From Callorhinchus milii (lineage: Eukaryota), in contig NW_024704742.1 of NCBI RefSeq assembly GCF_018977255.1, positions 121,150,001 through 121,214,000 on the forward strand: a stretch of DNA of 64,000 nucleotides, read 5' to 3'. Positions within the stretch are counted from its first letter, which is position 1. The number at the start of each line of letters is the position of its first letter. Positions 1 through 64,000 of this stretch are shown in pieces. The notes below the pieces were generated by a model. It did not search any database, had not been told where the DNA came from, and saw nothing but the letters and a program-made list of their open reading frames with translations. The position numbers were made by a program, and so were the translations under genes.

Positions 1-560
1 CCAAGGAGTATAGCTTCCGTCTTGTGCATATTCAGCTGCAGGACATTTACACTCATCCAGACCTTGATGTCTGCCAGACAAGCTGATAGAACATCGGTGG
101 ACCTGGAATTGACACTGGAGAGGGCAAAGTAGATTTGTGTGTTATCCGCAAACATGTGGAAGTTTACCCCATGTCTGCGGATGACATCGCCCAGAGGGAG
201 TATTTAGATAAAGAAAAAGGGCCAATGATGAAGTCGTGGGGTACCCCGCAGGTGACTGGGCGGGAGCGCGAGGAGAAACCATTTGCTGAGATGGAATGGA
301 GGTGGTTGGTTAAATAGGACTCGAAATACACGAGTGCGGTCCCACTAAGGTAGATGAGGGAGGAGGCGGTGGAGGAGGATCGCATGGTCGACTGTGTCAA
401 ATGCGGCAGAGATCCAGAAAGACAAGGAGGCAGAGGGAGCCCTGGTCACAGATAGAGAGAATGTTGTTTGTGACTTTGACAAGCGCTTGGTGTTTGACGT
501 GAAGATAGAGGGCTTGAGGGGGTGCACAGAGGAGGTGATGGATGGTGGAAAACAGCATCT
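1..560 (-). mobile_element. L2-clade LINE fragment (reverse transcriptase region)
   Basis: Degenerate RT peptides ([24 protein letters not shown]) homologous to the L2 copy at 24108-25747. Confidence 0.85.
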
Positions 561-865
561 TTGGATTGCAAGCCATAGACGGATGATGAAGTCCTAGCTG
601 GACATTCACTGCAAAGATTAGTAGAGCGCTCTCAACACAAAACTGTTCAGTTTTACGTAATAGTCTTAGCTAAGTAGGGCACATCCCAAGAGAGAGTGCA
701 TATTCTAATCCAGAGGGGGAAATGTCCATGCGTTGGTGGCATACATATGTGAAATGCTCTGATTTGGATACTCTTAAGCATGGTGATGGGGTTTGGTCAG
801 CCAATTGTGTCAGGCACCTGGCTGCCCCCAAAAATTAAACAAAATGATTGCTCATGATTTATATA

Positions 866-1185
866 ATAAATAATCCTTGTATTTGATATAGCGCCTTCAC
901 ATCTTTGAGACATTTCAAAGTACTTCACAGCATATACTGTAAAATGTAGTGACTGTGTATTTTGTGGGCAAAACACGGCAGCCAATTGCACCCACAGTGT
1001 CCCACAAATGGTCGTGGATTGAGTGACCCAATTATTATTTTTTTGGAGGATTACCCCTGAAAGCGATCCACCAATCGACTGAGAAGCAGGTTCCTACTTA
1101 CTGCTCGGTAAACAGAGGTGCATGTGTGGAATAAGGAACCTTGTCGAAGTTTTCGCCCTGCAGGGAATCGAACCCTGGTCCTCTT
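866..1185 (-). mobile_element. tRNA-derived SINE with L2-type tail
   Basis: Same body and (TTA)n-ending tail as the copies at 53074 and 61846. Confidence 0.8.
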
Positions 1186-1214
1186 CTGGTCCAGTTCAAA
1201 TGGACTGATAGTTC

Positions 1215-1620
1215 CAGAGTTAGATTTTTTGAATGGAATGCACACTCTCTCCCTGGAGGGACACATCCTGCTTACCTAATTATGGAAAGTATTAGGCACA
1301 GATTTGGCAAGAGCCAAAGCTTGGGGACTTCATAGTGTAAGTTTGAGTACTGCAGAAGTCTAAGCAGCTAAAACCACATAGCTTGCCATTGATATCACTG
1401 TCTGGCAAGATTTTCCGCTGCTTAACCAGCTAGGACCATCCTACTCATTAGGGCTTTGGCTTGCAGGATTAATAGAAGTTGAGTGGGAGGATTGCCTTCC
1501 CCCAGGGACTGGTCTGCCTTTCTAAGTTCTGCCAATGAGCCAGGCTGGCTGAACAATCAACACTGCCCTGGAATACTACGGACCTACCTGGCTCAGGAAC
1601 TGGACTATCAAGTCCCCCGG
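1215..1620 (+). repeat. Unclassified interspersed repeat (family X)
   Basis: Aligns by eye with 19070-19745, 60255-60750 and the reverse complement of 55700-56170. Confidence 0.75.
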
Positions 1621-1705
1621 AGGGCTGGCTCAATTCCAACATTCTGTTCCCAAAATGTCACCTTGGAGCCAGTTTTCTCGCTCAAGGAGGATTCAAACAG
1701 GTTCT

Positions 1706-1812
1706 GCGTTCTGACGAAGGGTCGTGGATCTGAAACGTTGACTCACTTTCCTTTCTCCATAGATGTTGCCTGACCTGCTGAGTGTTCCCAGCAACTTCTG
1801 TTTTTGTTTTCA
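1706..1812 (+). mobile_element. Penelope-like terminal-repeat fragment with hammerhead core
   Basis: CTGACGA-A-GGGTCGTGGATCT-GAAACGTTGACT; homologous to 3031-3194 and 61471-61713. Confidence 0.7.
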
Positions 1813-2400
1813 AACAGGATTGAGTTCCTATGTCTAATATATAATTCAACCATAGAGACCAAGCTGAATTGCCGGACTGTGCAGAATTAACTGCTCTTAG
1901 CTTAGGCAGCAATATGAATGCTCCAATTGATCCAAACACACTGGACTAAGGAACAACGTAAAAAAAAAACAGCATGCTGCCAGGCACCCAGAAATTCCTG
2001 CTGAAAAGTGCAAATGTGGGGACACTGGGCACAACTGTGAGACCCTGATGATTTTCACGTTCTATAAATTACCCACAAATGACAATTGCTGTGCAATCTG
2101 GTACAAGTGAGAGATACAAGAGCAAAATGTGAGGGATAGAAGAGCAAAATGTGGGTGTCTCAAATTTCTTTTCCTACTGTGTGCTCCTACTTAGTGTATC
2201 CAAGAATGGTGGGTGAGATGGAGAACCCATGTGGGAAGTAGCCTAGAATTAGATTCAGATTTGACATTTGCAAAACATATACAGTGCATAAATGCTTGCC
2301 ATTGTTTGTTCTATTTATTGCAAATGGACTGATAGCTATATTATAAAACAAGCACTTTTGATTTTTAGTCATATGCTCTGACATCACTCAGTTACTACTA

Positions 2401-2598
<198 letters not shown>

Positions 2599-3030
2599 TT
2601 AAAATCATGAAAAGGTCGAGACATAATAAGCCACACATTCTCCACAAAACAGAATTTGCTTTCTGGTTTATGTTTTGGATTTGTCAGATCAGTAAAAGAC
2701 GTAGAGAAAGATGAACAAAATTTACAACAATGACTATATACGTTCCTAGAAGAGATGCAGTTGCCATTACCAGGATACCAAGTAACTCATATTCATTTGG
2801 AAACTAAACATTCCCAAGACCATTCCCAAATCAACTAGGATATGTTCTATATCATTTAATTCAGTCCAAATACACATATTTAGTTATTCAAACTTAGCCA
2901 CCATACTTTCACTAGAATTTTGAGATACTATAATTTTGTGCACAATAGTTGAAAAAATTGAGCTTAATATATGGATAATAGAACAATATCTGTGAGTTTG
3001 TTACAAACAACAACAACTTGCATTTATATA

Positions 3031-3194
3031 CAAAACGCAAAATACTGCAGATGCTGTAAATCTGAAAACAAGAACAGGAGTCGCTGGAAACACACAGCAG
3101 GTCGCATCGAAGGGTAGTGGATCCGAAACGTTGAGTCACTTTCCTTTCTCCATAGATTTTGCCTGACCTGCTGAGTGTTCCCAGCGACTTCCGC
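3031..3194. mobile_element. Penelope-like inverted terminal-repeat insertion with 15-bp target-site duplication
   Basis: Partial inverted arms; flanked by ACTTGCATTTATA(T/C)A at 3016-3030 and 3195-3209. Confidence 0.75.
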
Positions 3195-3209
3195 ACTTGC
3201 ATTTATACA

Positions 3210-4010
3210 GCTCCCTTCACATGGGATAGGTTGACAGTGGTGGAGTCTGACCCCGAGCAAGGGGGAGAGGGAGGTGACCATAAGCTTGATGAAAAAGGAA
3301 GGTCTTTAGGCAAGATTTGAAAGTGGGGAGGAGGAAACAGGTAAAGTGGAGGGATTGAGGGAGGGAGTTCCAAAGCTTCAGGGCATATTAGCTGAAAGCA
3401 CAGCCACAGATGGTGGAGAGGAGGGGGCGAGGGACAAACAGGAGACTGGAACCGGCCGAGCGGAGGCAGTGGGCGGTGGAATGTGGGGGGGGTAAGTAAA
3501 TCAGATAGGTAGGGAGGTGCGAGGGCATGAAGGGATTTGAAAACGAGTGAGAGGATCTTGAAGCAGGTTTTGAAGGTGGGGAAGGAAGAAGCAAGGCAGA
3601 GAGACTCTGCTCAAAAGCTCACCTACTAACAGCTAAGCAGGTGGGGGAGAGTGGGGGAAGGGAGGAACGAGAAGTAGGCAAGTATCTGCTCGTTCCAGCA
3701 CCTTGGAGAGGAACAGCAAGTTAGAAATGGGTCAGTATCAGGAGAGCATAGAGGAATCTAGTGAGAGTTTATTGAAGATGGTGATGATAATGGTGTTAGG
3801 AAAGGGGGAAGTGTTGTGTCAGTGGAGAGGAAGAGGTTGATAACATTGATTTGGAGTAGAGCACGGAGAGGAAGCTGAACAAGCGGAGGCATGAGCTCAA
3901 AGAAGCAGGTGGTGGGATTTATGCAGGAGATAAGGGAGGAGATAAAAGACTACAAAGATGCAGAGAGTGAAGGTGGAGGGGAAGAAGATGAAGATAACAG
4001 AGGCACCTGA
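3210..4010 (-). mobile_element. Old L2 LINE fragments
   Basis: Purine-rich plus strand; minus-strand peptide LRSAGSSLLFVPR typical of the L2 ORF2 C-terminus. Confidence 0.7.
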
Positions 4011-4404
4011 ACGAATCTTCTCAATTTTAAACCAAAACGTTATCAACTTTCCACTAAACAAATGCTTGAACAATATTTTTTTAAGTGCCATCAGTAAACG
4101 GACAATCATTAACCTGATGGTACTTCAGCATTAACACTAGCTCCCTGACATTATTAGACTTGATAATCTTCAGTGTTTAATATAAAAATGAGTTGATAGA
4201 ATAAAAGGATGTAGAAATTTATCATAATTCTTGTAGTAGTTGAATATCTATAACCAGTCCAGATAGTAATTTGTCTTAAAGCTACACCCGGGCAATCCAA
4301 AGAGAAACTGTCAAATATCAATAAAAGTGGCATTTTCACAGAAAGCCAATATGACACTTTTTAAAACAAATGAAAATGCATCTATCACTCCACCTCAAAA
4401 TTAC

Positions 4405-4456
4405 CTCTGTTGTCTTTGGCAGGAGTTTCATTCTTGGGAACCACAGTTCGGCGATT
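4405..4456 (-). CDS. KIF2A: KIF2A coding exon 4 (NRRTVVPKNETPAKDNR-V)
   Basis: AG/GTAA-flanked 52-nt exon with phases that fit exons 3 and 5; similar to human NRRTVASIKNDPPSRDNR. Confidence 0.92.
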
Positions 4457-5577
4457 CTTTTAAAGACAAAAATGCAAGCAAAGTCACAATTTTGCACTCC
4501 AGCAAAATCACACTTTTGACAACAGATCGCTTAGAATATAAAAAGCAAAAGTAAAATAAAAGTTTGCCTCATTACGAATGAATAAATAATCTTTCTCCAA
4601 CCTATTTACAATCTCAAAACTGTAACTGTTGATGTGCAACCATTGAGATATTATTGTACATGACCTCAGCTTCAGGTCAAGTATGACCCCACAATATGTC
4701 CTCTTTCCACTCGTCCTCATGGGCATTAATAGCATATACTGCTGCAACAAAGTAGCCACGTAACCAATGGTAACCACATCTTCCTGAACAACTGTAGAGA
4801 ACGTTTGAAACATAACTTTATTAACCTGTGCAGTTAGATTGCTATAAATTTCACTCAGTTCACTTAGTACGTACAATATTATCTATTACTATATCTGCAC
4901 TTTATATTTTTAAATGCAATTTTTTTATCTATATGTTCAATTTCTGTAATATTTTTCAGTTAGAATATCAATAGAACCTCATCTCTTTTATATAAAAACA
5001 TCCTTTACTTTGCACATGAACTGGAACAACTGGAAAAGCTGGCGGCCGTGTAAACAAAGCTCTTTGGTTCAAGTATTAGTACGGCCTCAGCTAGTGATGT
5101 TGACAGGTACTTGCCTAATGGCCAAGACAATCCTTGCATATCAAGAGAAAGCAACAGATCTAGCACACACTGATGGAAAAAGTGCAGTAATCGTTTGTGC
5201 ATGTGAGTGACAACAAATGCCTTGGAGCATTTAGAATGATTAAGCAGCACTAAGACTACACTGTTCCATGTAAAATAAAGACTACATATTCACGACTAAA
5301 AGCAAAAAAAAACAGGAGAACTGAGGTCACCACTTTGAAGCAATGAGAAGCAACTCTCTCTAACAACATAGCAACCTTGGGGATTTGATGCCTGAGATAT
5401 GTGGAAGACATCAGAAAGAAACAATGATCAACTCAATCTTAAATGGAGCACATTAAGAGGTATTTTGCACAGGCCAACAGTGTAAATCGACAGACAGTCT
5501 CCGTTATATTTTTTAAAAAAGCATAAGCAACCTACTTGTAAAGCAACTTACAAGACATAAAAATGGATAACAAGTTA

Positions 5578-5733
<156 letters not shown>

Positions 5734-6276
5734 TTAGCTTCTAAAATTTACATGAAGTCTGAACTCATAGCTTTTGAAAACTATAATTCAGTCATCAGTG
5801 TTTTGAGTTCTATTATATGTATTTTATTACTTTTCCCAAAATATATAAAATAAGGACAGGGTTGGTGCTTTAGTCATGCTGGATTTGCAAAAGAGGCTGT
5901 TGAATGACAGTAACCATATTGAGTTCAATTGCCTCTATATACATGATATTAAGAGATGGTCAAGGGCATTGTGGAGAAGTACAATAATGATATTTCACTT
6001 ATGACTACCATTCCCATATAATGAGCAACAGTGGTCTGACAAGAGATTTCTGCAAATGTTGAATCTCCCTCTTTCTGGTGCCTGGACTAATGGATAAGGA
6101 AGAAGCAGCAGTCATGTGGATGGGTTGATGGACCAGATACACTTGCTGGCTCTGAGGAGCTTCTTGAAAATACAGTAAAACTCTCATACTCTTATCTCCA
6201 TAAATCATATAATCTCCTAAATGATACACGCACCAAGTCGCATTCAGTTTCCTATCAAAACCACTTTGATTTCTTT

Positions 6277-6860
6277 GCACTCGCCTCGCAAGCGAGAGAC
6301 CTAGGTTCTATTCCGGGCACGGTGAAATGTTGGGCAAGTTTCCCTTACTCCACACACCTTTGTTTACCTAGCAGTAAGTAGGAATCCGGTTGTTAGTCGG
6401 GGATAATACCTAAAAAAATTATAATAATTTGGTCACTCAATCAACGACTGTTTGTGGGACACTGTTGTGTGCAATTGGCCGCCGCGTTTCGGCTACAAAT
6501 ATAGTCAATTCGCTTTACAGTAATAATAATAATCCTTGCATTCGGTATAATGCTTTTCTCGTCTTCTAGACGTCTCAAAGCGCTTCACAGAATATACGTA
6601 AAGTGAATTGACTGTATATTTGTGGGCGAAACACAGCAGCCAATTGTGCACAGCAGTGTCCCACAAATGTCGTGAATTGAGTGACCAAATTATTGTTATT
6701 TTTGGAGGGATTAATATCCCCGGAAAAGCAATCCGCCAATCGACTATGTTCTATATATATTCTATATTCAATCTCAGTATATTCTGTGAAGCGCTTTGAG
6801 ACGTCTAGAAGACGTGAAAAGCGCTATATCAAATGCAAGGATTATTATAATATTATTATT
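6277..6860. mobile_element. tRNA-derived SINE (+) with an inverted copy of the same family nested inside (about 6521-6745, -)
   Basis: Plus-strand head and body, then a reverse-complement tail and body, then the plus-strand tail resumes at about 6776. Confidence 0.8.
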
Positions 6861-9181
6861 TATCACCTCCTAACTCTTAACACCTCAGATGCATTGATTC
6901 ACAGGAAACGTAATGTTGACCAGTCACCACATGTAAACTTACTGGTTGCATTGAATTATGCACGCGCTGTGTAGATTATTGATTTAATCAGATTTTGTAC
7001 GACTTGTACAAGTTTGCCTGCATATATAGTGGAGGCCATGTAGCTTAGTGGGTAGAGCACTTGTCTCGCAATCGAGAGGACCCTGGTTTGATTCCCAGGA
7101 AGAGCGAAATGTTGGCCAAGTTTCCTTACTCCACATGCCTGTTTACCTAACAGGAAGAAGGAACCCAGTTGTTAGTCGAATGGCGAATCGCATTTGACAA
7201 TCATGTTTAGCCCTCACTAGGTGGATGGCAGGTACCAGAAACTTCCTGCGAGATTCCTAATGGACAACACAGCTCAACATGAAATGCGTGAGAGCATTGC
7301 CACAATCTTCCTGTCGACAGCTCAGACATGCCCATTGAGCAAATGTTCCAGCAGTCTCCTTTGCAGTGGAATGGGGTAATGCCAGCTGAATACAGGATTT
7401 GATACTGGCTCGTACATAACTTTCACCTCCATACTCATTTCAAAATTGCTCCAGACACAAAATTCCATTTCACATTTGTTCAGGTGTATTCTCTCAGGAA
7501 GCATGAAACTCTTAGCAAAATGTAACCGCCTGAGGAATCAGCAACAGCAAAATAAAGGCTGAAGAAAACAGTCAGACTTTAATTAATGGCAGTTCACAAC
7601 AATAGGGGAAGTAATAGCCCCTAGACAACACACACGAAAGGGACAGATACAACAACAACAAAATTATATTTGTATAGTGCCTTTCACATCGGGAGGACGT
7701 CCCAAGGCACTTGATAATTCCAAATTAGTAGCTTTCGAGGCCTAAGAAGGTTTGCTCCAGTTATGTCAAAATGGAAATGGTGGGTATTGGGCAACACACG
7801 TCTGTTACTGGAATGGAAATTTACTATATTCAGTGTAAAATGGCTGATCCCAGGATCTAGCAGTTTTAAAATCACATCTGACGCACACAAATATCTCCTT
7901 TTATACACTTTGGACATATGACCATTCAGTTGAATATTTATCCCTATTAAGTAATGTTTGTGATGAAGAGATCAAATAAAGGATTTAATTGTTGCAACCT
8001 CATGTTTGTGCTTATGACTGAATCATGTGGTGTTATCTTAAATATCTTTAAAAAAATGTAAAATAAGGTCATGTTTATGTGACGCTTCGGACAGCCTTGG
8101 AGCTAAAACTGTGGACCTGAACTAACAAATAAACACTAACAAATACATGATGAACTAGTTCAGCCTTTGCAGACCTCCAAAATATAACGGTTAATGGATT
8201 CAATCAGTCAGCTCTAACAATCCCGATTTAGGAAAAGAAAAATGTGACAAGGCCTTTCGGACCATCAAGTCTACTCCTTCCATAACCATGCAAAATCTAC
8301 ATAATCATGGATTCCACCCACTATTTTGTAGAATAATGTTCTACAAAATTACTCCGATACACATTCACAGCACCCCTTGTGGCCCTGGTGGATCTATACC
8401 TAAATACTCACTCCGGATAAGTGGTCGCTGAGCCCTTTTCCCTTGGGAATGACACGTTATCAGGTGTTTACTATACAACACCTCTATTATCTCCATTACT
8501 CATCTAATCTCTAGCAATTAATTCATATTTATAAAAAACCAATATATAAAAGGGTCAACTTAACTTTCTTCCTCTCTCAAAAAACTATATTTATCTGCAG
8601 ATATTTAAAAGTGCCACTCAGAGCTGTGGATAACTATAGCTGTTTCATGTGCAAAAAAAGACAAAAAGCAAAGTTAACAAAAGCATTTTGCTAAAAAATA
8701 ATATCCTAAATAAGTATGGTAGAAGCCTTATAAGATTATGTACACCAATAATATTTCAATAGATTACATAAAAATAAGTCTTAAATTTTGCATTAAACCT
8801 TTTGGACTTCAGATATCACTTAAATACATTATTTGTTAAATTGTTGAAATTCCACCCAAGTAGCTGGGCTGGAACGGTATTTTAAAAGTTCTTAAATGAT
8901 AATGTCAGTTATCACAGATGGATGGATATTGCAGCTGGAACAGAACAGAGAAGAACTTAAAACTAAACCAAAATAATAAATATATTTCAGTTATTTTCCC
9001 CACATAGTTGAAAGATTAATGATTTTCTCATAATTAATTGTTATAGAAGAAACCCCCAAAGAGGGTAACTATCTTCCAGTGATTGCTTTAAAAGGTCCTC
9101 AGTCACATTTAGAGCAAATTTTGAACATCAAAAAACAGTAGCCATTCAAATATTACAGTGGCATATTGAAAGCATTCATTA

Positions 9182-9313
<132 letters not shown>

Positions 9314-10269
9314 TTAAAATCTATATGGAGGCGATTTCAAAATAATGAGACCTAAAAGCTACACTAGCAAGAAACTCTTACCCAAATCATGCAAACCATA
9401 CTTTTCATTGAACCAGAGTTATGCTTTCACATCTCATTGCTGCCCTGCTTTGAATATTAAGTTAGGAAACATTTACAATAGACTACAATTGTTTTCCAAA
9501 GGTCTTCATTCAGCATCACAAGGATATCACAAGGATATAACTATTTCTATCTGCTTCAATCACAAATCCACAGACTACAAATAAGTGGTGTAAGCTGGCC
9601 ATTCAGCCCATCAAGCATGTTGCACCAGTCTACTACATCTTGACAACGATCACCCCACCTCACAGTGGGCCCAAGTTTCCGGAGTAGAGTGGTAGAGTGA
9701 GAATCGAAATCCCAGAGGTTGGAGGGAGCGAGGGTGTGAAGTGATATGTAGGTGGGGATGTCAGAGTAAATCTTGGAGGCCCGCGTTTGGTGAAGACAGG
9801 GTGATGGGCCTGCAAAGTCTCCTTCAGATCAAGATGCAGGGGGTGGAATTTTTAGTAAGCTGTGGATGACGAAGCTGGGGAGACCAGCAACGAGGAAATT
9901 TAAAAAGCCGAGTCTGTCAAAAATGCAAATGAAAGACTAGAACTGTACATAATAATCCAAATAGACCTTACCAAGACATTTTACAACCCATTATTACGAA
10001 CCATATGCTCTTATAAATCTACCTCTGCACCCTAAAATCTTGTTTGCCTTTCTTGCCATGGGCTGAAGGCTGCAAAATATCAACGAGTACCTTCAGATCC
10101 TTCTTCTGGTTTATGTCCTTTAGGCATACAACAACCAGTTTATAATAATTGTGGCATTTTAATAGTACTTTGATACAACAACAACAACACAATTACATTG
10201 AGGGGTGAGGGAAGGCAGAGCGGGTCATGGCTTGGATGTGGGGAAGAATAGACAGTTGAGGATCGAACA

Positions 10270-10797
10270 AGACAACAACAAGATTACATTTGTATAGTGC
10301 CTTTCACATAAGGAAGACATCCCAAGGCGCTGGACAGTGTACAGCATTTCAGACCCGAGCTGGGGTCAGGGGGGAGAAGGGAGGGGAGGGGAAGGGGGGG
10401 TGGCCAGTGGCATGGTCGAAGAGGAGGGTCTTGATTCGGGACTTGAAGGAAGCTAAGCAAAGGGCGAGGCGGAGCAATTGGGGGGTGGAGTTCCAGAGGT
10501 TGGGGGCAGAGTGGCTGAAGGCTCTCTCGCCAATGGTGGGGCGGGTGGGTCGGGGGATGTGGAGCAGGCCAGAGCCGGCTGAGCGGAGGGAGCGAGCGGG
10601 TTGGTAGGGGGTTAGGAGGTCGCAGAGGTAGAGTGGGGTGAGACCATTGAGGGCTTTGTAGGTGAGGACCAGGATCTTGAACTGGATCCTCTGAAGGATA
10701 GGGAGCCAATGGAGTCGGGCGAGAGTGGGGGAGATGGGGTCACGGAGTTTGGTGCGGGAGAGGACATGGGCTGCAGAGTTCTGAATTATCTGCACCT
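10270..10797 (-). mobile_element. Young 5'-truncated L2 LINE
   Basis: Open ORF2 C-terminus (QNSAAHVLSRTKLRDPISPTLARLHWLPILQRIQFK) and a (TTG)n tail. Confidence 0.9.
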
Positions 10798-11024
10798 AGG
10801 TTCAGGATTTTACTGTGAAGTGTAATGACTGTATCTGTAGGTGAAACAGCAACCAATTTGCGCACAGCAATATCCCACAAACAGCTATGTTGTGAGTAAC
10901 CAATTTTATTTGGGGATCTGTTGTCCAAGTCACTGTGAGAAGAAACTCCATTCTCTTTTAAATAGAGCCTTGGGGTGTTGAATGTCCACCCTACACAGGC
11001 AGACAGCTCATTGTGTCAACTCAG

Positions 11025-11380
11025 CTAAGCTAATAGCACTCTTGCTTCTGGATCAGAAGGTTGTGGATTCAAGCTTCATGTTAAGATTTTGAGCTCACAG
11101 TCAAGAGGACACCCAAGTTCTGGAGAAGCTCTACATTGTTAGAGATATTATTAAAGATTCCATGGCAGATCTCAAAATGAGAAGGGAGTTTCTCTTGATG
11201 TCCTGGCAAACAATCCTCTAAAAGGCTATTCACTCCCATGATTGCTCATCACTGTGAGAATATTGGCTGCAGCACCTGCCTACAAATACACAATTACTGT
11301 ATTTGACAACAATTACCTGTAAAATTCATTGACAAGTCAACAATATAGCTGCTATACCAATGCAAGGATTATTATTATTA
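11025..11380 (+). mobile_element. Old Deu-domain-like SINE
   Basis: Degenerate tRNA head and body similar to the 51335-51782 copy; GGATTATTATTA tail. Confidence 0.55.
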
Positions 11381-13899
11381 TATAGACCCAATCCTTATTT
11401 CTCATGACCTCGCATACACCAATATTAAACATCTGCCAGTTCTCCTCTGCTGAACCCCTTTTCCTGTAGGATACTTACTCTGTACCCACAGCAATACATC
11501 CTTTTCCAGGTTGACTATATATTTTCTGATCAGGCATGCAAACAATTTTTCCTATCTTTTCGTCCTTTCATGGCACATTGGATTGAACAATACGAATTCC
11601 TGCTTTCCAGTAGTTAATTATATGTTTTTCTTGAGGAAAGTCACACATAGAAAAAGCATGCTGCTGTTCTAAAACAAATAATGCAATTGGTCCTAGCCAT
11701 GCATCCTCTTTTCCCTATATCAACTGACATATGAAATAATATGCCCCTTCAGAAACGCCATACAGGCATCTCACAAACCCATTGTAGTTTATAATGAATA
11801 CTATACTAGATTAATACAGGCACTGCAAAGCTAAATATATTGCCAAATCTTTTTTTTCCTGCAATGACTACTGTTTAATCTGCAGAAAGGAGACAAAGTA
11901 GGAAGGGCATTTTCAAACAATCAGCATAACTGTAGCAAGCTCAGATACAACACTGTCTGTATATGTATTCATAACAAAACTCAGTATTATACCAGATATC
12001 AAAAAATAGTAATAACAGTAATTAATGAAAGAACTTGCAATTTTATAGCATCTTGAAATGTCAAAACATCTCAATGCATTCTAAAAAGTAATTACTGGCA
12101 AGCATAAGGCTATTTCGTGTAGACAAATATAAAGCATTTGTGCCGGCAAGGTCCCATAACAATCATGAGGTAAAAGACCAATTAATCTGGAGGATGATGA
12201 GCAATACGAAAAATACGAAAAAAATCTTGTCTCTTTTGGAACACAGTAATGTCATGACATCTTTAATATCCACCTAAGAGGCAGTTAATATGAATTGCTG
12301 AGTAAAATGAATTTTCTTTCTCCATTTGGTATTGAAAATGTCCAAATACACAAAGACAAATATTTAGTGAAATGTAAATTTAACATAATACAATACAAAA
12401 TTACATTTGTGTAGCGCCTTTCACGTCAGGAGGACGTTCCAAGGTGCTGGAATGCACATTAATGCACATTAACTACCTGTATGTGTCTTATATTTTTGTC
12501 ATTCTGGTATTCCTACTTTCAATTATTAAAGACCTTTGACAAAGCAGAATTAAATAATACACTTCATATTACAATGCCCGGGGGCACCAGCTTGGTCCCT
12601 TTATATCAATGTGTTACACTCATTCATACAAGCAAGCCACCTCTCCACAGAAAGTAAAAATACCCTTACCTTTTACTTTACTTTTATTTTACTTTATTTT
12701 ATTTTACTTGAAAGTCTTTGAAAGTTATCACTACGACTGGGGATAGGGAGCCAGTGAAGCCAAGCTAGCAGTCAACTCCAGATTGGCATTGTTAGAGCTT
12801 GAGAAACAAATCTGAGACTCACAAATAAATACAAAAGAAAGACTATTTTGTGCAGCACAGGAAAAAGGAAAAAAGAGCAATGTTTAATTTGTATAAGACA
12901 CTGGTTAGGCTGCATTTGGGAGTAATGTATCCAGTTAAAGACAGGCCAAAATGACATCCAAGCCATTACGTGGGTATAGAAGAGATTTACTAGAATTATA
13001 CCAGGTATACAGGTTCTAGTTACGTGGAAAGATTTGTAAAGTTCGAACACGTTTCAATGTTACGCAGGGATTCTAACAAAGTTTTCAATTTTCTTAATAT
13101 AATCCTTACATTTGATATGGCACCTTTCACATTGGAAGGCTGTCTAAAGGAGTTTTATAGGATTTCCTGTAAAATGCAGCGGCTACATTTTGTAAGCAAA
13201 CAAAGCAGCCAATTTAAACATAGAAATGTCCCACACATAGCCATAAAGTGAATGACCAATTTTCTGGTGGATTGTTGGCCAGAACATCAGGACAAACTCC
13301 CTTCACTCCTCTCTTATATAATTAACAACCAATAAAAAGGCAATTGTTTACACAATTTTCACACTGTTGAAAAGTAACTTGTTCCCTCAAATGTCAAGAA
13401 CACCAAGTTTAATAATTGAGTATTAATTTGACTTTTAGTTTAAAGATTTGGGCCAAGTTGGAAATTGTTACATATATTTATCACCTATCAGCACAATTCA
13501 AGTTAAAGGGCTTCCGTCCATACTTGGAATTTCTCTTATTAGAAATGGTATTGCTTACAAAGAGTGTGGCTTATTGAAAAACCCTTAACACTTGAATTAT
13601 AGATTTAAAAAATGCACATTGCAAAATGGCACACAAGCCATCCTTTCTATGCTGTAACCATTCTACAAATTCAAACAAAACTCTGGAAGTCCAATAGACC
13701 ATAATAGATACACAGTATCTAGAATGATCCAGAGTCCCTATTCACATCTTTTTTTTAAAAAAAACTCCTTCGTTCCATACACCTCATCAACAACAACAAC
13801 AACAAGATTCCATTTATAAAGCGCCTTTCACGTCAGGAGGACGTCCCATATGGAACCATATGGAGAAGCGCCAATAAAATTACACTGTAGCTCAAGGTT

Positions 13900-14455
13900 T
13901 GAAAAACATTTCCCTAAAACCCAGTGGTCCTGGAATCAAGGGTGGAGGCAGAGAGGTAGAGTTGGGCGTCACCCGCATACATGTGGAAGTTGACCCCATG
14001 TCTGTGGATGATGTCACCAAGGAGGAGCATATAGATATTGAAGAGGAACACCACACAAGATGGTGCGGGGGCTGGAAGAGAAGCCGTTTGAGGAGATGAA
14101 TTCCAGGTGGTGTGAGTGGTATGATCTGAACCAGTCAAGGACAGCGCCATGGAGGTTGAGGTGAGAGGAGAGGCGGTGGATGAGGATAGAGTGGCCGAAG
14201 GTGTCGAAAGCAGCAGAGAGGTCAAGCAGAATGAGAGAGCCCTGGTCGCAGATGGGACAGAATATTATTTGTCACTTAGACCAGGGCAGCACAGGGCAGC
14301 ACAGAAACACGATTGGAGAGGTTCAAGAAGGGAATGACACAGAGAAAGGAGCGAAGCTGAGAAGCAACAACTCGTTCCAGGACCTTGGAGAGGAAGGGGA
14401 GGTTGGAGATGGAGCGGTAGTTAAGGAGCAGAGAAGGGTCCAGGGAGGGTTTGAA
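13900..14455 (-). mobile_element. L2 LINE fragment (RT)
   Basis: [24 protein letters not shown] peptide. Confidence 0.85.
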
Positions 14456-15249
14456 CTCTGAATACTCTGAACTCTTAGTTACTTAGTGCTATGTAGTAGT
14501 AGTTAAGATACAAATCTTGGTCAATCCAGTCAAAATGTCCCACTTTCTTTTCCTCATTTAAAAAACAAAATATCCACATCCTTAAAGTATAAATAAACCT
14601 CAGAACTATACAAAAATATACATATTATCTCAAACTCTTCCAGAACAGACACAAAGGTATTTAAGAGAGATGGTTAGAAGCAATTATGTGCAGAATTTAC
14701 TTTCTTTTCCTATTCATACTTAAAGTAAATCTTAAAAATAAAACCCACTCATAACCCATGGCAGTAAAGCCTTGGAATTGAAAATATCAATATTGCTTTA
14801 GCCGTATTTTGTTTGTTCCCAATTTGCCAGTAAGATTTAAAATTTCCAAAGCAGGACATAAAGGAATACGGATCTTAAGAATCATAAAGAATGTCTTCAA
14901 TCTTTTCTAAAGACTCATTGGTTTCATCCTTCTGATAATCTCCTTTGTGAAGAATTGATTTTTTTCAACAGGAAGTAGGATTCTTCCAACAGAAACTCAC
15001 ATTTCCATAAAAAGTACAAATTCAAATTATACAAATTAAACCTCCTAGTTCACCGAATAGTAAAGAGCAGGCTTTCTATATTTAAGACAATTATTAAAAA
15101 AAGGATCTTAAAAAGAAAATGTGTAAACAGAGCGGTAGGTATTTGCAAATTATTTTCAACCTCCCTGAGCAGTCTGGTACCTATGTTCACCATCTTCTGA
15201 GCTTGATTCAGTGCCCTCTTTTTGATGAGTTCATAGTCATATTTTAATT

Positions 15250-15388
15250 GTCCAAAAATGATTCCTCATTTCACTCTTAAATGGTCCGGTTCTAATTTTA
15301 AGACTATGCCCTCTCGTTTTGGATTCTCCACCAGCGGAAATAGCTTCTCTGTATCTACCCTATCAAATCCCCTTATCATCTTAAATAC
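15250..15388 (-). mobile_element. CR1 LINE fragment
   Basis: VFKMIRGFDRVDTEKLFPLV peptide from the CR1 ORF2 C-terminus. Confidence 0.75.
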
Positions 15389-17299
15389 CGCCATAGATGC
15401 GGTCACCAAGTGGAATATATATATATATATGAAATAAAGGATCACGGATAAAGCCTTGGGGTACACCAAAGATGATTTGTTGGAGCAAAATGAAATGCCA
15501 TTTGAGAAAATGAAATGAAGGCTTTGGGAAAGAAAAGATTGGAACTAAGAACACAAGTGGGCCAAAGAGTAATAGCAATGAAGATGAATCTAATGGTCCA
15601 TAATGTAAAAGCTGAAGAGAGATTGATGAGAAAAAAGAGAAGTAGACCAATATTCTGTCCAATCACTTCTTGGAACTTCTACCCTGACTTGCTTACTTAG
15701 GCTGTTATTGCATAAAATTGATATGGATAAAGGATTTACTGACAGAAACAACTGGTTACAGAGAAAATTTGAGTTTTGAAAAGAGAAAAAGCCCCAGAGC
15801 AAGATAAAGGAAAAAAGGGAAAGCAAGGCTGATTCTGAACCAAAATTGCATTTCTTTTATTTACAAATGCCACACACTGAGCTAATGATTTCTGCAAGCT
15901 TCTCACATGCACCCAGTTTACTTTCATGCATTCTTCCTGTTTGTTATTACCATTTAAAATATATTCCTACTGCTCCTTTTCCTTCCTCATCTTGAGTCAT
16001 TTTGAATTCATTCACATTAAATATCATCATTTATCACACCAGCCTTTTAATCTATATCTTCACCCCCCTACACTTGATCTGCGTGTTCTCAGTTATACTC
16101 AGATTTCAACCTCTTCCCAATTTGGCATCATGACAAAAGTCTTTCTGTCTCCATGTCAAACTAATTTCTGTGCAAAAATAGCCAGAGCGCATCACCTCCT
16201 TGCATGCCTATACAGATTTGTCAACTTCCAATACATTTCTTTTTCTCCTCCCCTGTTTTTCCATGGCTTCTGACCTTGTTGATCATTCCCCTGTGTTGCT
16301 CTGTAAAAATCGAATGTGATCACAATGAAAAGAGTAAAATCCAATCTAAATAAAATCTAAGATGGATTTTGGAAAACATGCATTTGTTCGCTGACCTGAG
16401 TTTTAATGTTTTCTTGCAAACTTACTCCCCACACGCAACCATCATTCTGAAAGGAAACACAGACTCATTGTGTGTCCGTGCACCAACCAGATGAAGGGGT
16501 TTGCATATCCCAATTTATTCTCTTCCCTCTTAAAAAAATAAAACCACCCTACAAACCGATGCCTCTTGTGGCACATTAACACTGGTTTATTTCAACAGAA
16601 CAGCTGCAGCAAATACCCACAAACTAACTGTGCACATTTTAAAAACACTTTATGTGCCAAGCATGACACAGCTAAGGAAATATTTACTAGCATAACTATT
16701 ATAATTTAAAAATATGCATGAAATACATTATTCTAAATGTCATATTATTTGATGTTTATAAAAAGCTTAATTTGGAATACTACAAAAATGATTTTGTCAA
16801 AAATGTCATGTTACGGTCTGTACTTTCTCCTAGTATCAAGCCTCTCAATCTGCTCATCTTTCATTTATTGAATATTCTGAGTGCAAAATATTTTGTCATG
16901 TGCAACATTTTAAAATGCTTCATCTGCCATTTTGCTCTGAAACCTTTCTCTTACTCTCAAAGCAAAAATATCCGCAATCTACTAACCATGTGCTAAATAT
17001 TCTAAATCGATAGAAAAGGTTGTTTATAAGGTTGAACGTTTCATTAACGCTTCACACCACCATTCTTATATTGGTGAGGGGGGTGCGGAGAAGTATTAAT
17101 TTCATTAAACAAGATCGAGTACCATTTGTGGGGGGGGGGTCTCTGCGGCAACAGGGGGAATATTAAATCAGCTGAATGTGACAGTGTGTATTCTGCATAT
17201 CTGAGCACAAACCCTTTCCCTTTGCTTCGCTCTTTCTGCTTCTGTCTGACAGTCAGTCAGTCTCACGCCCAAATGGGAATCAGCACCAACCTTCCTTGT

Positions 17300-18612
17300 C
17301 CTGCCAAATAGTGTCAAAAAAAAGGAGCGCAGTGCGCATGTGCAAACTGCAGCTCGGCGGCAGTGCGCATCCTAAGGCGCGGCGGGAAAGAGGTGGTGGC
17401 GGTGGTGTCCGTCTGTCTCCTCTGTTCGCTCTCCCAGTCAAGGACTTTGCTTTCGGATCGATTTCAATTTGCCGAACGGCGTTTGATTTTTGTATTAAAA
17501 AAATAATCGGGGAAAGGCGGGCGGGGAGGGGTTGGGTGGTGGTGGTGGGGGGGAAAACATACCGCGAAACGACATCAAAAAACAAAACAAACGCGAAAAA
17601 AAAAACCCCACACCCCAGAAGCCGAACGAGTTGGCTTTTATTTTTTTGAGCGGGGGGGCTTCGAAAAAAAAGAAGAAGAACGCGTCGGGACATGAGCGTT
17701 GGCCGCTCCGCGCGCTCCAGTTCGAATAAACTAACGAGGTCTTTTTTTTTCAAAATGAAATTCCGTTAGGGAGGGGGGAGGGGGGGGGGGGAGCAGGGGG
17801 GCGGCCGCGCGCGCGCGCGCACGCGCACGTACGCACGCTTGCGGAGCAGCCCGCGTACGCGCGCCTGCAACAGACAAGGCAAGCGCGGGGGGGTCGGGTA
17901 GGGCCGCGGCTGCGCGCGCACGCGCCCGCGCAGGCGGCCCGCGCGCCCAACGGCTGTTACGGTGACGTCCGCAGAGAGGCTCGTTATTTGGCAGGGCGTT
18001 AATCTCAAGACTTGGAAGAAACCACCGGCCTGGTAACAAAACACCGACCAGCAACAACCCACCCACCCACCCACCGCCAGCCAGCCCTGCCCTGCCCCGT
18101 TTCCGAGACAACCAAACAACCACTGAAACAAAATACACGCACATATATGCACACAAGCGCGCTCAGGTCTCGAAAAGGAACGCTTTTTTTTCTCTCTCCC
18201 TCTCTCTCTCTCTCTCTCTCGCCTTTCACCCGCCGCCTCCTCCTCCTGTTTCTTGAAACCAGATGTATTCCAGACACGTCCAGCACCAGCCGCAGTGGCC
18301 AGAGCCGCCGCCGCCGCCAGCGAGCGAGCGAGCGAGCGATCCATCCCGTTTTGCTGAGTTGAGCCGTCTTCCGAAAAAACAATGAATGATCCCGAAAGGA
18401 GGCGAGGTGTGTGCGTGTGTGTGTTTTTCTTTTTTAAAAAAAAATCAGCCACCCACCCACCCACCCACCGGCTTTCTCAACTGCTGCTTTCTTTCTCACT
18501 TACCATCGCTGCGCTTGATTTCGACGTAAATCCCGATTTGGACTTTTCCGAAATTGACCGCCATGCTTCATCCGCGACCATTCGTCAGTTAACGTCTGTG
18601 TGTGTTTTTTTA

Positions 18613-18646
<34 letters not shown>

Positions 18647-18930
18647 GGTGTATTATCCCAGTTTCCACGCCTGCTTTGCCCTCTCGCCTGTATTCCGCCT
18701 GTTCCGTGCCCGGTGCTGAACCGCCAGAGAGAGGCGGACCGCAGCCAACAGTTCCGCGCATGCCCAGTTCCTTCCATTCAGCCGCCACCTTTTTCACATA
18801 AAGGCAAAGTGTCTCTTGTGTCTTGTGATTTAATGTTATGCCGACAAAAAAAACTGCGCACACACACACACACCCATCCATCTCATCCATCCCCAGTTTG
18901 GCTGAATTGTTAACTTGAGGATGTTCCATT
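17300..18930. promoter_or_regulatory. CpG island / KIF2A promoter and 5' part of intron 1
   Basis: Very CpG-dense compared with the CpG-depleted flanks; contains exon 1, NRF1-like GCGCATG motifs (about 17334 and 18756), G-runs and (CG)n tracts. Confidence 0.85.
18504..18564 (-). CDS. KIF2A: KIF2A coding exon 1 ([21 protein letters not shown])
   Basis: ATG at 18564; 61 nt followed by a GTAAGT donor; the peptide matches the KIF2A N-terminus (human [22 protein letters not shown]); lies in a CpG island. Confidence 0.95.
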
Positions 18931-19069
18931 CCGGGCCTCGATTTTAATAATAATAATACTAATAATCCTTGCATTTGATATAGCGCTTTTCACGTCGGGA
19001 AATTAATATTAAGCGTCACGAGATTAAGCGTCCCTGGGTAGTACAAACAACTTGCATTTATTTTTATTT

Positions 19070-19745
19070 TATGTGGAAATCCATCGCCACGCTTAAGAGT
19101 ATCCAAACAAAACTGATATTTCCATGCATCCCACCTACACGTGGAAATTTCAGATATAGATTGTTGGAATGGAATGCGCCTCTATCCCTGGAGGGACGCA
19201 TCCTCCTTACCTAATTGGAGTCCTGTAGCGTATTGGTGAGAGCACTCACCCCGCAAGCGAGAGGACCTGGGTTCAATTTCCAGGCAGGGCAAAACCTTAG
19301 GCATGTTTCTTTACTCCACATGCCTCATCTTACCTAGCAGTAAGCAGAAACCAGGTTGTTAGTTGATTAGCGGATCGCTTTTCCAGCAGTAGTAAAGCCA
19401 TCCAAAAACAAATTGGATCCCTCAATCCACTACTGTCTGGGACACTGCTGTGTGGAATTGACTACCGCATTTCTCCCACAAGATATAGAGTAAATTCACT
19501 TTCATAGTATATTCTGTATACTGCACTTTGAGATATGATAAGGTGCTATATCAAATGCAAGGAATATTATTATAATTCTGGAAAGTATTGGGCACAGGTT
19601 GGCAAGAACCAAGGCTTGGGGATCCCCGAGTGTGTGATGGGGCACCGCTGGAGTCTAACCAGTTAAACCACATAGCTTGCTATTGATAGCACTGTCCAGC
19701 AAGCTTTCCTGCTGCTTATCCAGATAGGACCATGCTACCCGTTAA
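19070..19745 (+). repeat. Family X repeat interrupted by a SINE
   Basis: The sequence on either side of 19217-19572 joins to match the uninterrupted copy at 1215-1450. Confidence 0.75.
19217..19572 (+). mobile_element. Full-length tRNA-derived SINE
   Basis: GGAGTCCTGTAGC head with A and B boxes, L2-type tail; short TAATT duplication at both ends. Confidence 0.85.
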
Positions 19746-19939
19746 TGTCTGTGGAACATTGCTGTGCAGAATTGGGCTGCTGCATTTGCCTATAATTACA
19801 CAGTCTGTCCATCTCATAGTAAATCCTGTGAAGTGCTTTGAGACGTCCTTCTGACGTGAAAAGCGCTATAGCAAATGCAAGGATTATTATTAGACAATCT
19901 GGGCATGCACAGTTAAGGGAGAGATAGCAGAATAAATTG

Positions 19940-20755
19940 AGGGATGTCTGTAAAATAGGAAACAAAGAATAGGAGTAAATAGTAGCTTCTCAGACTGGCA
20001 GAGTAGGAAATGGTGTTCCGCAGGAATCCATACTGGGACCACTATCACATACATAAATTATTTGGGTTCAGACATAGAAAATTTAGTGTAAAACTTTCCA
20101 GATTACAGCAAACTGGGCAGGGGGAGAGGGTGATGAATAATAAAGAGGATTGCAAAAAGATGCAGGAAGACATAAATAGGATTGTAGATTGCGTAGATGA
20201 GAGGCAGATGAAATTTAATTATAGGGAAATGGAAATGATTCATGAAGAATAAAGAAGCTCTTAGATAGGACCATGAGAGTGGTAGAGGAAAAAAGAGTTC
20301 ACAAAGCTTAAAAGTAGCTGCACAAGTGGACAAAGTCATTAAAAGGCAGATATGGTCCTTGGCTTTATGTACAGAGGAATAGAATATAAAAGTAGGAAGG
20401 TATGTTATTTTTTTTTAAAAAATCTTGCACTACATTTGGAGTACTACAGGATTCAACCTTCAAGAAATATTGGACAGGTTGCAGCTTGTCTATGTAGCAT
20501 TGAGAAAATTGATAGGGGACCTGATAGATTGTTTAAGATTATGAAAGGATTTAATAAGGTGGATATTGATAGGCTATTTCTACTTGTTACTTAGCCCAAA
20601 CAATGAGTCATAAATATATTATAAATTTGCTAGTTGTAGATCTAATTGGGATTTAAGGAGGAATTTATTCATGTGGAAGTTGGTGAGACTGTAGTACCCA
20701 TTGGCAAAAATGAGGCTGAAGCAAACAGTATCAATGTATTTCAGAGAAAATGTAG
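19940..20755 (+). mobile_element. Old CR1 LINE fragment
   Basis: Degenerate CR1 ORF2 (EDCKKMQEDINRIVD; LGFMYRGIEYKSR). Confidence 0.75.
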
Positions 20756-20756
20756 C

Positions 20757-21426
20757 AAGCAATTAAGAAGGCGAACAGTATGTTAGCATTCATTATGAAA
20801 GGATTAGAGTATCAGAGTAGGGAAGTCTTGCTGCAACTGTATAGGACCCTGGTCAGACCACACCTGGAATACTGCATCCAGTTTTGGTCTCCTCATTTAA
20901 GGAAGGATGTACTTGCCTTGGAGGGGGTACAGTGTAGATTTACTAGATTAGTGCCAGGGATGAAGGGGATGAGTTACGAGGATAAGCTGACCAATTTGGG
21001 CCTATATTCTCTAGAATATAGAAGAATTAGAGGCGATCTTATAGAAACCTATAAGATCATCAAAGGGCATGATAGAGTAGATAGTGGGAGGTTGTTTCCC
21101 CTGGTTGGAGAAACTAAAACCAGGGGTCACAACCTTAAAATCAGAGGCAGCCCTTTCGCACTGAGTTGAGGAAGAACTTCTTCACTCAAAGGGTGGTGAA
21201 TGTATGGAACTCACTACCCCAAAGGGCTGTTGACACTCAGTCCTTGAACATATTCAAGACTGAGATAGATAGATTTCTTATTGTAAAAGGGATTAAGGGA
21301 TATGGGGATAAGGCAGGGTCAGGTTATTAGCTGGAGTTAGATTAGAAGATCAGCCATGATTGAATGGCGGGGCAGGCTCGACGGGCCAAATGGCCTACTC
21401 CTGCTCCTACATGTTATGTTATGTTA
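20757..21426 (+). mobile_element. Younger 5'-truncated CR1 LINE
   Basis: ORF LLQLYRTLVRPHLEYCIQFWSPHLRKD; 3' tail GGCCTACTCCTGCTCCT followed by (ATGTT)n. Confidence 0.9.
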
Positions 21427-21646
21427 TATACAAGGGAAAAGGGTTTAGAGGGCTATAGATGAGGAGAATAGGAGAGGTGGGGGTTTGTATGGAGTATAAA
21501 TACCCACATGGACTATTTGGGTAAAATGGTCTGTTTGTGTGCTGTACCACAATGTAAATCTATATAATTCTACTAAACACTTATTTTTCTCTCTTATCAT
21601 GCACCATTCAATCATTCAAGGTTCTTTTTTTGCCCCTATGAACTAC

Positions 21647-22180
21647 TTGTATACTAATAAAGACAAAGTGTCTGTGTGTCTGTCCACTGAGAACGCAAAA
21701 AAAAAATTGACGTGGAGACATGATTTATACCTCATCGGAAAGGTCTTGTATGGGGGAGAGTCATGGGCATATTTTTTTCAGGGATCTCCTATCATGACCT
21801 AAACAAGCTCATCACACATGTATGGGTTCCAACAAGGAGTCCTCCCAACTAGGAGTCGTCCCACAGGAGACCTCCCACTGAGGCCTCCCACTGAATCTTC
21901 CCAACAGGAGTCCTCCCACTGACTCTTCCCACTGAGTCCTTCCAAGAGGAGTCCTCCCAAAGGAGTCCTCCCACAGGAGTCCTCCCAAAAAGATATGTGT
22001 GCAAATATGTGAACAAGGGATGCTAACGAGTTCAATAGCACATTTTCTTAATCTTAAGTGATAAAAATGCCTAAGAAGCGAAGATCAAGCCTTTCAAGGA
22101 CAAATAAAAATGCCAGACGAAAGAGAGAAGGCCGATTAAATGAAACTGGTTGCAAGCGTAGCTGCATCGAGTACAGCTAC
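21647..22180 (+). mobile_element. Probable non-autonomous Helitron with internal minisatellite
   Basis: 5' T(G)TATACTAATAAA followed by TGTC repeats; short basic ORF MPKKRRSSLSRTNKNARRKREGRLNET; subterminal hairpin TGCAAGC-GTA-GCTGCA at 22151-22166 and a CAGCTAC|T end. Confidence 0.6.
21836..21988. repeat. Minisatellite with 13-15 bp units ((A)GGAGTCCTCCCAAC / CTGAGTCCTCCCA)
   Basis: About ten degenerate tandem units visible. Confidence 0.85.
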
Positions 22181-23649
22181 TATTCTGTAAAGGATGTGGT
22201 AATGGTAAATTTATGGAAACACCAAAATTATCAGTTGCCCACTAGGCAGTGCTAGGTAGCCTTATATTGAGTGTACGTTTGTATTTACACCTTTTACAAT
22301 AAAGTTGGTTGAATCCATGCTGCCTGTTTTCAATTTATGGAAACATCCATCAACTTGTTATTGGATTTGTTTAAGAATCTGTGCGGAATCATAAGCTCTG
22401 ACATGCATCTTTCAATTCTATCCATGATATTTTAGTGATAATAATTACTGATGATACTGATTACCAATCAATGTAGAACTGATCTTTATTAATTAGTTAT
22501 TTCCCTGGCTATTACCAACCGGTTAATGGTCACATGCAATTAGTTAGGGTACCCTACAATGAATATAATGTTCATATTAGACTGAGGTTAATTTAGTATT
22601 TGATCTTGTTCATGAGTTTCATTAACATGCTGGAGAAATACTGTGTATTAAACTTTATTTAAAACATTTTATTAATACAAAAGTAAATGAAACACCAGCA
22701 TAACTATCAATGAGTCACATCAGAATAATAAAGACATGAAATAATATGATGCAGCAAAACTACAGGTTGGAAATATATACTTACAGCTAGACATATGCTC
22801 AATAATAAGGCTAAAAAGGGAAAAGAAAGGAGACATCAGACTACCACAAAGACACAGCATCCATGATAATAATAGGTTAAAGAAAGATACAAGATGAACT
22901 AAGTAGTTGAGAGAAAAAAAGTTCAGTGAAGGAGAAGGCAAGAAGGCCAGGAAACGGATAAAATGTATTTTGAAAAGGTCTTTTGAAGTACAAGCACACA
23001 GAAAAATTACATCATAAGTAATCAGGGGGATTAATCTACACTTAAGAGAGTATATCCCTTGTGTGAGGTTACAGGAACAGTCAAAACCGCAGGTCTCAAA
23101 GCAGTGATGATTTGACAAAGATCCAGTATTGACCATTGTGAAGAGCTTCAAGAACCTCTCCAAAGTGATTACTGCCCTTGTTTTTTGCTCTATGGCCACT
23201 TCTCATGGATAGGAAGGGCAAATTGCAGATGGTCCAATGGCTGAAGAATTTTGAAGGGTTAAGGGTGTTTTTTTCAGGAAAGAGGTAATGGCAATGGTCA
23301 GGAAACATACAGATCACTATCTTTATTTTTTAGATGCTGACCTACTTTCTCTTCATCTGAACGGCAAAATGTCTTACAACCTTTAATACACTCCCAAACT
23401 GGTTATTTTGTTTGCCAATCGTATGCTATAATAACAATTTAAATCAAGAATAGAAAACTATTCCAAACATCTCTGTCAGGTAATGCTGGGAGAAAAAAGC
23501 TTAGTACCTATTTCAGATACGTCAACAACTTACATTTATCTAGCGTCCTTCATATAGAATAATGTTTAGGAAAAATTCCCAGCGACAGTGTCAGACAAAG
23601 GGGAGCAGGAGATGACTGCCTCAAAGCTAAACTCAGTATTCTCAGAGTC

Positions 23650-24075
23650 TAATAATAATAACAACTTGCACTTATACAGTGCCCTCCATGCCTGGCAGCG
23701 TTTCAGAGCGCTTAACAATGGTGGAATGAAAATCAATGGGAAGGGGAAGGAGACCATAGGTGCAGTCGAAAAGGAAGGTCTTCAGGCACGATCTGAGGAT
23801 GGGGAAGAAGGGGCGAGGCAAAGGGATTGAGGGAGGGTGTTACAAAGTTTTGGGGCATAGTGGCTGAAGGCACGACCACCAATGGTGGAGCAGAGGATTC
23901 GGGGGACATGGAGGAGGCCGGACCCAGTCGAGCAGAGGCTTCAGGTACTGCTGTGGGGAGAGAGGTTTGCGAGATAGGGGGGTACCAAGGAATGGAGGGA
24001 TTTAAACACGAGAGTGAGGATCTTGAAGTCGATCTGCTCTGTAACAGGGAGCCAGTGGAGTTGGCAAGAACTGGA
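23650..24075 (-). mobile_element. L2 LINE 3' fragment
   Basis: LHWLPVTEQIDFKILTLVFKSLH peptide and an L2 tail. Confidence 0.8.
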
Positions 24076-24107
24076 GTAATAATAATAATAGTAATCCTTG
24101 CATTTGA

Positions 24108-25747
24108 CTCCACTCCTTATCTCCCAGCTCCACCCCCTTGCCCCACTTCTCACAGACATCATCAACCTGTCCCTCTCCTCTGGCTCTGTTCCCATTTCCC
24201 TAAAAACTGCCATCATCACTCCCACTTCAAAAAAAATCCTCCCTTGATGCGTCGCAGCTATCAAGCTACCGGCCCATCTACAACCTTCCCTTCCTGTCCA
24301 AGGTCCTTGAAAGAGTCGTCACCTCCCAGCTGCGCTCTTTCCTCTCCACCCATTCATTATTCGAACCCCTTCAGTCGAGTTTCCGTGCTGCCCATAGCAC
24401 AGAAACTGCCCTGGTCAAGGTCACCAATGACATCTTGACCATCTGCGACCAGGGCTCCCTCTGCCTCCTCGTCCTCCTCGACCTATCAGCCGCATTCGAT
24501 ATGGTCGACCACGCTATACTCCTCCACTGCTTGTCCTCCCACCTCAAACTTCAAGGCCCTGTCCTTGAGTGGTGTAGGTCCTACCTCTCCCACCGTCTTC
24601 ATTTTGTTTCCACAAACGGCTTTTCCTCCACCCCCCGCACTGTCTCGTGCGGTGTCCCTCAAGGCTCTGTCCTCGGTCCCCTCCTCTTCACCCTCTATAT
24701 GCTCCCCCTCGGTGACATCATCCGCAGACATGGGGTTAACTTCCACATGTATGCGGATGACACCCAACTCTACCTTTCCTCCTCTACCCTCAACTCCACG
24801 ACCACCGATGTCCTGACAGCTGCCTGTCCGACATCGAGTCCTGGACGAGAGACAACTTTCTTCAGCTCAACGTGCACAAAACTGTGGCCCTCCTGATTGG
24901 CTCACGTCAGTGTCTCCGCACCTCAGGCGCTGACAGCATCAGCATCCAAGGCTGCACTCTCCACCTCTCAAAGCCAGTCAGGAAACTCAGCGATCTGTTC
25001 AACCCTGAGCTGTCCTTTCTCCCTCATATCCGCGCCACAACTGGCACCGCCTTCCATCACCTCCGGAACATCGCCAGACTATGGCACTACCTCACCCCTC
25101 ACGCTGCTGAAACACTGGTCCACGCCTTTATCACCTCAAGGCTGGACTATGGGAACTCTCTCCTCGCCGGCCTTCCCAGCACCTCCCTCCACAAGCCACA
25201 GGTCATTCAGAACTCTGCAGCTCGTGTACTGTCCCCCACCAGGCTTCGCGACCACATCACTCCCACCCTCGCTCGCCTCCACTGGCTCCCCATCCCCCAG
25301 AGGATCGAATTCAAGATCCTCATCCTCACCTACAAGGCCATTCACGGCCTTGCTCCCTCCTACCTCTCCGACCTACTATCCCCCTACTTACCTGCCCATA
25401 CCCTCAGTTCCTCTGGTTCCGGTCTGCTCCACATCCCCCGCTCGAACCGCCCTACCATCGGTGGCCGGGCCTTCAGCCTCTCAGCCCCTAGGCTCTGGAA
25501 CTCCATCCCCCAGTGCCTTCGCCTTGCTTCCTCCCTTTCCTCCTTCAAGGTCGGTCTCAAGACCTTTCTCTTCGACCGTGCCTTCAGCTCCCCTCTCGAC
25601 TCTCTACCCCCTCCTCGCTCCCTCCCTTCCCTCCCCTCACCCTGACCATTTCCCCCCTGCTCGGGTCCAGACACAACTGTCCAGCGCCTTGGGATGTCCT
25701 CCCGACGTGAAAGGCGCTCTATAAATGAAATCGTGTTGTTGTTGTTG
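24108..25747 (+). mobile_element. Young L2 LINE, about 1.6 kb (RT domain to 3' tail), frameshifted
   Basis: [26 protein letters not shown] and YADDTQLY motifs; 257-aa C-terminal ORF; stem-loop tail and (TTG)n. Confidence 0.95.
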
Positions 25748-25955
25748 ATATAACGCCTTTCACGTTTTCTAGATGTCTCAAAGCGCTTTACAGAATATGC
25801 TGTAAAGTGAATTGACTGTATACTGGTGGGTGAAACGCGATAGCCAATTGCACACAGCAGTGTCCCACAAACAGTCGTGGATTGAAAATGACCAATTTAT
25901 AATTTTTTTGTTTTGGAGGGATTATTATTAGGCGTGTGGAGTCAGGAAACTTGCC
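25748..25955 (-). mobile_element. tRNA-SINE 3' part, tail-to-tail with the L2 copy
   Basis: Reverse complement of the SINE body and tail. Confidence 0.75.
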
Positions 25956-25964
25956 TAATAATAT

Positions 25965-26736
25965 TTTGATGCCCGGGTAATCGGGGTGCGAAATTTGGTG
26001 CGGGTGAGAATGCGGGCGGCGGAGTTTTGAATGAGCTGGATTTTGTGAATAGTAGAGGAGGCGAGACCAGCGAGGAGGTTGTTAGACTTGTCCAGCCAAG
26101 AGGTGACAAAGGCATGGACAAGTGTTTCGGCAGCTTTTGGGGTGAGGTATTGTCGCAGATGGGCAACCTGGCGGAGGTGGAAGAAACTGGTGCTGGTCAG
26201 GGACCGGATGTGGGGGAGGAAGGATAACTGGGGTTCGAACCTGATGCCTAAGTTGTGCACTGGTTCAGAGAGTTTTAAGAACAGGTGAGTTATGTTGAGG
26301 AGATCAAAACCATGGGATAGAAGACATTGAGAGGAGCCAAAAAGTATGGCTTCCTTCTTGTTGACGTTTAACCGCAGGAAATTTGCGCTCAACCAGCTCC
26401 TGATGTCCAACAGACAAGCTGACAGAACATCAGGGGCCTGGGGCTCACAGCTGGAGGTGGAAAAGTAGAGTTGAGTGTCATCCACATACATGTGGAAGTT
26501 AACCCCATGTCTGTGGATGATATCACCAAGAGGGGGCATATAAATGAGGAAGAGAAGGGGCCCAAGGATGGATCCTAGGGATACTCCACAGGTGACCGGG
26601 TAGAAGCGCGAAGAAAAGCATTTGCATAAATGTAATACTGGCAGTTTATGATGGAGAACAGGCGGTGAAGGAGGATGGCGTGATTGCGTCAAACATGGCG
26701 CAGAGGTCCAGGAGGACAAGAAGGCAGAGGGAGCCC
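25965..26736 (-). mobile_element. L2 LINE fragment (RT)
   Basis: 254-aa ORF with LGPLLFLIYM and YVDDTQLY. Confidence 0.88.
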
Positions 26737-27003
26737 TTGCATTTGATTTAACACCTTATCATGTCTTCGAAAAGTCTCAAAGTGCTTCACAGAATATACT
26801 GTAAAGTGAATTAACTGTATATTTTATGGGCGAAACACGCAGCCAATTGCACAAAGCAGTGTCCCACAAACTGTTGTGGATTGAGTGACCATTTTTTTTT
26901 CTTTGAAGGAATTATTACCCCCGGAAAAGCGATCCACCAATCTACTAACAACCGGTTTCCTACTTACTGCTAGGTAAACAGAGGTGTGTGGAGTAAGGAA
27001 ACT
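26737..27003 (-). mobile_element. tRNA-SINE lacking its head
   Basis: Body and tail match the SINE family. Confidence 0.75.
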
Positions 27004-27610
27004 GTTGTTAGATAGGCAAACACGACATGAAACAACAATGAGATGAGCAGCCAATTAATTTGAACAGTGCAATTTAAATGAATAGAAACAGCATATTTTT
27101 CTCGTTGTAAACAATGATTTTGAAATCTAGGTTTAGTCCAGCTGATCCCAGCAAACTATTAAACTGGGACTTTTAATTGGATCACCTTTATAGCCTTGCT
27201 CATCTTGCTGAAGATATGGTGCTTTAGTCATCTAAACAAAAACTTAAGGGGTTCATTGCAAAATATTGGAGCTTAGTTGTACATGTGCATATTCTTATTA
27301 GCCCTGGTGAGAATCATTGGAAATGGGAAATATAAACATGGCTTCTCATTCTGAATCATTCCACTATTGACTGTGCTATCAAATTGCTCCAGCAGTATAA
27401 AAAGGATCATCAGTGTGCATCATAGGTGAAAATATCTATCTGAACACATCATATCACAAGATCACATGATTAGTTCAGATGAAGAAAGCCTTCAGCACAT
27501 TTAATTTCATCCTTCCAGAATGCACAACCCTGCCATCTTCCCAATCATAACTGTTTCATTATTATTATTATAATTCAGTCCAGTGTCCTGGTTTCAATGC
27601 CCCTTCCTGG

Positions 27611-27934
27611 TAATAATAAATAATAATAATCCTTGCATTTGATATAGCGCTTTTCACGTCGGGAGGACGTCCCAAAGCGCTTCACAGAACATACTGCAAA
27701 GTGAATTGACTGTATATTTGTGGGCGAACGCGGCAGCCAATTGCGCACAGCAATGTCCCACAAACAGTCGTAGATTGAAAATGACCAATTTATTATTGTT
27801 TTGGTTTTTGAAGGGATTATTATTAGGCTCTGTGTGGAGTAAGGAAACTTGCCCAAGGTTTCGCGCTGCCTGGAATTGAACTCAGGTCTCTCACTTGCAA
27901 AGCGAGTGTTCTAACCACTGAGCTACAGGACTCC
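27611..27934 (-). mobile_element. Full-length tRNA-derived SINE
   Basis: Reverse-complement head GGAGTCCTGTAGCTCAGTGG ending at 27934; (TTA)n tail. Confidence 0.88.
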
Positions 27935-28239
27935 ACATATGGTAATCCATTCCAGCTGTTAATTAGCCTTGAAGTAAAGAAATACTGATGTCTGTTCTGA
28001 AACTGTCTCTTGTTCTACTGCCCTTGTATATTTGAAAATATTGTTTTCGGTTTACTTTCTCAATCACATTAAAATCTTATACACTTCTATTAAGGCTGAA
28101 TAGCCCTAATTCATCTAATCCTTACTCATAGCTCATTCCCCTCGGCCGGCTCCATCCTCTTGTTCGTCCCTCAACCCCTTGGCTCCACCATCCACAGGCA
28201 TGTTTTCGACCACTAAACAAACAAACAAATAAAACAAAA

Positions 28240-28700
28240 TGACATTTGTATAGCTCCTTTCAAGGTGGGAGGACATCTCAAGGCACTGGACAATCAGACT
28301 TTCGGACCTGAACTGGGGATTGGGATCAGGGAAGGTTGAGGGCAGTGGGGGAAGGAGGGTGACCGAAGGCACGGTTGAAGAGGAGGGTCTTGAGATGAGT
28401 CTTGAAGGAGGCAAGGGAGGGGACGAGGGACTGCGGGATGAAGTTCCAGAGAGTGGGAGCAGAGTGGCTGACGGCCAACCCGCCAAAGGTGGGCGGGCGA
28501 GGCAGGGGAAGTGAAGCAGGGGACATGAAGCAAGACGAAATTCACGAGCAGGGGGAGTGGGCAGTTGGTAGTGGTTGAGAGGTCGCAGAGTTAGGGAGGA
28601 GAAAGACCATGAAGGACTTTGAAAGTGAGGACCAGGATCTTGAACTGTATCCTCTATGTGATGGAAAGCCAGTGGAGTTGGGTGAGGATAGGGGCGCATT
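28240..28700 (-). mobile_element. L2 LINE 3' fragment
   Basis: SLASFKTHLKTLLFNRAF peptide and an L2 tail. Confidence 0.8.
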
Positions 28701-29576
28701 TCCTGCTTGGGAGGATTTCTCAAAATGCTTCACACAGCTGAATGGGAACCTGAACTGGGGAGGAAGGTGGCCGAAAGCGCAATCAAAAACATAGGTTTTA
28801 AGCTGGAGAGTGAGGGAGCAAAGAAGAAGGACTCTGGGAAGCAGGAGAAGAATGGCAGAAAGCTTGCCCATCAATGTTGGGGCAGTCAAGCAGGAAACAA
28901 AGCGGGGCAGTGTTTGCTGAACAGAGGGAGCGGCCAGAGGGGTCAACAGGCCCAACATCCTGTTTGGCTTTTTTCTTGCTAACTTACAATGTTTCATGGT
29001 GAGTGAAGAATCAGTTCATGCCTCGAGGTCTCTTTCAGCTTCCCTTGTCAAGTTCTATCCCATCCATGGAATACATGTGACTCATATTTTTAGTTCCTTT
29101 ACTGAGTAACTTGCATTTATCTGTATTGAACTTCATTTCACAATCATCAACCCATATGCACACCCCCATCAAGTTATCTTTCTATGATCCTTGCTGTCAT
29201 TTCTGATTCCGGCTTGACATCAAGCTCTGTCACTGTTAAGCTCTCTGAGACGCTACCCACATGAAGGGAACCATTTCAATGCAAGTTGTAGCTGTTAAAC
29301 CCCTCCCCCCCCAACCTCCCATCATCAAGGGCCATCTCAAAACCTACCTCTTTGACCATGATTTTGGTTATCTTCCGCTCCCCAATCCACCTCGGGTTCC
29401 CACCCCCAACTAAGGTTCAGCCAGCCTCATCAAGTATGTTGAGACATTCTCCCAACGTGAAAGTCGCTATATAAAATGAATTGTATTGGGCAGAATCTAC
29501 CTTCCATTTATTTACAACTAATTGTGTACAACATTTAAATTCTATTAGTGTTGCATCACATTACATTGTTTCCTAA

Positions 29577-29910
29577 TTCCACATGCCTCTGTTTACCTAG
29601 CAGTAAATAAGAACCTGGTTGTTTATCGATTGGCGGATCATTTTTCCTCAGTAAATAAGAACCTGGTTGTTTATCGATTGGCGGATCATTATTCTTGAAG
29701 GAATAATCCCTTCAAGAATAAATACATTTTCTAAAAATAATAATTTGGTCACTCAATCCATGACTGTTTGTGGGGCACTGCTGTGTGGAATTGGCCAGAA
29801 CGTTTCACCCACAAAATATAGTCAATTCATTTTACGGTATATTCTGTGAAGCGTTTTGAGATATCTTGAAGTCGTGATAAGGTGCTATATCAAATGCAAG
29901 ATTATTATTA
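29577..29910 (+). mobile_element. tRNA-SINE lacking its head, with an internal tandem duplication of about 40 bp
   Basis: CAGTAAATAAGAACCTGGTTGTTTATCGATTGGCGGATCATT occurs twice; family tail present. Confidence 0.75.
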
Positions 29911-30779
29911 CTACCATAAATATGCCAAATGATTAGACAGTTTAACCTTTATATTTCTTGATGGGAAAATCTTATATACAGTTCACAATTCAAGAAATTT
30001 TTATGTGAATAAATTAATGAACCTTTTCATTTTAAAATTAGTCATACTTGCATTAACTTAATGCATTGAAATCTTTTGCCAAGTGAACAATTTGAAACAG
30101 CACCCTCTATTGGCTGCTGATCAGATAACTTTGAAAGCATTTGAGCATCTCATTGCTTTGGCACCAATTGTGGGACCTCAAGGCATGAACTTCATTTTCT
30201 GCACAAAATCCCATGGGTTTCCCTTCTGAAAACAATATTGAAGACAGGTTACCACTGGCCCCAGTGGTAATTATTGGCTGCTTTTTACTGCAGATTTGGT
30301 CATGTTATAAATAATTGTTCACCATTGCTATGCAAAATATCTAAATGCTCCAAGATGCTAACCCTCATGAAGGACGCTAATAATTGCAAGTTGTTGTAAA
30401 TATCACCAGTCATATAATATATGTAACGTTCCCCTCTCCCCCTGCTCCATAATAGGATTAGGTTTTGCTTGATATTTAGGTGTTTAGTTGATGGACTGAA
30501 TGACCTTTTCTTGTGTGCTTTCTCAAAGGGATAGTATCATTTTAATTACATTCTCTTCACCATCAGCGTAACATTTTTAAAAAAGTGCTAAACACAGGCC
30601 ACTGACGATTACTTGCTTCAGTTCGTTGACCTAGATTATTTAATTTTATAGAAGGCTAATGCTGAACAATTATTCTGTCCTTTTTGATTCCAGCCACACA
30701 CCCTCAAGGAAAACATGCAGCTACTCCACCTCAATGAAACACAATAAATTTACAACTTTGGGTATTTACTTCATGGCTG

Positions 30780-31565
30780 TTATGGGGGTTGGGATCAGGG
30801 AGGGTGGCCGAAGGCATGATCGAAGAGGAAGGTCTTCAACCTTGAAGGAGGCAAAGGAGGGAGCAGGATGAAGGGAATGTGGGATGGAGTTCCAGAGGGT
30901 GGGGGCAGAGAGGTTGAATGCTTGATCGCTGATGGTGGGGCAGTCCAGACGGGGGACACGGAACAGGCCAGAGCCTGCTGAGCGAAGGGAGCGGACAGGT
31001 TAAAAAAGGGTTAGCAGGGCAGAGAGGTAGGAGAGGGCAAGGCCATGGAGGGCCTTGAAGGTGAGGACGAGAATTTTGAACTCAATCTTCGGAAGGATGG
31101 GGAGCTAGTGGTGCTGGGCGAGGGTGGGTGTGATGGGGCCACGGAGCCCGGTGCAGGAGACGACATGAGCTACAAAGTTCTGGAACATCTGCAGCTTGTG
31201 GAACGAGGAGTTAGGAAGCCTGACAAGCAGGGCATTGGCATAGTCAAACCTGTACATAATGAAGCATGTTTCGGCAGCCTGAGGGATCAGTGGCAGTGGC
31301 AGAGTTGGTCAATGTTGCAGAAATGGGGGAAGGCAGAGCGGGTCATGGCATGGATATGGGGAAGAAAGGACAGTTGAGGGTCAAACAAGACGGCTAAGTT
31401 CCTGACTGGCTTGGTGAGGTGGACTGTGCATCCATGGATGCAGATGCTGCCAGTATCTGAGGTGCGGAGGCGCTGGCGCGAGACAATCAGGAGAGCTTTG
31501 GTCTTGCTGACGTTCAACTGTAGAAAGTTGGCGCTCATCCAGGACTTGATGTCTGACAGACAGTT
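30780..31565 (-). mobile_element. L2 LINE fragment
   Basis: CLSDIKSWMSANFLQLNVSKTKALLI peptide. Confidence 0.85.
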
Positions 31566-32049
31566 TGTGAAAGGGAAGACTTGTAGGAGCCTCACTCGAG
31601 CAGAGAACATGACCAGTTTCAACTGTCAGCTAACAATTAATACCTGGTCACCTGCCAACAAAGATTGAGATTTGCCAACATGATTGCCCTCTTCAAGATT
31701 CTAAAGGGGCCAAACAATATAGATCATAACAGAATAGTCAAACAGAGGACACACCTTGCGATTGAAGGTGGTTAAATTCAGAACGAATCTTCGCAAACAA
31801 TATTTTAGTGAGTGAATAGTGAACCTGTGGAACAGGCTCCCCAGAAAAACGGCTGAAGCAGGAAGTGTTGATTCTATCAAACACAGAATAGATAGTTTTT
31901 TTTAGGAAATAACATAATGAGATATAGTACACAGGTAGTTCGGGACATATATGCAATGCGACCACCAGGAAGCTGGAAGGCAAACTAGATGGATCTTGGT
32001 CTTTTTCCTTTAGTATTTCTTGTGTTCTTACGTTAACTGTCTTGTTGGT

Positions 32050-32518
32050 AGATGGCAGTGCTCTCTCTGCATCCTTGTCATCCTCGACCTCTTTGTTGCT
32101 TTCCACACTGTCAATCATTCTATCCTCCTCCACTACTCTCCTCTCAACTTTCACGGATCTGCCTTTGCCTGGTTCACATCCTACCTCTCCTACTGTCTCC
32201 ACTTTGTATTCACTAACAGCTTCTCCTCCAGCCCCTACACCATCATGTGTGGTGTCCTTCAGGGCTTTGTTCTTGGTCCCCTCCTTTTCAATATCTACAT
32301 GCACATTCTTGGTGACATCATCTGAAGACATGGGGACAACTTCCACATGTACAAGGATAACACCCAACTCTGCCTCCACCCTCGACTCCAGGATCTCAGC
32401 TGTCCTCACAGACTGCCTGTCAGATATCAAATCCTGGATGAGAGCTAACTTTCTCCACTTGAATGTCAACAAGACCAAGGCCCTCCTGCTTAGCTCCCAT
32501 CAACGCCTTCATACCTTT
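32050..32518 (+). mobile_element. L2 LINE fragment (RT)
   Basis: [18 protein letters not shown] and CLSDIKSWMRANFL peptides. Confidence 0.85.
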
Positions 32519-32520
32519 GG

Positions 32521-32930
32521 CCAGTTGAAACTGGTTCTATCTGAGGAGTATATAAAGGTTAGACTTGCGGGAGACTTACTCAAACCTAGAGCACAACCAG
32601 GTTCAACTGGTCAGCTAACAATTAACTGGTCAGCTAAAAATAAACAACTGTTTGGCAGTTGACCAGGTATTAATTGTTAGCTGACCAGTTGAAACTGGCT
32701 TTATCTCAAGGGTATATAAAGGAGAGACTTGCGAGAGCCTCACTCAAGCAGACAGATTAACCAGTTTCAACTGGTCAGATAACAAGTAACTTGTCAGCTA
32801 AGAATTAACACCTAGTCAATTGCCAAACAAGTGTTAATTTTTAGCTGACCAGTTAATTGTTAGCTGGCCAATTGAAACTGGTTCTATCTTAGGGATATGT
32901 AACTTGCAAGAACCTCATTCGAGCAGAGAG
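32521..32930. repeat. Tandem array of 164-183 bp palindromic, TATA-containing units
   Basis: Units start with CCA(G/A)TTGAAACTGG at 32521, 32685 and 32868; each of the first two also carries its reverse complement; a partial copy lies at about 31570-31680. Confidence 0.8.
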
Positions 32931-33031
32931 CCCAATGGTGGGAGGTGATAATAGAGTGAGGTCTCTACAACAGGAATTTGGTGGGAGTGGGAAGTCCAGA
33001 TAACTGTAGACCTGTCATCTTAAATTCAGTC

Positions 33032-33356
33032 AGGAACATAGGAACGGGAGTCGGCCATCAGCCCTTCAAGCTTGTTCTGCCATTTCATTAGATCATGGCT
33101 GATCTGCACCTCAACTAATCCTTTCAATTCCAATTTCCCGCTTTCTCCCCATATCCCCTAATAACCTGACCTACCAAAAATCTATCAACCTCACTCTTGA
33201 AGGTGTGGTTGAATCCAGTATCCACTGCCTTTTGGGGGAAACAATTCCAGATTTCTACCATTGAATGAAAAAATGGTTCCTGATTTCACTCTTAAATGGC
33301 TGGTTCTAATTTTAAGACTCTGTCCCTTGCTTTGGAATCCCCCATCCGAGGAAATA
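33032..33356 (-). mobile_element. CR1 LINE 3' end
   Basis: Reverse-complement CR1 tail (AGGAACATAGGAAC...GGCCAT). Confidence 0.8.
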
Positions 33357-33649
33357 GCCAATTGTGCACAGCAGTGTCCCACAAACAGTTGTGAATTGAA
33401 GTGACCAATTTATTATTGTTTTTTTGTCTTGAGGAATTATTATCAGGCGTGTGGAGTAAGGAAACTTGTCCAAAGTTTCGACCTGCCAGGAATCAAATTC
33501 AGTTCTCTCGTTTGTGAGGCCAGTGCTCCAACCACTGAGCTACAGGATTGCTCTATTTTTAAACTTATGAGGTTTTACCTTCGTAACAGAATTCTCACTC
33601 TTTTCCACCTCACTTAGTTCCCTCCTCACGCTGCTGGGCTCTCTGCTCA

Positions 33650-35975
33650 TGTCGTGGGGAGGTTACTGGAATCTCACATTAGGGACAGTGTGACTCATCA
33701 CTTGGGGCAAGTATGAGCTAATCAAAAATAGTCAGCATGGATTTGTGAAGGGTAGGTCAGGTCTGACATCTAATTGAATTTTTTGAGGAGGTCACTAACA
33801 TGTTGGATAAAAGAGTGTCTACAGATGTCATCTACATAGATTTCCAGAAGGGATTTGATAAGGTTCCGCACAAGTGGTTATTAGCAAAAAAAGTGCGTGG
33901 AATTGGAGGTAACCTTGAGAAGTGGTTTGGTAATTGGTTGGGAGCCAAGAAACAGAGAGTAGGGATAAAAGAAGTGTTCTCTGATTGGGTGTTCCCCAGG
34001 GGTCTGTACTGGGGCCTCAGTTTTTCAGCAAAGATATAAATGACTTGGATAAAGAAATAGAGAATTTTATATCTAAATTTGCAGATGACACAAAATTGGG
34101 AGACACAGTAAATCACAGAGCTTGGTGCGGGAGAAGCAACAACTTATTCTAGGACCTAGGAAAGGGAGATGGGGCAGGCAGTAGTTTGAGAGCGGGGATG
34201 AGTCCAGGTGGAGGGTTTTTTAAGAATAGGAGTGATGACGGCTGTTTTTAAAGGGGTGGGAACAATGTCAGTGGACAGGGAGAGGTTTATGATGTCTGTG
34301 AGTAGAGGGGCAAGGAGGTGGAGTTGGGAGGGAAGGAGAGGGGTAGGGATGGGGTTGAGGGAGCAGGTTGTCGGTTTCATGCAGGTTATAGTGGTGATGA
34401 GACAGGAATGGGAGACGAGTTTGATGATGTGGAGGGAGTGATGGGTAGGGGCCGGGGTATGAGCAGGAGATGGGGAGAGGGTAGTAGATGGTAGGGCAGT
34501 GACAGCTGAGCAGATCCCCTTGACTTTGGTTTTGAGGAAGTCCAGCATTGCTTCGCAGTTGGCATTGGAGAAGAAGATGGGCGAGGCGTGAGAGGGTGGG
34601 TGGAGGAATCGGTTGGTGATGGAGAAGGGGAGCCTGGGGTTATCCTTGGCCTCAAAGATTATTTTGGAGTAGAACGATGATTTAGCAGAGGCGAGGGCGG
34701 AGTGGTAAGTTTTGATGAGGTCCAGCCAGATCTGCAGATAGACCATTAGGTTGGATTTGAGGCAGGTGCATTCAGCGGCACACACCTGTGTCTTAAAGGA
34801 GTGGAGGTGGTTAGTGTAAGAGGGTGACTTTTGTGAGTAGGAGACAGTTTGGGAAGTGAGGGGAGCAAGGGCATCGAGAGTGTTGGAAAGAGAGTTGTGG
34901 AGGAGAGTGACCGAGAAGGATAGGTCTTTGCCGGAGGAAGCCCAGAGGGGGAGGAGTTCAGATGACTCCAATGCAGTGGAGAGGGAGGGGGGTGGAGATT
35001 TTTTTCCAGGGGCAATAGGAGATGGAGGTGGGTTCAGTGGCGGTGGGCAGAGGGATTGAGGAGTTAAGGGAGATGAAGTAATGGTCTGAGACGGTGAGGT
35101 CCCGAGTGATCACCCCGAGTGGGAGCAGGAAGATACAAAGGGACTTAGATAAAATAAGTGAGTGGGCCAAATTGCAATAGATGATATTCAATGTGGGGAA
35201 ATGTAAAGTTATCCACTATGGAACCAAAAATAGCAAAACTGAATATTTTCTAAATGGTGAGAAATTAAGAACTGTGGAAGAGCAAAGGGATTTGGATGCC
35301 CACGTAAAACCAAAAACAAACTCACAGGTACAAAAAGTTATCAAAAAAACTCATGGGATGTTGGCCTTTATCTCAAGGGTGCTGGAATATAAAGGCGAGG
35401 AAATGATGCTTTAACTATATATAGCCTTGGTCAGACCCCATCTGGAGTACTGCGTTCAGTTTTGGGCACTGCATCTCGGGAAGGATATATTGACTCTGGT
35501 GGGGGTGCAGCACACATTCACCAGAATGATACCAGGGCTAAAAGGGTTAAATTATGAGGGCAGATTGCATAAATTTGGTCTCTGTTCTCTTTAGTTTAGA
35601 AGGTTGAGGGGTGATCTGATTGAGGTTTTTAAAAAAATAAAGGGATTCGATAGGGTAGATACAGAGAAACTATTTCCTCTGGTGGGGGAATCCAGAACAA
35701 CTCTAATCTTAAAATTAGAACTAGGTCATTTAGGAGTGAAATTAGGAGGCAGTTTTTCACCTAAAGTATAGTGGAAATCTGGAACTTTCTCCCCCAAAAG
35801 TCTGTGGATGCTGGATCCATTCACATCTTCAAGCCTGAGGTAGATAGATATTTGTTAGGTCAGGGAATTAAGGGGTGGGGGGCAACGGAAAGTAATTGAA
35901 TTTGAGGTCCAGATCAGCCAATGATCTTATAGAATGACGGAATAGACTCATGGGGCTGAATGGCCTATTCCTGTT
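33650..35975 (+). mobile_element. CR1 LINE (RT to 3' tail) split by an L2 insertion at about 34116-35127
   Basis: YIDFQKGFDKVPH and KFADDTKLG before the break; the reading resumes as KIQRDLDKISEWA at about 35130; CR1 tail at about 35960. Confidence 0.85.
34116..35127 (-). mobile_element. L2 LINE internal fragment (between endonuclease and RT)
   Basis: 271-aa ORF with TDIINLSLSTDIVPTPLKTAVITPILKKP; SDHYFI endonuclease motif nearby. Confidence 0.85.
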
Positions 35976-36927
35976 TTTAATGCAAGGATTATTATTATAA
36001 TAAAAGTGCAGCGAAGCTGAGAGGGAAGAATGGAGATCAGGAGAACAAGGTGAAATTAGATGTGAAGAGAGGCTGAAGAAAGCTGGCTCCGAGAGAAAGG
36101 TCCAGCTGTCAGAGTGTGGAGGAGCCAGATCTGAGGTTGGGGGTGGGTGGGGCTGAAGCACAGAAACAGATCAGTGCTGCAGTTGATGCACTGGTACGGA
36201 CCAAAAGCCGAGGATAATAATAGTAAAAAAAGATCAGAGTAGGGAAGCTGGTTATAACTCAAGCCAAATAACCGCGGGAGCAGTACAGAAGCGAAACCCC
36301 CCCCAAGGGAACCACGGGGAAGGGATCACTGTTTAAGCAAAATATTTCTCGGTTAGACATAATAGCAACTGAATACAAGCATCTGAGTCCACACGCAGTT
36401 ACTAAAGCTGTGCTTCCTGCTGCCGTGCTGCGGGTAGATCTGGGGAACAGCTGAGGGCAACAATGACCACAGAACAACAACCAGCAAAAGCTGATCTGCT
36501 GAGCTGAGCACGAGCTGGAGATCTGCAGCGGGAAATTTAAATTTCAGCCTGTCAATCGTATTGCACGTTTCCCCCCCGTTCAGGAAGAACCAAAGTACAG
36601 CGGAAAATAGAGTGAAATACACAGTGGAAATATTTAAAAACTATTGATCTGTACAGGCCTACAGCTTACACAGTGTTTAGTATACAGCAAGCCTCTCATG
36701 AGTTGTGCTGAAAGCATGGCCAAGGGGATTTTTGTTCTTGTAGCATTATAAATGAGTTAAATGTTTTGTATAATCTTGGAACAAAATTAGATCAATTTAA
36801 ATCACCCATTAAACGTCGAAGGTCCATAATTACCATAATTTCACCATATGTTGTGAGGAGTTGAAGAAATGTATTGAAATATTGGTGAACTTGTTTACTT
36901 TAAATGTCAAATATCTTCATAGTTGAA

Positions 36928-37403
36928 GAACATAAGAACATAAGAATTAGGAGCAGGAGTAGGCCATTCGGCCCCTCTAGTCTGCCCCGCCATTCAATAA
37001 GATCATGGCTGATCTATTCTAACTCCACCTACCCGCATTATCCCCATATCCCTTAATCCCTTTATCCACAAGAAATCTATCAATCTCAGTGTTGAATATG
37101 TTCAAGGAGTGAGCAGCTACAGCCCCTTAGAGAATTCCATAAATTCATTACCCTCTGAGTGAAGAAGTGTTTCCTCAACTCAGTGCGAAAGGGATTACCC
37201 CTAATTTTAAGACTGTGACCCCTGGTTATAGTTTCTCCAACCAGGTGAAAAAGTCTCCCACTATCTATTCTGTCGTGCCCCTTAATAGTCTTATAGGTTT
37301 CTATAAGATCACCTCTCATTCTTCTATATTCTAGAGAATATAGGCCTAAATTGCTCAACCTATCCTCATAACTCATCCCCCTCATCCCTGATACCAACCT
37401 AGT
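36928..37403 (-). mobile_element. CR1 LINE 3' fragment, same subfamily as 20757-21426
   Basis: MSYEDRLSNLGLYSLEYRRMRGDLIETYK peptide; (TTCTTATG)n tail. Confidence 0.9.
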
Positions 37404-37429
37404 GCAGAAACATCATAGTTTATACCCGC

Positions 37430-37757
37430 ATAGAATCATAGAATTATACAGCCAGAAGGAGGCCGTTCAGCCCATCGTATCTGTGTTGGCTCTTTGAAAA
37501 GAGCTATCCAAATCACTCCCCCGATCTCTCCCTATAGCCCTGCAAACTTGTCCTCCCCAAATAATTATCTACTTTCTCTCTTAAAAGTTGTTATCGAATT
37601 GACTTTCACCACCCTTTTAGACAATGCATTCCAGATCCGAACAACTCGCTGTGTAAAAAAGTTTCTCCTCACCTCCCCTCTTTTTCTTTTAACAACTATT
37701 TTAAATTGATGTCCTCGGGTTACCGACCCACCCGCCAGTGGAAATAGTTTCTCCATG
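37430..37757 (-). mobile_element. CR1 LINE 3' fragment
   Basis: KLFPLAGGSVTRGHQFK...RRNFFTQRVVRIWNAL peptide. Confidence 0.85.
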
Positions 37758-39382
37758 AACACTGACCTGCTCCCTGGAATTATTGCAATTGACAGTGACA
37801 GATTGCATCCATACAATTGCACCCATAACCCTAAGGTTAAAACACAGAGAACAATTGTATGGGTGCATTTTCTGACATGACTAATACTATACATGTACAC
37901 AGTATCAACCCAAGCAGCAAACAGTTCAGGATCTTCACAATAGATGGCGCAAGGAACAAACACTTTTTAACTGGTTTCTGAAGCTCCATTTACACATGGT
38001 AAAATACAAAGAACTAGTTTTAAGAGTAATCTATATGCCAGGTTAAAAATATATGTGTCATCCCTCCTGGAATCTGACTATGATGATCTGAAGGAGTCAC
38101 TCTGATTCTCTTCTTATTGAGTAAAGACATTGACTAATACCAGTGCTTCCATTGTTATTAAGTTGTGTGCCTGAGTGGCCTTTCTTTATCTATGAGCCTA
38201 AGGAATAACTAATGTCATTACTGTTCAACTCAGGGCAACTCGATCATGTTTCTCATCTGATATCCACAAAACATTTACAGCAAGCAGTTAAAAATGAGAA
38301 ATACTATTCCTATTCATCATTGAGTCGGTTACAGGAAGTCATAAATTGTGGATTATCATTAGAAGGGAAAAAGAGATAAGATGTTTTTTTTAATAGTTTT
38401 TTTAAACAATATGAAATGTCTTACCATTAATGGTTGTTGTAGTCCAGTCCAGGAGCATTTAAAAGTGAATTTGATAAAATAATTAAGAAAAAATAATATT
38501 AAAGAGTATGGGAAAGAACAGAAGAACATGATTGGAGTAGTTAGCTGTAGTGGGAGAGCTAGGACCTGCACAAACTGAACCCTTATATTGGTAGAAAAGA
38601 TCTCAGTGTGGTAAATGTGAGGTGAGTTTTTAATACATAAAATATCCTGCTAAAATAGAGGAAGGAGGTGGAAGCAGGGGACGAATAATACAATAGTATA
38701 ATAATGACAACAACAATAATAATAATAATAATAATAATGCAGTATGTGGGAAATTCGAGACATGTCAAGTGTAGTATGCTAGGAAGAATTAGGCAACTTT
38801 GGTTCTAAGGTTCCCAAAGCTTGCCATCGTGATGGTGAACTAATCCATACAGCACTAATTGCTATCAATATCTCCATTGTTGTAGCACGCCAAGATGGTA
38901 GAAGGGAGACTAGATGGACTTTGGTCTTTTTTTCGTCCAGCAATTCCTATGCTCATAAGTTCCCAGTTAATTTGGATTGGATAATGACTTTAGTCTTATA
39001 ATAATACAAATTATCCAACAAGTGTTACTACGTTTGAGCAAGTATATTGAGCCTCCTCATGGGGATCTGGCAATTACATTTTCACAGTTGACCTCTTCTA
39101 AAGCTGGAGCTGACCTTTCATTAATTAAAGGTGAAATATCTTCCTTCCAATGATGAAAGATTGCTGCTTAGGTTAATTCTAAATGCTAACATAAAACCTA
39201 TGCTTTGATTTGTGAAGTGGGGGGGAAATGTGTGTGGGTTAGCCAGCTTTAACATGGAGCTCGGCAAAACAGATGTTCCTATTATTTCTAAGGCAAAATT
39301 TCAATACCTTTAATATTTGGTTCAATGTCTGAGAAGATCTGTTTCCATCAATGCAAGATTTGGAAGGAAGAGATATAAGGTA

Positions 39383-39696
39383 GGAGTCCTGTAGCTCAGT
39401 GGTTAGAGCGCTCGCCTTGCAAGCGAGAGATCTGGGTTCAATTCCCGGCAGGGCGAAACCTTGGGCAGGTTTCCTTACTACACATGCCTGATAATAATCC
39501 CTCAAGAAAAAAAATAATTAAAAAATTGGTCACTTCAATCCAGGACTGTGTGTAGAACACTGCTGTGTGCAATTGACTGCTGCGTTTCACCCACAAAATA
39601 TACAGTCAATTCACTTTTTACAGTATATTCTGTGAAGTGCTTTGAGACGCCTCGAAGATGTGAAAAATATCAAATGCAAAGATTATTATTATTATT
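39383..39696 (+). mobile_element. Full-length tRNA-derived SINE about 490 bp upstream of the GDF15-like ATG
   Basis: Intact A/B-box head and (TTA)n tail. Confidence 0.88.
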
Positions 39697-40059
39697 AATT
39701 ATTATGTATTTACACGTAGCACTCCCAGAAAGAACACATTTTTCGATTTTGCAATGATCGCGTTAAATATATAATAATGACACTTTTACAGCAGTTGTAT
39801 ATTGCAACTATTATACATTGAACAGATGTATCCTAACGCACCTGTATCAAATCTATTTGCTTAATCCGATATATTTATATGTCTCAGGTTGTGTGAACTT
39901 CCTTATGCGGGATTGAAAGCAGCCTTTTTGGAAAATTGCCAAGCTATTCACCAGGATTGTAAAAAAACAAGTGGAGATCTGGTGGATTTAAATCACTTTT
40001 GAAATCAACCAAAGGAACAATCGAAAGGCTGTGGCGAACACACTCAACTTTGGACTCAA

Positions 40060-40065
40060 TATAAA
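40060..40065 (+). promoter_or_regulatory. TATA box of the GDF15-like gene
   Basis: TATAAA about 120 nt upstream of the ATG. Confidence 0.55.
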
Positions 40066-40183
40066 CCCACGCACACTAACTCTCCACTAACTCTTGTGGG
40101 AGTTCCTGGAAAAAGATAGGGAAACTGCACAGCTCCATCCCTCCTGCTGGTTGAGAGCCCAGCAGGTATCCCAGTCTGACAGC

Positions 40184-40478
40184 ATGAAATTACACGGATG
40201 GTATTCCATGTGTCTTCCCATTTCCTTGACAATAATGTGCCTGGCGAGCAGTCCATCACAATCCGCTCTCGGGACGGGAGGGAGAGAAGGGGAACACATT
40301 CGAATCAAAGCGATCAAGAAGGCAGTCATGGAGCAACTGCGGATGAGGAGGCAGCCCGAGCCAGCAATAAAGGAGGAGAAAATGTACCAACTTTACCTGC
40401 AACGTGTGAGGAGCTCAGACCTGACCAACAGGGAACCTCGCCTGAGGATGGACACTGTCAGCATGTTTGTGCACAAGG
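40184..40478 (+). CDS. GDF15-like: TGF-beta superfamily ligand, GDF15-like, exon 1 (signal peptide and N-terminal prodomain)
   Basis: ATG at 40184; hydrophobic leader MKLHGWYSMCLPISLTIMCLASS; prodomain helix RIKAIKKAVMEQLRMRRQP; GTAAG donor at 40479, phase 1. Confidence 0.85.
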
Positions 40479-41199
40479 GTAAGAGCTTTGTGGTGGTGTT
40501 TATTATTTGTGTTTATTATAATTATAAGAGCGATTATTTTAGATGCTCATCGCACTTGCAAGCTTAGCTTTACCGTGATCAAACTCCACAGAGTAGTATT
40601 GCCTCCTAATAGATAAAGATTGTTTAAAGGGTGTCCAGGCTGTCGATTAATTGACCACTAAATCATTATGACATTTTAAACCGATTGTAAAAATTCACCA
40701 CCTTACACAAATGTGTTTTTGTTAGGAATATCTACTTTTTTTTGGGGGGTGGGGTGGGGAGAAATCCTCTGAAGTAAACTTCGGGAGAGGTTTGGATTTT
40801 TTTTAAAAAAAGGAATCAAAGTACATTTGATATGGGAAAGATTTAAGCTATGTATTTAAATCCAAGGTGATGCACACACACACACCATCTACTCTTAATT
40901 AGCTATTGACTCATGGTCTTCCATCAAAGATACTTTAATACAATATAATTTACATTTATACAACGTCTTTCACATCGGGAGCACAGCCTCAGGTGCCCAT
41001 CCAGTACATTCACAGTCCTAAATATAGCTCATTCTTTGATTTTTTAAAAAAAACTAAATCAGATTCCCTCCTCTTTCTCATTTTCTTTTCATTATACACA
41101 AAGATTATCACCATTTCTTTGATGGCTTCAGTCTTAATCTTTCTTTATCTATAAACATTCTTGGCCTCACTAGAACAGCAATAAACGACTCTTATACAA

Positions 41200-41660
41200 A
41201 TGATTCTTGTGTGGCGCTCTTCACATCGCAAAGACGTCTCAGGACGTTGGACAGTCAGGATTTTTTGGACCTGAGCCAGGAGTTGAAGTCAGGAGGGGTG
41301 GAGGACGGGGGTGGGGGGTAGGGTGGCCGAAGGTATGATCGAAGAGGAAGGTCTTTAGACGGAACTTGAAGGAGGCAAGAGAGGGCGTGTGATGGAGGAA
41401 TTGCGGGATAGAGTTCCAGAGGTGTGGGGGCAGAGATGCTGAATGCCCGACCGCCAATGGTGGGATGGGAAGCGCGGGGGACTTGAAGCAGGCCAGTATC
41501 TGCTGAGTGGAGGGAGAAGACAGGCTGATTTGGGGTTAGAAGGTCGCAGAGGTAGGGGGGAGCAAGACTGTGGAGGACTTTGAAGGTGAGAACAGAGGTT
41601 TTGTACTCTATTCTCTGAGGGATTGGGAGCCAGTGAAGCCGGGTGAGAATGGGCATTGTG
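41200..41660 (-). mobile_element. L2 LINE 3' fragment in the GDF15-like intron
   Basis: LTRLHWLPIPQRIEYK peptide and an L2 tail. Confidence 0.85.
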
Positions 41661-44099
41661 AGATTAAACACTCATACATCTGCTTATCTTAGATCTGTTT
41701 ATCTCTCTATAAAGTCCAGGTGCATTCAATTCTGTTCATCTGGTGAAGCTCTTCTAAGATTGTCATTGAGAGGTAATTCCTATCTCACATTCCTCATCCA
41801 ACCTTTCATTTCATCACAACCTTTCAGATCTCAGTCTATTTTGTCAATACTGTAATACTAAGGTGATTGCTGTTCCTGAACATCCTTCTCTTGGTCCTTT
41901 TAAGCTCCAAATACTACATGCTCTTTCTCCTTCCTGATCATTCAGTATTGAAACAAAACTGATCATACCTCCTGCTGCTCTAACCCAATTGTTTCCCAGG
42001 ATTTGAAGACTAGAATTTTCACATTCCTTATCCTCCCAAAAACAGCAATAAATTCTGTGCTTATATGAAAAGTCGAGAAATAGATTTTATTTAGCATTTA
42101 AAATATCTACTGCCGTGGATTTACATATTGACACTTCTGTAGTGTTGCAATGCTTGACTAAGAGATGCACTTTTTCTCTTGCCTGTTTCTCCAATTTGTC
42201 ATAATATGTGGCACAGAGTGAATATACTTTGTACCTTCTTGTATCACTGAAAATGGCCTCTTGATAAGTTTATAAACACAGGGCTTACACCATATTTATA
42301 CTGTAATTGCTGTTGTTAAACTTTGAAGAAAATAAATCTAATGGTAAGTAAATTGAACCTAACCCAATTCCCTGTGATACGCTGTGTGTAATTATTTTCT
42401 ATTTACCCAATTTTCATCAAAATCACCATTTGGAATTCTCCACTATATAAAAAATACTATGTGTGGATTTTATTTATAAAAATGTAAAAGGATCTGCTCC
42501 AGTCATATCAGTCAAGGTGATTGCCCTACAGAACACATGAGCGTCCCAGCATTATTTATTATTATTAATAATAATAGTGATAATAGTTCTTACATTTGAT
42601 ATGGTATCTTTCACACTGGGGGGATGGCTTACAGAGTTTCACAGGATTTACTGGAGGAGAAGTGAATGTGTACTTTGTTTATTTGTGCGTTATAGGCTGT
42701 GCACAATTGGCTGCTAGTTTTCGCCCACAAAAAAAGTCAATTCATTCTGTGAAGTGCTTTGGGACATCTCGAAGATGTGATAAGGCTCTATATCAAATGT
42801 AAGGATTATTATTATTGTTTCCAGACAGTTTCTTGCACCTGATAGCGGCTAAGTCCAAAGATGCAATAATTTAGGGCCGGGAGCAGATTCACTTCCTGCC
42901 TTCTCTACTTGGAAATTCATAAAGATAAGTTATGATAACGGAATCTTAAATAGGATTTTCTAAATATTGGGGCAAAAATTCCAAATCAGAGCAATCAATA
43001 ATAACTTAAACATATAATAATGCACATGGAGTAGTAACTACTAAACCATAATCTAAATAAAGTGGTTAGTATAATAATAATAATAATCTTTGCATTTGAT
43101 ATAGTGCCTTAGCGTCAGGGACAGTTACAGAGTCAAAATATTTCATAGCACTTTACAGAGTTTTCTGTAAAAGTGCAGCGATTGTGTATTTGTACACAAA
43201 CGTGGTAGCCAGTTTGTATAGAACAATGTCCCACCAACAACCATTACGTGAATGGCTTTTTTTTATTAAGGGGATTTTTGGCCAGGACATTAACAACCAG
43301 CTGGTCATGAAGAGCAAGTTTATGACAGACAACAGGAAATATTTCTTTCCATAGAAGCTAATCGCTAGCTTTAAAAGATTACAAGGAAAGATGAGTGAAT
43401 CCAAGACACTGGATTTATTGAAGGAACAGCTTATAGCTATGAGATCATGTGGGCCAAAGGGCCTTCTTCATCCATACGTCCCTTGTGATCTTGCAAATCT
43501 TGTTTTCCAATTATCATCACGTATCAAGGACCTGATGCTGAAAGTTGTCAAAATGTAGCTCCAAAACAGGTACGAGTGAATGAATTCCAAGGTTGCAATA
43601 TAATTTTATGTTTCAGGTGACAGCTATAAACCACTGTTGTTTTTGCTCTTGTTTATTACATCTTTTAAATATCTGGTAATTTGCTCTCATGTATTTATTA
43701 GTCTTAGTGTAATTCACTGAGAAGAATGCCTTCACCTTATCATGAACTCTGTCCACTGGTAATCTGTCATGTGACATCTCTCTAACTGTCCCTGATCTGA
43801 GAGCCCCTCTTCTTCCATACAGGGTTGGGAATGATCTCTAGGAAACAATCCATTCAACTCCTCTTGCAACTCAAAAGAATGCACCCATGCTGACACACAA
43901 AGTTGTTGCAGATTAACAGAAAGTGCATTTGATTTAAACGTCCAAAAGTTAGAAAAATAGAAATATTATTTGAGCTGTATTGCATTCCACCTGAGTGAGT
44001 AATACACAGCTTTGGAGCCATGTATTTGATAAACCAGTTGACCTTTGCTCATGTTGTGCTGTACAATATATGACGCATGTACAAAATGTTCATTGTATC

Positions 44100-44435
44100 A
44101 GCAATAATCCCCCAAATAAAATTGTCATTCACTTCATAGCTGTTCAAATGCATGGCCAATTTTCTTTTAACGCTGAGAGATTATTGGTCAGGACACGAGG
44201 AGAAACACCCTTATTTTTTCAAACAGTATCATGGGATCTTTAACATCTATCTGAACAGGCAGATAGGCCTCATTTTAACATCCAAAGGAAGTCACCTTCT
44301 GACAATGCAACACACTCCAGCACTAAAGTGCCATTCTAGTTTATGAGCTCAAGGATCCCGACATGGAGCTTTGAACCCAAAACATTTTAACTCAGAGGCA
44401 AGAGTGCTACGAACTGGACCAGATGTCAGCTGACA
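44100..44435 (-). mobile_element. Old Deu-domain-like SINE
   Basis: Similar to the 51335-51782 copy (ATGGGATCTTTAACATC..CTGAACAGGCAGA). Confidence 0.6.
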
Positions 44436-44540
44436 CCTAGAGAAAAGAAATATTCAATCTAGAAACATTTATTTTGAAATGAGGGAGTATAAAAAATGCA
44501 CGTAAACTTAAATTAATACATATTCTTATTTTTGGAACAG

Positions 44541-45364
44541 GAACAATTTTGGAAAACAGCGGTGGGACAGTAAATTATTTCACCAGTGACAAACAACGGG
44601 TGCACTTTAACCTCACTACCACCAAGAACAAACTTGTCTTTGGCAAAATAAAGATTTCACGAGGTGAACTTAAAATCTACAGGCGCGACGAGCAGAATCC
44701 AAACTTACTGGAGAAAAGGAAGTATGGAACACTGCAGCTTGTCAAAGTCTACCAATTGCTCAAGCCTGCAATTGAAAGGAAAGAATTTCAGCGCCATCTT
44801 CTTGGTTCTAGACTCATTAAGACAAATTCTGAAAAGGCCGAAATGGTTGACATTCGAAAAACTGTTCAGCATTGGATAAACTACCCACAGGAAAATTTTG
44901 GTCTTGAAATTGTACAGTTTCCTCGGCTTCCCAGCAGTAAACGTGACCTAAACGACAAAGCAACTATTGAAGCAGAGTTGGAAATAGAAACACAGAAGGT
45001 TTTCAAAGAAGTTCGCCAACGCCGTGAAAGTGACACTGAAGACTGTCAGAGAAATCAGGTCCAGTGTTGTAGACGGGCACTAAATGTGTCATTTGAAGCG
45101 ATCGGATGGTCAGACTGGGTCAAGGCCCCCCTAAATTATAATGCCTTTTACTGCGATGGTACTTGTCCACCTAAGTACAAACTTGCCACAATGCATACAC
45201 TGATCCAATCAAATATGAATCGCGTTTCCCATGGAGCTGTTCGTACTCCCTGCTGTGTCCCCGCCTCCTATGAACCACTAACTCTTCTCCATTTTAACAG
45301 TGATCGGAAATTAACAGCTACAGCATTTGATGACATGATTGTGTCTAAATGTCATTGTTCCTAA
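44541..45364 (+). CDS. GDF15-like: TGF-beta superfamily ligand, GDF15-like, exon 2 (prodomain arm, RQRR furin site, 112-aa cystine-knot domain)
   Basis: CAG acceptor at 44538-44540, in phase with exon 1; RQRR at 45014-45025; mature domain with C-x6-CC, GWSDW, CDGTCP, PCCVPASYEP and terminal CHCS; TAA at 45362-45364; 372 aa in total. Confidence 0.93.
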
Positions 45365-45390
45365 TGTTATCATTAAAAAAAATCTAGTTG

Positions 45391-45428
45391 TAATATTTAT
45401 TGAAAAACATTATTTATTGATATTTATG
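45391..45428 (+). promoter_or_regulatory. AU-rich element cluster in the GDF15-like 3' UTR
   Basis: Three ATTTA pentamers (45395, 45412, 45422), one within TTATTTATT, starting about 30 nt after the stop codon. Confidence 0.5.
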
Positions 45429-45595
45429 TGCAATGTCATCTGCTGTAAAATTATTTTGACTCCTGATTGTACTCTGGTTCTGTCTCTCTAATTTCTTATC
45501 TACAATTTCAGATTAAATCTGATAATGCAAGTAGGACAATTGCATTACATTTTTTGTTTTTTTTAAAAAAAGGTTTAGTTTTGACAACAATTTTA

Positions 45596-46175
45596 CAATA
45601 CAATACAAAATTACATTTGTATAGTGCCTTTCATTGGGAGGACATCCCAAGGTGCTGGACAGTCAGGGATTTGGACCGGAGTTGAAGGGGGATAGGATCA
45701 GGGAGGGTGAAGGGCTGGGGTGGGAGGAGGGTGGTCGAAGGCATGTTCGAAGAGGAGGGTCTTAAGACGTGCCTTGAAGGAGGCAAGGGAGGGAGTGAGG
45801 AGAAAGGAATGTGGGATGGAGTTCCGAAAGGTGGGAGCAGAGAGGCTGAAAGCCCGAACGCCAATGGTAAGGAGTGTCAGGTGTGAAATGTGGAGCAGGC
45901 CTGCTGAGCGGACAGGTTGATATGGGGTCAGTGGGTCACAGAGACCTGAAGGGCCTTGAAGACCAAGATGAGGATTTTGAACTCTATCCGCTGAGGAATG
46001 GGGAGCTAGTGGAGCCGGGCGAGAGTGCTGGTAATCCGGTCACAGAGCCTGGACCGGGAGAGGACACGAGCTGCAGAGTTTTGGAATGATCTTGTAGAGG
46101 GAAGAGTTGGGAAGGCTGACAAGCAGGGATTGGGGTAGTTGAGCCTAGATGTGATGAATGTGTGAATAACGGCCA
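45596..46175 (-). mobile_element. L2 LINE 3' fragment downstream of the GDF15-like gene
   Basis: L2 tail and ORF2 C-terminal homology. Confidence 0.8.
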
Positions 46176-46471
46176 CCTGAGGGGTGAGGCACCTTTCATG
46201 TCACAAGAATGTCTCAAAGCGCTTCACAGAATTACCTGGGAGCCTGAGCTGTGACTGGGGGGAACAGGGGAAGGTCACCAAAAGTGAAAAAAGGTCTTAA
46301 GATGGGCTTTAAAGGTGAGGAGGGAGGGAGGAAGATAGAGGCACTCCAGGATGGAGACCCAGAGAGTAGGGACAGTTTTAAAGGCTTACTTTCACAGCTT
46401 AGGAAATGTTCAAGAACTTATAGAGGTTTGAATAATTTAATAATATAAATAATATAATTTAAAACAAATTG

Positions 46472-47059
46472 CATTCAGAACTCTGCAGCTCGTGTACTGT
46501 CCCGCACCAGGCTTCGCGATCACATCACTCCCACCCTCGCTCGCCTCCACTGGCTCCCCATCCCCCAGAGGATTGATTTCAAGATCCTCATCCTCACCTA
46601 CAAGGCCATTCACGGCCTTGCTCCCTCCTACCTCTCCAACCTACTATCCCCCTACCTACCTGCCCGTACCCTCCGTTCCTCTGGCTCCGGTCTGCTCCAC
46701 GTCCCCCGCCCCAACCGCCCTACCATCGGTGGTCGGGCCTTCAGCCTCTCAGCCCCCAGGCTCTGGAACTCCATCCCCCAGTGCCTTCGCCGCCTTCTCC
46801 CTTTCCTCCTTCAAGGCCGGTCTCAAGACCTTTCTCTTTGACCGAGCCTTCAGCTCCCCTCTCGACTCTCTTCCCACTCCTCGCTCCCTCCCTTCCCTCC
46901 CCTCACCCTGACCATTTCCCCCCTCCTCTCTCCCTCCCTTCCCTCCCCTCACCCTGACCATTTCCCCCCTGCTCGGGTCATGACCCAACTGTGCAGCGCC
47001 TTGGGACGTCCTCCTGACGTGAAAGGCGCTCTATAAATGGAATCTTGTTGTTGTTGTTG
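46472..47059 (+). mobile_element. Young 5'-truncated L2 LINE with a duplication of about 45 bp in its 3' UTR
   Basis: Nearly identical to 25200-25747. Confidence 0.92.
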
Positions 47060-48839
47060 CTGCAAACTGGCTTCTAAATTGAGGCTGAACTTAAGAATTT
47101 TCAAAAATTCTGAACAATTTTAAATTTTAGGTCAGTTATCCTCAGGCTAAGACCATGATATAAATTTATAATAATTCACATGGAATTGTTAAGCGTTGTG
47201 ACCATGTTTGCAAGGAAAGGTGGTGGCCATACATTTGCCTTCAACTACACAGTCACTAGACTCTATAATATATTCTGGGAAGTGTTTTGAGACAACCTCC
47301 GACATTAACGGCACCATACAAGTGAAAATTGTATTCCAATGTAATAATAATGCACTCCATGCTGTGTGCAATCAGTAGCCGCATTTTCATCCACAAAATA
47401 TACAGTTAATTTTATTCTGTGAAGCTCTTTGAGACATCTCAATGATGTGAAACGACGCTGTGTCAAAAGCTAGAATTATTATTATGAAAATGTTGTAGCT
47501 TTAGGTTCCCCAAATCATTCACAACATTCCGAAGTGCCAATATTTGAGTAAAGTTGGGCTAAATTAGTTCCTGCGCTCATTAAGACAAAGCGTGGGCAAA
47601 ATTGTCCACATTTGAACACCGCATAAACTTCCCATGAAAACATTTCAGCTTTGCAGTTGAGTTAATTGTTTGGTGTCCCAATAGTAAACGTAACTTTAGT
47701 CGCAATACAACAACAACTTGCATTTATATATTGCCCTTTACCCGGGGTAGTGTCTCGCATGCCTGAAGGAACTATTGAAGCAGAGCAGGAGAAAGAAACT
47801 TAAAAGATTTTCCAAGAAATATCCAAATAACGTGAAAGCCACCAACAGGAACTGCCAGAAACATTTTAATTTACCCTCTGTCACAGGCCAGGGCCTCTGG
47901 ATACACTTACTTCACAGATTCCATCAGTAAGGACCCTGTATTATGCTACAGATTAATTCTTGGAATCAGTTTGTATCAGATCTTTCAGCTGCCTTCCATA
48001 GAGAAGCTCACTTTTTGTAGGAAGTTATTTTATTCAAGCACAGAAAGATGAAAGACATTACAGATAAATAAATACATTCGACCACGTTCTTTATTGAGGC
48101 TACCTTTCAATGTGAAGTCCTCCAGAGGACTGAATTCAAAATCGTTGCCCTCACTCATCCATCCTGACCTCATTTTACCTCGGTAACATCCTGTGCTCAA
48201 CAAATACCGGTCTACTTCATGTCCACTCCCGATCCGCGCCCCCATCATTGGAAAAACTTTCAGACATTTTGCTCCTGGTTTCTGGTTTATTTTTATATGT
48301 CATTTTCCACTTGCAGAGAATACATGTAATGGATACGTGGAAGCTACTACAAGGCAATTATTTTATCTAGGGCTTTATCCTGAACCCAGAGATTAGATTG
48401 TAGCTGTGAAGTCATTCTCTGATATCTGCTAGAGCATTTAATGTAACCTGCCTCTATTTGATTCTGGGGATACATTCTGATTCTGGTCTGATTTGTTCAG
48501 CTTGGTAGTAATCCAGTGTAAGTACTTAAAGAATTCTCCAGTTTTTATTTTGACATTTCTCATTGAATCTCAGCACACTTCGAGCAACATTGAACTTTAT
48601 GTACCGTAGTGTTGCAACGTGAGTGGGAGCAGCAGATTTAGTCTTTATTACTGCAGGTTTATCAAAATATAAACTGTGCCAATTCCAGGGATCAAATGAA
48701 TACAATTAAAGCAATTGTTAGCTCTTGAATGCGTATTTCTACAAGTGTGTAATGTAGAAAGCAGAACTCGAATCCGCCTACGGGTTCAATTCTGAGATTG
48801 CTGTTGGAGAAGTCATTATTTCAAAACTTTTAAACTGTA

Positions 48840-49005
48840 ATAGACATCTATTAGGAAGTGAGTTGAGTTTGCCCTAGTCGCATTTCACTTAGAATCCTTT
48901 ATTATAGATGGTAGAGAGAGGAGACTTCCCTCCTATCAGTCTGGGATGGCAATGAATTCAGGTCACAGAGGTGAAAGAGCATTCTTCTAACCCACTGTGC
49001 CACCC
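48840..49005 (-). mobile_element. Ancient LF-SINE-like tRNA SINE fragment
   Basis: Reverse complement GGTGGCACAGTGGGTTA...CTTTCACCTCTGTGACCTG...GTGAAATG...TTCCTAATAGA resembles recalled LF-SINE-type motifs. Confidence 0.45.
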
Positions 49006-51334
49006 TATTCCCTACAATAAACTATTGTACAGAACAAGACAGCAGAACTATACATATAATGAGATTATACACAAATCCAAATAGTAACACGCAATTAACC
49101 ATTGTCCAGTGTTTTATAGTACTATTGTCCATTACCTCAAATAATAAGACTATAAATAAATGCAAGTATGAAAGACAATTCAGTTTTGTACAATATGCTT
49201 ACTGTGACATAATGCATCACTACCATTGACGTATATGAAGAAGATAATGTATTATTGTGCAGTATAGTAGTGGCACTACATATTTCTAGAAAAACTAGGA
49301 ATAAGATAATTACATTAACATTGATTTTTTTGCAATAAAATATAATATAGATTTGGCATATCGACCGGAAAAACAATCAACTTATCACTAATATACTTTG
49401 TTTATGGATATCATTTGTATAATTTGTACAGTGCTTCCTGGATTGTATACATAAAAGTAGATTATTTTGAAATGCTTCAGAAAGCTGAAGCTTGGTGCTT
49501 CACACTCTGTGTTTTGCCCACAAGCAATCTATCTAAGGCATGTATCAATAGTGGATCAATCAAGCAGCACAATAATGTATACCATAAGGAGAGCAATAGC
49601 TGATGGAAATCTATTCCCCAACAGCATGCTGTGACACAACAATCATTTGACCCCTTCTCCCCCCCACCCCCATACCCGCCCCTCTATTACCTCCACCACT
49701 GATTCAACTTTGACACTGACTAGGAGCAATATTAGTTACTTCTTTGATTTCTCTTCCTTTCTGGGAGCATTTCCTCCTGGTTACAGGGCTGTGATCAGTA
49801 AAAAGCACCAGTAGGTTTGTAGAAGCAAAGCCAAATCCAGCAATCTGTAATGCAGCACTGTGATATTCCAAAATACACTGTCATAGAGATACTACAGGTT
49901 TATTTAGCTCCAGAATGTTGAGGTATCATCTCAGTATCCATGAGATGAAAAAGCATTATTTACTTAGATACATTGACTGAAATTTTGTAGTTATTTTTGT
50001 ATTGTCATACAAAAAATGAAATTAGTTTTGAAAATTTGAAAATTTGGAGAATGCATAGTCAGCTCATATTTATAAACTAAAACATTTTGCTACTTAGCAT
50101 ATCATATAAAACTATCTGTGTTACATATAAAAAAAGCAATCATTGATCATTGGTATTACCAATTATTATTTACAAATGGTAATCAGGAAATGTTTTATGG
50201 CTGGGCTTTACAGGTTTGTACAAAGCAATGTAAAGTGGTATAAACATTAACACAAAATCAATCATCTAGACACACATTAACTTCACAATTGGTGAATCAT
50301 AAGCTACTTTGGCCAAACTTTCAGCATTGAGTATAATTAACTCTTAATATGAGCAATGAGTAGGTTCTTAAGAAAGAAAACAGCTATGTATATAGTGCAG
50401 TATAATGAGAGAACTAATTCAATATAATAATATAATAATCATCCTTGGCTTTGATATAGTGCTTTATCATGTTGTTGAGATGTCTCAAAGTGCTTCACAT
50501 GATTTTATTATGAAGTTTAATGATCGTTGCTGTGTTTGCCTACAAAATACAGACACTCTACAATATATCCTGTGAAATGTTAGATGATATAACAAGGCAC
50601 CATATCAAATGCAAGGATAATTTTTTTATAAAAAGGTTGCTGTGCTACATTACTTTTGCAGATAACACTGAAATCTATTAATTAACACACTTGATGAACG
50701 ACAGAGAGGAATTTTGAAGCTGGGAAAAGCATGTGACATTTGGCCAAAATCCCAAGTTAGAATAAGTGGCATTTTACAGTAATGGATTGGAATCAGAAAG
50801 TATAAAATGTAAAAATATTAACTTCAGAAACATTGTCTCGCAAATTTGTGTAAAGTGAAACCTAAAGGACATCTTACATTTTCACCAAATATTTACTGCT
50901 GAAGATCAGGAAATTGCTGATAATGTGCTTCAAATTTGGTTTACCCATACTATGCTGTCATTGTTTTATTGCTCATTGCATTATAAAATGAGTAATGTGA
51001 CCTTGTTGCTGTCTACCTATTATCACAGTCTGACCTTCATCTTCAAAGTGCATGTGGTGTAATGATGTGGAAACTCGTGCCCAACTTTTATAGCATAAGA
51101 GAAAAAACACTTTTTCCAGATGTGAATGTTAAATAACCATGCTTTCAATTTAGTGACAATTCTCTTGAATATGTATTGTACGCGTTACTGAATTTTGTAC
51201 AGAAGTAAAAGATTTTGGTGTAGGTTAACGTTTTACTTACAATCTTTGCTCTAATGTTCATTCCTATTTCAATTTATTCTTTTTCCAGAACTTCTTTAGC
51301 TTCCCCTTGCAATCTACACTTTTTTAAAATAATA

Positions 51335-51782
51335 ATAATAATTGTTGCATTTGCTATAGTGCTTTTCACACTGGGACATTAGGAAGACAGCCCAAAGCGC
51401 TTCAAAGGATTCACTGTGAAATAAAGTGATTGTGTATTTGCAGACAGACATGGCAGCCCAATTGCCCACTGCCATGTCCAACAGACAGACATGAAGTGAG
51501 TGTCCAATTTTGTTTGGGGGATTATTCGCCAAGACACTAGAAGAAACTCCCTTCTCTTTTCAAATAGTGCAATGGGACCTTTAATGTCCACCTGAACAGG
51601 CAGATGGGACCTTGGGTTATTGTCTCATCAAAAGGACCTCACCTACGACAATGCAACACCCCCCCAGCACTGCATTGGAGTATCAGTTCAGGTTATGTGC
51701 ATTGAAATCCTGATGTCGGGGCTTGAACCCACTACGTTCTTACGCAGGGGCTAGAGTGCTACCACTGAGCCAGGCTGACGCA
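51335..51782 (-). mobile_element. Near-full-length Deu-domain SINE (SacSINE1/AmnSINE1-like)
   Basis: tRNA head (GGCTCAGTGGTAGCACTCT...GGTTCAAGCCCC), Deu-like core (TTCAGGTGGACATTAAAGGTCCCATTGCACTATTTGAA) and L2-type tail. Confidence 0.7.
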
Positions 51783-52474
51783 TACCCCTGCTTGGCAAGA
51801 TCTTGACTTATCTTGTTTCTCTGCTACCTTACATTTTCAACCTTGGTAGTTTACTGCACCTAACCTTGGCCTTTTACTTTGATTCTCAATTGAAAGTATC
51901 ATGAGCTAATGTGCTTTATATCACATAAACCAAGAATTTAAATAGCCCTTGCAGTTTGAATGCTGCTGAATTGCTTTAGTGCCTTGGAGTGTAAGAGAGA
52001 AGCCATCTAAAACTAATAAAATCTGTCCTCGCACTTTTAAACTTTGTACAGGTGTAACTTTTGCAATAAATACTTAGGAAACACCGCTGGAGAGAATTTT
52101 GGTTCATGTTTACAGTAAAACATGAACATTTGAAAATGCTTCACAAATGTAAGAAACAGCTGGGAACTGGCATTAAAGGGGACTCTGTAGTTTGTCAGAT
52201 TTCAACTTTGTTTTGTGGATGGAGAGTTTGGTGACCAAATGTAATGAAGAAACATTTTAAGAAGTTTTCAATTAATGTGTGTTCATTATATTGTGAAATG
52301 TCAGTTGCATTTGTATAGTTTCTACCCAGGAGAAATAACTGCATCAACAGTTAATCAGTGGAACTCAATCCCTCTGTCAGATCTTTGCAAACTGCAACAT
52401 TAATTTGACTGAAATACACAAACTAATGTTTGTCTAAAAACACATAATATTGTTTCAGCAGCTACATATTCAAT

Positions 52475-53052
52475 TACATCTAGGCTTGACTACACCAACT
52501 GTCTACTTCTTGGTCTTCCCAACTCTTCCCTCCACAAGCTGCAGATCACTCAGAACTCTGCAGCTTGTGTCCTCTCCCACACCAGGCTCTGTGACCCTAT
52601 CAACCCCACCCTCGCCCAGCTTCACTGGTTCCCTATCTTCCAGAGGATAGAGTTCAAAATCCTAGTCCTCGCCTTCAAGACCCTTCACTGCCTTGCTCCT
52701 TCCTGCCTCTGTGACCTGCTAACCCCATATCAACCTGTCCGCTCCCTCTGCTCAGCAAGCTGTGGCCTGCTCCATGTCTCCCACATGCCCCACTCCACCA
52801 TCAGTGGTCAGGCCTTCAGCTTCTCAGCCCCCACCTTTTGAAACTCCATCCCACATTTCCCTTCGCCTGACTCCCTCCATTGCTCCTTCACGGCATGTCT
52901 CAAGACCCTCCTTTTCGACCATGCCTTTGGCCACCCTCCCATCCTCCACTGTCCCTGAACCCAACCCCACTGCTCAGGTCGAAATCCCTGACTGCCCAAC
53001 ACTTTGGGACGTCCTCCCAACGTGAAAGGCGCAATACAAATGTAATATTGTA
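52475..53052 (+). mobile_element. L2 LINE 3' fragment
   Basis: ORF2 C-terminal homology and stem-loop tail. Confidence 0.85.
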
Positions 53053-53073
53053 TACACATGTAATATTGTATGT

Positions 53074-53390
53074 GGAGTCCTGTAGCTCAGTGGTTAGAGC
53101 ACTCACCTTGCAAGGCGAGACACCTGGGTTCAATTCCCGGCAGGGCGAAACCTTGGGCAAGTTTCCTTACTCCACATGCCTAATAATAATCCCTCCAAAA
53201 CAAAACAATAATAAATTGGCCATTTTCAATCCACGACTGTTTGTGGGACACTGCTGTGCGCAATTGGCTGCCGCGTTTCGTCCACAAATATTACAGTCAA
53301 TTTGCTTTACAGCATATTCTGTGAAGTGCTTTGAGACGTCTAGAAGACGTGAAAAGCACTATATCAAATGCAAGGATTATTATTATTATT
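53074..53390 (+). mobile_element. Full-length tRNA-derived SINE
   Basis: Intact head, body and tail. Confidence 0.9.
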
Positions 53391-54726
53391 GTATTTTGAT
53401 TGTATCCCGGAAATTCAAGTACATCAAATAGTAACCAATTTTAAAGATGCGTAGGATTTCTAATTCGCAAATTAACTATTTTATGGACTTCAATAGAATA
53501 TTTTTTATAAATCGTCCTTCCTCGTCCCAGCTCTGGTGCACACCATTCCCTGACACGGCAGAGCACTCTGCTCTTAACATGGAAGGTAGGAGGTGCACAT
53601 GAGTGACCCTCACAAATGTTAAAATAATTCTGGCAGAAATTGTGTTCACATTCCTCCTGAGGTAGGATAATAATAACAATCCTTGCCTTTGATGCAACAT
53701 GTTTCATGTCAGCAGGATGTCTCAAAGCACTTCCTGGGATGTACTATAAAGTATAGTAACAGTGTATTTCGTAGACAAATGTAACACTCAATTTATGCAC
53801 AGCAATAATCCACAAACACCCTGAGAAATTCCCTTCCCTTTTCGAATAGTCCCGTGGGATCATAATTACCACCTGAACAGGCAGATGGGATCTTGATTTA
53901 ACATCTTATCTGAAGGAAGGCATGTTCAACAATGAGGCACACCCTCAGCATTTGAGTATCAGACAAGACAATGTGAGTTCAAAACCTGACATGGGGATAC
54001 TTGGTGTTGGGTTACTGTTTTCCAGAAGACTATAGTTTACATTCCACACAGTGCTTTAACTAGCCATTAAGTACTAATAAGCCTTCCATTTCATACAGTA
54101 CCTGACACGTCATGAGGACGTCTCAAAGCACTTTACAGGATATACTGTAAAGTGGAGTTGAGTTATAATCAATTTGTAATATTCCATCCAAGCAAGAAGT
54201 AAATAAAATCAATAGGTACACACTAGCACAAATTAGCTGGGCTGAAATGCCTGTTTATCTGCTATACAGTCTATGTAATTCTGTGGAAATAATTGATAAT
54301 ACCTCAACATTAGTATATTGGGGGCGGGGTGGGGGGGGGTCAGGGGAAATGTGCTATTTGGTGTGATCATTATAACCAGTGATAACTGTCACAACGCATA
54401 TGTTTTATCCCCTATGCATACAAATGAAATAGAAATGTAACAATCCAGTTTGTAATTTATTTAAGATGGTGAATAACTTTAACTAAATTAATTGCTGATA
54501 AATTCACTGATTATTATTTATTTAAGGGTAACTGAGATCTGATCATTTATTTAGTATTTGCAGATTGCTAATGTATTTGATTGCTTCTTTATATAAGATT
54601 TAGTTGTGCTGATCCAACGGTTATCAATAATAGAAGGTAGCTGATTCAAATCAAATTAAATTACAGGATATGTAGTAAGTGTGGCCTTGGTGGAGTCATC
54701 GATTAATCTATTCTCAAGGTTATCTA

Positions 54727-55280
54727 TCCACAAGCTGCAGGTCATTCAGAACTCTGCAGCTCGTGTACTTTCCCGCACCAGGCTTCGCAACCACATCACT
54801 CCCACCCTCGCTCGCCTCCACTGGCTCCCCATCCCCCAGAGGATCGAATTCAAGATCCTCATCCTCACCTACAAGGCCATTCACGGCCTCGCTCCCTCCT
54901 ACCTCTCCGACCTACTACCTCCTACTTACCTGCCCGTACCCTCCGTTCCTCTGGCTCCGGTCTGCTCCCCACCCTAACCGTCCTACCATCGGTGGCCGGG
55001 CCTTCAGCCTCTCAGCCCCTAGGCTCTGGAACTCTATCCCCCAGTGCCTTTGCCTTGATTCCTCCCTTTCCTCCTTCAAGGCCGGTCTCAAGACCTTTCT
55101 CTTCGACCGTGCCTTCAGCTCCCCTCTCGACTCTCTACACTCTCCTCGCTCCCTCCTTTCCCTCCCCGCACCCTGACCATTTCCCCCCTGCTCGGGTCCT
55201 GACCCAACTGTACAGCGCCTTGGGACATCCTCCCGACGTGAAAGGCGCTCTATAAATGGAATGTTGTTGTTGTTGTTGTT
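54727..55280 (+). mobile_element. Young 5'-truncated L2 LINE
   Basis: Nearly identical to the 25200-25747 and 46472-47059 copies. Confidence 0.92.
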
Positions 55281-55699
55281 GTATTGAGAGCTGCATTGAA
55301 CCAAGCAGTAGTTTAACTACTTGGGTGTGACCACAAATATGAAAGTAGTGTATACAGGAATGGAATTATGTCTAACCTCTGATAAGTGCTGTATTTGACA
55401 TTGTGGACAACTGAGGTTAAGGACTGTTAGGTGCTCACTGGGTACCAGAGTTAGGAGGGGGTGACAAGTAACCCTTGATGCATTCTTAGAGTTTGGATCC
55501 CTCGAACATCAAGGTGGCTGGCATGTTACAAGCTCGCCTATAAAGGGTCCTTCCATTACACTGAAGGCAAATTTCCACCGAATAGCTGATGAGGCAACTC
55601 TGAGGTTTGGGACTACAGGTGTTACCTGGAGTCTGTGATTGTGAATACACGTTCACATATCTAGCGCTTTATGACTGCCTTGACCAGTATGCAGGGAGG

Positions 55700-56170
55700 T
55701 AAGCAGTTGCTGCTGAAAATCCACAATTCCAACTGTTTGTAGGAGACTTTCCAGAACTACTCCTCAATGGGTAGGGGTGTGTGTCCCTGCTATAGGCAGG
55801 AGGATGGTGGTAATGCTCTCATGCATTTACTCCAGGCATTGTTAATAACAGACCTGCCAGCTGGCTCATTTACAGGACTTCAATAACTAAACTAGTTACT
55901 GATGGCTGGAGTTCTTCCCACTCAGTTTCTGTTGACCCTGGAAGTCAATGCCCTAATGGGTAGGGTGGTCCTAGCTGGATAAGAAGCAGGAAAGCTTGTC
56001 AGAACCATGAAATTTCAGACTGTGTGACTCAGCTGGTTAAACTCCAGCATTATTTCAACACACACTCTGGTCCCCAAACCTTGGCTTTTGCCAACCTGCA
56101 CTAAAATTCTTTGAGATTAGACAAATAAGGGTGTGTCGTTTTGGGGAAGAATGCACACTTCATACCAAAT
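55700..56170 (-). repeat. Family X repeat, diverged copy
   Basis: Reverse complement contains TTATCCAGCTAGGACCACCCTACCCATTAGGGC and GTTGGCAAAAGCCAAGG, shared with the other copies. Confidence 0.65.
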
Positions 56171-57766
56171 GGAAACCATGTATATGTGGAGCTCTCAGTT
56201 TGGAGACTCCGAAGCAGAGTAATGGGTTTCTGCACACGTCAGATACCTGACTGACAAAAAATGTTCATTGTGTATATTCTATTACTGTACATGAACTAAA
56301 TGAAGCCGTCACTGCTTCTTGGATTCCTGTTAAAATATTAAAGTAAAAACACCTCCAGAGTCCATTGTAGAATTTAAGTGCTCTGGTACACTAGTCCACA
56401 TGAAGGGTGCTATATAGATGCAAGTTGTTGTTGTAGTACAATCAGTAAAATTCTTTCTTAGGTAATTTTCCCAGATCTGCATCCTTGGAGCCATTGCAAG
56501 ACACAACCATCATTTCTAAGGAAGGGGGCAAAGATCCATATGTTGATATATTTGAGGAAAGAGAGCATACAACAGCCCTTGAAGATAAGAGGTCACGAGT
56601 CCACTCTAGTGAATGAGGTGTAAATCTGCAGAAGGACTTCAGACCTCTGGTAGGGTTCACCACCGGTCCATTATTGGATTGTGCATTACAAAGCCAGAGT
56701 CCATTAAAACAGGCATTGCAGCATGCCAGCCACAGTGGTCAGAATGTTGGCCTTCAGCAACCACCACGGACCAAAATAATATGGGAGTATGATAATACAA
56801 TCCATTGAAAATGTCAAACTAGAGTCTAGTTTTACCAACATATATCATACACAAATACTCCAATGTTATCACAAGTGGTAACTGCAGCCAAGTCAATTAT
56901 GACATTTAACTGGGAATTAGGGAAACAGTTGAAGATTCAGGATATAAATGGGTATAAGGAAAGAGCTAGGATATGGATCTACAGTTGGTGTCAGCCTACC
57001 TCACTAAGTAGCAATTTCAGTTCTGTGTCATAAGGTTGTAGATTCAAGTCCCACATTGGGATTTAGAAACATAGAATCAGGAGTAGGCCATTCAGTCCCT
57101 CGAGCCTGCTCCGCCATTTTATAAGATGATGGCTTATCTGTACCTCAAGTTTAATTACTCACCCTTACCCCGTATCCCTTAATACCCTGACCTACTAAAT
57201 TTCTCTGCCCATAGTCTAAGATGGCATTCCAATGCAGTCCTGAGGGTATGTTTCATTGTTGGAGGTACAATCCATTGGATAATATATTAAATTGGCTGTT
57301 CAAATGGATGATAAGGATCTCAGTAAATCCTGTGAAGTGCTTTGGGATGTCCTCCTGATGTGAAAGGAGCTACACCAAATGTACAGATTATTATTACTAT
57401 TATTATTATCTGTGTTAAAGAGTCTCAGAAAACATGGCCTCTGAAAAGGGTGATGGTACAAATGCACTGGGTGTAAAATGATTAACAAAGAGTGGCCAGA
57501 TAGTTGCTGAATAGAGGTGGCTTATTACGGAAAATCTTTCTAGAATGTTCCAGAGTGGTTGTTGTCACGGGGTGGTTGCTTGAAAAGGTTTTACTGTATT
57601 AAATTTAACCATTTTTTACTTTCCAACACTAAGAAACAAACATAATGTTTTATGTCCACATTATCATAGAATGTTTATGGCACAGAGGGAGGCCATTCGG
57701 GCATTGTATTTGTGTCGGTGCTAGCTCCTGCACTGGAGCTATCCATTATAATTCCCTTCACCCAGT

Positions 57767-58110
57767 GGAGTCCTGTAGTGTATTGGTTAGAGCACTCACC
57801 TCACAAATGAGAGGATCGGGGTCGAAATCTTAGGCAAGTTTCCTTACTCCATGCACCTGTTTACCTAGCATTAAATAGGAACCCACCAAGTTAGTCGATT
57901 AGCAGATCACTTTTGGGGGTAATAAGCCCTTTAAACAAAATGGATCACTCAATCCACGACTGTTTGTGGGACATTGCTGTGCACAATTGGCTGCCGCATA
58001 TTGCCCACAAAATGTACAGTCACTACACTTTACAGCATATTCTGTGAAGCGCTTTGAGACGTCTCAATGACATGATAAGACGCTATATTAAATGGAAGGA
58101 TTATTATTAT
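57767..58110 (+). mobile_element. Full-length tRNA-derived SINE nested in a CR1 tail remnant
   Basis: Family head, body and tail. Confidence 0.85.
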
Positions 58111-58489
58111 TCCCCTTCCTTTTCCATTCCTTTCAATATTATTTTGCCTTGAGTATTTCTGCAATTTCCTTTTGAATGTCATCATGGACTCAACTTCAAT
58201 AAACATTTGTAGCAATTCACTTCATATAAAACGATCTCCCATCTTTTCCTTCTGGTGATTTGTGTCTGAATCCCTGATCATGCGTTCACACTCATCTTTC
58301 ATTTAAATGTTCAAGAACAGTGGGAATTCATGAAAGAATTTCTTATCGTTCTATAATATGTCAAAACATCTCAGAAAATTTCACAAGCAAGCGCTATCAA
58401 TAAATGTCAAATGTAGTGGCTATTTTTGCAAACAAAAGATCACAAGAGAGGTTTGGATGAAGAAGAGCCTTTGATCTCATGCTTCCAAA

Positions 58490-60090
58490 ACAACAACAAC
58501 AACAAAATTACATTTCTAAATCACTTTTCATGTCGGAAGGACATGCCAAGGTGCTGAACAGTCAGGGATCAGGACCCGAGCGTGGGGGGCAGGGTTGGGA
58601 TTAGGGAGGGCAGAGGGGGTAGGATGGCGGCTGAGGCACGGTCAAAAAGGAGGGTCTTGAGTTGTGCCTTGAAGGAAGCAAGTGAGGGAGCAAGGCGAAG
58701 GGGTTGTGGGATGGAATTCCAAAGAGTGGGGGCAGGGAGGCTAAAAGCCCAGCCTCTGATGGTAAGACAGGTCGGGTGGGAGACCTGGAGCAGCTAAGCG
58801 GAGGGAATGGACAGGTTCATAGAGGGTCAGCAGGTCAGAGATATAGGAGGGGGCAAGGCCATGGAGGGCCTTGAAAGCGAGGAAGAGGATTTTTTGAATT
58901 CAATCCTCTGAGGGATGGGAAGCCAGGCGAGGGTGGGTGTGATGGGGTCATAGAGCCTGGTACGGGAGAAGGCATGAGCTGCAAAGTTCTGAGCCTTGAG
59001 GTGACGAATGCGTATATGAGGGTTTTGGCAGCCTGAGGGGTGAAGCAATGGCGGAATCGTGCAATGTTGCGGAGGCGGGGGAAGGCAGACCAAGTCCTGG
59101 CATGGATATGGGGGGAAAGGACAGTTGAGGGTCAAACAAGACACCCATGTTCTTAACTGGCTTGGTGAGGTGGTGTGAAACCATGGATGCTAATGCTACC
59201 ACTGCTTGAGGTGCTGAGGCACTGGCGCGAGCCAATCTGGAGGGCCTCGGGCTTGCTGACATTCAGCTGTAGAAAGTTGGCTCTCAACCAGGACTTGATG
59301 TCAGAGACATTCTGTCAGGACATCAGTTGTCCTGGAATCGAGGGTGGAGGCAGAGAGATAGAGTTGGATGTCATCTGCAAACATGTGGAAGTTGACCCCA
59401 TGTCTGCGGATGATGTCACCACAGGGAAGCATGTAGAGGTTGAAAAGGAGGGGACCAAGGACAGAGCCCTGAGGAACACCACACAATACTATGCGGGAGC
59501 TGTAAGAGAAACTGTTGGCAAGACAAATTGGAGCTGGTGTGAGAGATAAGACCTGAACTATTCAAGGACAGAACCTTGAAGTTAAGGCTAGAGGAGAGGT
59601 GGTGGTGGAGGCCGGAGTGGTCCACGGTATCGAAGGCAGCAGAGAGGTCGAGGAGGCAGAGGGAGTCTTGGTTACAGATGGACAAAATGTCATTTGTCAC
59701 CTTGACTAGAGCAGCATGGAAACCCGATTGAAGGAGCTCGTGAAGGGAGTGGTAGGAGAGGAATGAGTGAAGCTGGGAAGTATTGCCTCTTTCAAGGACC
59801 TTCGAAAGAAAAGGGAGGTTGGAGGAGGGCCCATAATTAGAAGGCAGGCATGGGTTCTGGAAAGATTTTTCAGGATGGAGGTGATCGTAGCTGTTTTTAG
59901 GGAGATGGGAACAGTGCCAGATGAAAGGGAGAGATTGATGGTGTCAGAGAGCAGATGGCCGAGGAAGTGGACCTGGGAGATAAGGAGAGGGGTGGGATCA
60001 AGGGAGCAGGTGATGTGTTTCAGGCTGCATATGGTGGTGATGAGAGAGGAGGGGGAGACAGGTTCGAAAATGTGGAGAGAGGCTGCAGAT
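58490..60090 (-). mobile_element. L2 LINE, about 1.6 kb, degenerate
   Basis: [26 protein letters not shown] and [13 protein letters not shown] peptides; (TTG)n tail. Confidence 0.9.
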
Positions 60091-60254
60091 TAGAGGAATT
60101 TCCAGACTTGCTAATGTGGTATAATTATTTTATTCCCTGTGATTTTTAAAAAAATTGTTTTGTTTCAAAATCGTATACTGTACTTTTTATTTGCAATCAC
60201 AGCTCCAAGACTATTTTTGGCTGTCAGCTCCATCTAGTGGTACAAATCCAAATG

Positions 60255-60750
60255 GGCAAAAACTTTTGGGGGGTTAGCCAGCTGTCTGTCACATGTGGAA
60301 ACCCATCACCATGCTTCAGAGTATCCAAACCAAGCTTAGATTATCATGCATTCCTCCTACACATGCAAATCCCAAAGATAGATTATTGGAATGGAATGCG
60401 CAATCTCTACCTAGAGGGATACATCCTGCTTACCCAATACCAAAAACTATTAGGCACAGATTGGCAAGAGCCAAGACTGAGGACCCCAAAGTGTGGATTG
60501 GGTTACTGCTGGAGTCTATCTCCATAGCTTGTCATTGATATTGCTGCCTGGCAAGTTTTCCCGCTGCTTATCCAGCTTGGACCACCCTACCCATCAGGGC
60601 TAACAGGTGCTGAGTGGGAAGATTCCCTGCCTCGAGTGATTGGTCTTCCCTTCCAGGTTCTGCTGATGCGCCAGGCTGGGTGTGCTGTCGTCTGCAGTGC
60701 CCTGGAACATTACAGACTCGCCTGGTTCAGGAACCAGAATATCGAGACCA
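60255..60750 (+). repeat. Family X repeat
   Basis: Colinear with 1215-1620 and 19070-19745. Confidence 0.75.
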
Positions 60751-61470
60751 CCATCAGCAATGATACACACTCAAGTACAGTTAAACACACTCCTTGCATG
60801 TTTTCTCAATTCCACCATGCACAAGCTCCACCTCCCACAAGATTCAACTCATACGGATTCAGCTCTGCCACTCATACCTTCACTTGCCTCAAATTCTGCA
60901 TCCCGATCAGCCTAGTCCTCATCAGGTCCCATTGGATCTTGGTCTCCCAAGAGATCGATTTCAAGGTCCTCACCTTGATCTATAAATCCCTTTATGTCTA
61001 AGCACTTTCCTAACTCTATGTTCATCACCTACCCCATTCTTTTGCTTTCCCCTTTGCTCAGCAAACTGTGGCCTACCATGATCATCCCTTACTTTTGCCT
61101 CACCATCAGTGGTTGAGCCTTCAGCAACTAAGCCTACAACCTCTGGAACTCCAACCCTCTACCTCGTTCCCTCTATCTGTCTTTAAATGCAATTTAAAAA
61201 TCTACCTCTTCAACTGCATCTATGGTCATCCTCATCCTCCCTTGCTCGCCATTCAACACTGGCTCTGTGAAGTACTTCAGGACATCATCTAATGAAGAGT
61301 GCTGTTATAAATGCAAGTTTAGCTACAAAATACAGTCATTACACCTTTATAAGTAAGGATTATTAAATTATTATATTATTACATTCTTGATTACAGAGAA
61401 TAACACTTGAAAATGCTGCAGTACATTATTCTTCCCACTAGGTAGCGATTTAACAGTAATTTAAAATAAG

Positions 61471-61713
61471 ACAAAACGCAAAATACTGCAGATGCTGGAA
61501 ATCTGAAACAAAAACAGAAGTGGCTGGGAACACTCAGCAGGTCAGACAGCATCTAATGAAAAATGGAAGTGAGTCAACGTTCCGGGTACACGACCCTTCG
61601 TCAGAACTCAAACCCAGTTCTGACGAAGAGTCGTGGACCCGAAACATTGACTCACTTTCCTTTTTCCATAAATGCTGCCTGACCTGCTGAGTGTTCCCAG
61701 CCACTTCTGTTTT
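61471..61713. mobile_element. Palindromic Penelope-like element with hammerhead cores on both strands
   Basis: Arms at 61511-61608 and 61616-61713 separated by a CAAACCC loop. Confidence 0.8.
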
Positions 61714-61845
61714 CGATACTAAACTACAACACTGGATGGTGCTATACAAACAACTATTTGGGCTTTGTCACTGATATTGTATTGGCATCTGCAAAAAAGA
61801 AAATAATTTTTTGAGTTGAGAGATATAAGTTTAGAGTTTATAGGT

Positions 61846-62160
61846 GGAGTCCTGTAGCTCAGTGGTTAGAGCACTCGCCTTGCAAGCGAGACACCTGGGT
61901 TCAATTCCTAGCAGGGCGAAACCTTGGGCAAGTTTCCTTACTCCACACGCCTAATAATAATTCCTGCAAAAAACAAAACAATAATAAATTGGCCATTTTC
62001 AATTCACGACTGTCTGTGGACCACTGCTGTGCGCAATTGGCTGCTGCGTTTCGCCCACAAATATACAGTCAATTCACTTTACAGCGTATTCTGTGAGGCG
62101 CTTTGAGACATCTAGAAGACGTGAAAAGCGCTATATCAAATGCAATGATTATTATTATTA
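61846..62160 (+). mobile_element. Full-length tRNA(Ala-like)-derived SINE
   Basis: Cloverleaf-like head with TGC anticodon loop, family body, stem-loop tail and (TTA)n. Confidence 0.9.
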
Positions 62161-62939
62161 CAAAATAATTTTATTCAGTTCTGAGGTGAACTTTTGAGAC
62201 ATTCTATTGAAAAATAAAGTAATGAAGGCACTCACAGTTTCAGCACAATTTGAAGAAACATAGTTTGAAATCATTTCAATCATAAATCTTACTCCTCACA
62301 TTTGTACATTACTGGCAGGGAAGATTTGATGAGCATGGGCACATACTCAATTGTTATTATTTGCCTCCCCTTTCATTAATTTTCAACACTATTCAAAAAG
62401 AGATAAGAGTTTATCCTTGTGTCCTGGCCAACAATCCTCTGAGTAAATTGATCATTTTCTTTGTGGACCCTGTTGTGCTACTATGTGCCTACAGAAAAAC
62501 TACACAACAATAATTGCTGTAAACCATTTTGAGATTTTTTGACATGACACCCCCTTGGTCCACACTCTCTCCTCTCCCACCGCCCTCATCTCCCATTACC
62601 TCGTCTCCCCACCGCCCCTTGGCTCCCACCCCCAGCTCAGGTGCAAACCCTGGACTATTCCAGCACCTTGAGGCATTCTCCCAACATGAAAGGCATACAT
62701 AAATGTAGATTTGTTGTTGCTGTGGATAAGGTGGGATAAATTCTATAAAATTATTTTTTATTTCGCTCTTCTGAAAACATTGCCCCTTTGTGTGGTACAG
62801 ATCAAAAGGGAACAGAAACCCTCCACAATCTCACCCAGTACTCATTCGTCATTAGTGACACTAGACAGAATCAACAAGCTGATTGATTTTTGCACCATTG
62901 AACTGAGGCCCATCCTGTCCTTTCCTAATATCTAAACTT

Positions 62940-63143
62940 TCCAGCAGTAGGGCAGGGGGTTAGCAGCTGACAGTGATCAGGAAGAAGAATGCTGGTTAAT
63001 TTTCTCTTCCCAAGCTAAGGGGTGCTGAGGCCAACTTTAGCACCTGCACTAAGGTCCTAGTTGAAATCAGATAATTCAGCACAGGTGCTGGGTCTATGTG
63101 AGTTAGTTTCACACCAGACACTGTTTGTTCTAACTGAGCCATT
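62940..63143 (-). mobile_element. AmnSINE2-like ancient SINE fragment
   Basis: Reverse complement has TGTGCTGAATTATCTGAT...TTGGCCTCAGCACCCC...GGGAAGAGAAAATTAACCAG...TCCTGATCACT, matching the recalled AmnSINE2 layout. Confidence 0.55.
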
Positions 63144-64000
63144 CTACATGATCTTAAATTTAGGAGAAACTTTAGCAGAAAATGGTTTTGTAGGCTGAGG
63201 TGAGATTCTCAAATCCCTGATGAATCCTTGAAATCTGCACCCCTTTATTAAATCTTGTGTTAAATCCACGTAATAGGATATGGTCTTCTTAAAATGGACT
63301 AAATTTGGATCGATAAATGCAATAACTTTCTGTGATACCGGTAGTAACATTTATCTAAATAGAGGCCAAATAGCAAGTCAGTGAATTGAAACTCACTCAG
63401 GATAAACCTAAAGTTAATTCAATGTTTTTTTTAATGAGTTTGAAAATTAGTTTTGCTCGTTGTTCTAGAATGAAACAGGGAATCATAGTGAGGGAGCCTT
63501 GGCGGAACTGCTGCAGCCGGTAAGTAAGGCAGACAGTTACCCACCTCCTACTTCTGCAAACAACACTCTTTAGCCAGTCTCGAGGAAATATGCATATACT
63601 GAGACCTCTCTCACCATTCTTCTCTCCATAACAGGAGGAAACACCTGTCTTCCTCTGCCGCACTCTGCAATATCAAAAACATACTGGACAGCACTTGATT
63701 CAACCCTAAACTTTTTGTTGTTTTTTGTGGTTCTTATTACTTTAGTGACCATATTCCAAGGAATCAAAATTGCAGAACACTGAAATTCCATTCTGATTCA
63801 ATTAAACAAACCACATTTGGATCACTCGGATTCCAGTCTCAAATTTCCATCCATCCACTGGAGTAATGATTTGTTTGGAAGCAACTGTTTGCTACAGTGG
63901 ATTTATTTGATGCAGTGATTGCAATTTGCCTGCAGCTAGCTTTGGAATGTAATATATTTTATTAACCAAATGATTCAAGTTCAGTGAAATACAATAGATT

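Follow-up and report, generated by a model that had tools for sequence, protein, structure and literature searches.

GDF15b, a probable whole-genome-duplication sister of GDF15 beside KIF2A in Callorhinchus milii

The 64,000-nucleotide stretch of the Callorhinchus milii genome analysed here (the window; contig NW_024704742.1, positions 121,150,001 to 121,214,000) was confirmed to carry an intact two-exon TGF-beta-family gene on its plus strand (40184..45364). The gene is very probably the whole-genome-duplication sister (ohnolog) of GDF15, and we provisionally name it GDF15b. GDF15 is an appetite and nausea hormone. It is treated as a single-copy gene that arose in jawed vertebrates and has no clear lamprey ortholog (PMC7299427). 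The evidence says that the jawed-vertebrate ancestor had two GDF15-type ligands, and that a gene of this type is also present in the lamprey. One of the two ancestral ligands persists, misnamed, in at least 25 species of fish, coelacanth and lungfish among them. As an intact ancient sister of GDF15, GDF15b offers a way to test how GDF15 gained its special receptor: it is a natural comparator for the move of a TGF-beta ligand from Smad receptors to GFRAL-RET, and bears on the question of GFRAL-independent action by GDF15-type ligands.

The coding sequence (1119 nt, spliced at 40478/44541) encodes 372 residues and a stop. This exon-end/exon-start pair, unlike all others tried within ~5 bases of the proposed sites, combines a GT..AG intron with an open frame, and NCBI holds an identical 372-aa protein (XP_007890424), which bears out the complete two-exon gene proposed in the initial annotation. 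A TATA-box-like hexamer (40060..40065, plus strand), 124 nt 5' of the ATG, is a candidate core promoter. Coding exon 1 (40184..40478, 295 nt) encodes a signal-peptide-like hydrophobic N-terminus and the prodomain 'straitjacket' helix; it is matched by shark and coelacanth orthologs in tblastn, and a homolog search with exon 1 only returned solely the identical protein. The single phase-1 GT..AG intron (40479..44540, 4062 nt) contains repeat copies and leads to coding exon 2 (44541..45364), with the prodomain arm, furin site, mature domain and TAA stop. A putative 3' UTR (45365..45517, also plus strand) follows; it contains three ATTTA elements and two copies of ATTAAA, at 45372 and 45512. Both exons are covered by a public run from Callorhinchus milii with a single coding change, which is synonymous; three runs presumed to be RNA gave repeat matches only, none being listed as joining 40478/44541.

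The protein shows the prodomain, RXXR site and C-terminal cystine knot that define the TGF-beta superfamily (Pfam TGF_beta, E=1.2e-28; TGFb_propeptide, E=2.3e-13), and its putative signal peptide is an N-terminal hydrophobic stretch with a 9-residue hydropathy peak of 2.4 and a predicted helix over residues 4–21. The cleavage site, mature domain and motifs described initially are all present in the spliced translation. The RQRR proprotein-convertase site, predicted from sequence, lies at residues 257–260 (45014..45025), its last two Arg being invariant in 10/10 aligned members of the GDF15b clade; it precedes a 112-aa mature cystine-knot domain (45026..45361) with nine Cys (7, 14, 15, 43, 47, 76, 77, 109 and 111), including an N-terminal pair (C7, C14) and the inter-chain Cys76. 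From what is known of the family, the precursor would be secreted and cut after RQRR by a furin-like protease, and the 112-aa domain would be released as a disulfide-linked dimer. Both an AlphaFold model (pLDDT 74.6, pTM 0.48) and Foldseek bear out a pro-TGF-beta fold, without resolving the subfamily.

A second intact gene of the same genome, at C21:9.40 Mb, is 56% identical to GDF15b over the mature domain, and every other full-length genome match (24 matches of 42 candidates) is 30–38% identical. The two genes have the same two-exon structure with a phase-1 intron at an equivalent place, a 112-aa mature domain and the 9-Cys pattern. GDF15 is the best PDB match of GDF15b, which scores 87.5 bits to human GDF15 and 83.5 to the next family (GDF15 and GDF5 being close in these scores); the corresponding values for the C21 copy are 100.6 and 73.7. 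The C21 gene, with its higher similarity to human GDF15 and its place alongside bony-vertebrate GDF15 in the trees, is the true GDF15, and the search for a separate GDF15 suggested in the initial annotation thus has a positive outcome.

In the main tree (33 full-length proteins, 375 columns, rooted on invertebrates), the jawed-vertebrate sequences form two clades, GDF15 (100/99) and GDF15b (98/97), both of which split into chondrichthyans and bony fishes. Two further trees each agree on one clade at starred support, the GDF15 clade reaching only 84/69 in one of these. Mean mature identity between the sister clades is 55–63% for chondrichthyan paralogs. The proposal of a second GDF15-family ligand is upheld, GDF15b being sister to the GDF15 clade and not nested within it in a genome that has a separate GDF15; it is neither a sole GDF15-like gene lying within GDF15 nor a member of another family. 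As a strict GDF15 ortholog the gene was rejected, since it lies outside the GDF15 clade, where that place is occupied by the C21 gene.

NCBI names the window gene 'BMP2-like' and one sterlet record of the clade GDF15, GDF5 comes close to GDF15 in the PDB scores, and mature identity is 63% between shark paralog and shark GDF15 and 62% between shark and bony paralogs. These points speak for reading GDF15b as BMP2/4-like, as annotated, as a translocated GDF15 ortholog or as a shark-only duplicate, which we regard as very improbable: AU tests (21 rows) rejected both a shark-only duplication (p=4e-5) and the window gene as GDF15 ortholog, held with bony GDF15 (p=7e-54). Furthermore, the mature-domain tree sets the GDF15-like group apart from 16 other ligands of the genome at 100/100, in a comparison that spans ligands presumed to be of BMP, GDF5/6, activin, myostatin and GDF9 types, with AMH/GSDF as one tentatively labelled row and with TGF-beta proper, Nodal, Lefty and GDNF left out. 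BMP2/4-type genes are present elsewhere in the Callorhinchus milii genome, and BMP2/4 is excluded from the GDF15-like clade at 100/100; it resembles GDF15b in its TGF-beta cystine knot and in Ser/Thr at the type II knuckle position, but has ~35–38% mature identity, no N-terminal Cys pair and a longer pre-helix loop. GDF15b shows no grouping with BMP2/4 in the mature-domain tree and was rejected as such, and the NCBI label 'BMP2-like' is wrong. A distant outgroup attaches inside the shark paralog group in this tree, an implausible long-branch result, and we therefore used the tree for the GDF15-clade and family-level splits only.

The trees and AU tests place the duplication before the cartilaginous/bony split and after the invertebrate split. 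The lamprey gene falls outside both clades in the 33-protein tree (88/81), with the GDF15 clade in the 21-row analysis (86/86) and with the bony paralogs in the mature-domain tree (93/85); given this instability, the trees fit either the first or the second duplication round.

We detected GDF15b in 17 chondrichthyans (sharks, rays and chimaeras), coelacanth (XP_064413609), lungfish (XP_043920427), four sturgeons, paddlefish (XP_041110523) and tarpon (XP_036383761), 14 species having both types, and none was found among the tetrapod homolog hits. The gene was therefore not kept in the cartilaginous lineage alone, as first suggested. The tarpon member was nearly missed by profile-score sorting, and members of greater divergence in other species may thus have escaped. 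Other NCBI names in the clade are 'BMP4-like', 'BMP5-like', 'DVR-1-like' and 'GDF9-like', and annotations can now be corrected in shark, sturgeon, coelacanth and lungfish genomes. We found no description of the paralog in the literature, with no hits in the supplements of PMC13450315 (1 file) and PMC13188829 (8 files); the supplement of PMC5979292 may list the gene, and the word 'GDF15' is absent from the main text of that paper. PMC5979292 describes other 'hidden' 2R paralogs of TGF-beta ligands lost in mammals, BMP16 and TGFB2B, which like GDF15b are ancient duplicates that slowly evolving fishes have retained and that pipelines mislabel. GDF15b differs from them in that its sister ligand has exchanged the Smad pathway for GFRAL-RET.

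Synteny was read in the Callorhinchus milii genome. As initially stated, GDF15b neighbours KIF2A, which is arranged head-to-head with it on the minus strand (coding exon 1, 18504..18564; coding exon 2, 9200..9294) and has its motor exons beyond the window; one of these is best matched by human KIF2A and identical to it over 37 aligned residues after the first. The order on C1 is ELL (108.9 Mb), SSBP (114.3), PIK3R (119.2), KIF2A, GDF15b (121.19), ZSWIM (121.30) and PDE4 (122.4), and that on C21 is PDE4 (8.39 Mb), SSBP (8.85), ELL (8.9), JUN (9.07), GDF15 (9.40) and PIK3R (9.48), with COMP, CRTC and MAST genes also in the region. Four families, PDE4, PIK3R, SSBP and ELL, hence flank both copies, the PDE4 and PIK3R pairs more closely, each within ~2 Mb. 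Of the paralog pairs named initially, SSBP and ELL stand at the family level, while C21 yielded no ZSWIM4-type locus. PGPEP1 gave nothing in the genome-wide family search, nor did a motif of it turn up along 150 kb of C21; short exons may escape such searches. We take C21 to be the PDE4C/JUND/SSBP4/ELL/MAST3/PIK3R2 block, with GDF15b outside it, between KIF2A and ZSWIM on C1; KIF2A excepted, neighbour paralog identities (e.g. PDE4C vs PDE4D) are presumed from human positions.

The position of both loci on matching paralogous blocks makes whole-genome duplication the likely origin. A small-scale duplication in the jawed-vertebrate ancestor, followed by a chance move onto the paralogous block, is quite improbable. 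The gene trees by themselves do not discriminate it from whole-genome duplication, the nearest neighbours are unlike (KIF2A/ZSWIM vs CRTC/MAST), and the genome search found no GDF15-type copy on C5 or C29, which bear third and fourth copies of PDE4 and JUN; against it stand the four shared families, with PDE4 and PIK3R so close by, and the location of GDF15b on a clearly larger chromosome than GDF15 in 9/12 other two-type species with recorded sizes (the exceptions being Narcine, with both sequences equally long, lungfish and tarpon). Within the whole-genome-duplication origin, the event was probably the jawed-vertebrate-specific second round, with a large-chromosome/microchromosome pair as its product.

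Searches of the genome turned up one GFRAL-type locus (an exon at C3:7.64 Mb that matches human GFRAL at E=6e-15), one RET locus (CLD1 at C7:15.52 Mb) and another four GFR-alpha-like loci. With a single GFRAL-type and a single RET locus found, it is no less likely that the two ligands share a receptor than that GDF15b has a new one, and the 'uncharacterised ligand-receptor system' first proposed goes too far. Human GDF15 contacts RET through W228, M253 and Y297, and substitutions of W228 and Y297 abolish RET recruitment (PMC6760901); V283 and I285 contact GFRAL (PMC12058240). The W228/M253/Y297 columns hold W, M and F in 14/14 chondrichthyan paralogs and 12/12 chondrichthyan GDF15, and the V283/I285 columns hold T and L in both. 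At the minor RET contacts, 14/14 shark paralogs have K for Q247 and L for Q256, and the chondrichthyan paralog consensus equals shark GDF15 at 5/7 contact columns; the window protein itself reads W, M, F, K, L / T, L (W228, M253, Y297, Q247, Q256 / V283, I285). GDF15b differs from bony GDF15 in Thr for Val at the V283 column, and from GDF15 in K and L at Q247 and Q256. Judged from these residues, the chances are about even that in cartilaginous fishes GDF15b would act as a second ligand, parallel to GDF15, on the one GFRAL co-receptor and RET; the two ligands would then probably differ in tissue or trigger. Since 3/3 invertebrate relatives share W228 and the N-terminal Cys pair, these are not diagnostic of GFRAL use, nor is the pair GDF15-specific. 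A complex prediction that paired the mature dimer with the D2 exon of GFRAL, run without an alignment, scored 0.00 and counts neither way.

It is possible, though doubtful, that GDF15b keeps an older, Maverick/Panda-like mode, with activin type II receptors (ACVR2/BMPR2) and a type I receptor acting on Smads, and that GDF15 specialised on GFRAL-RET. GDF15b Thr86 occupies the column of BMP2 Ser88 and human GDF15 Val283 (fixed through ungapped alignments), which is Thr in 19/19 paralogs and Val/Ile/Leu in 26/26 bony-vertebrate GDF15; most ligands using ACVRII have Ser/Thr at this position and vertebrate GDF15 has Val, according to PMC11239237. The WxxW type I motif is unbroken in the window protein, bony-fish paralogs have lost two RET contacts, and Drosophila Maverick is said to signal chiefly via TGF-beta receptors and also to bind Ret (PMC7017013). 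However, Thr is also found in 12/12 chondrichthyan GDF15 and Val in 2/2 lamprey sequences, so the residue fails to part the two clades cleanly, and shark paralogs keep Met and Phe at the RET contacts. The invertebrate relatives (amphioxus, hemichordate, brachiopod, mollusc), whose Maverick/Panda identity follows PMC11239237 in general terms and not for these accessions, share with the lamprey single-type gene the cysteine frame and N-terminal Cys pair of GDF15b. They form the outgroup to both clades, have 43–52% mature identity, predate the duplication and carry Ser/Thr at the knuckle in 2/3 invertebrate rows. We correspondingly hold only tentatively that GDF15b may preserve a pre-GFRAL ligand state using activin-type II receptors and Smads, or both systems, with Thr-to-Val on the bony-vertebrate GDF15 branch marking the switch. 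Jawed vertebrates would then have begun with two GDF15-type ligands and one GFRAL, and the bony-fish paralogs would have dropped the RET contact later.

The bony-fish members have M253 replaced by A and Y297 by L (5/5), a loss at one of the positions at which substitution abolishes RET recruitment in human GDF15, and their I285 column is still hydrophobic. Together with the four further GFR-alpha-like loci, this pattern could suit a modulator, whether a GDF15 heterodimer partner, a GFRAL-binding, RET-weak partial agonist or antagonist (especially in bony fishes) or a ligand of another GFR-alpha co-receptor. We think this unlikely, as shark members retain the RET contacts. GDF15b differs from GDF15 in forming its own clade on its own chromosome, and among chondrichthyans its mature domain is 91% conserved, vs 88% for GDF15.

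The GDF15-like TGF-beta ligand gene of the window, provisionally GDF15b, lies on contig C1 of the Callorhinchus milii assembly and comprises two plus-strand exons (40184-40478 and 44541-45364) that encode 372 residues when spliced over a phase-1 GT..AG intron. The 40478/44541 junction is the only in-frame GT/AG junction among the nearby positions tried. The protein contains the Pfam domains TGFb_propeptide and TGF_beta, with an RQRR site at residues 257-260 followed by a 112-residue mature domain with nine cysteines, and is identical to the NCBI entry 'bone morphogenetic protein 2-like [Callorhinchus milii]'. The junction, the domains and the identical protein bear out the gene structure proposed in the initial annotation (two exons in frame, 372 residues, RQRR and a 112-residue mature domain). 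Coverage of both exons in an independent public run shows a single coding difference, a synonymous one, and no second copy was found within the surrounding 184 kb. Judging from its anatomy and from knowledge of the family, the precursor would be secreted, cut by furin and assembled into a disulfide-linked dimer. Relative to shark orthologs, exon 1 (40184-40478) lacks about 9 residues in two small deletions and encodes Lys where the prodomain helix motif has a near-invariant Glu. Repeats occupy about 38% of the window (1-64000; self-comparison within 184 kb), and its long ORFs include many LINE reverse-transcriptase fragments.

The window gene is very probably an ohnolog of GDF15, the sister copy left by whole-genome duplication. 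A genome search with its mature domain (24 matches among 42 candidates) recovered the gene itself and the separate GDF15 that had been sought in this genome, at 9.396 Mb on contig C21 (56% identity); the remaining full-length matches were only 30-38% identical. The C21 locus (9395724-9401748) is an intact two-exon frame of 381 residues with a glycine-rich insert and the same intron phase as the window gene; the NCBI model, named GDF15-like, is truncated to 191 residues. Against human GDF15 the C21 protein scores 100.6 bits (next family, 73.7) and the window protein 87.5 bits (GDF5, 83.5).

KIF2A, whose motor exon best matches human KIF2A, lies on the minus strand, head-to-head with the window gene. 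On the other side, about 90 kb past the window, C1:121.30 Mb holds the 3' end of a gene of the ZSWIM4-8 family. The order along C1 (139 Mb) is ELL (108.9 Mb), SSBP (114.3), PIK3R (119.2), KIF2A, the window gene (121.19), ZSWIM (121.30) and PDE4 (122.4), which we take to be the human 5q12-q15 set. C21 (10.7 Mb) carries PDE4 (8.39 Mb), SSBP (8.85), ELL (8.89-8.93), JUN (9.07), COMP (9.34), CRTC (9.37), GDF15 (9.40), MAST (9.45) and PIK3R (9.47-9.48), presumably the genes around human GDF15 at 19p13.11; COMP, CRTC and MAST were each identified by a single motif plus a plausible flanking peptide. The neighbors initially listed for 5q and 19p13 were recovered in part: SSBP and ELL occur on both contigs, but PGPEP1 was not found in the genome or around the C21 GDF15, and C21 yielded no ZSWIM locus. 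The remaining PDE4 and JUN copies, on C5 and C29, complete a four-fold block, and the mature-domain search found no GDF15-like gene on either contig. We assume that C1 and C21 are linked to chicken Z and 28. The second duplication is described as jawed-vertebrate-specific and as the source of large-chromosome/microchromosome pairs (PMC7269912, PMC8302630), and C1/C21 fit such a pair. A fourth, divergent Jun-family locus (C1:75513934-75514260) is possibly another ohnolog absent from mammals. In Narcine, both GDF15-like gene types lie on contigs of identical size (375,657,673), suggesting a chromosome fusion.

Phylogenies were built from rows hand-picked from the collected proteins. A tree of the mature domains (55 rows over 115 columns) set the GDF15-like group, window gene included, apart from 16 other C. 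milii ligands at 100/100; shark C21-type and bony GDF15 were united at 98/98, bony paralogs joined lamprey (93/85), and the outgroup joined within the shark paralog group. A full-length tree of 31 rows rooted on lamprey recovered a paralog clade (98/99) and a GDF15 clade (84/69). With four invertebrate outgroups (33 rows, full length, 375 columns), support was 98/97 and 100/99, respectively, lamprey fell outside (88/81), and chondrichthyans were sister to bony fishes within each clade. AU tests (LG+G4) used 21 of these 33 rows, the 12 dropped including long branches; they rejected duplication within sharks alone (p=4e-5) as well as an orthologous relationship between the window gene and bony GDF15 (p=7e-54). 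The gene does not nest in the GDF15 clade. From these trees and AU tests, the duplication predates the jawed-vertebrate radiation. The position of lamprey, and with it the order of the duplication and the lamprey split, varies among trees; lamprey lies with the GDF15 clade (86/86) in the 21-row tree. The lamprey, amphioxus and acorn worm proteins look like single-copy pro-orthologs of the pair; lampreys are described as lacking a clear GDF15 ortholog (PMC7299427).

The full-length window protein retrieved 105 proteins out of 1899 candidates, topped by those of 13 other chondrichthyans (55-71% identity), every one labeled as BMP2/4-like or hypothetical at NCBI. Cluster look-ups added paralogs from 3 further chondrichthyans, coelacanth and four sturgeons, and the best 150 of the 3402 matches to a profile brought in paddlefish, lungfish and a divergent tarpon protein; a C21 exon query gave 12 chondrichthyan GDF15-type proteins in 13 matches. 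Both types occur in 14 species (ten chondrichthyans, coelacanth, lungfish, paddlefish and tarpon). When 280 of the 285 collected proteins were placed in a fast tree, the paralog clade (33 rows, support 0.92) had named rows from chondrichthyans, coelacanth, lungfish, sturgeons/paddlefish and tarpon only, and three rows without a name. No paralog from a tetrapod or another teleost appeared among the ranked matches listed, and to our knowledge the type is missing from the mammalian ligand list, a further basis for loss in mammals. The original interpretation, a second GDF15-family ligand from genome duplication that was kept in this lineage and lost in mammals, is supported, with five major fish groups in place of a single lineage. 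The tarpon protein, labeled 'GDF9-like', comes from a third GDF15-type gene that evolves fast; it joins the sturgeon paralog on a long branch (96/91), which suggests a paralog surviving in a basal teleost. In some of the sturgeon models the C-terminus is altered and extended, and a Mustelus isoform of 140 residues comprises exon 1 only; either may reflect model errors or alternative splicing.

A literature search, with most subscription journals outside its reach, returned no description of a GDF15 paralog in these fishes, and the paralog proteins are already public under automatic names; the paralog thus apparently has no name yet. The accessible text of PMC7299427 mentions neither a GDF15 paralog nor shark. 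Other hidden duplicates are listed in PMC5979292, and the ohnolog database of PMC13450315 may contain this pair.

The C. milii genome encodes RET and GFRAL, the receptor and co-receptor of GDF15. A GDNF-domain search gave 15 exon matches at seven loci, one matching human GFRAL, one GAS1 and five GFR-alpha- or GAS1-like by eye; those other than GFRAL are four GFR-alpha-like (C1, C7, C13, C28) and two GAS1-like (C26, C53) loci. Human GDF15 is reported to contact RET through W228, M253, Y297, Q247 and Q256 (PMC6760901), and V283 and I285 are given as key GFRAL residues (PMC12058240). The W228/M253/Y297 columns read W, M, F and the V283/I285 columns T, L in 14/14 chondrichthyan paralogs and 12/12 chondrichthyan GDF15 proteins. 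This identity favors a common receptor, and we give roughly even chances that in sharks and chimaeras the paralog uses that of GDF15. Against sharing, W228 is family-wide, the Q247/Q256 columns are K/L, and 5/5 bony paralogs have Ala at M253 and Leu at Y297. The V283 column aligns with the type II receptor position Ser88 of BMP2, where Ser/Thr is tied to ACVRII agonism and vertebrate GDF15 is described as having Val (PMC11239237). Canonical signaling through a type II receptor rather than GFRAL-RET stays a tentative rival because this column is Thr in 19/19 paralogs vs Val/Ile/Leu in 26/26 bony GDF15 proteins, although Thr also occurs in shark GDF15 and Val in lamprey. That the paralog is a modulator or uses another co-receptor seems improbable. 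The column of the inter-chain cysteine, C273, is Cys throughout both groups except in lungfish, where the paralog and GDF15 have Gln and Ser.
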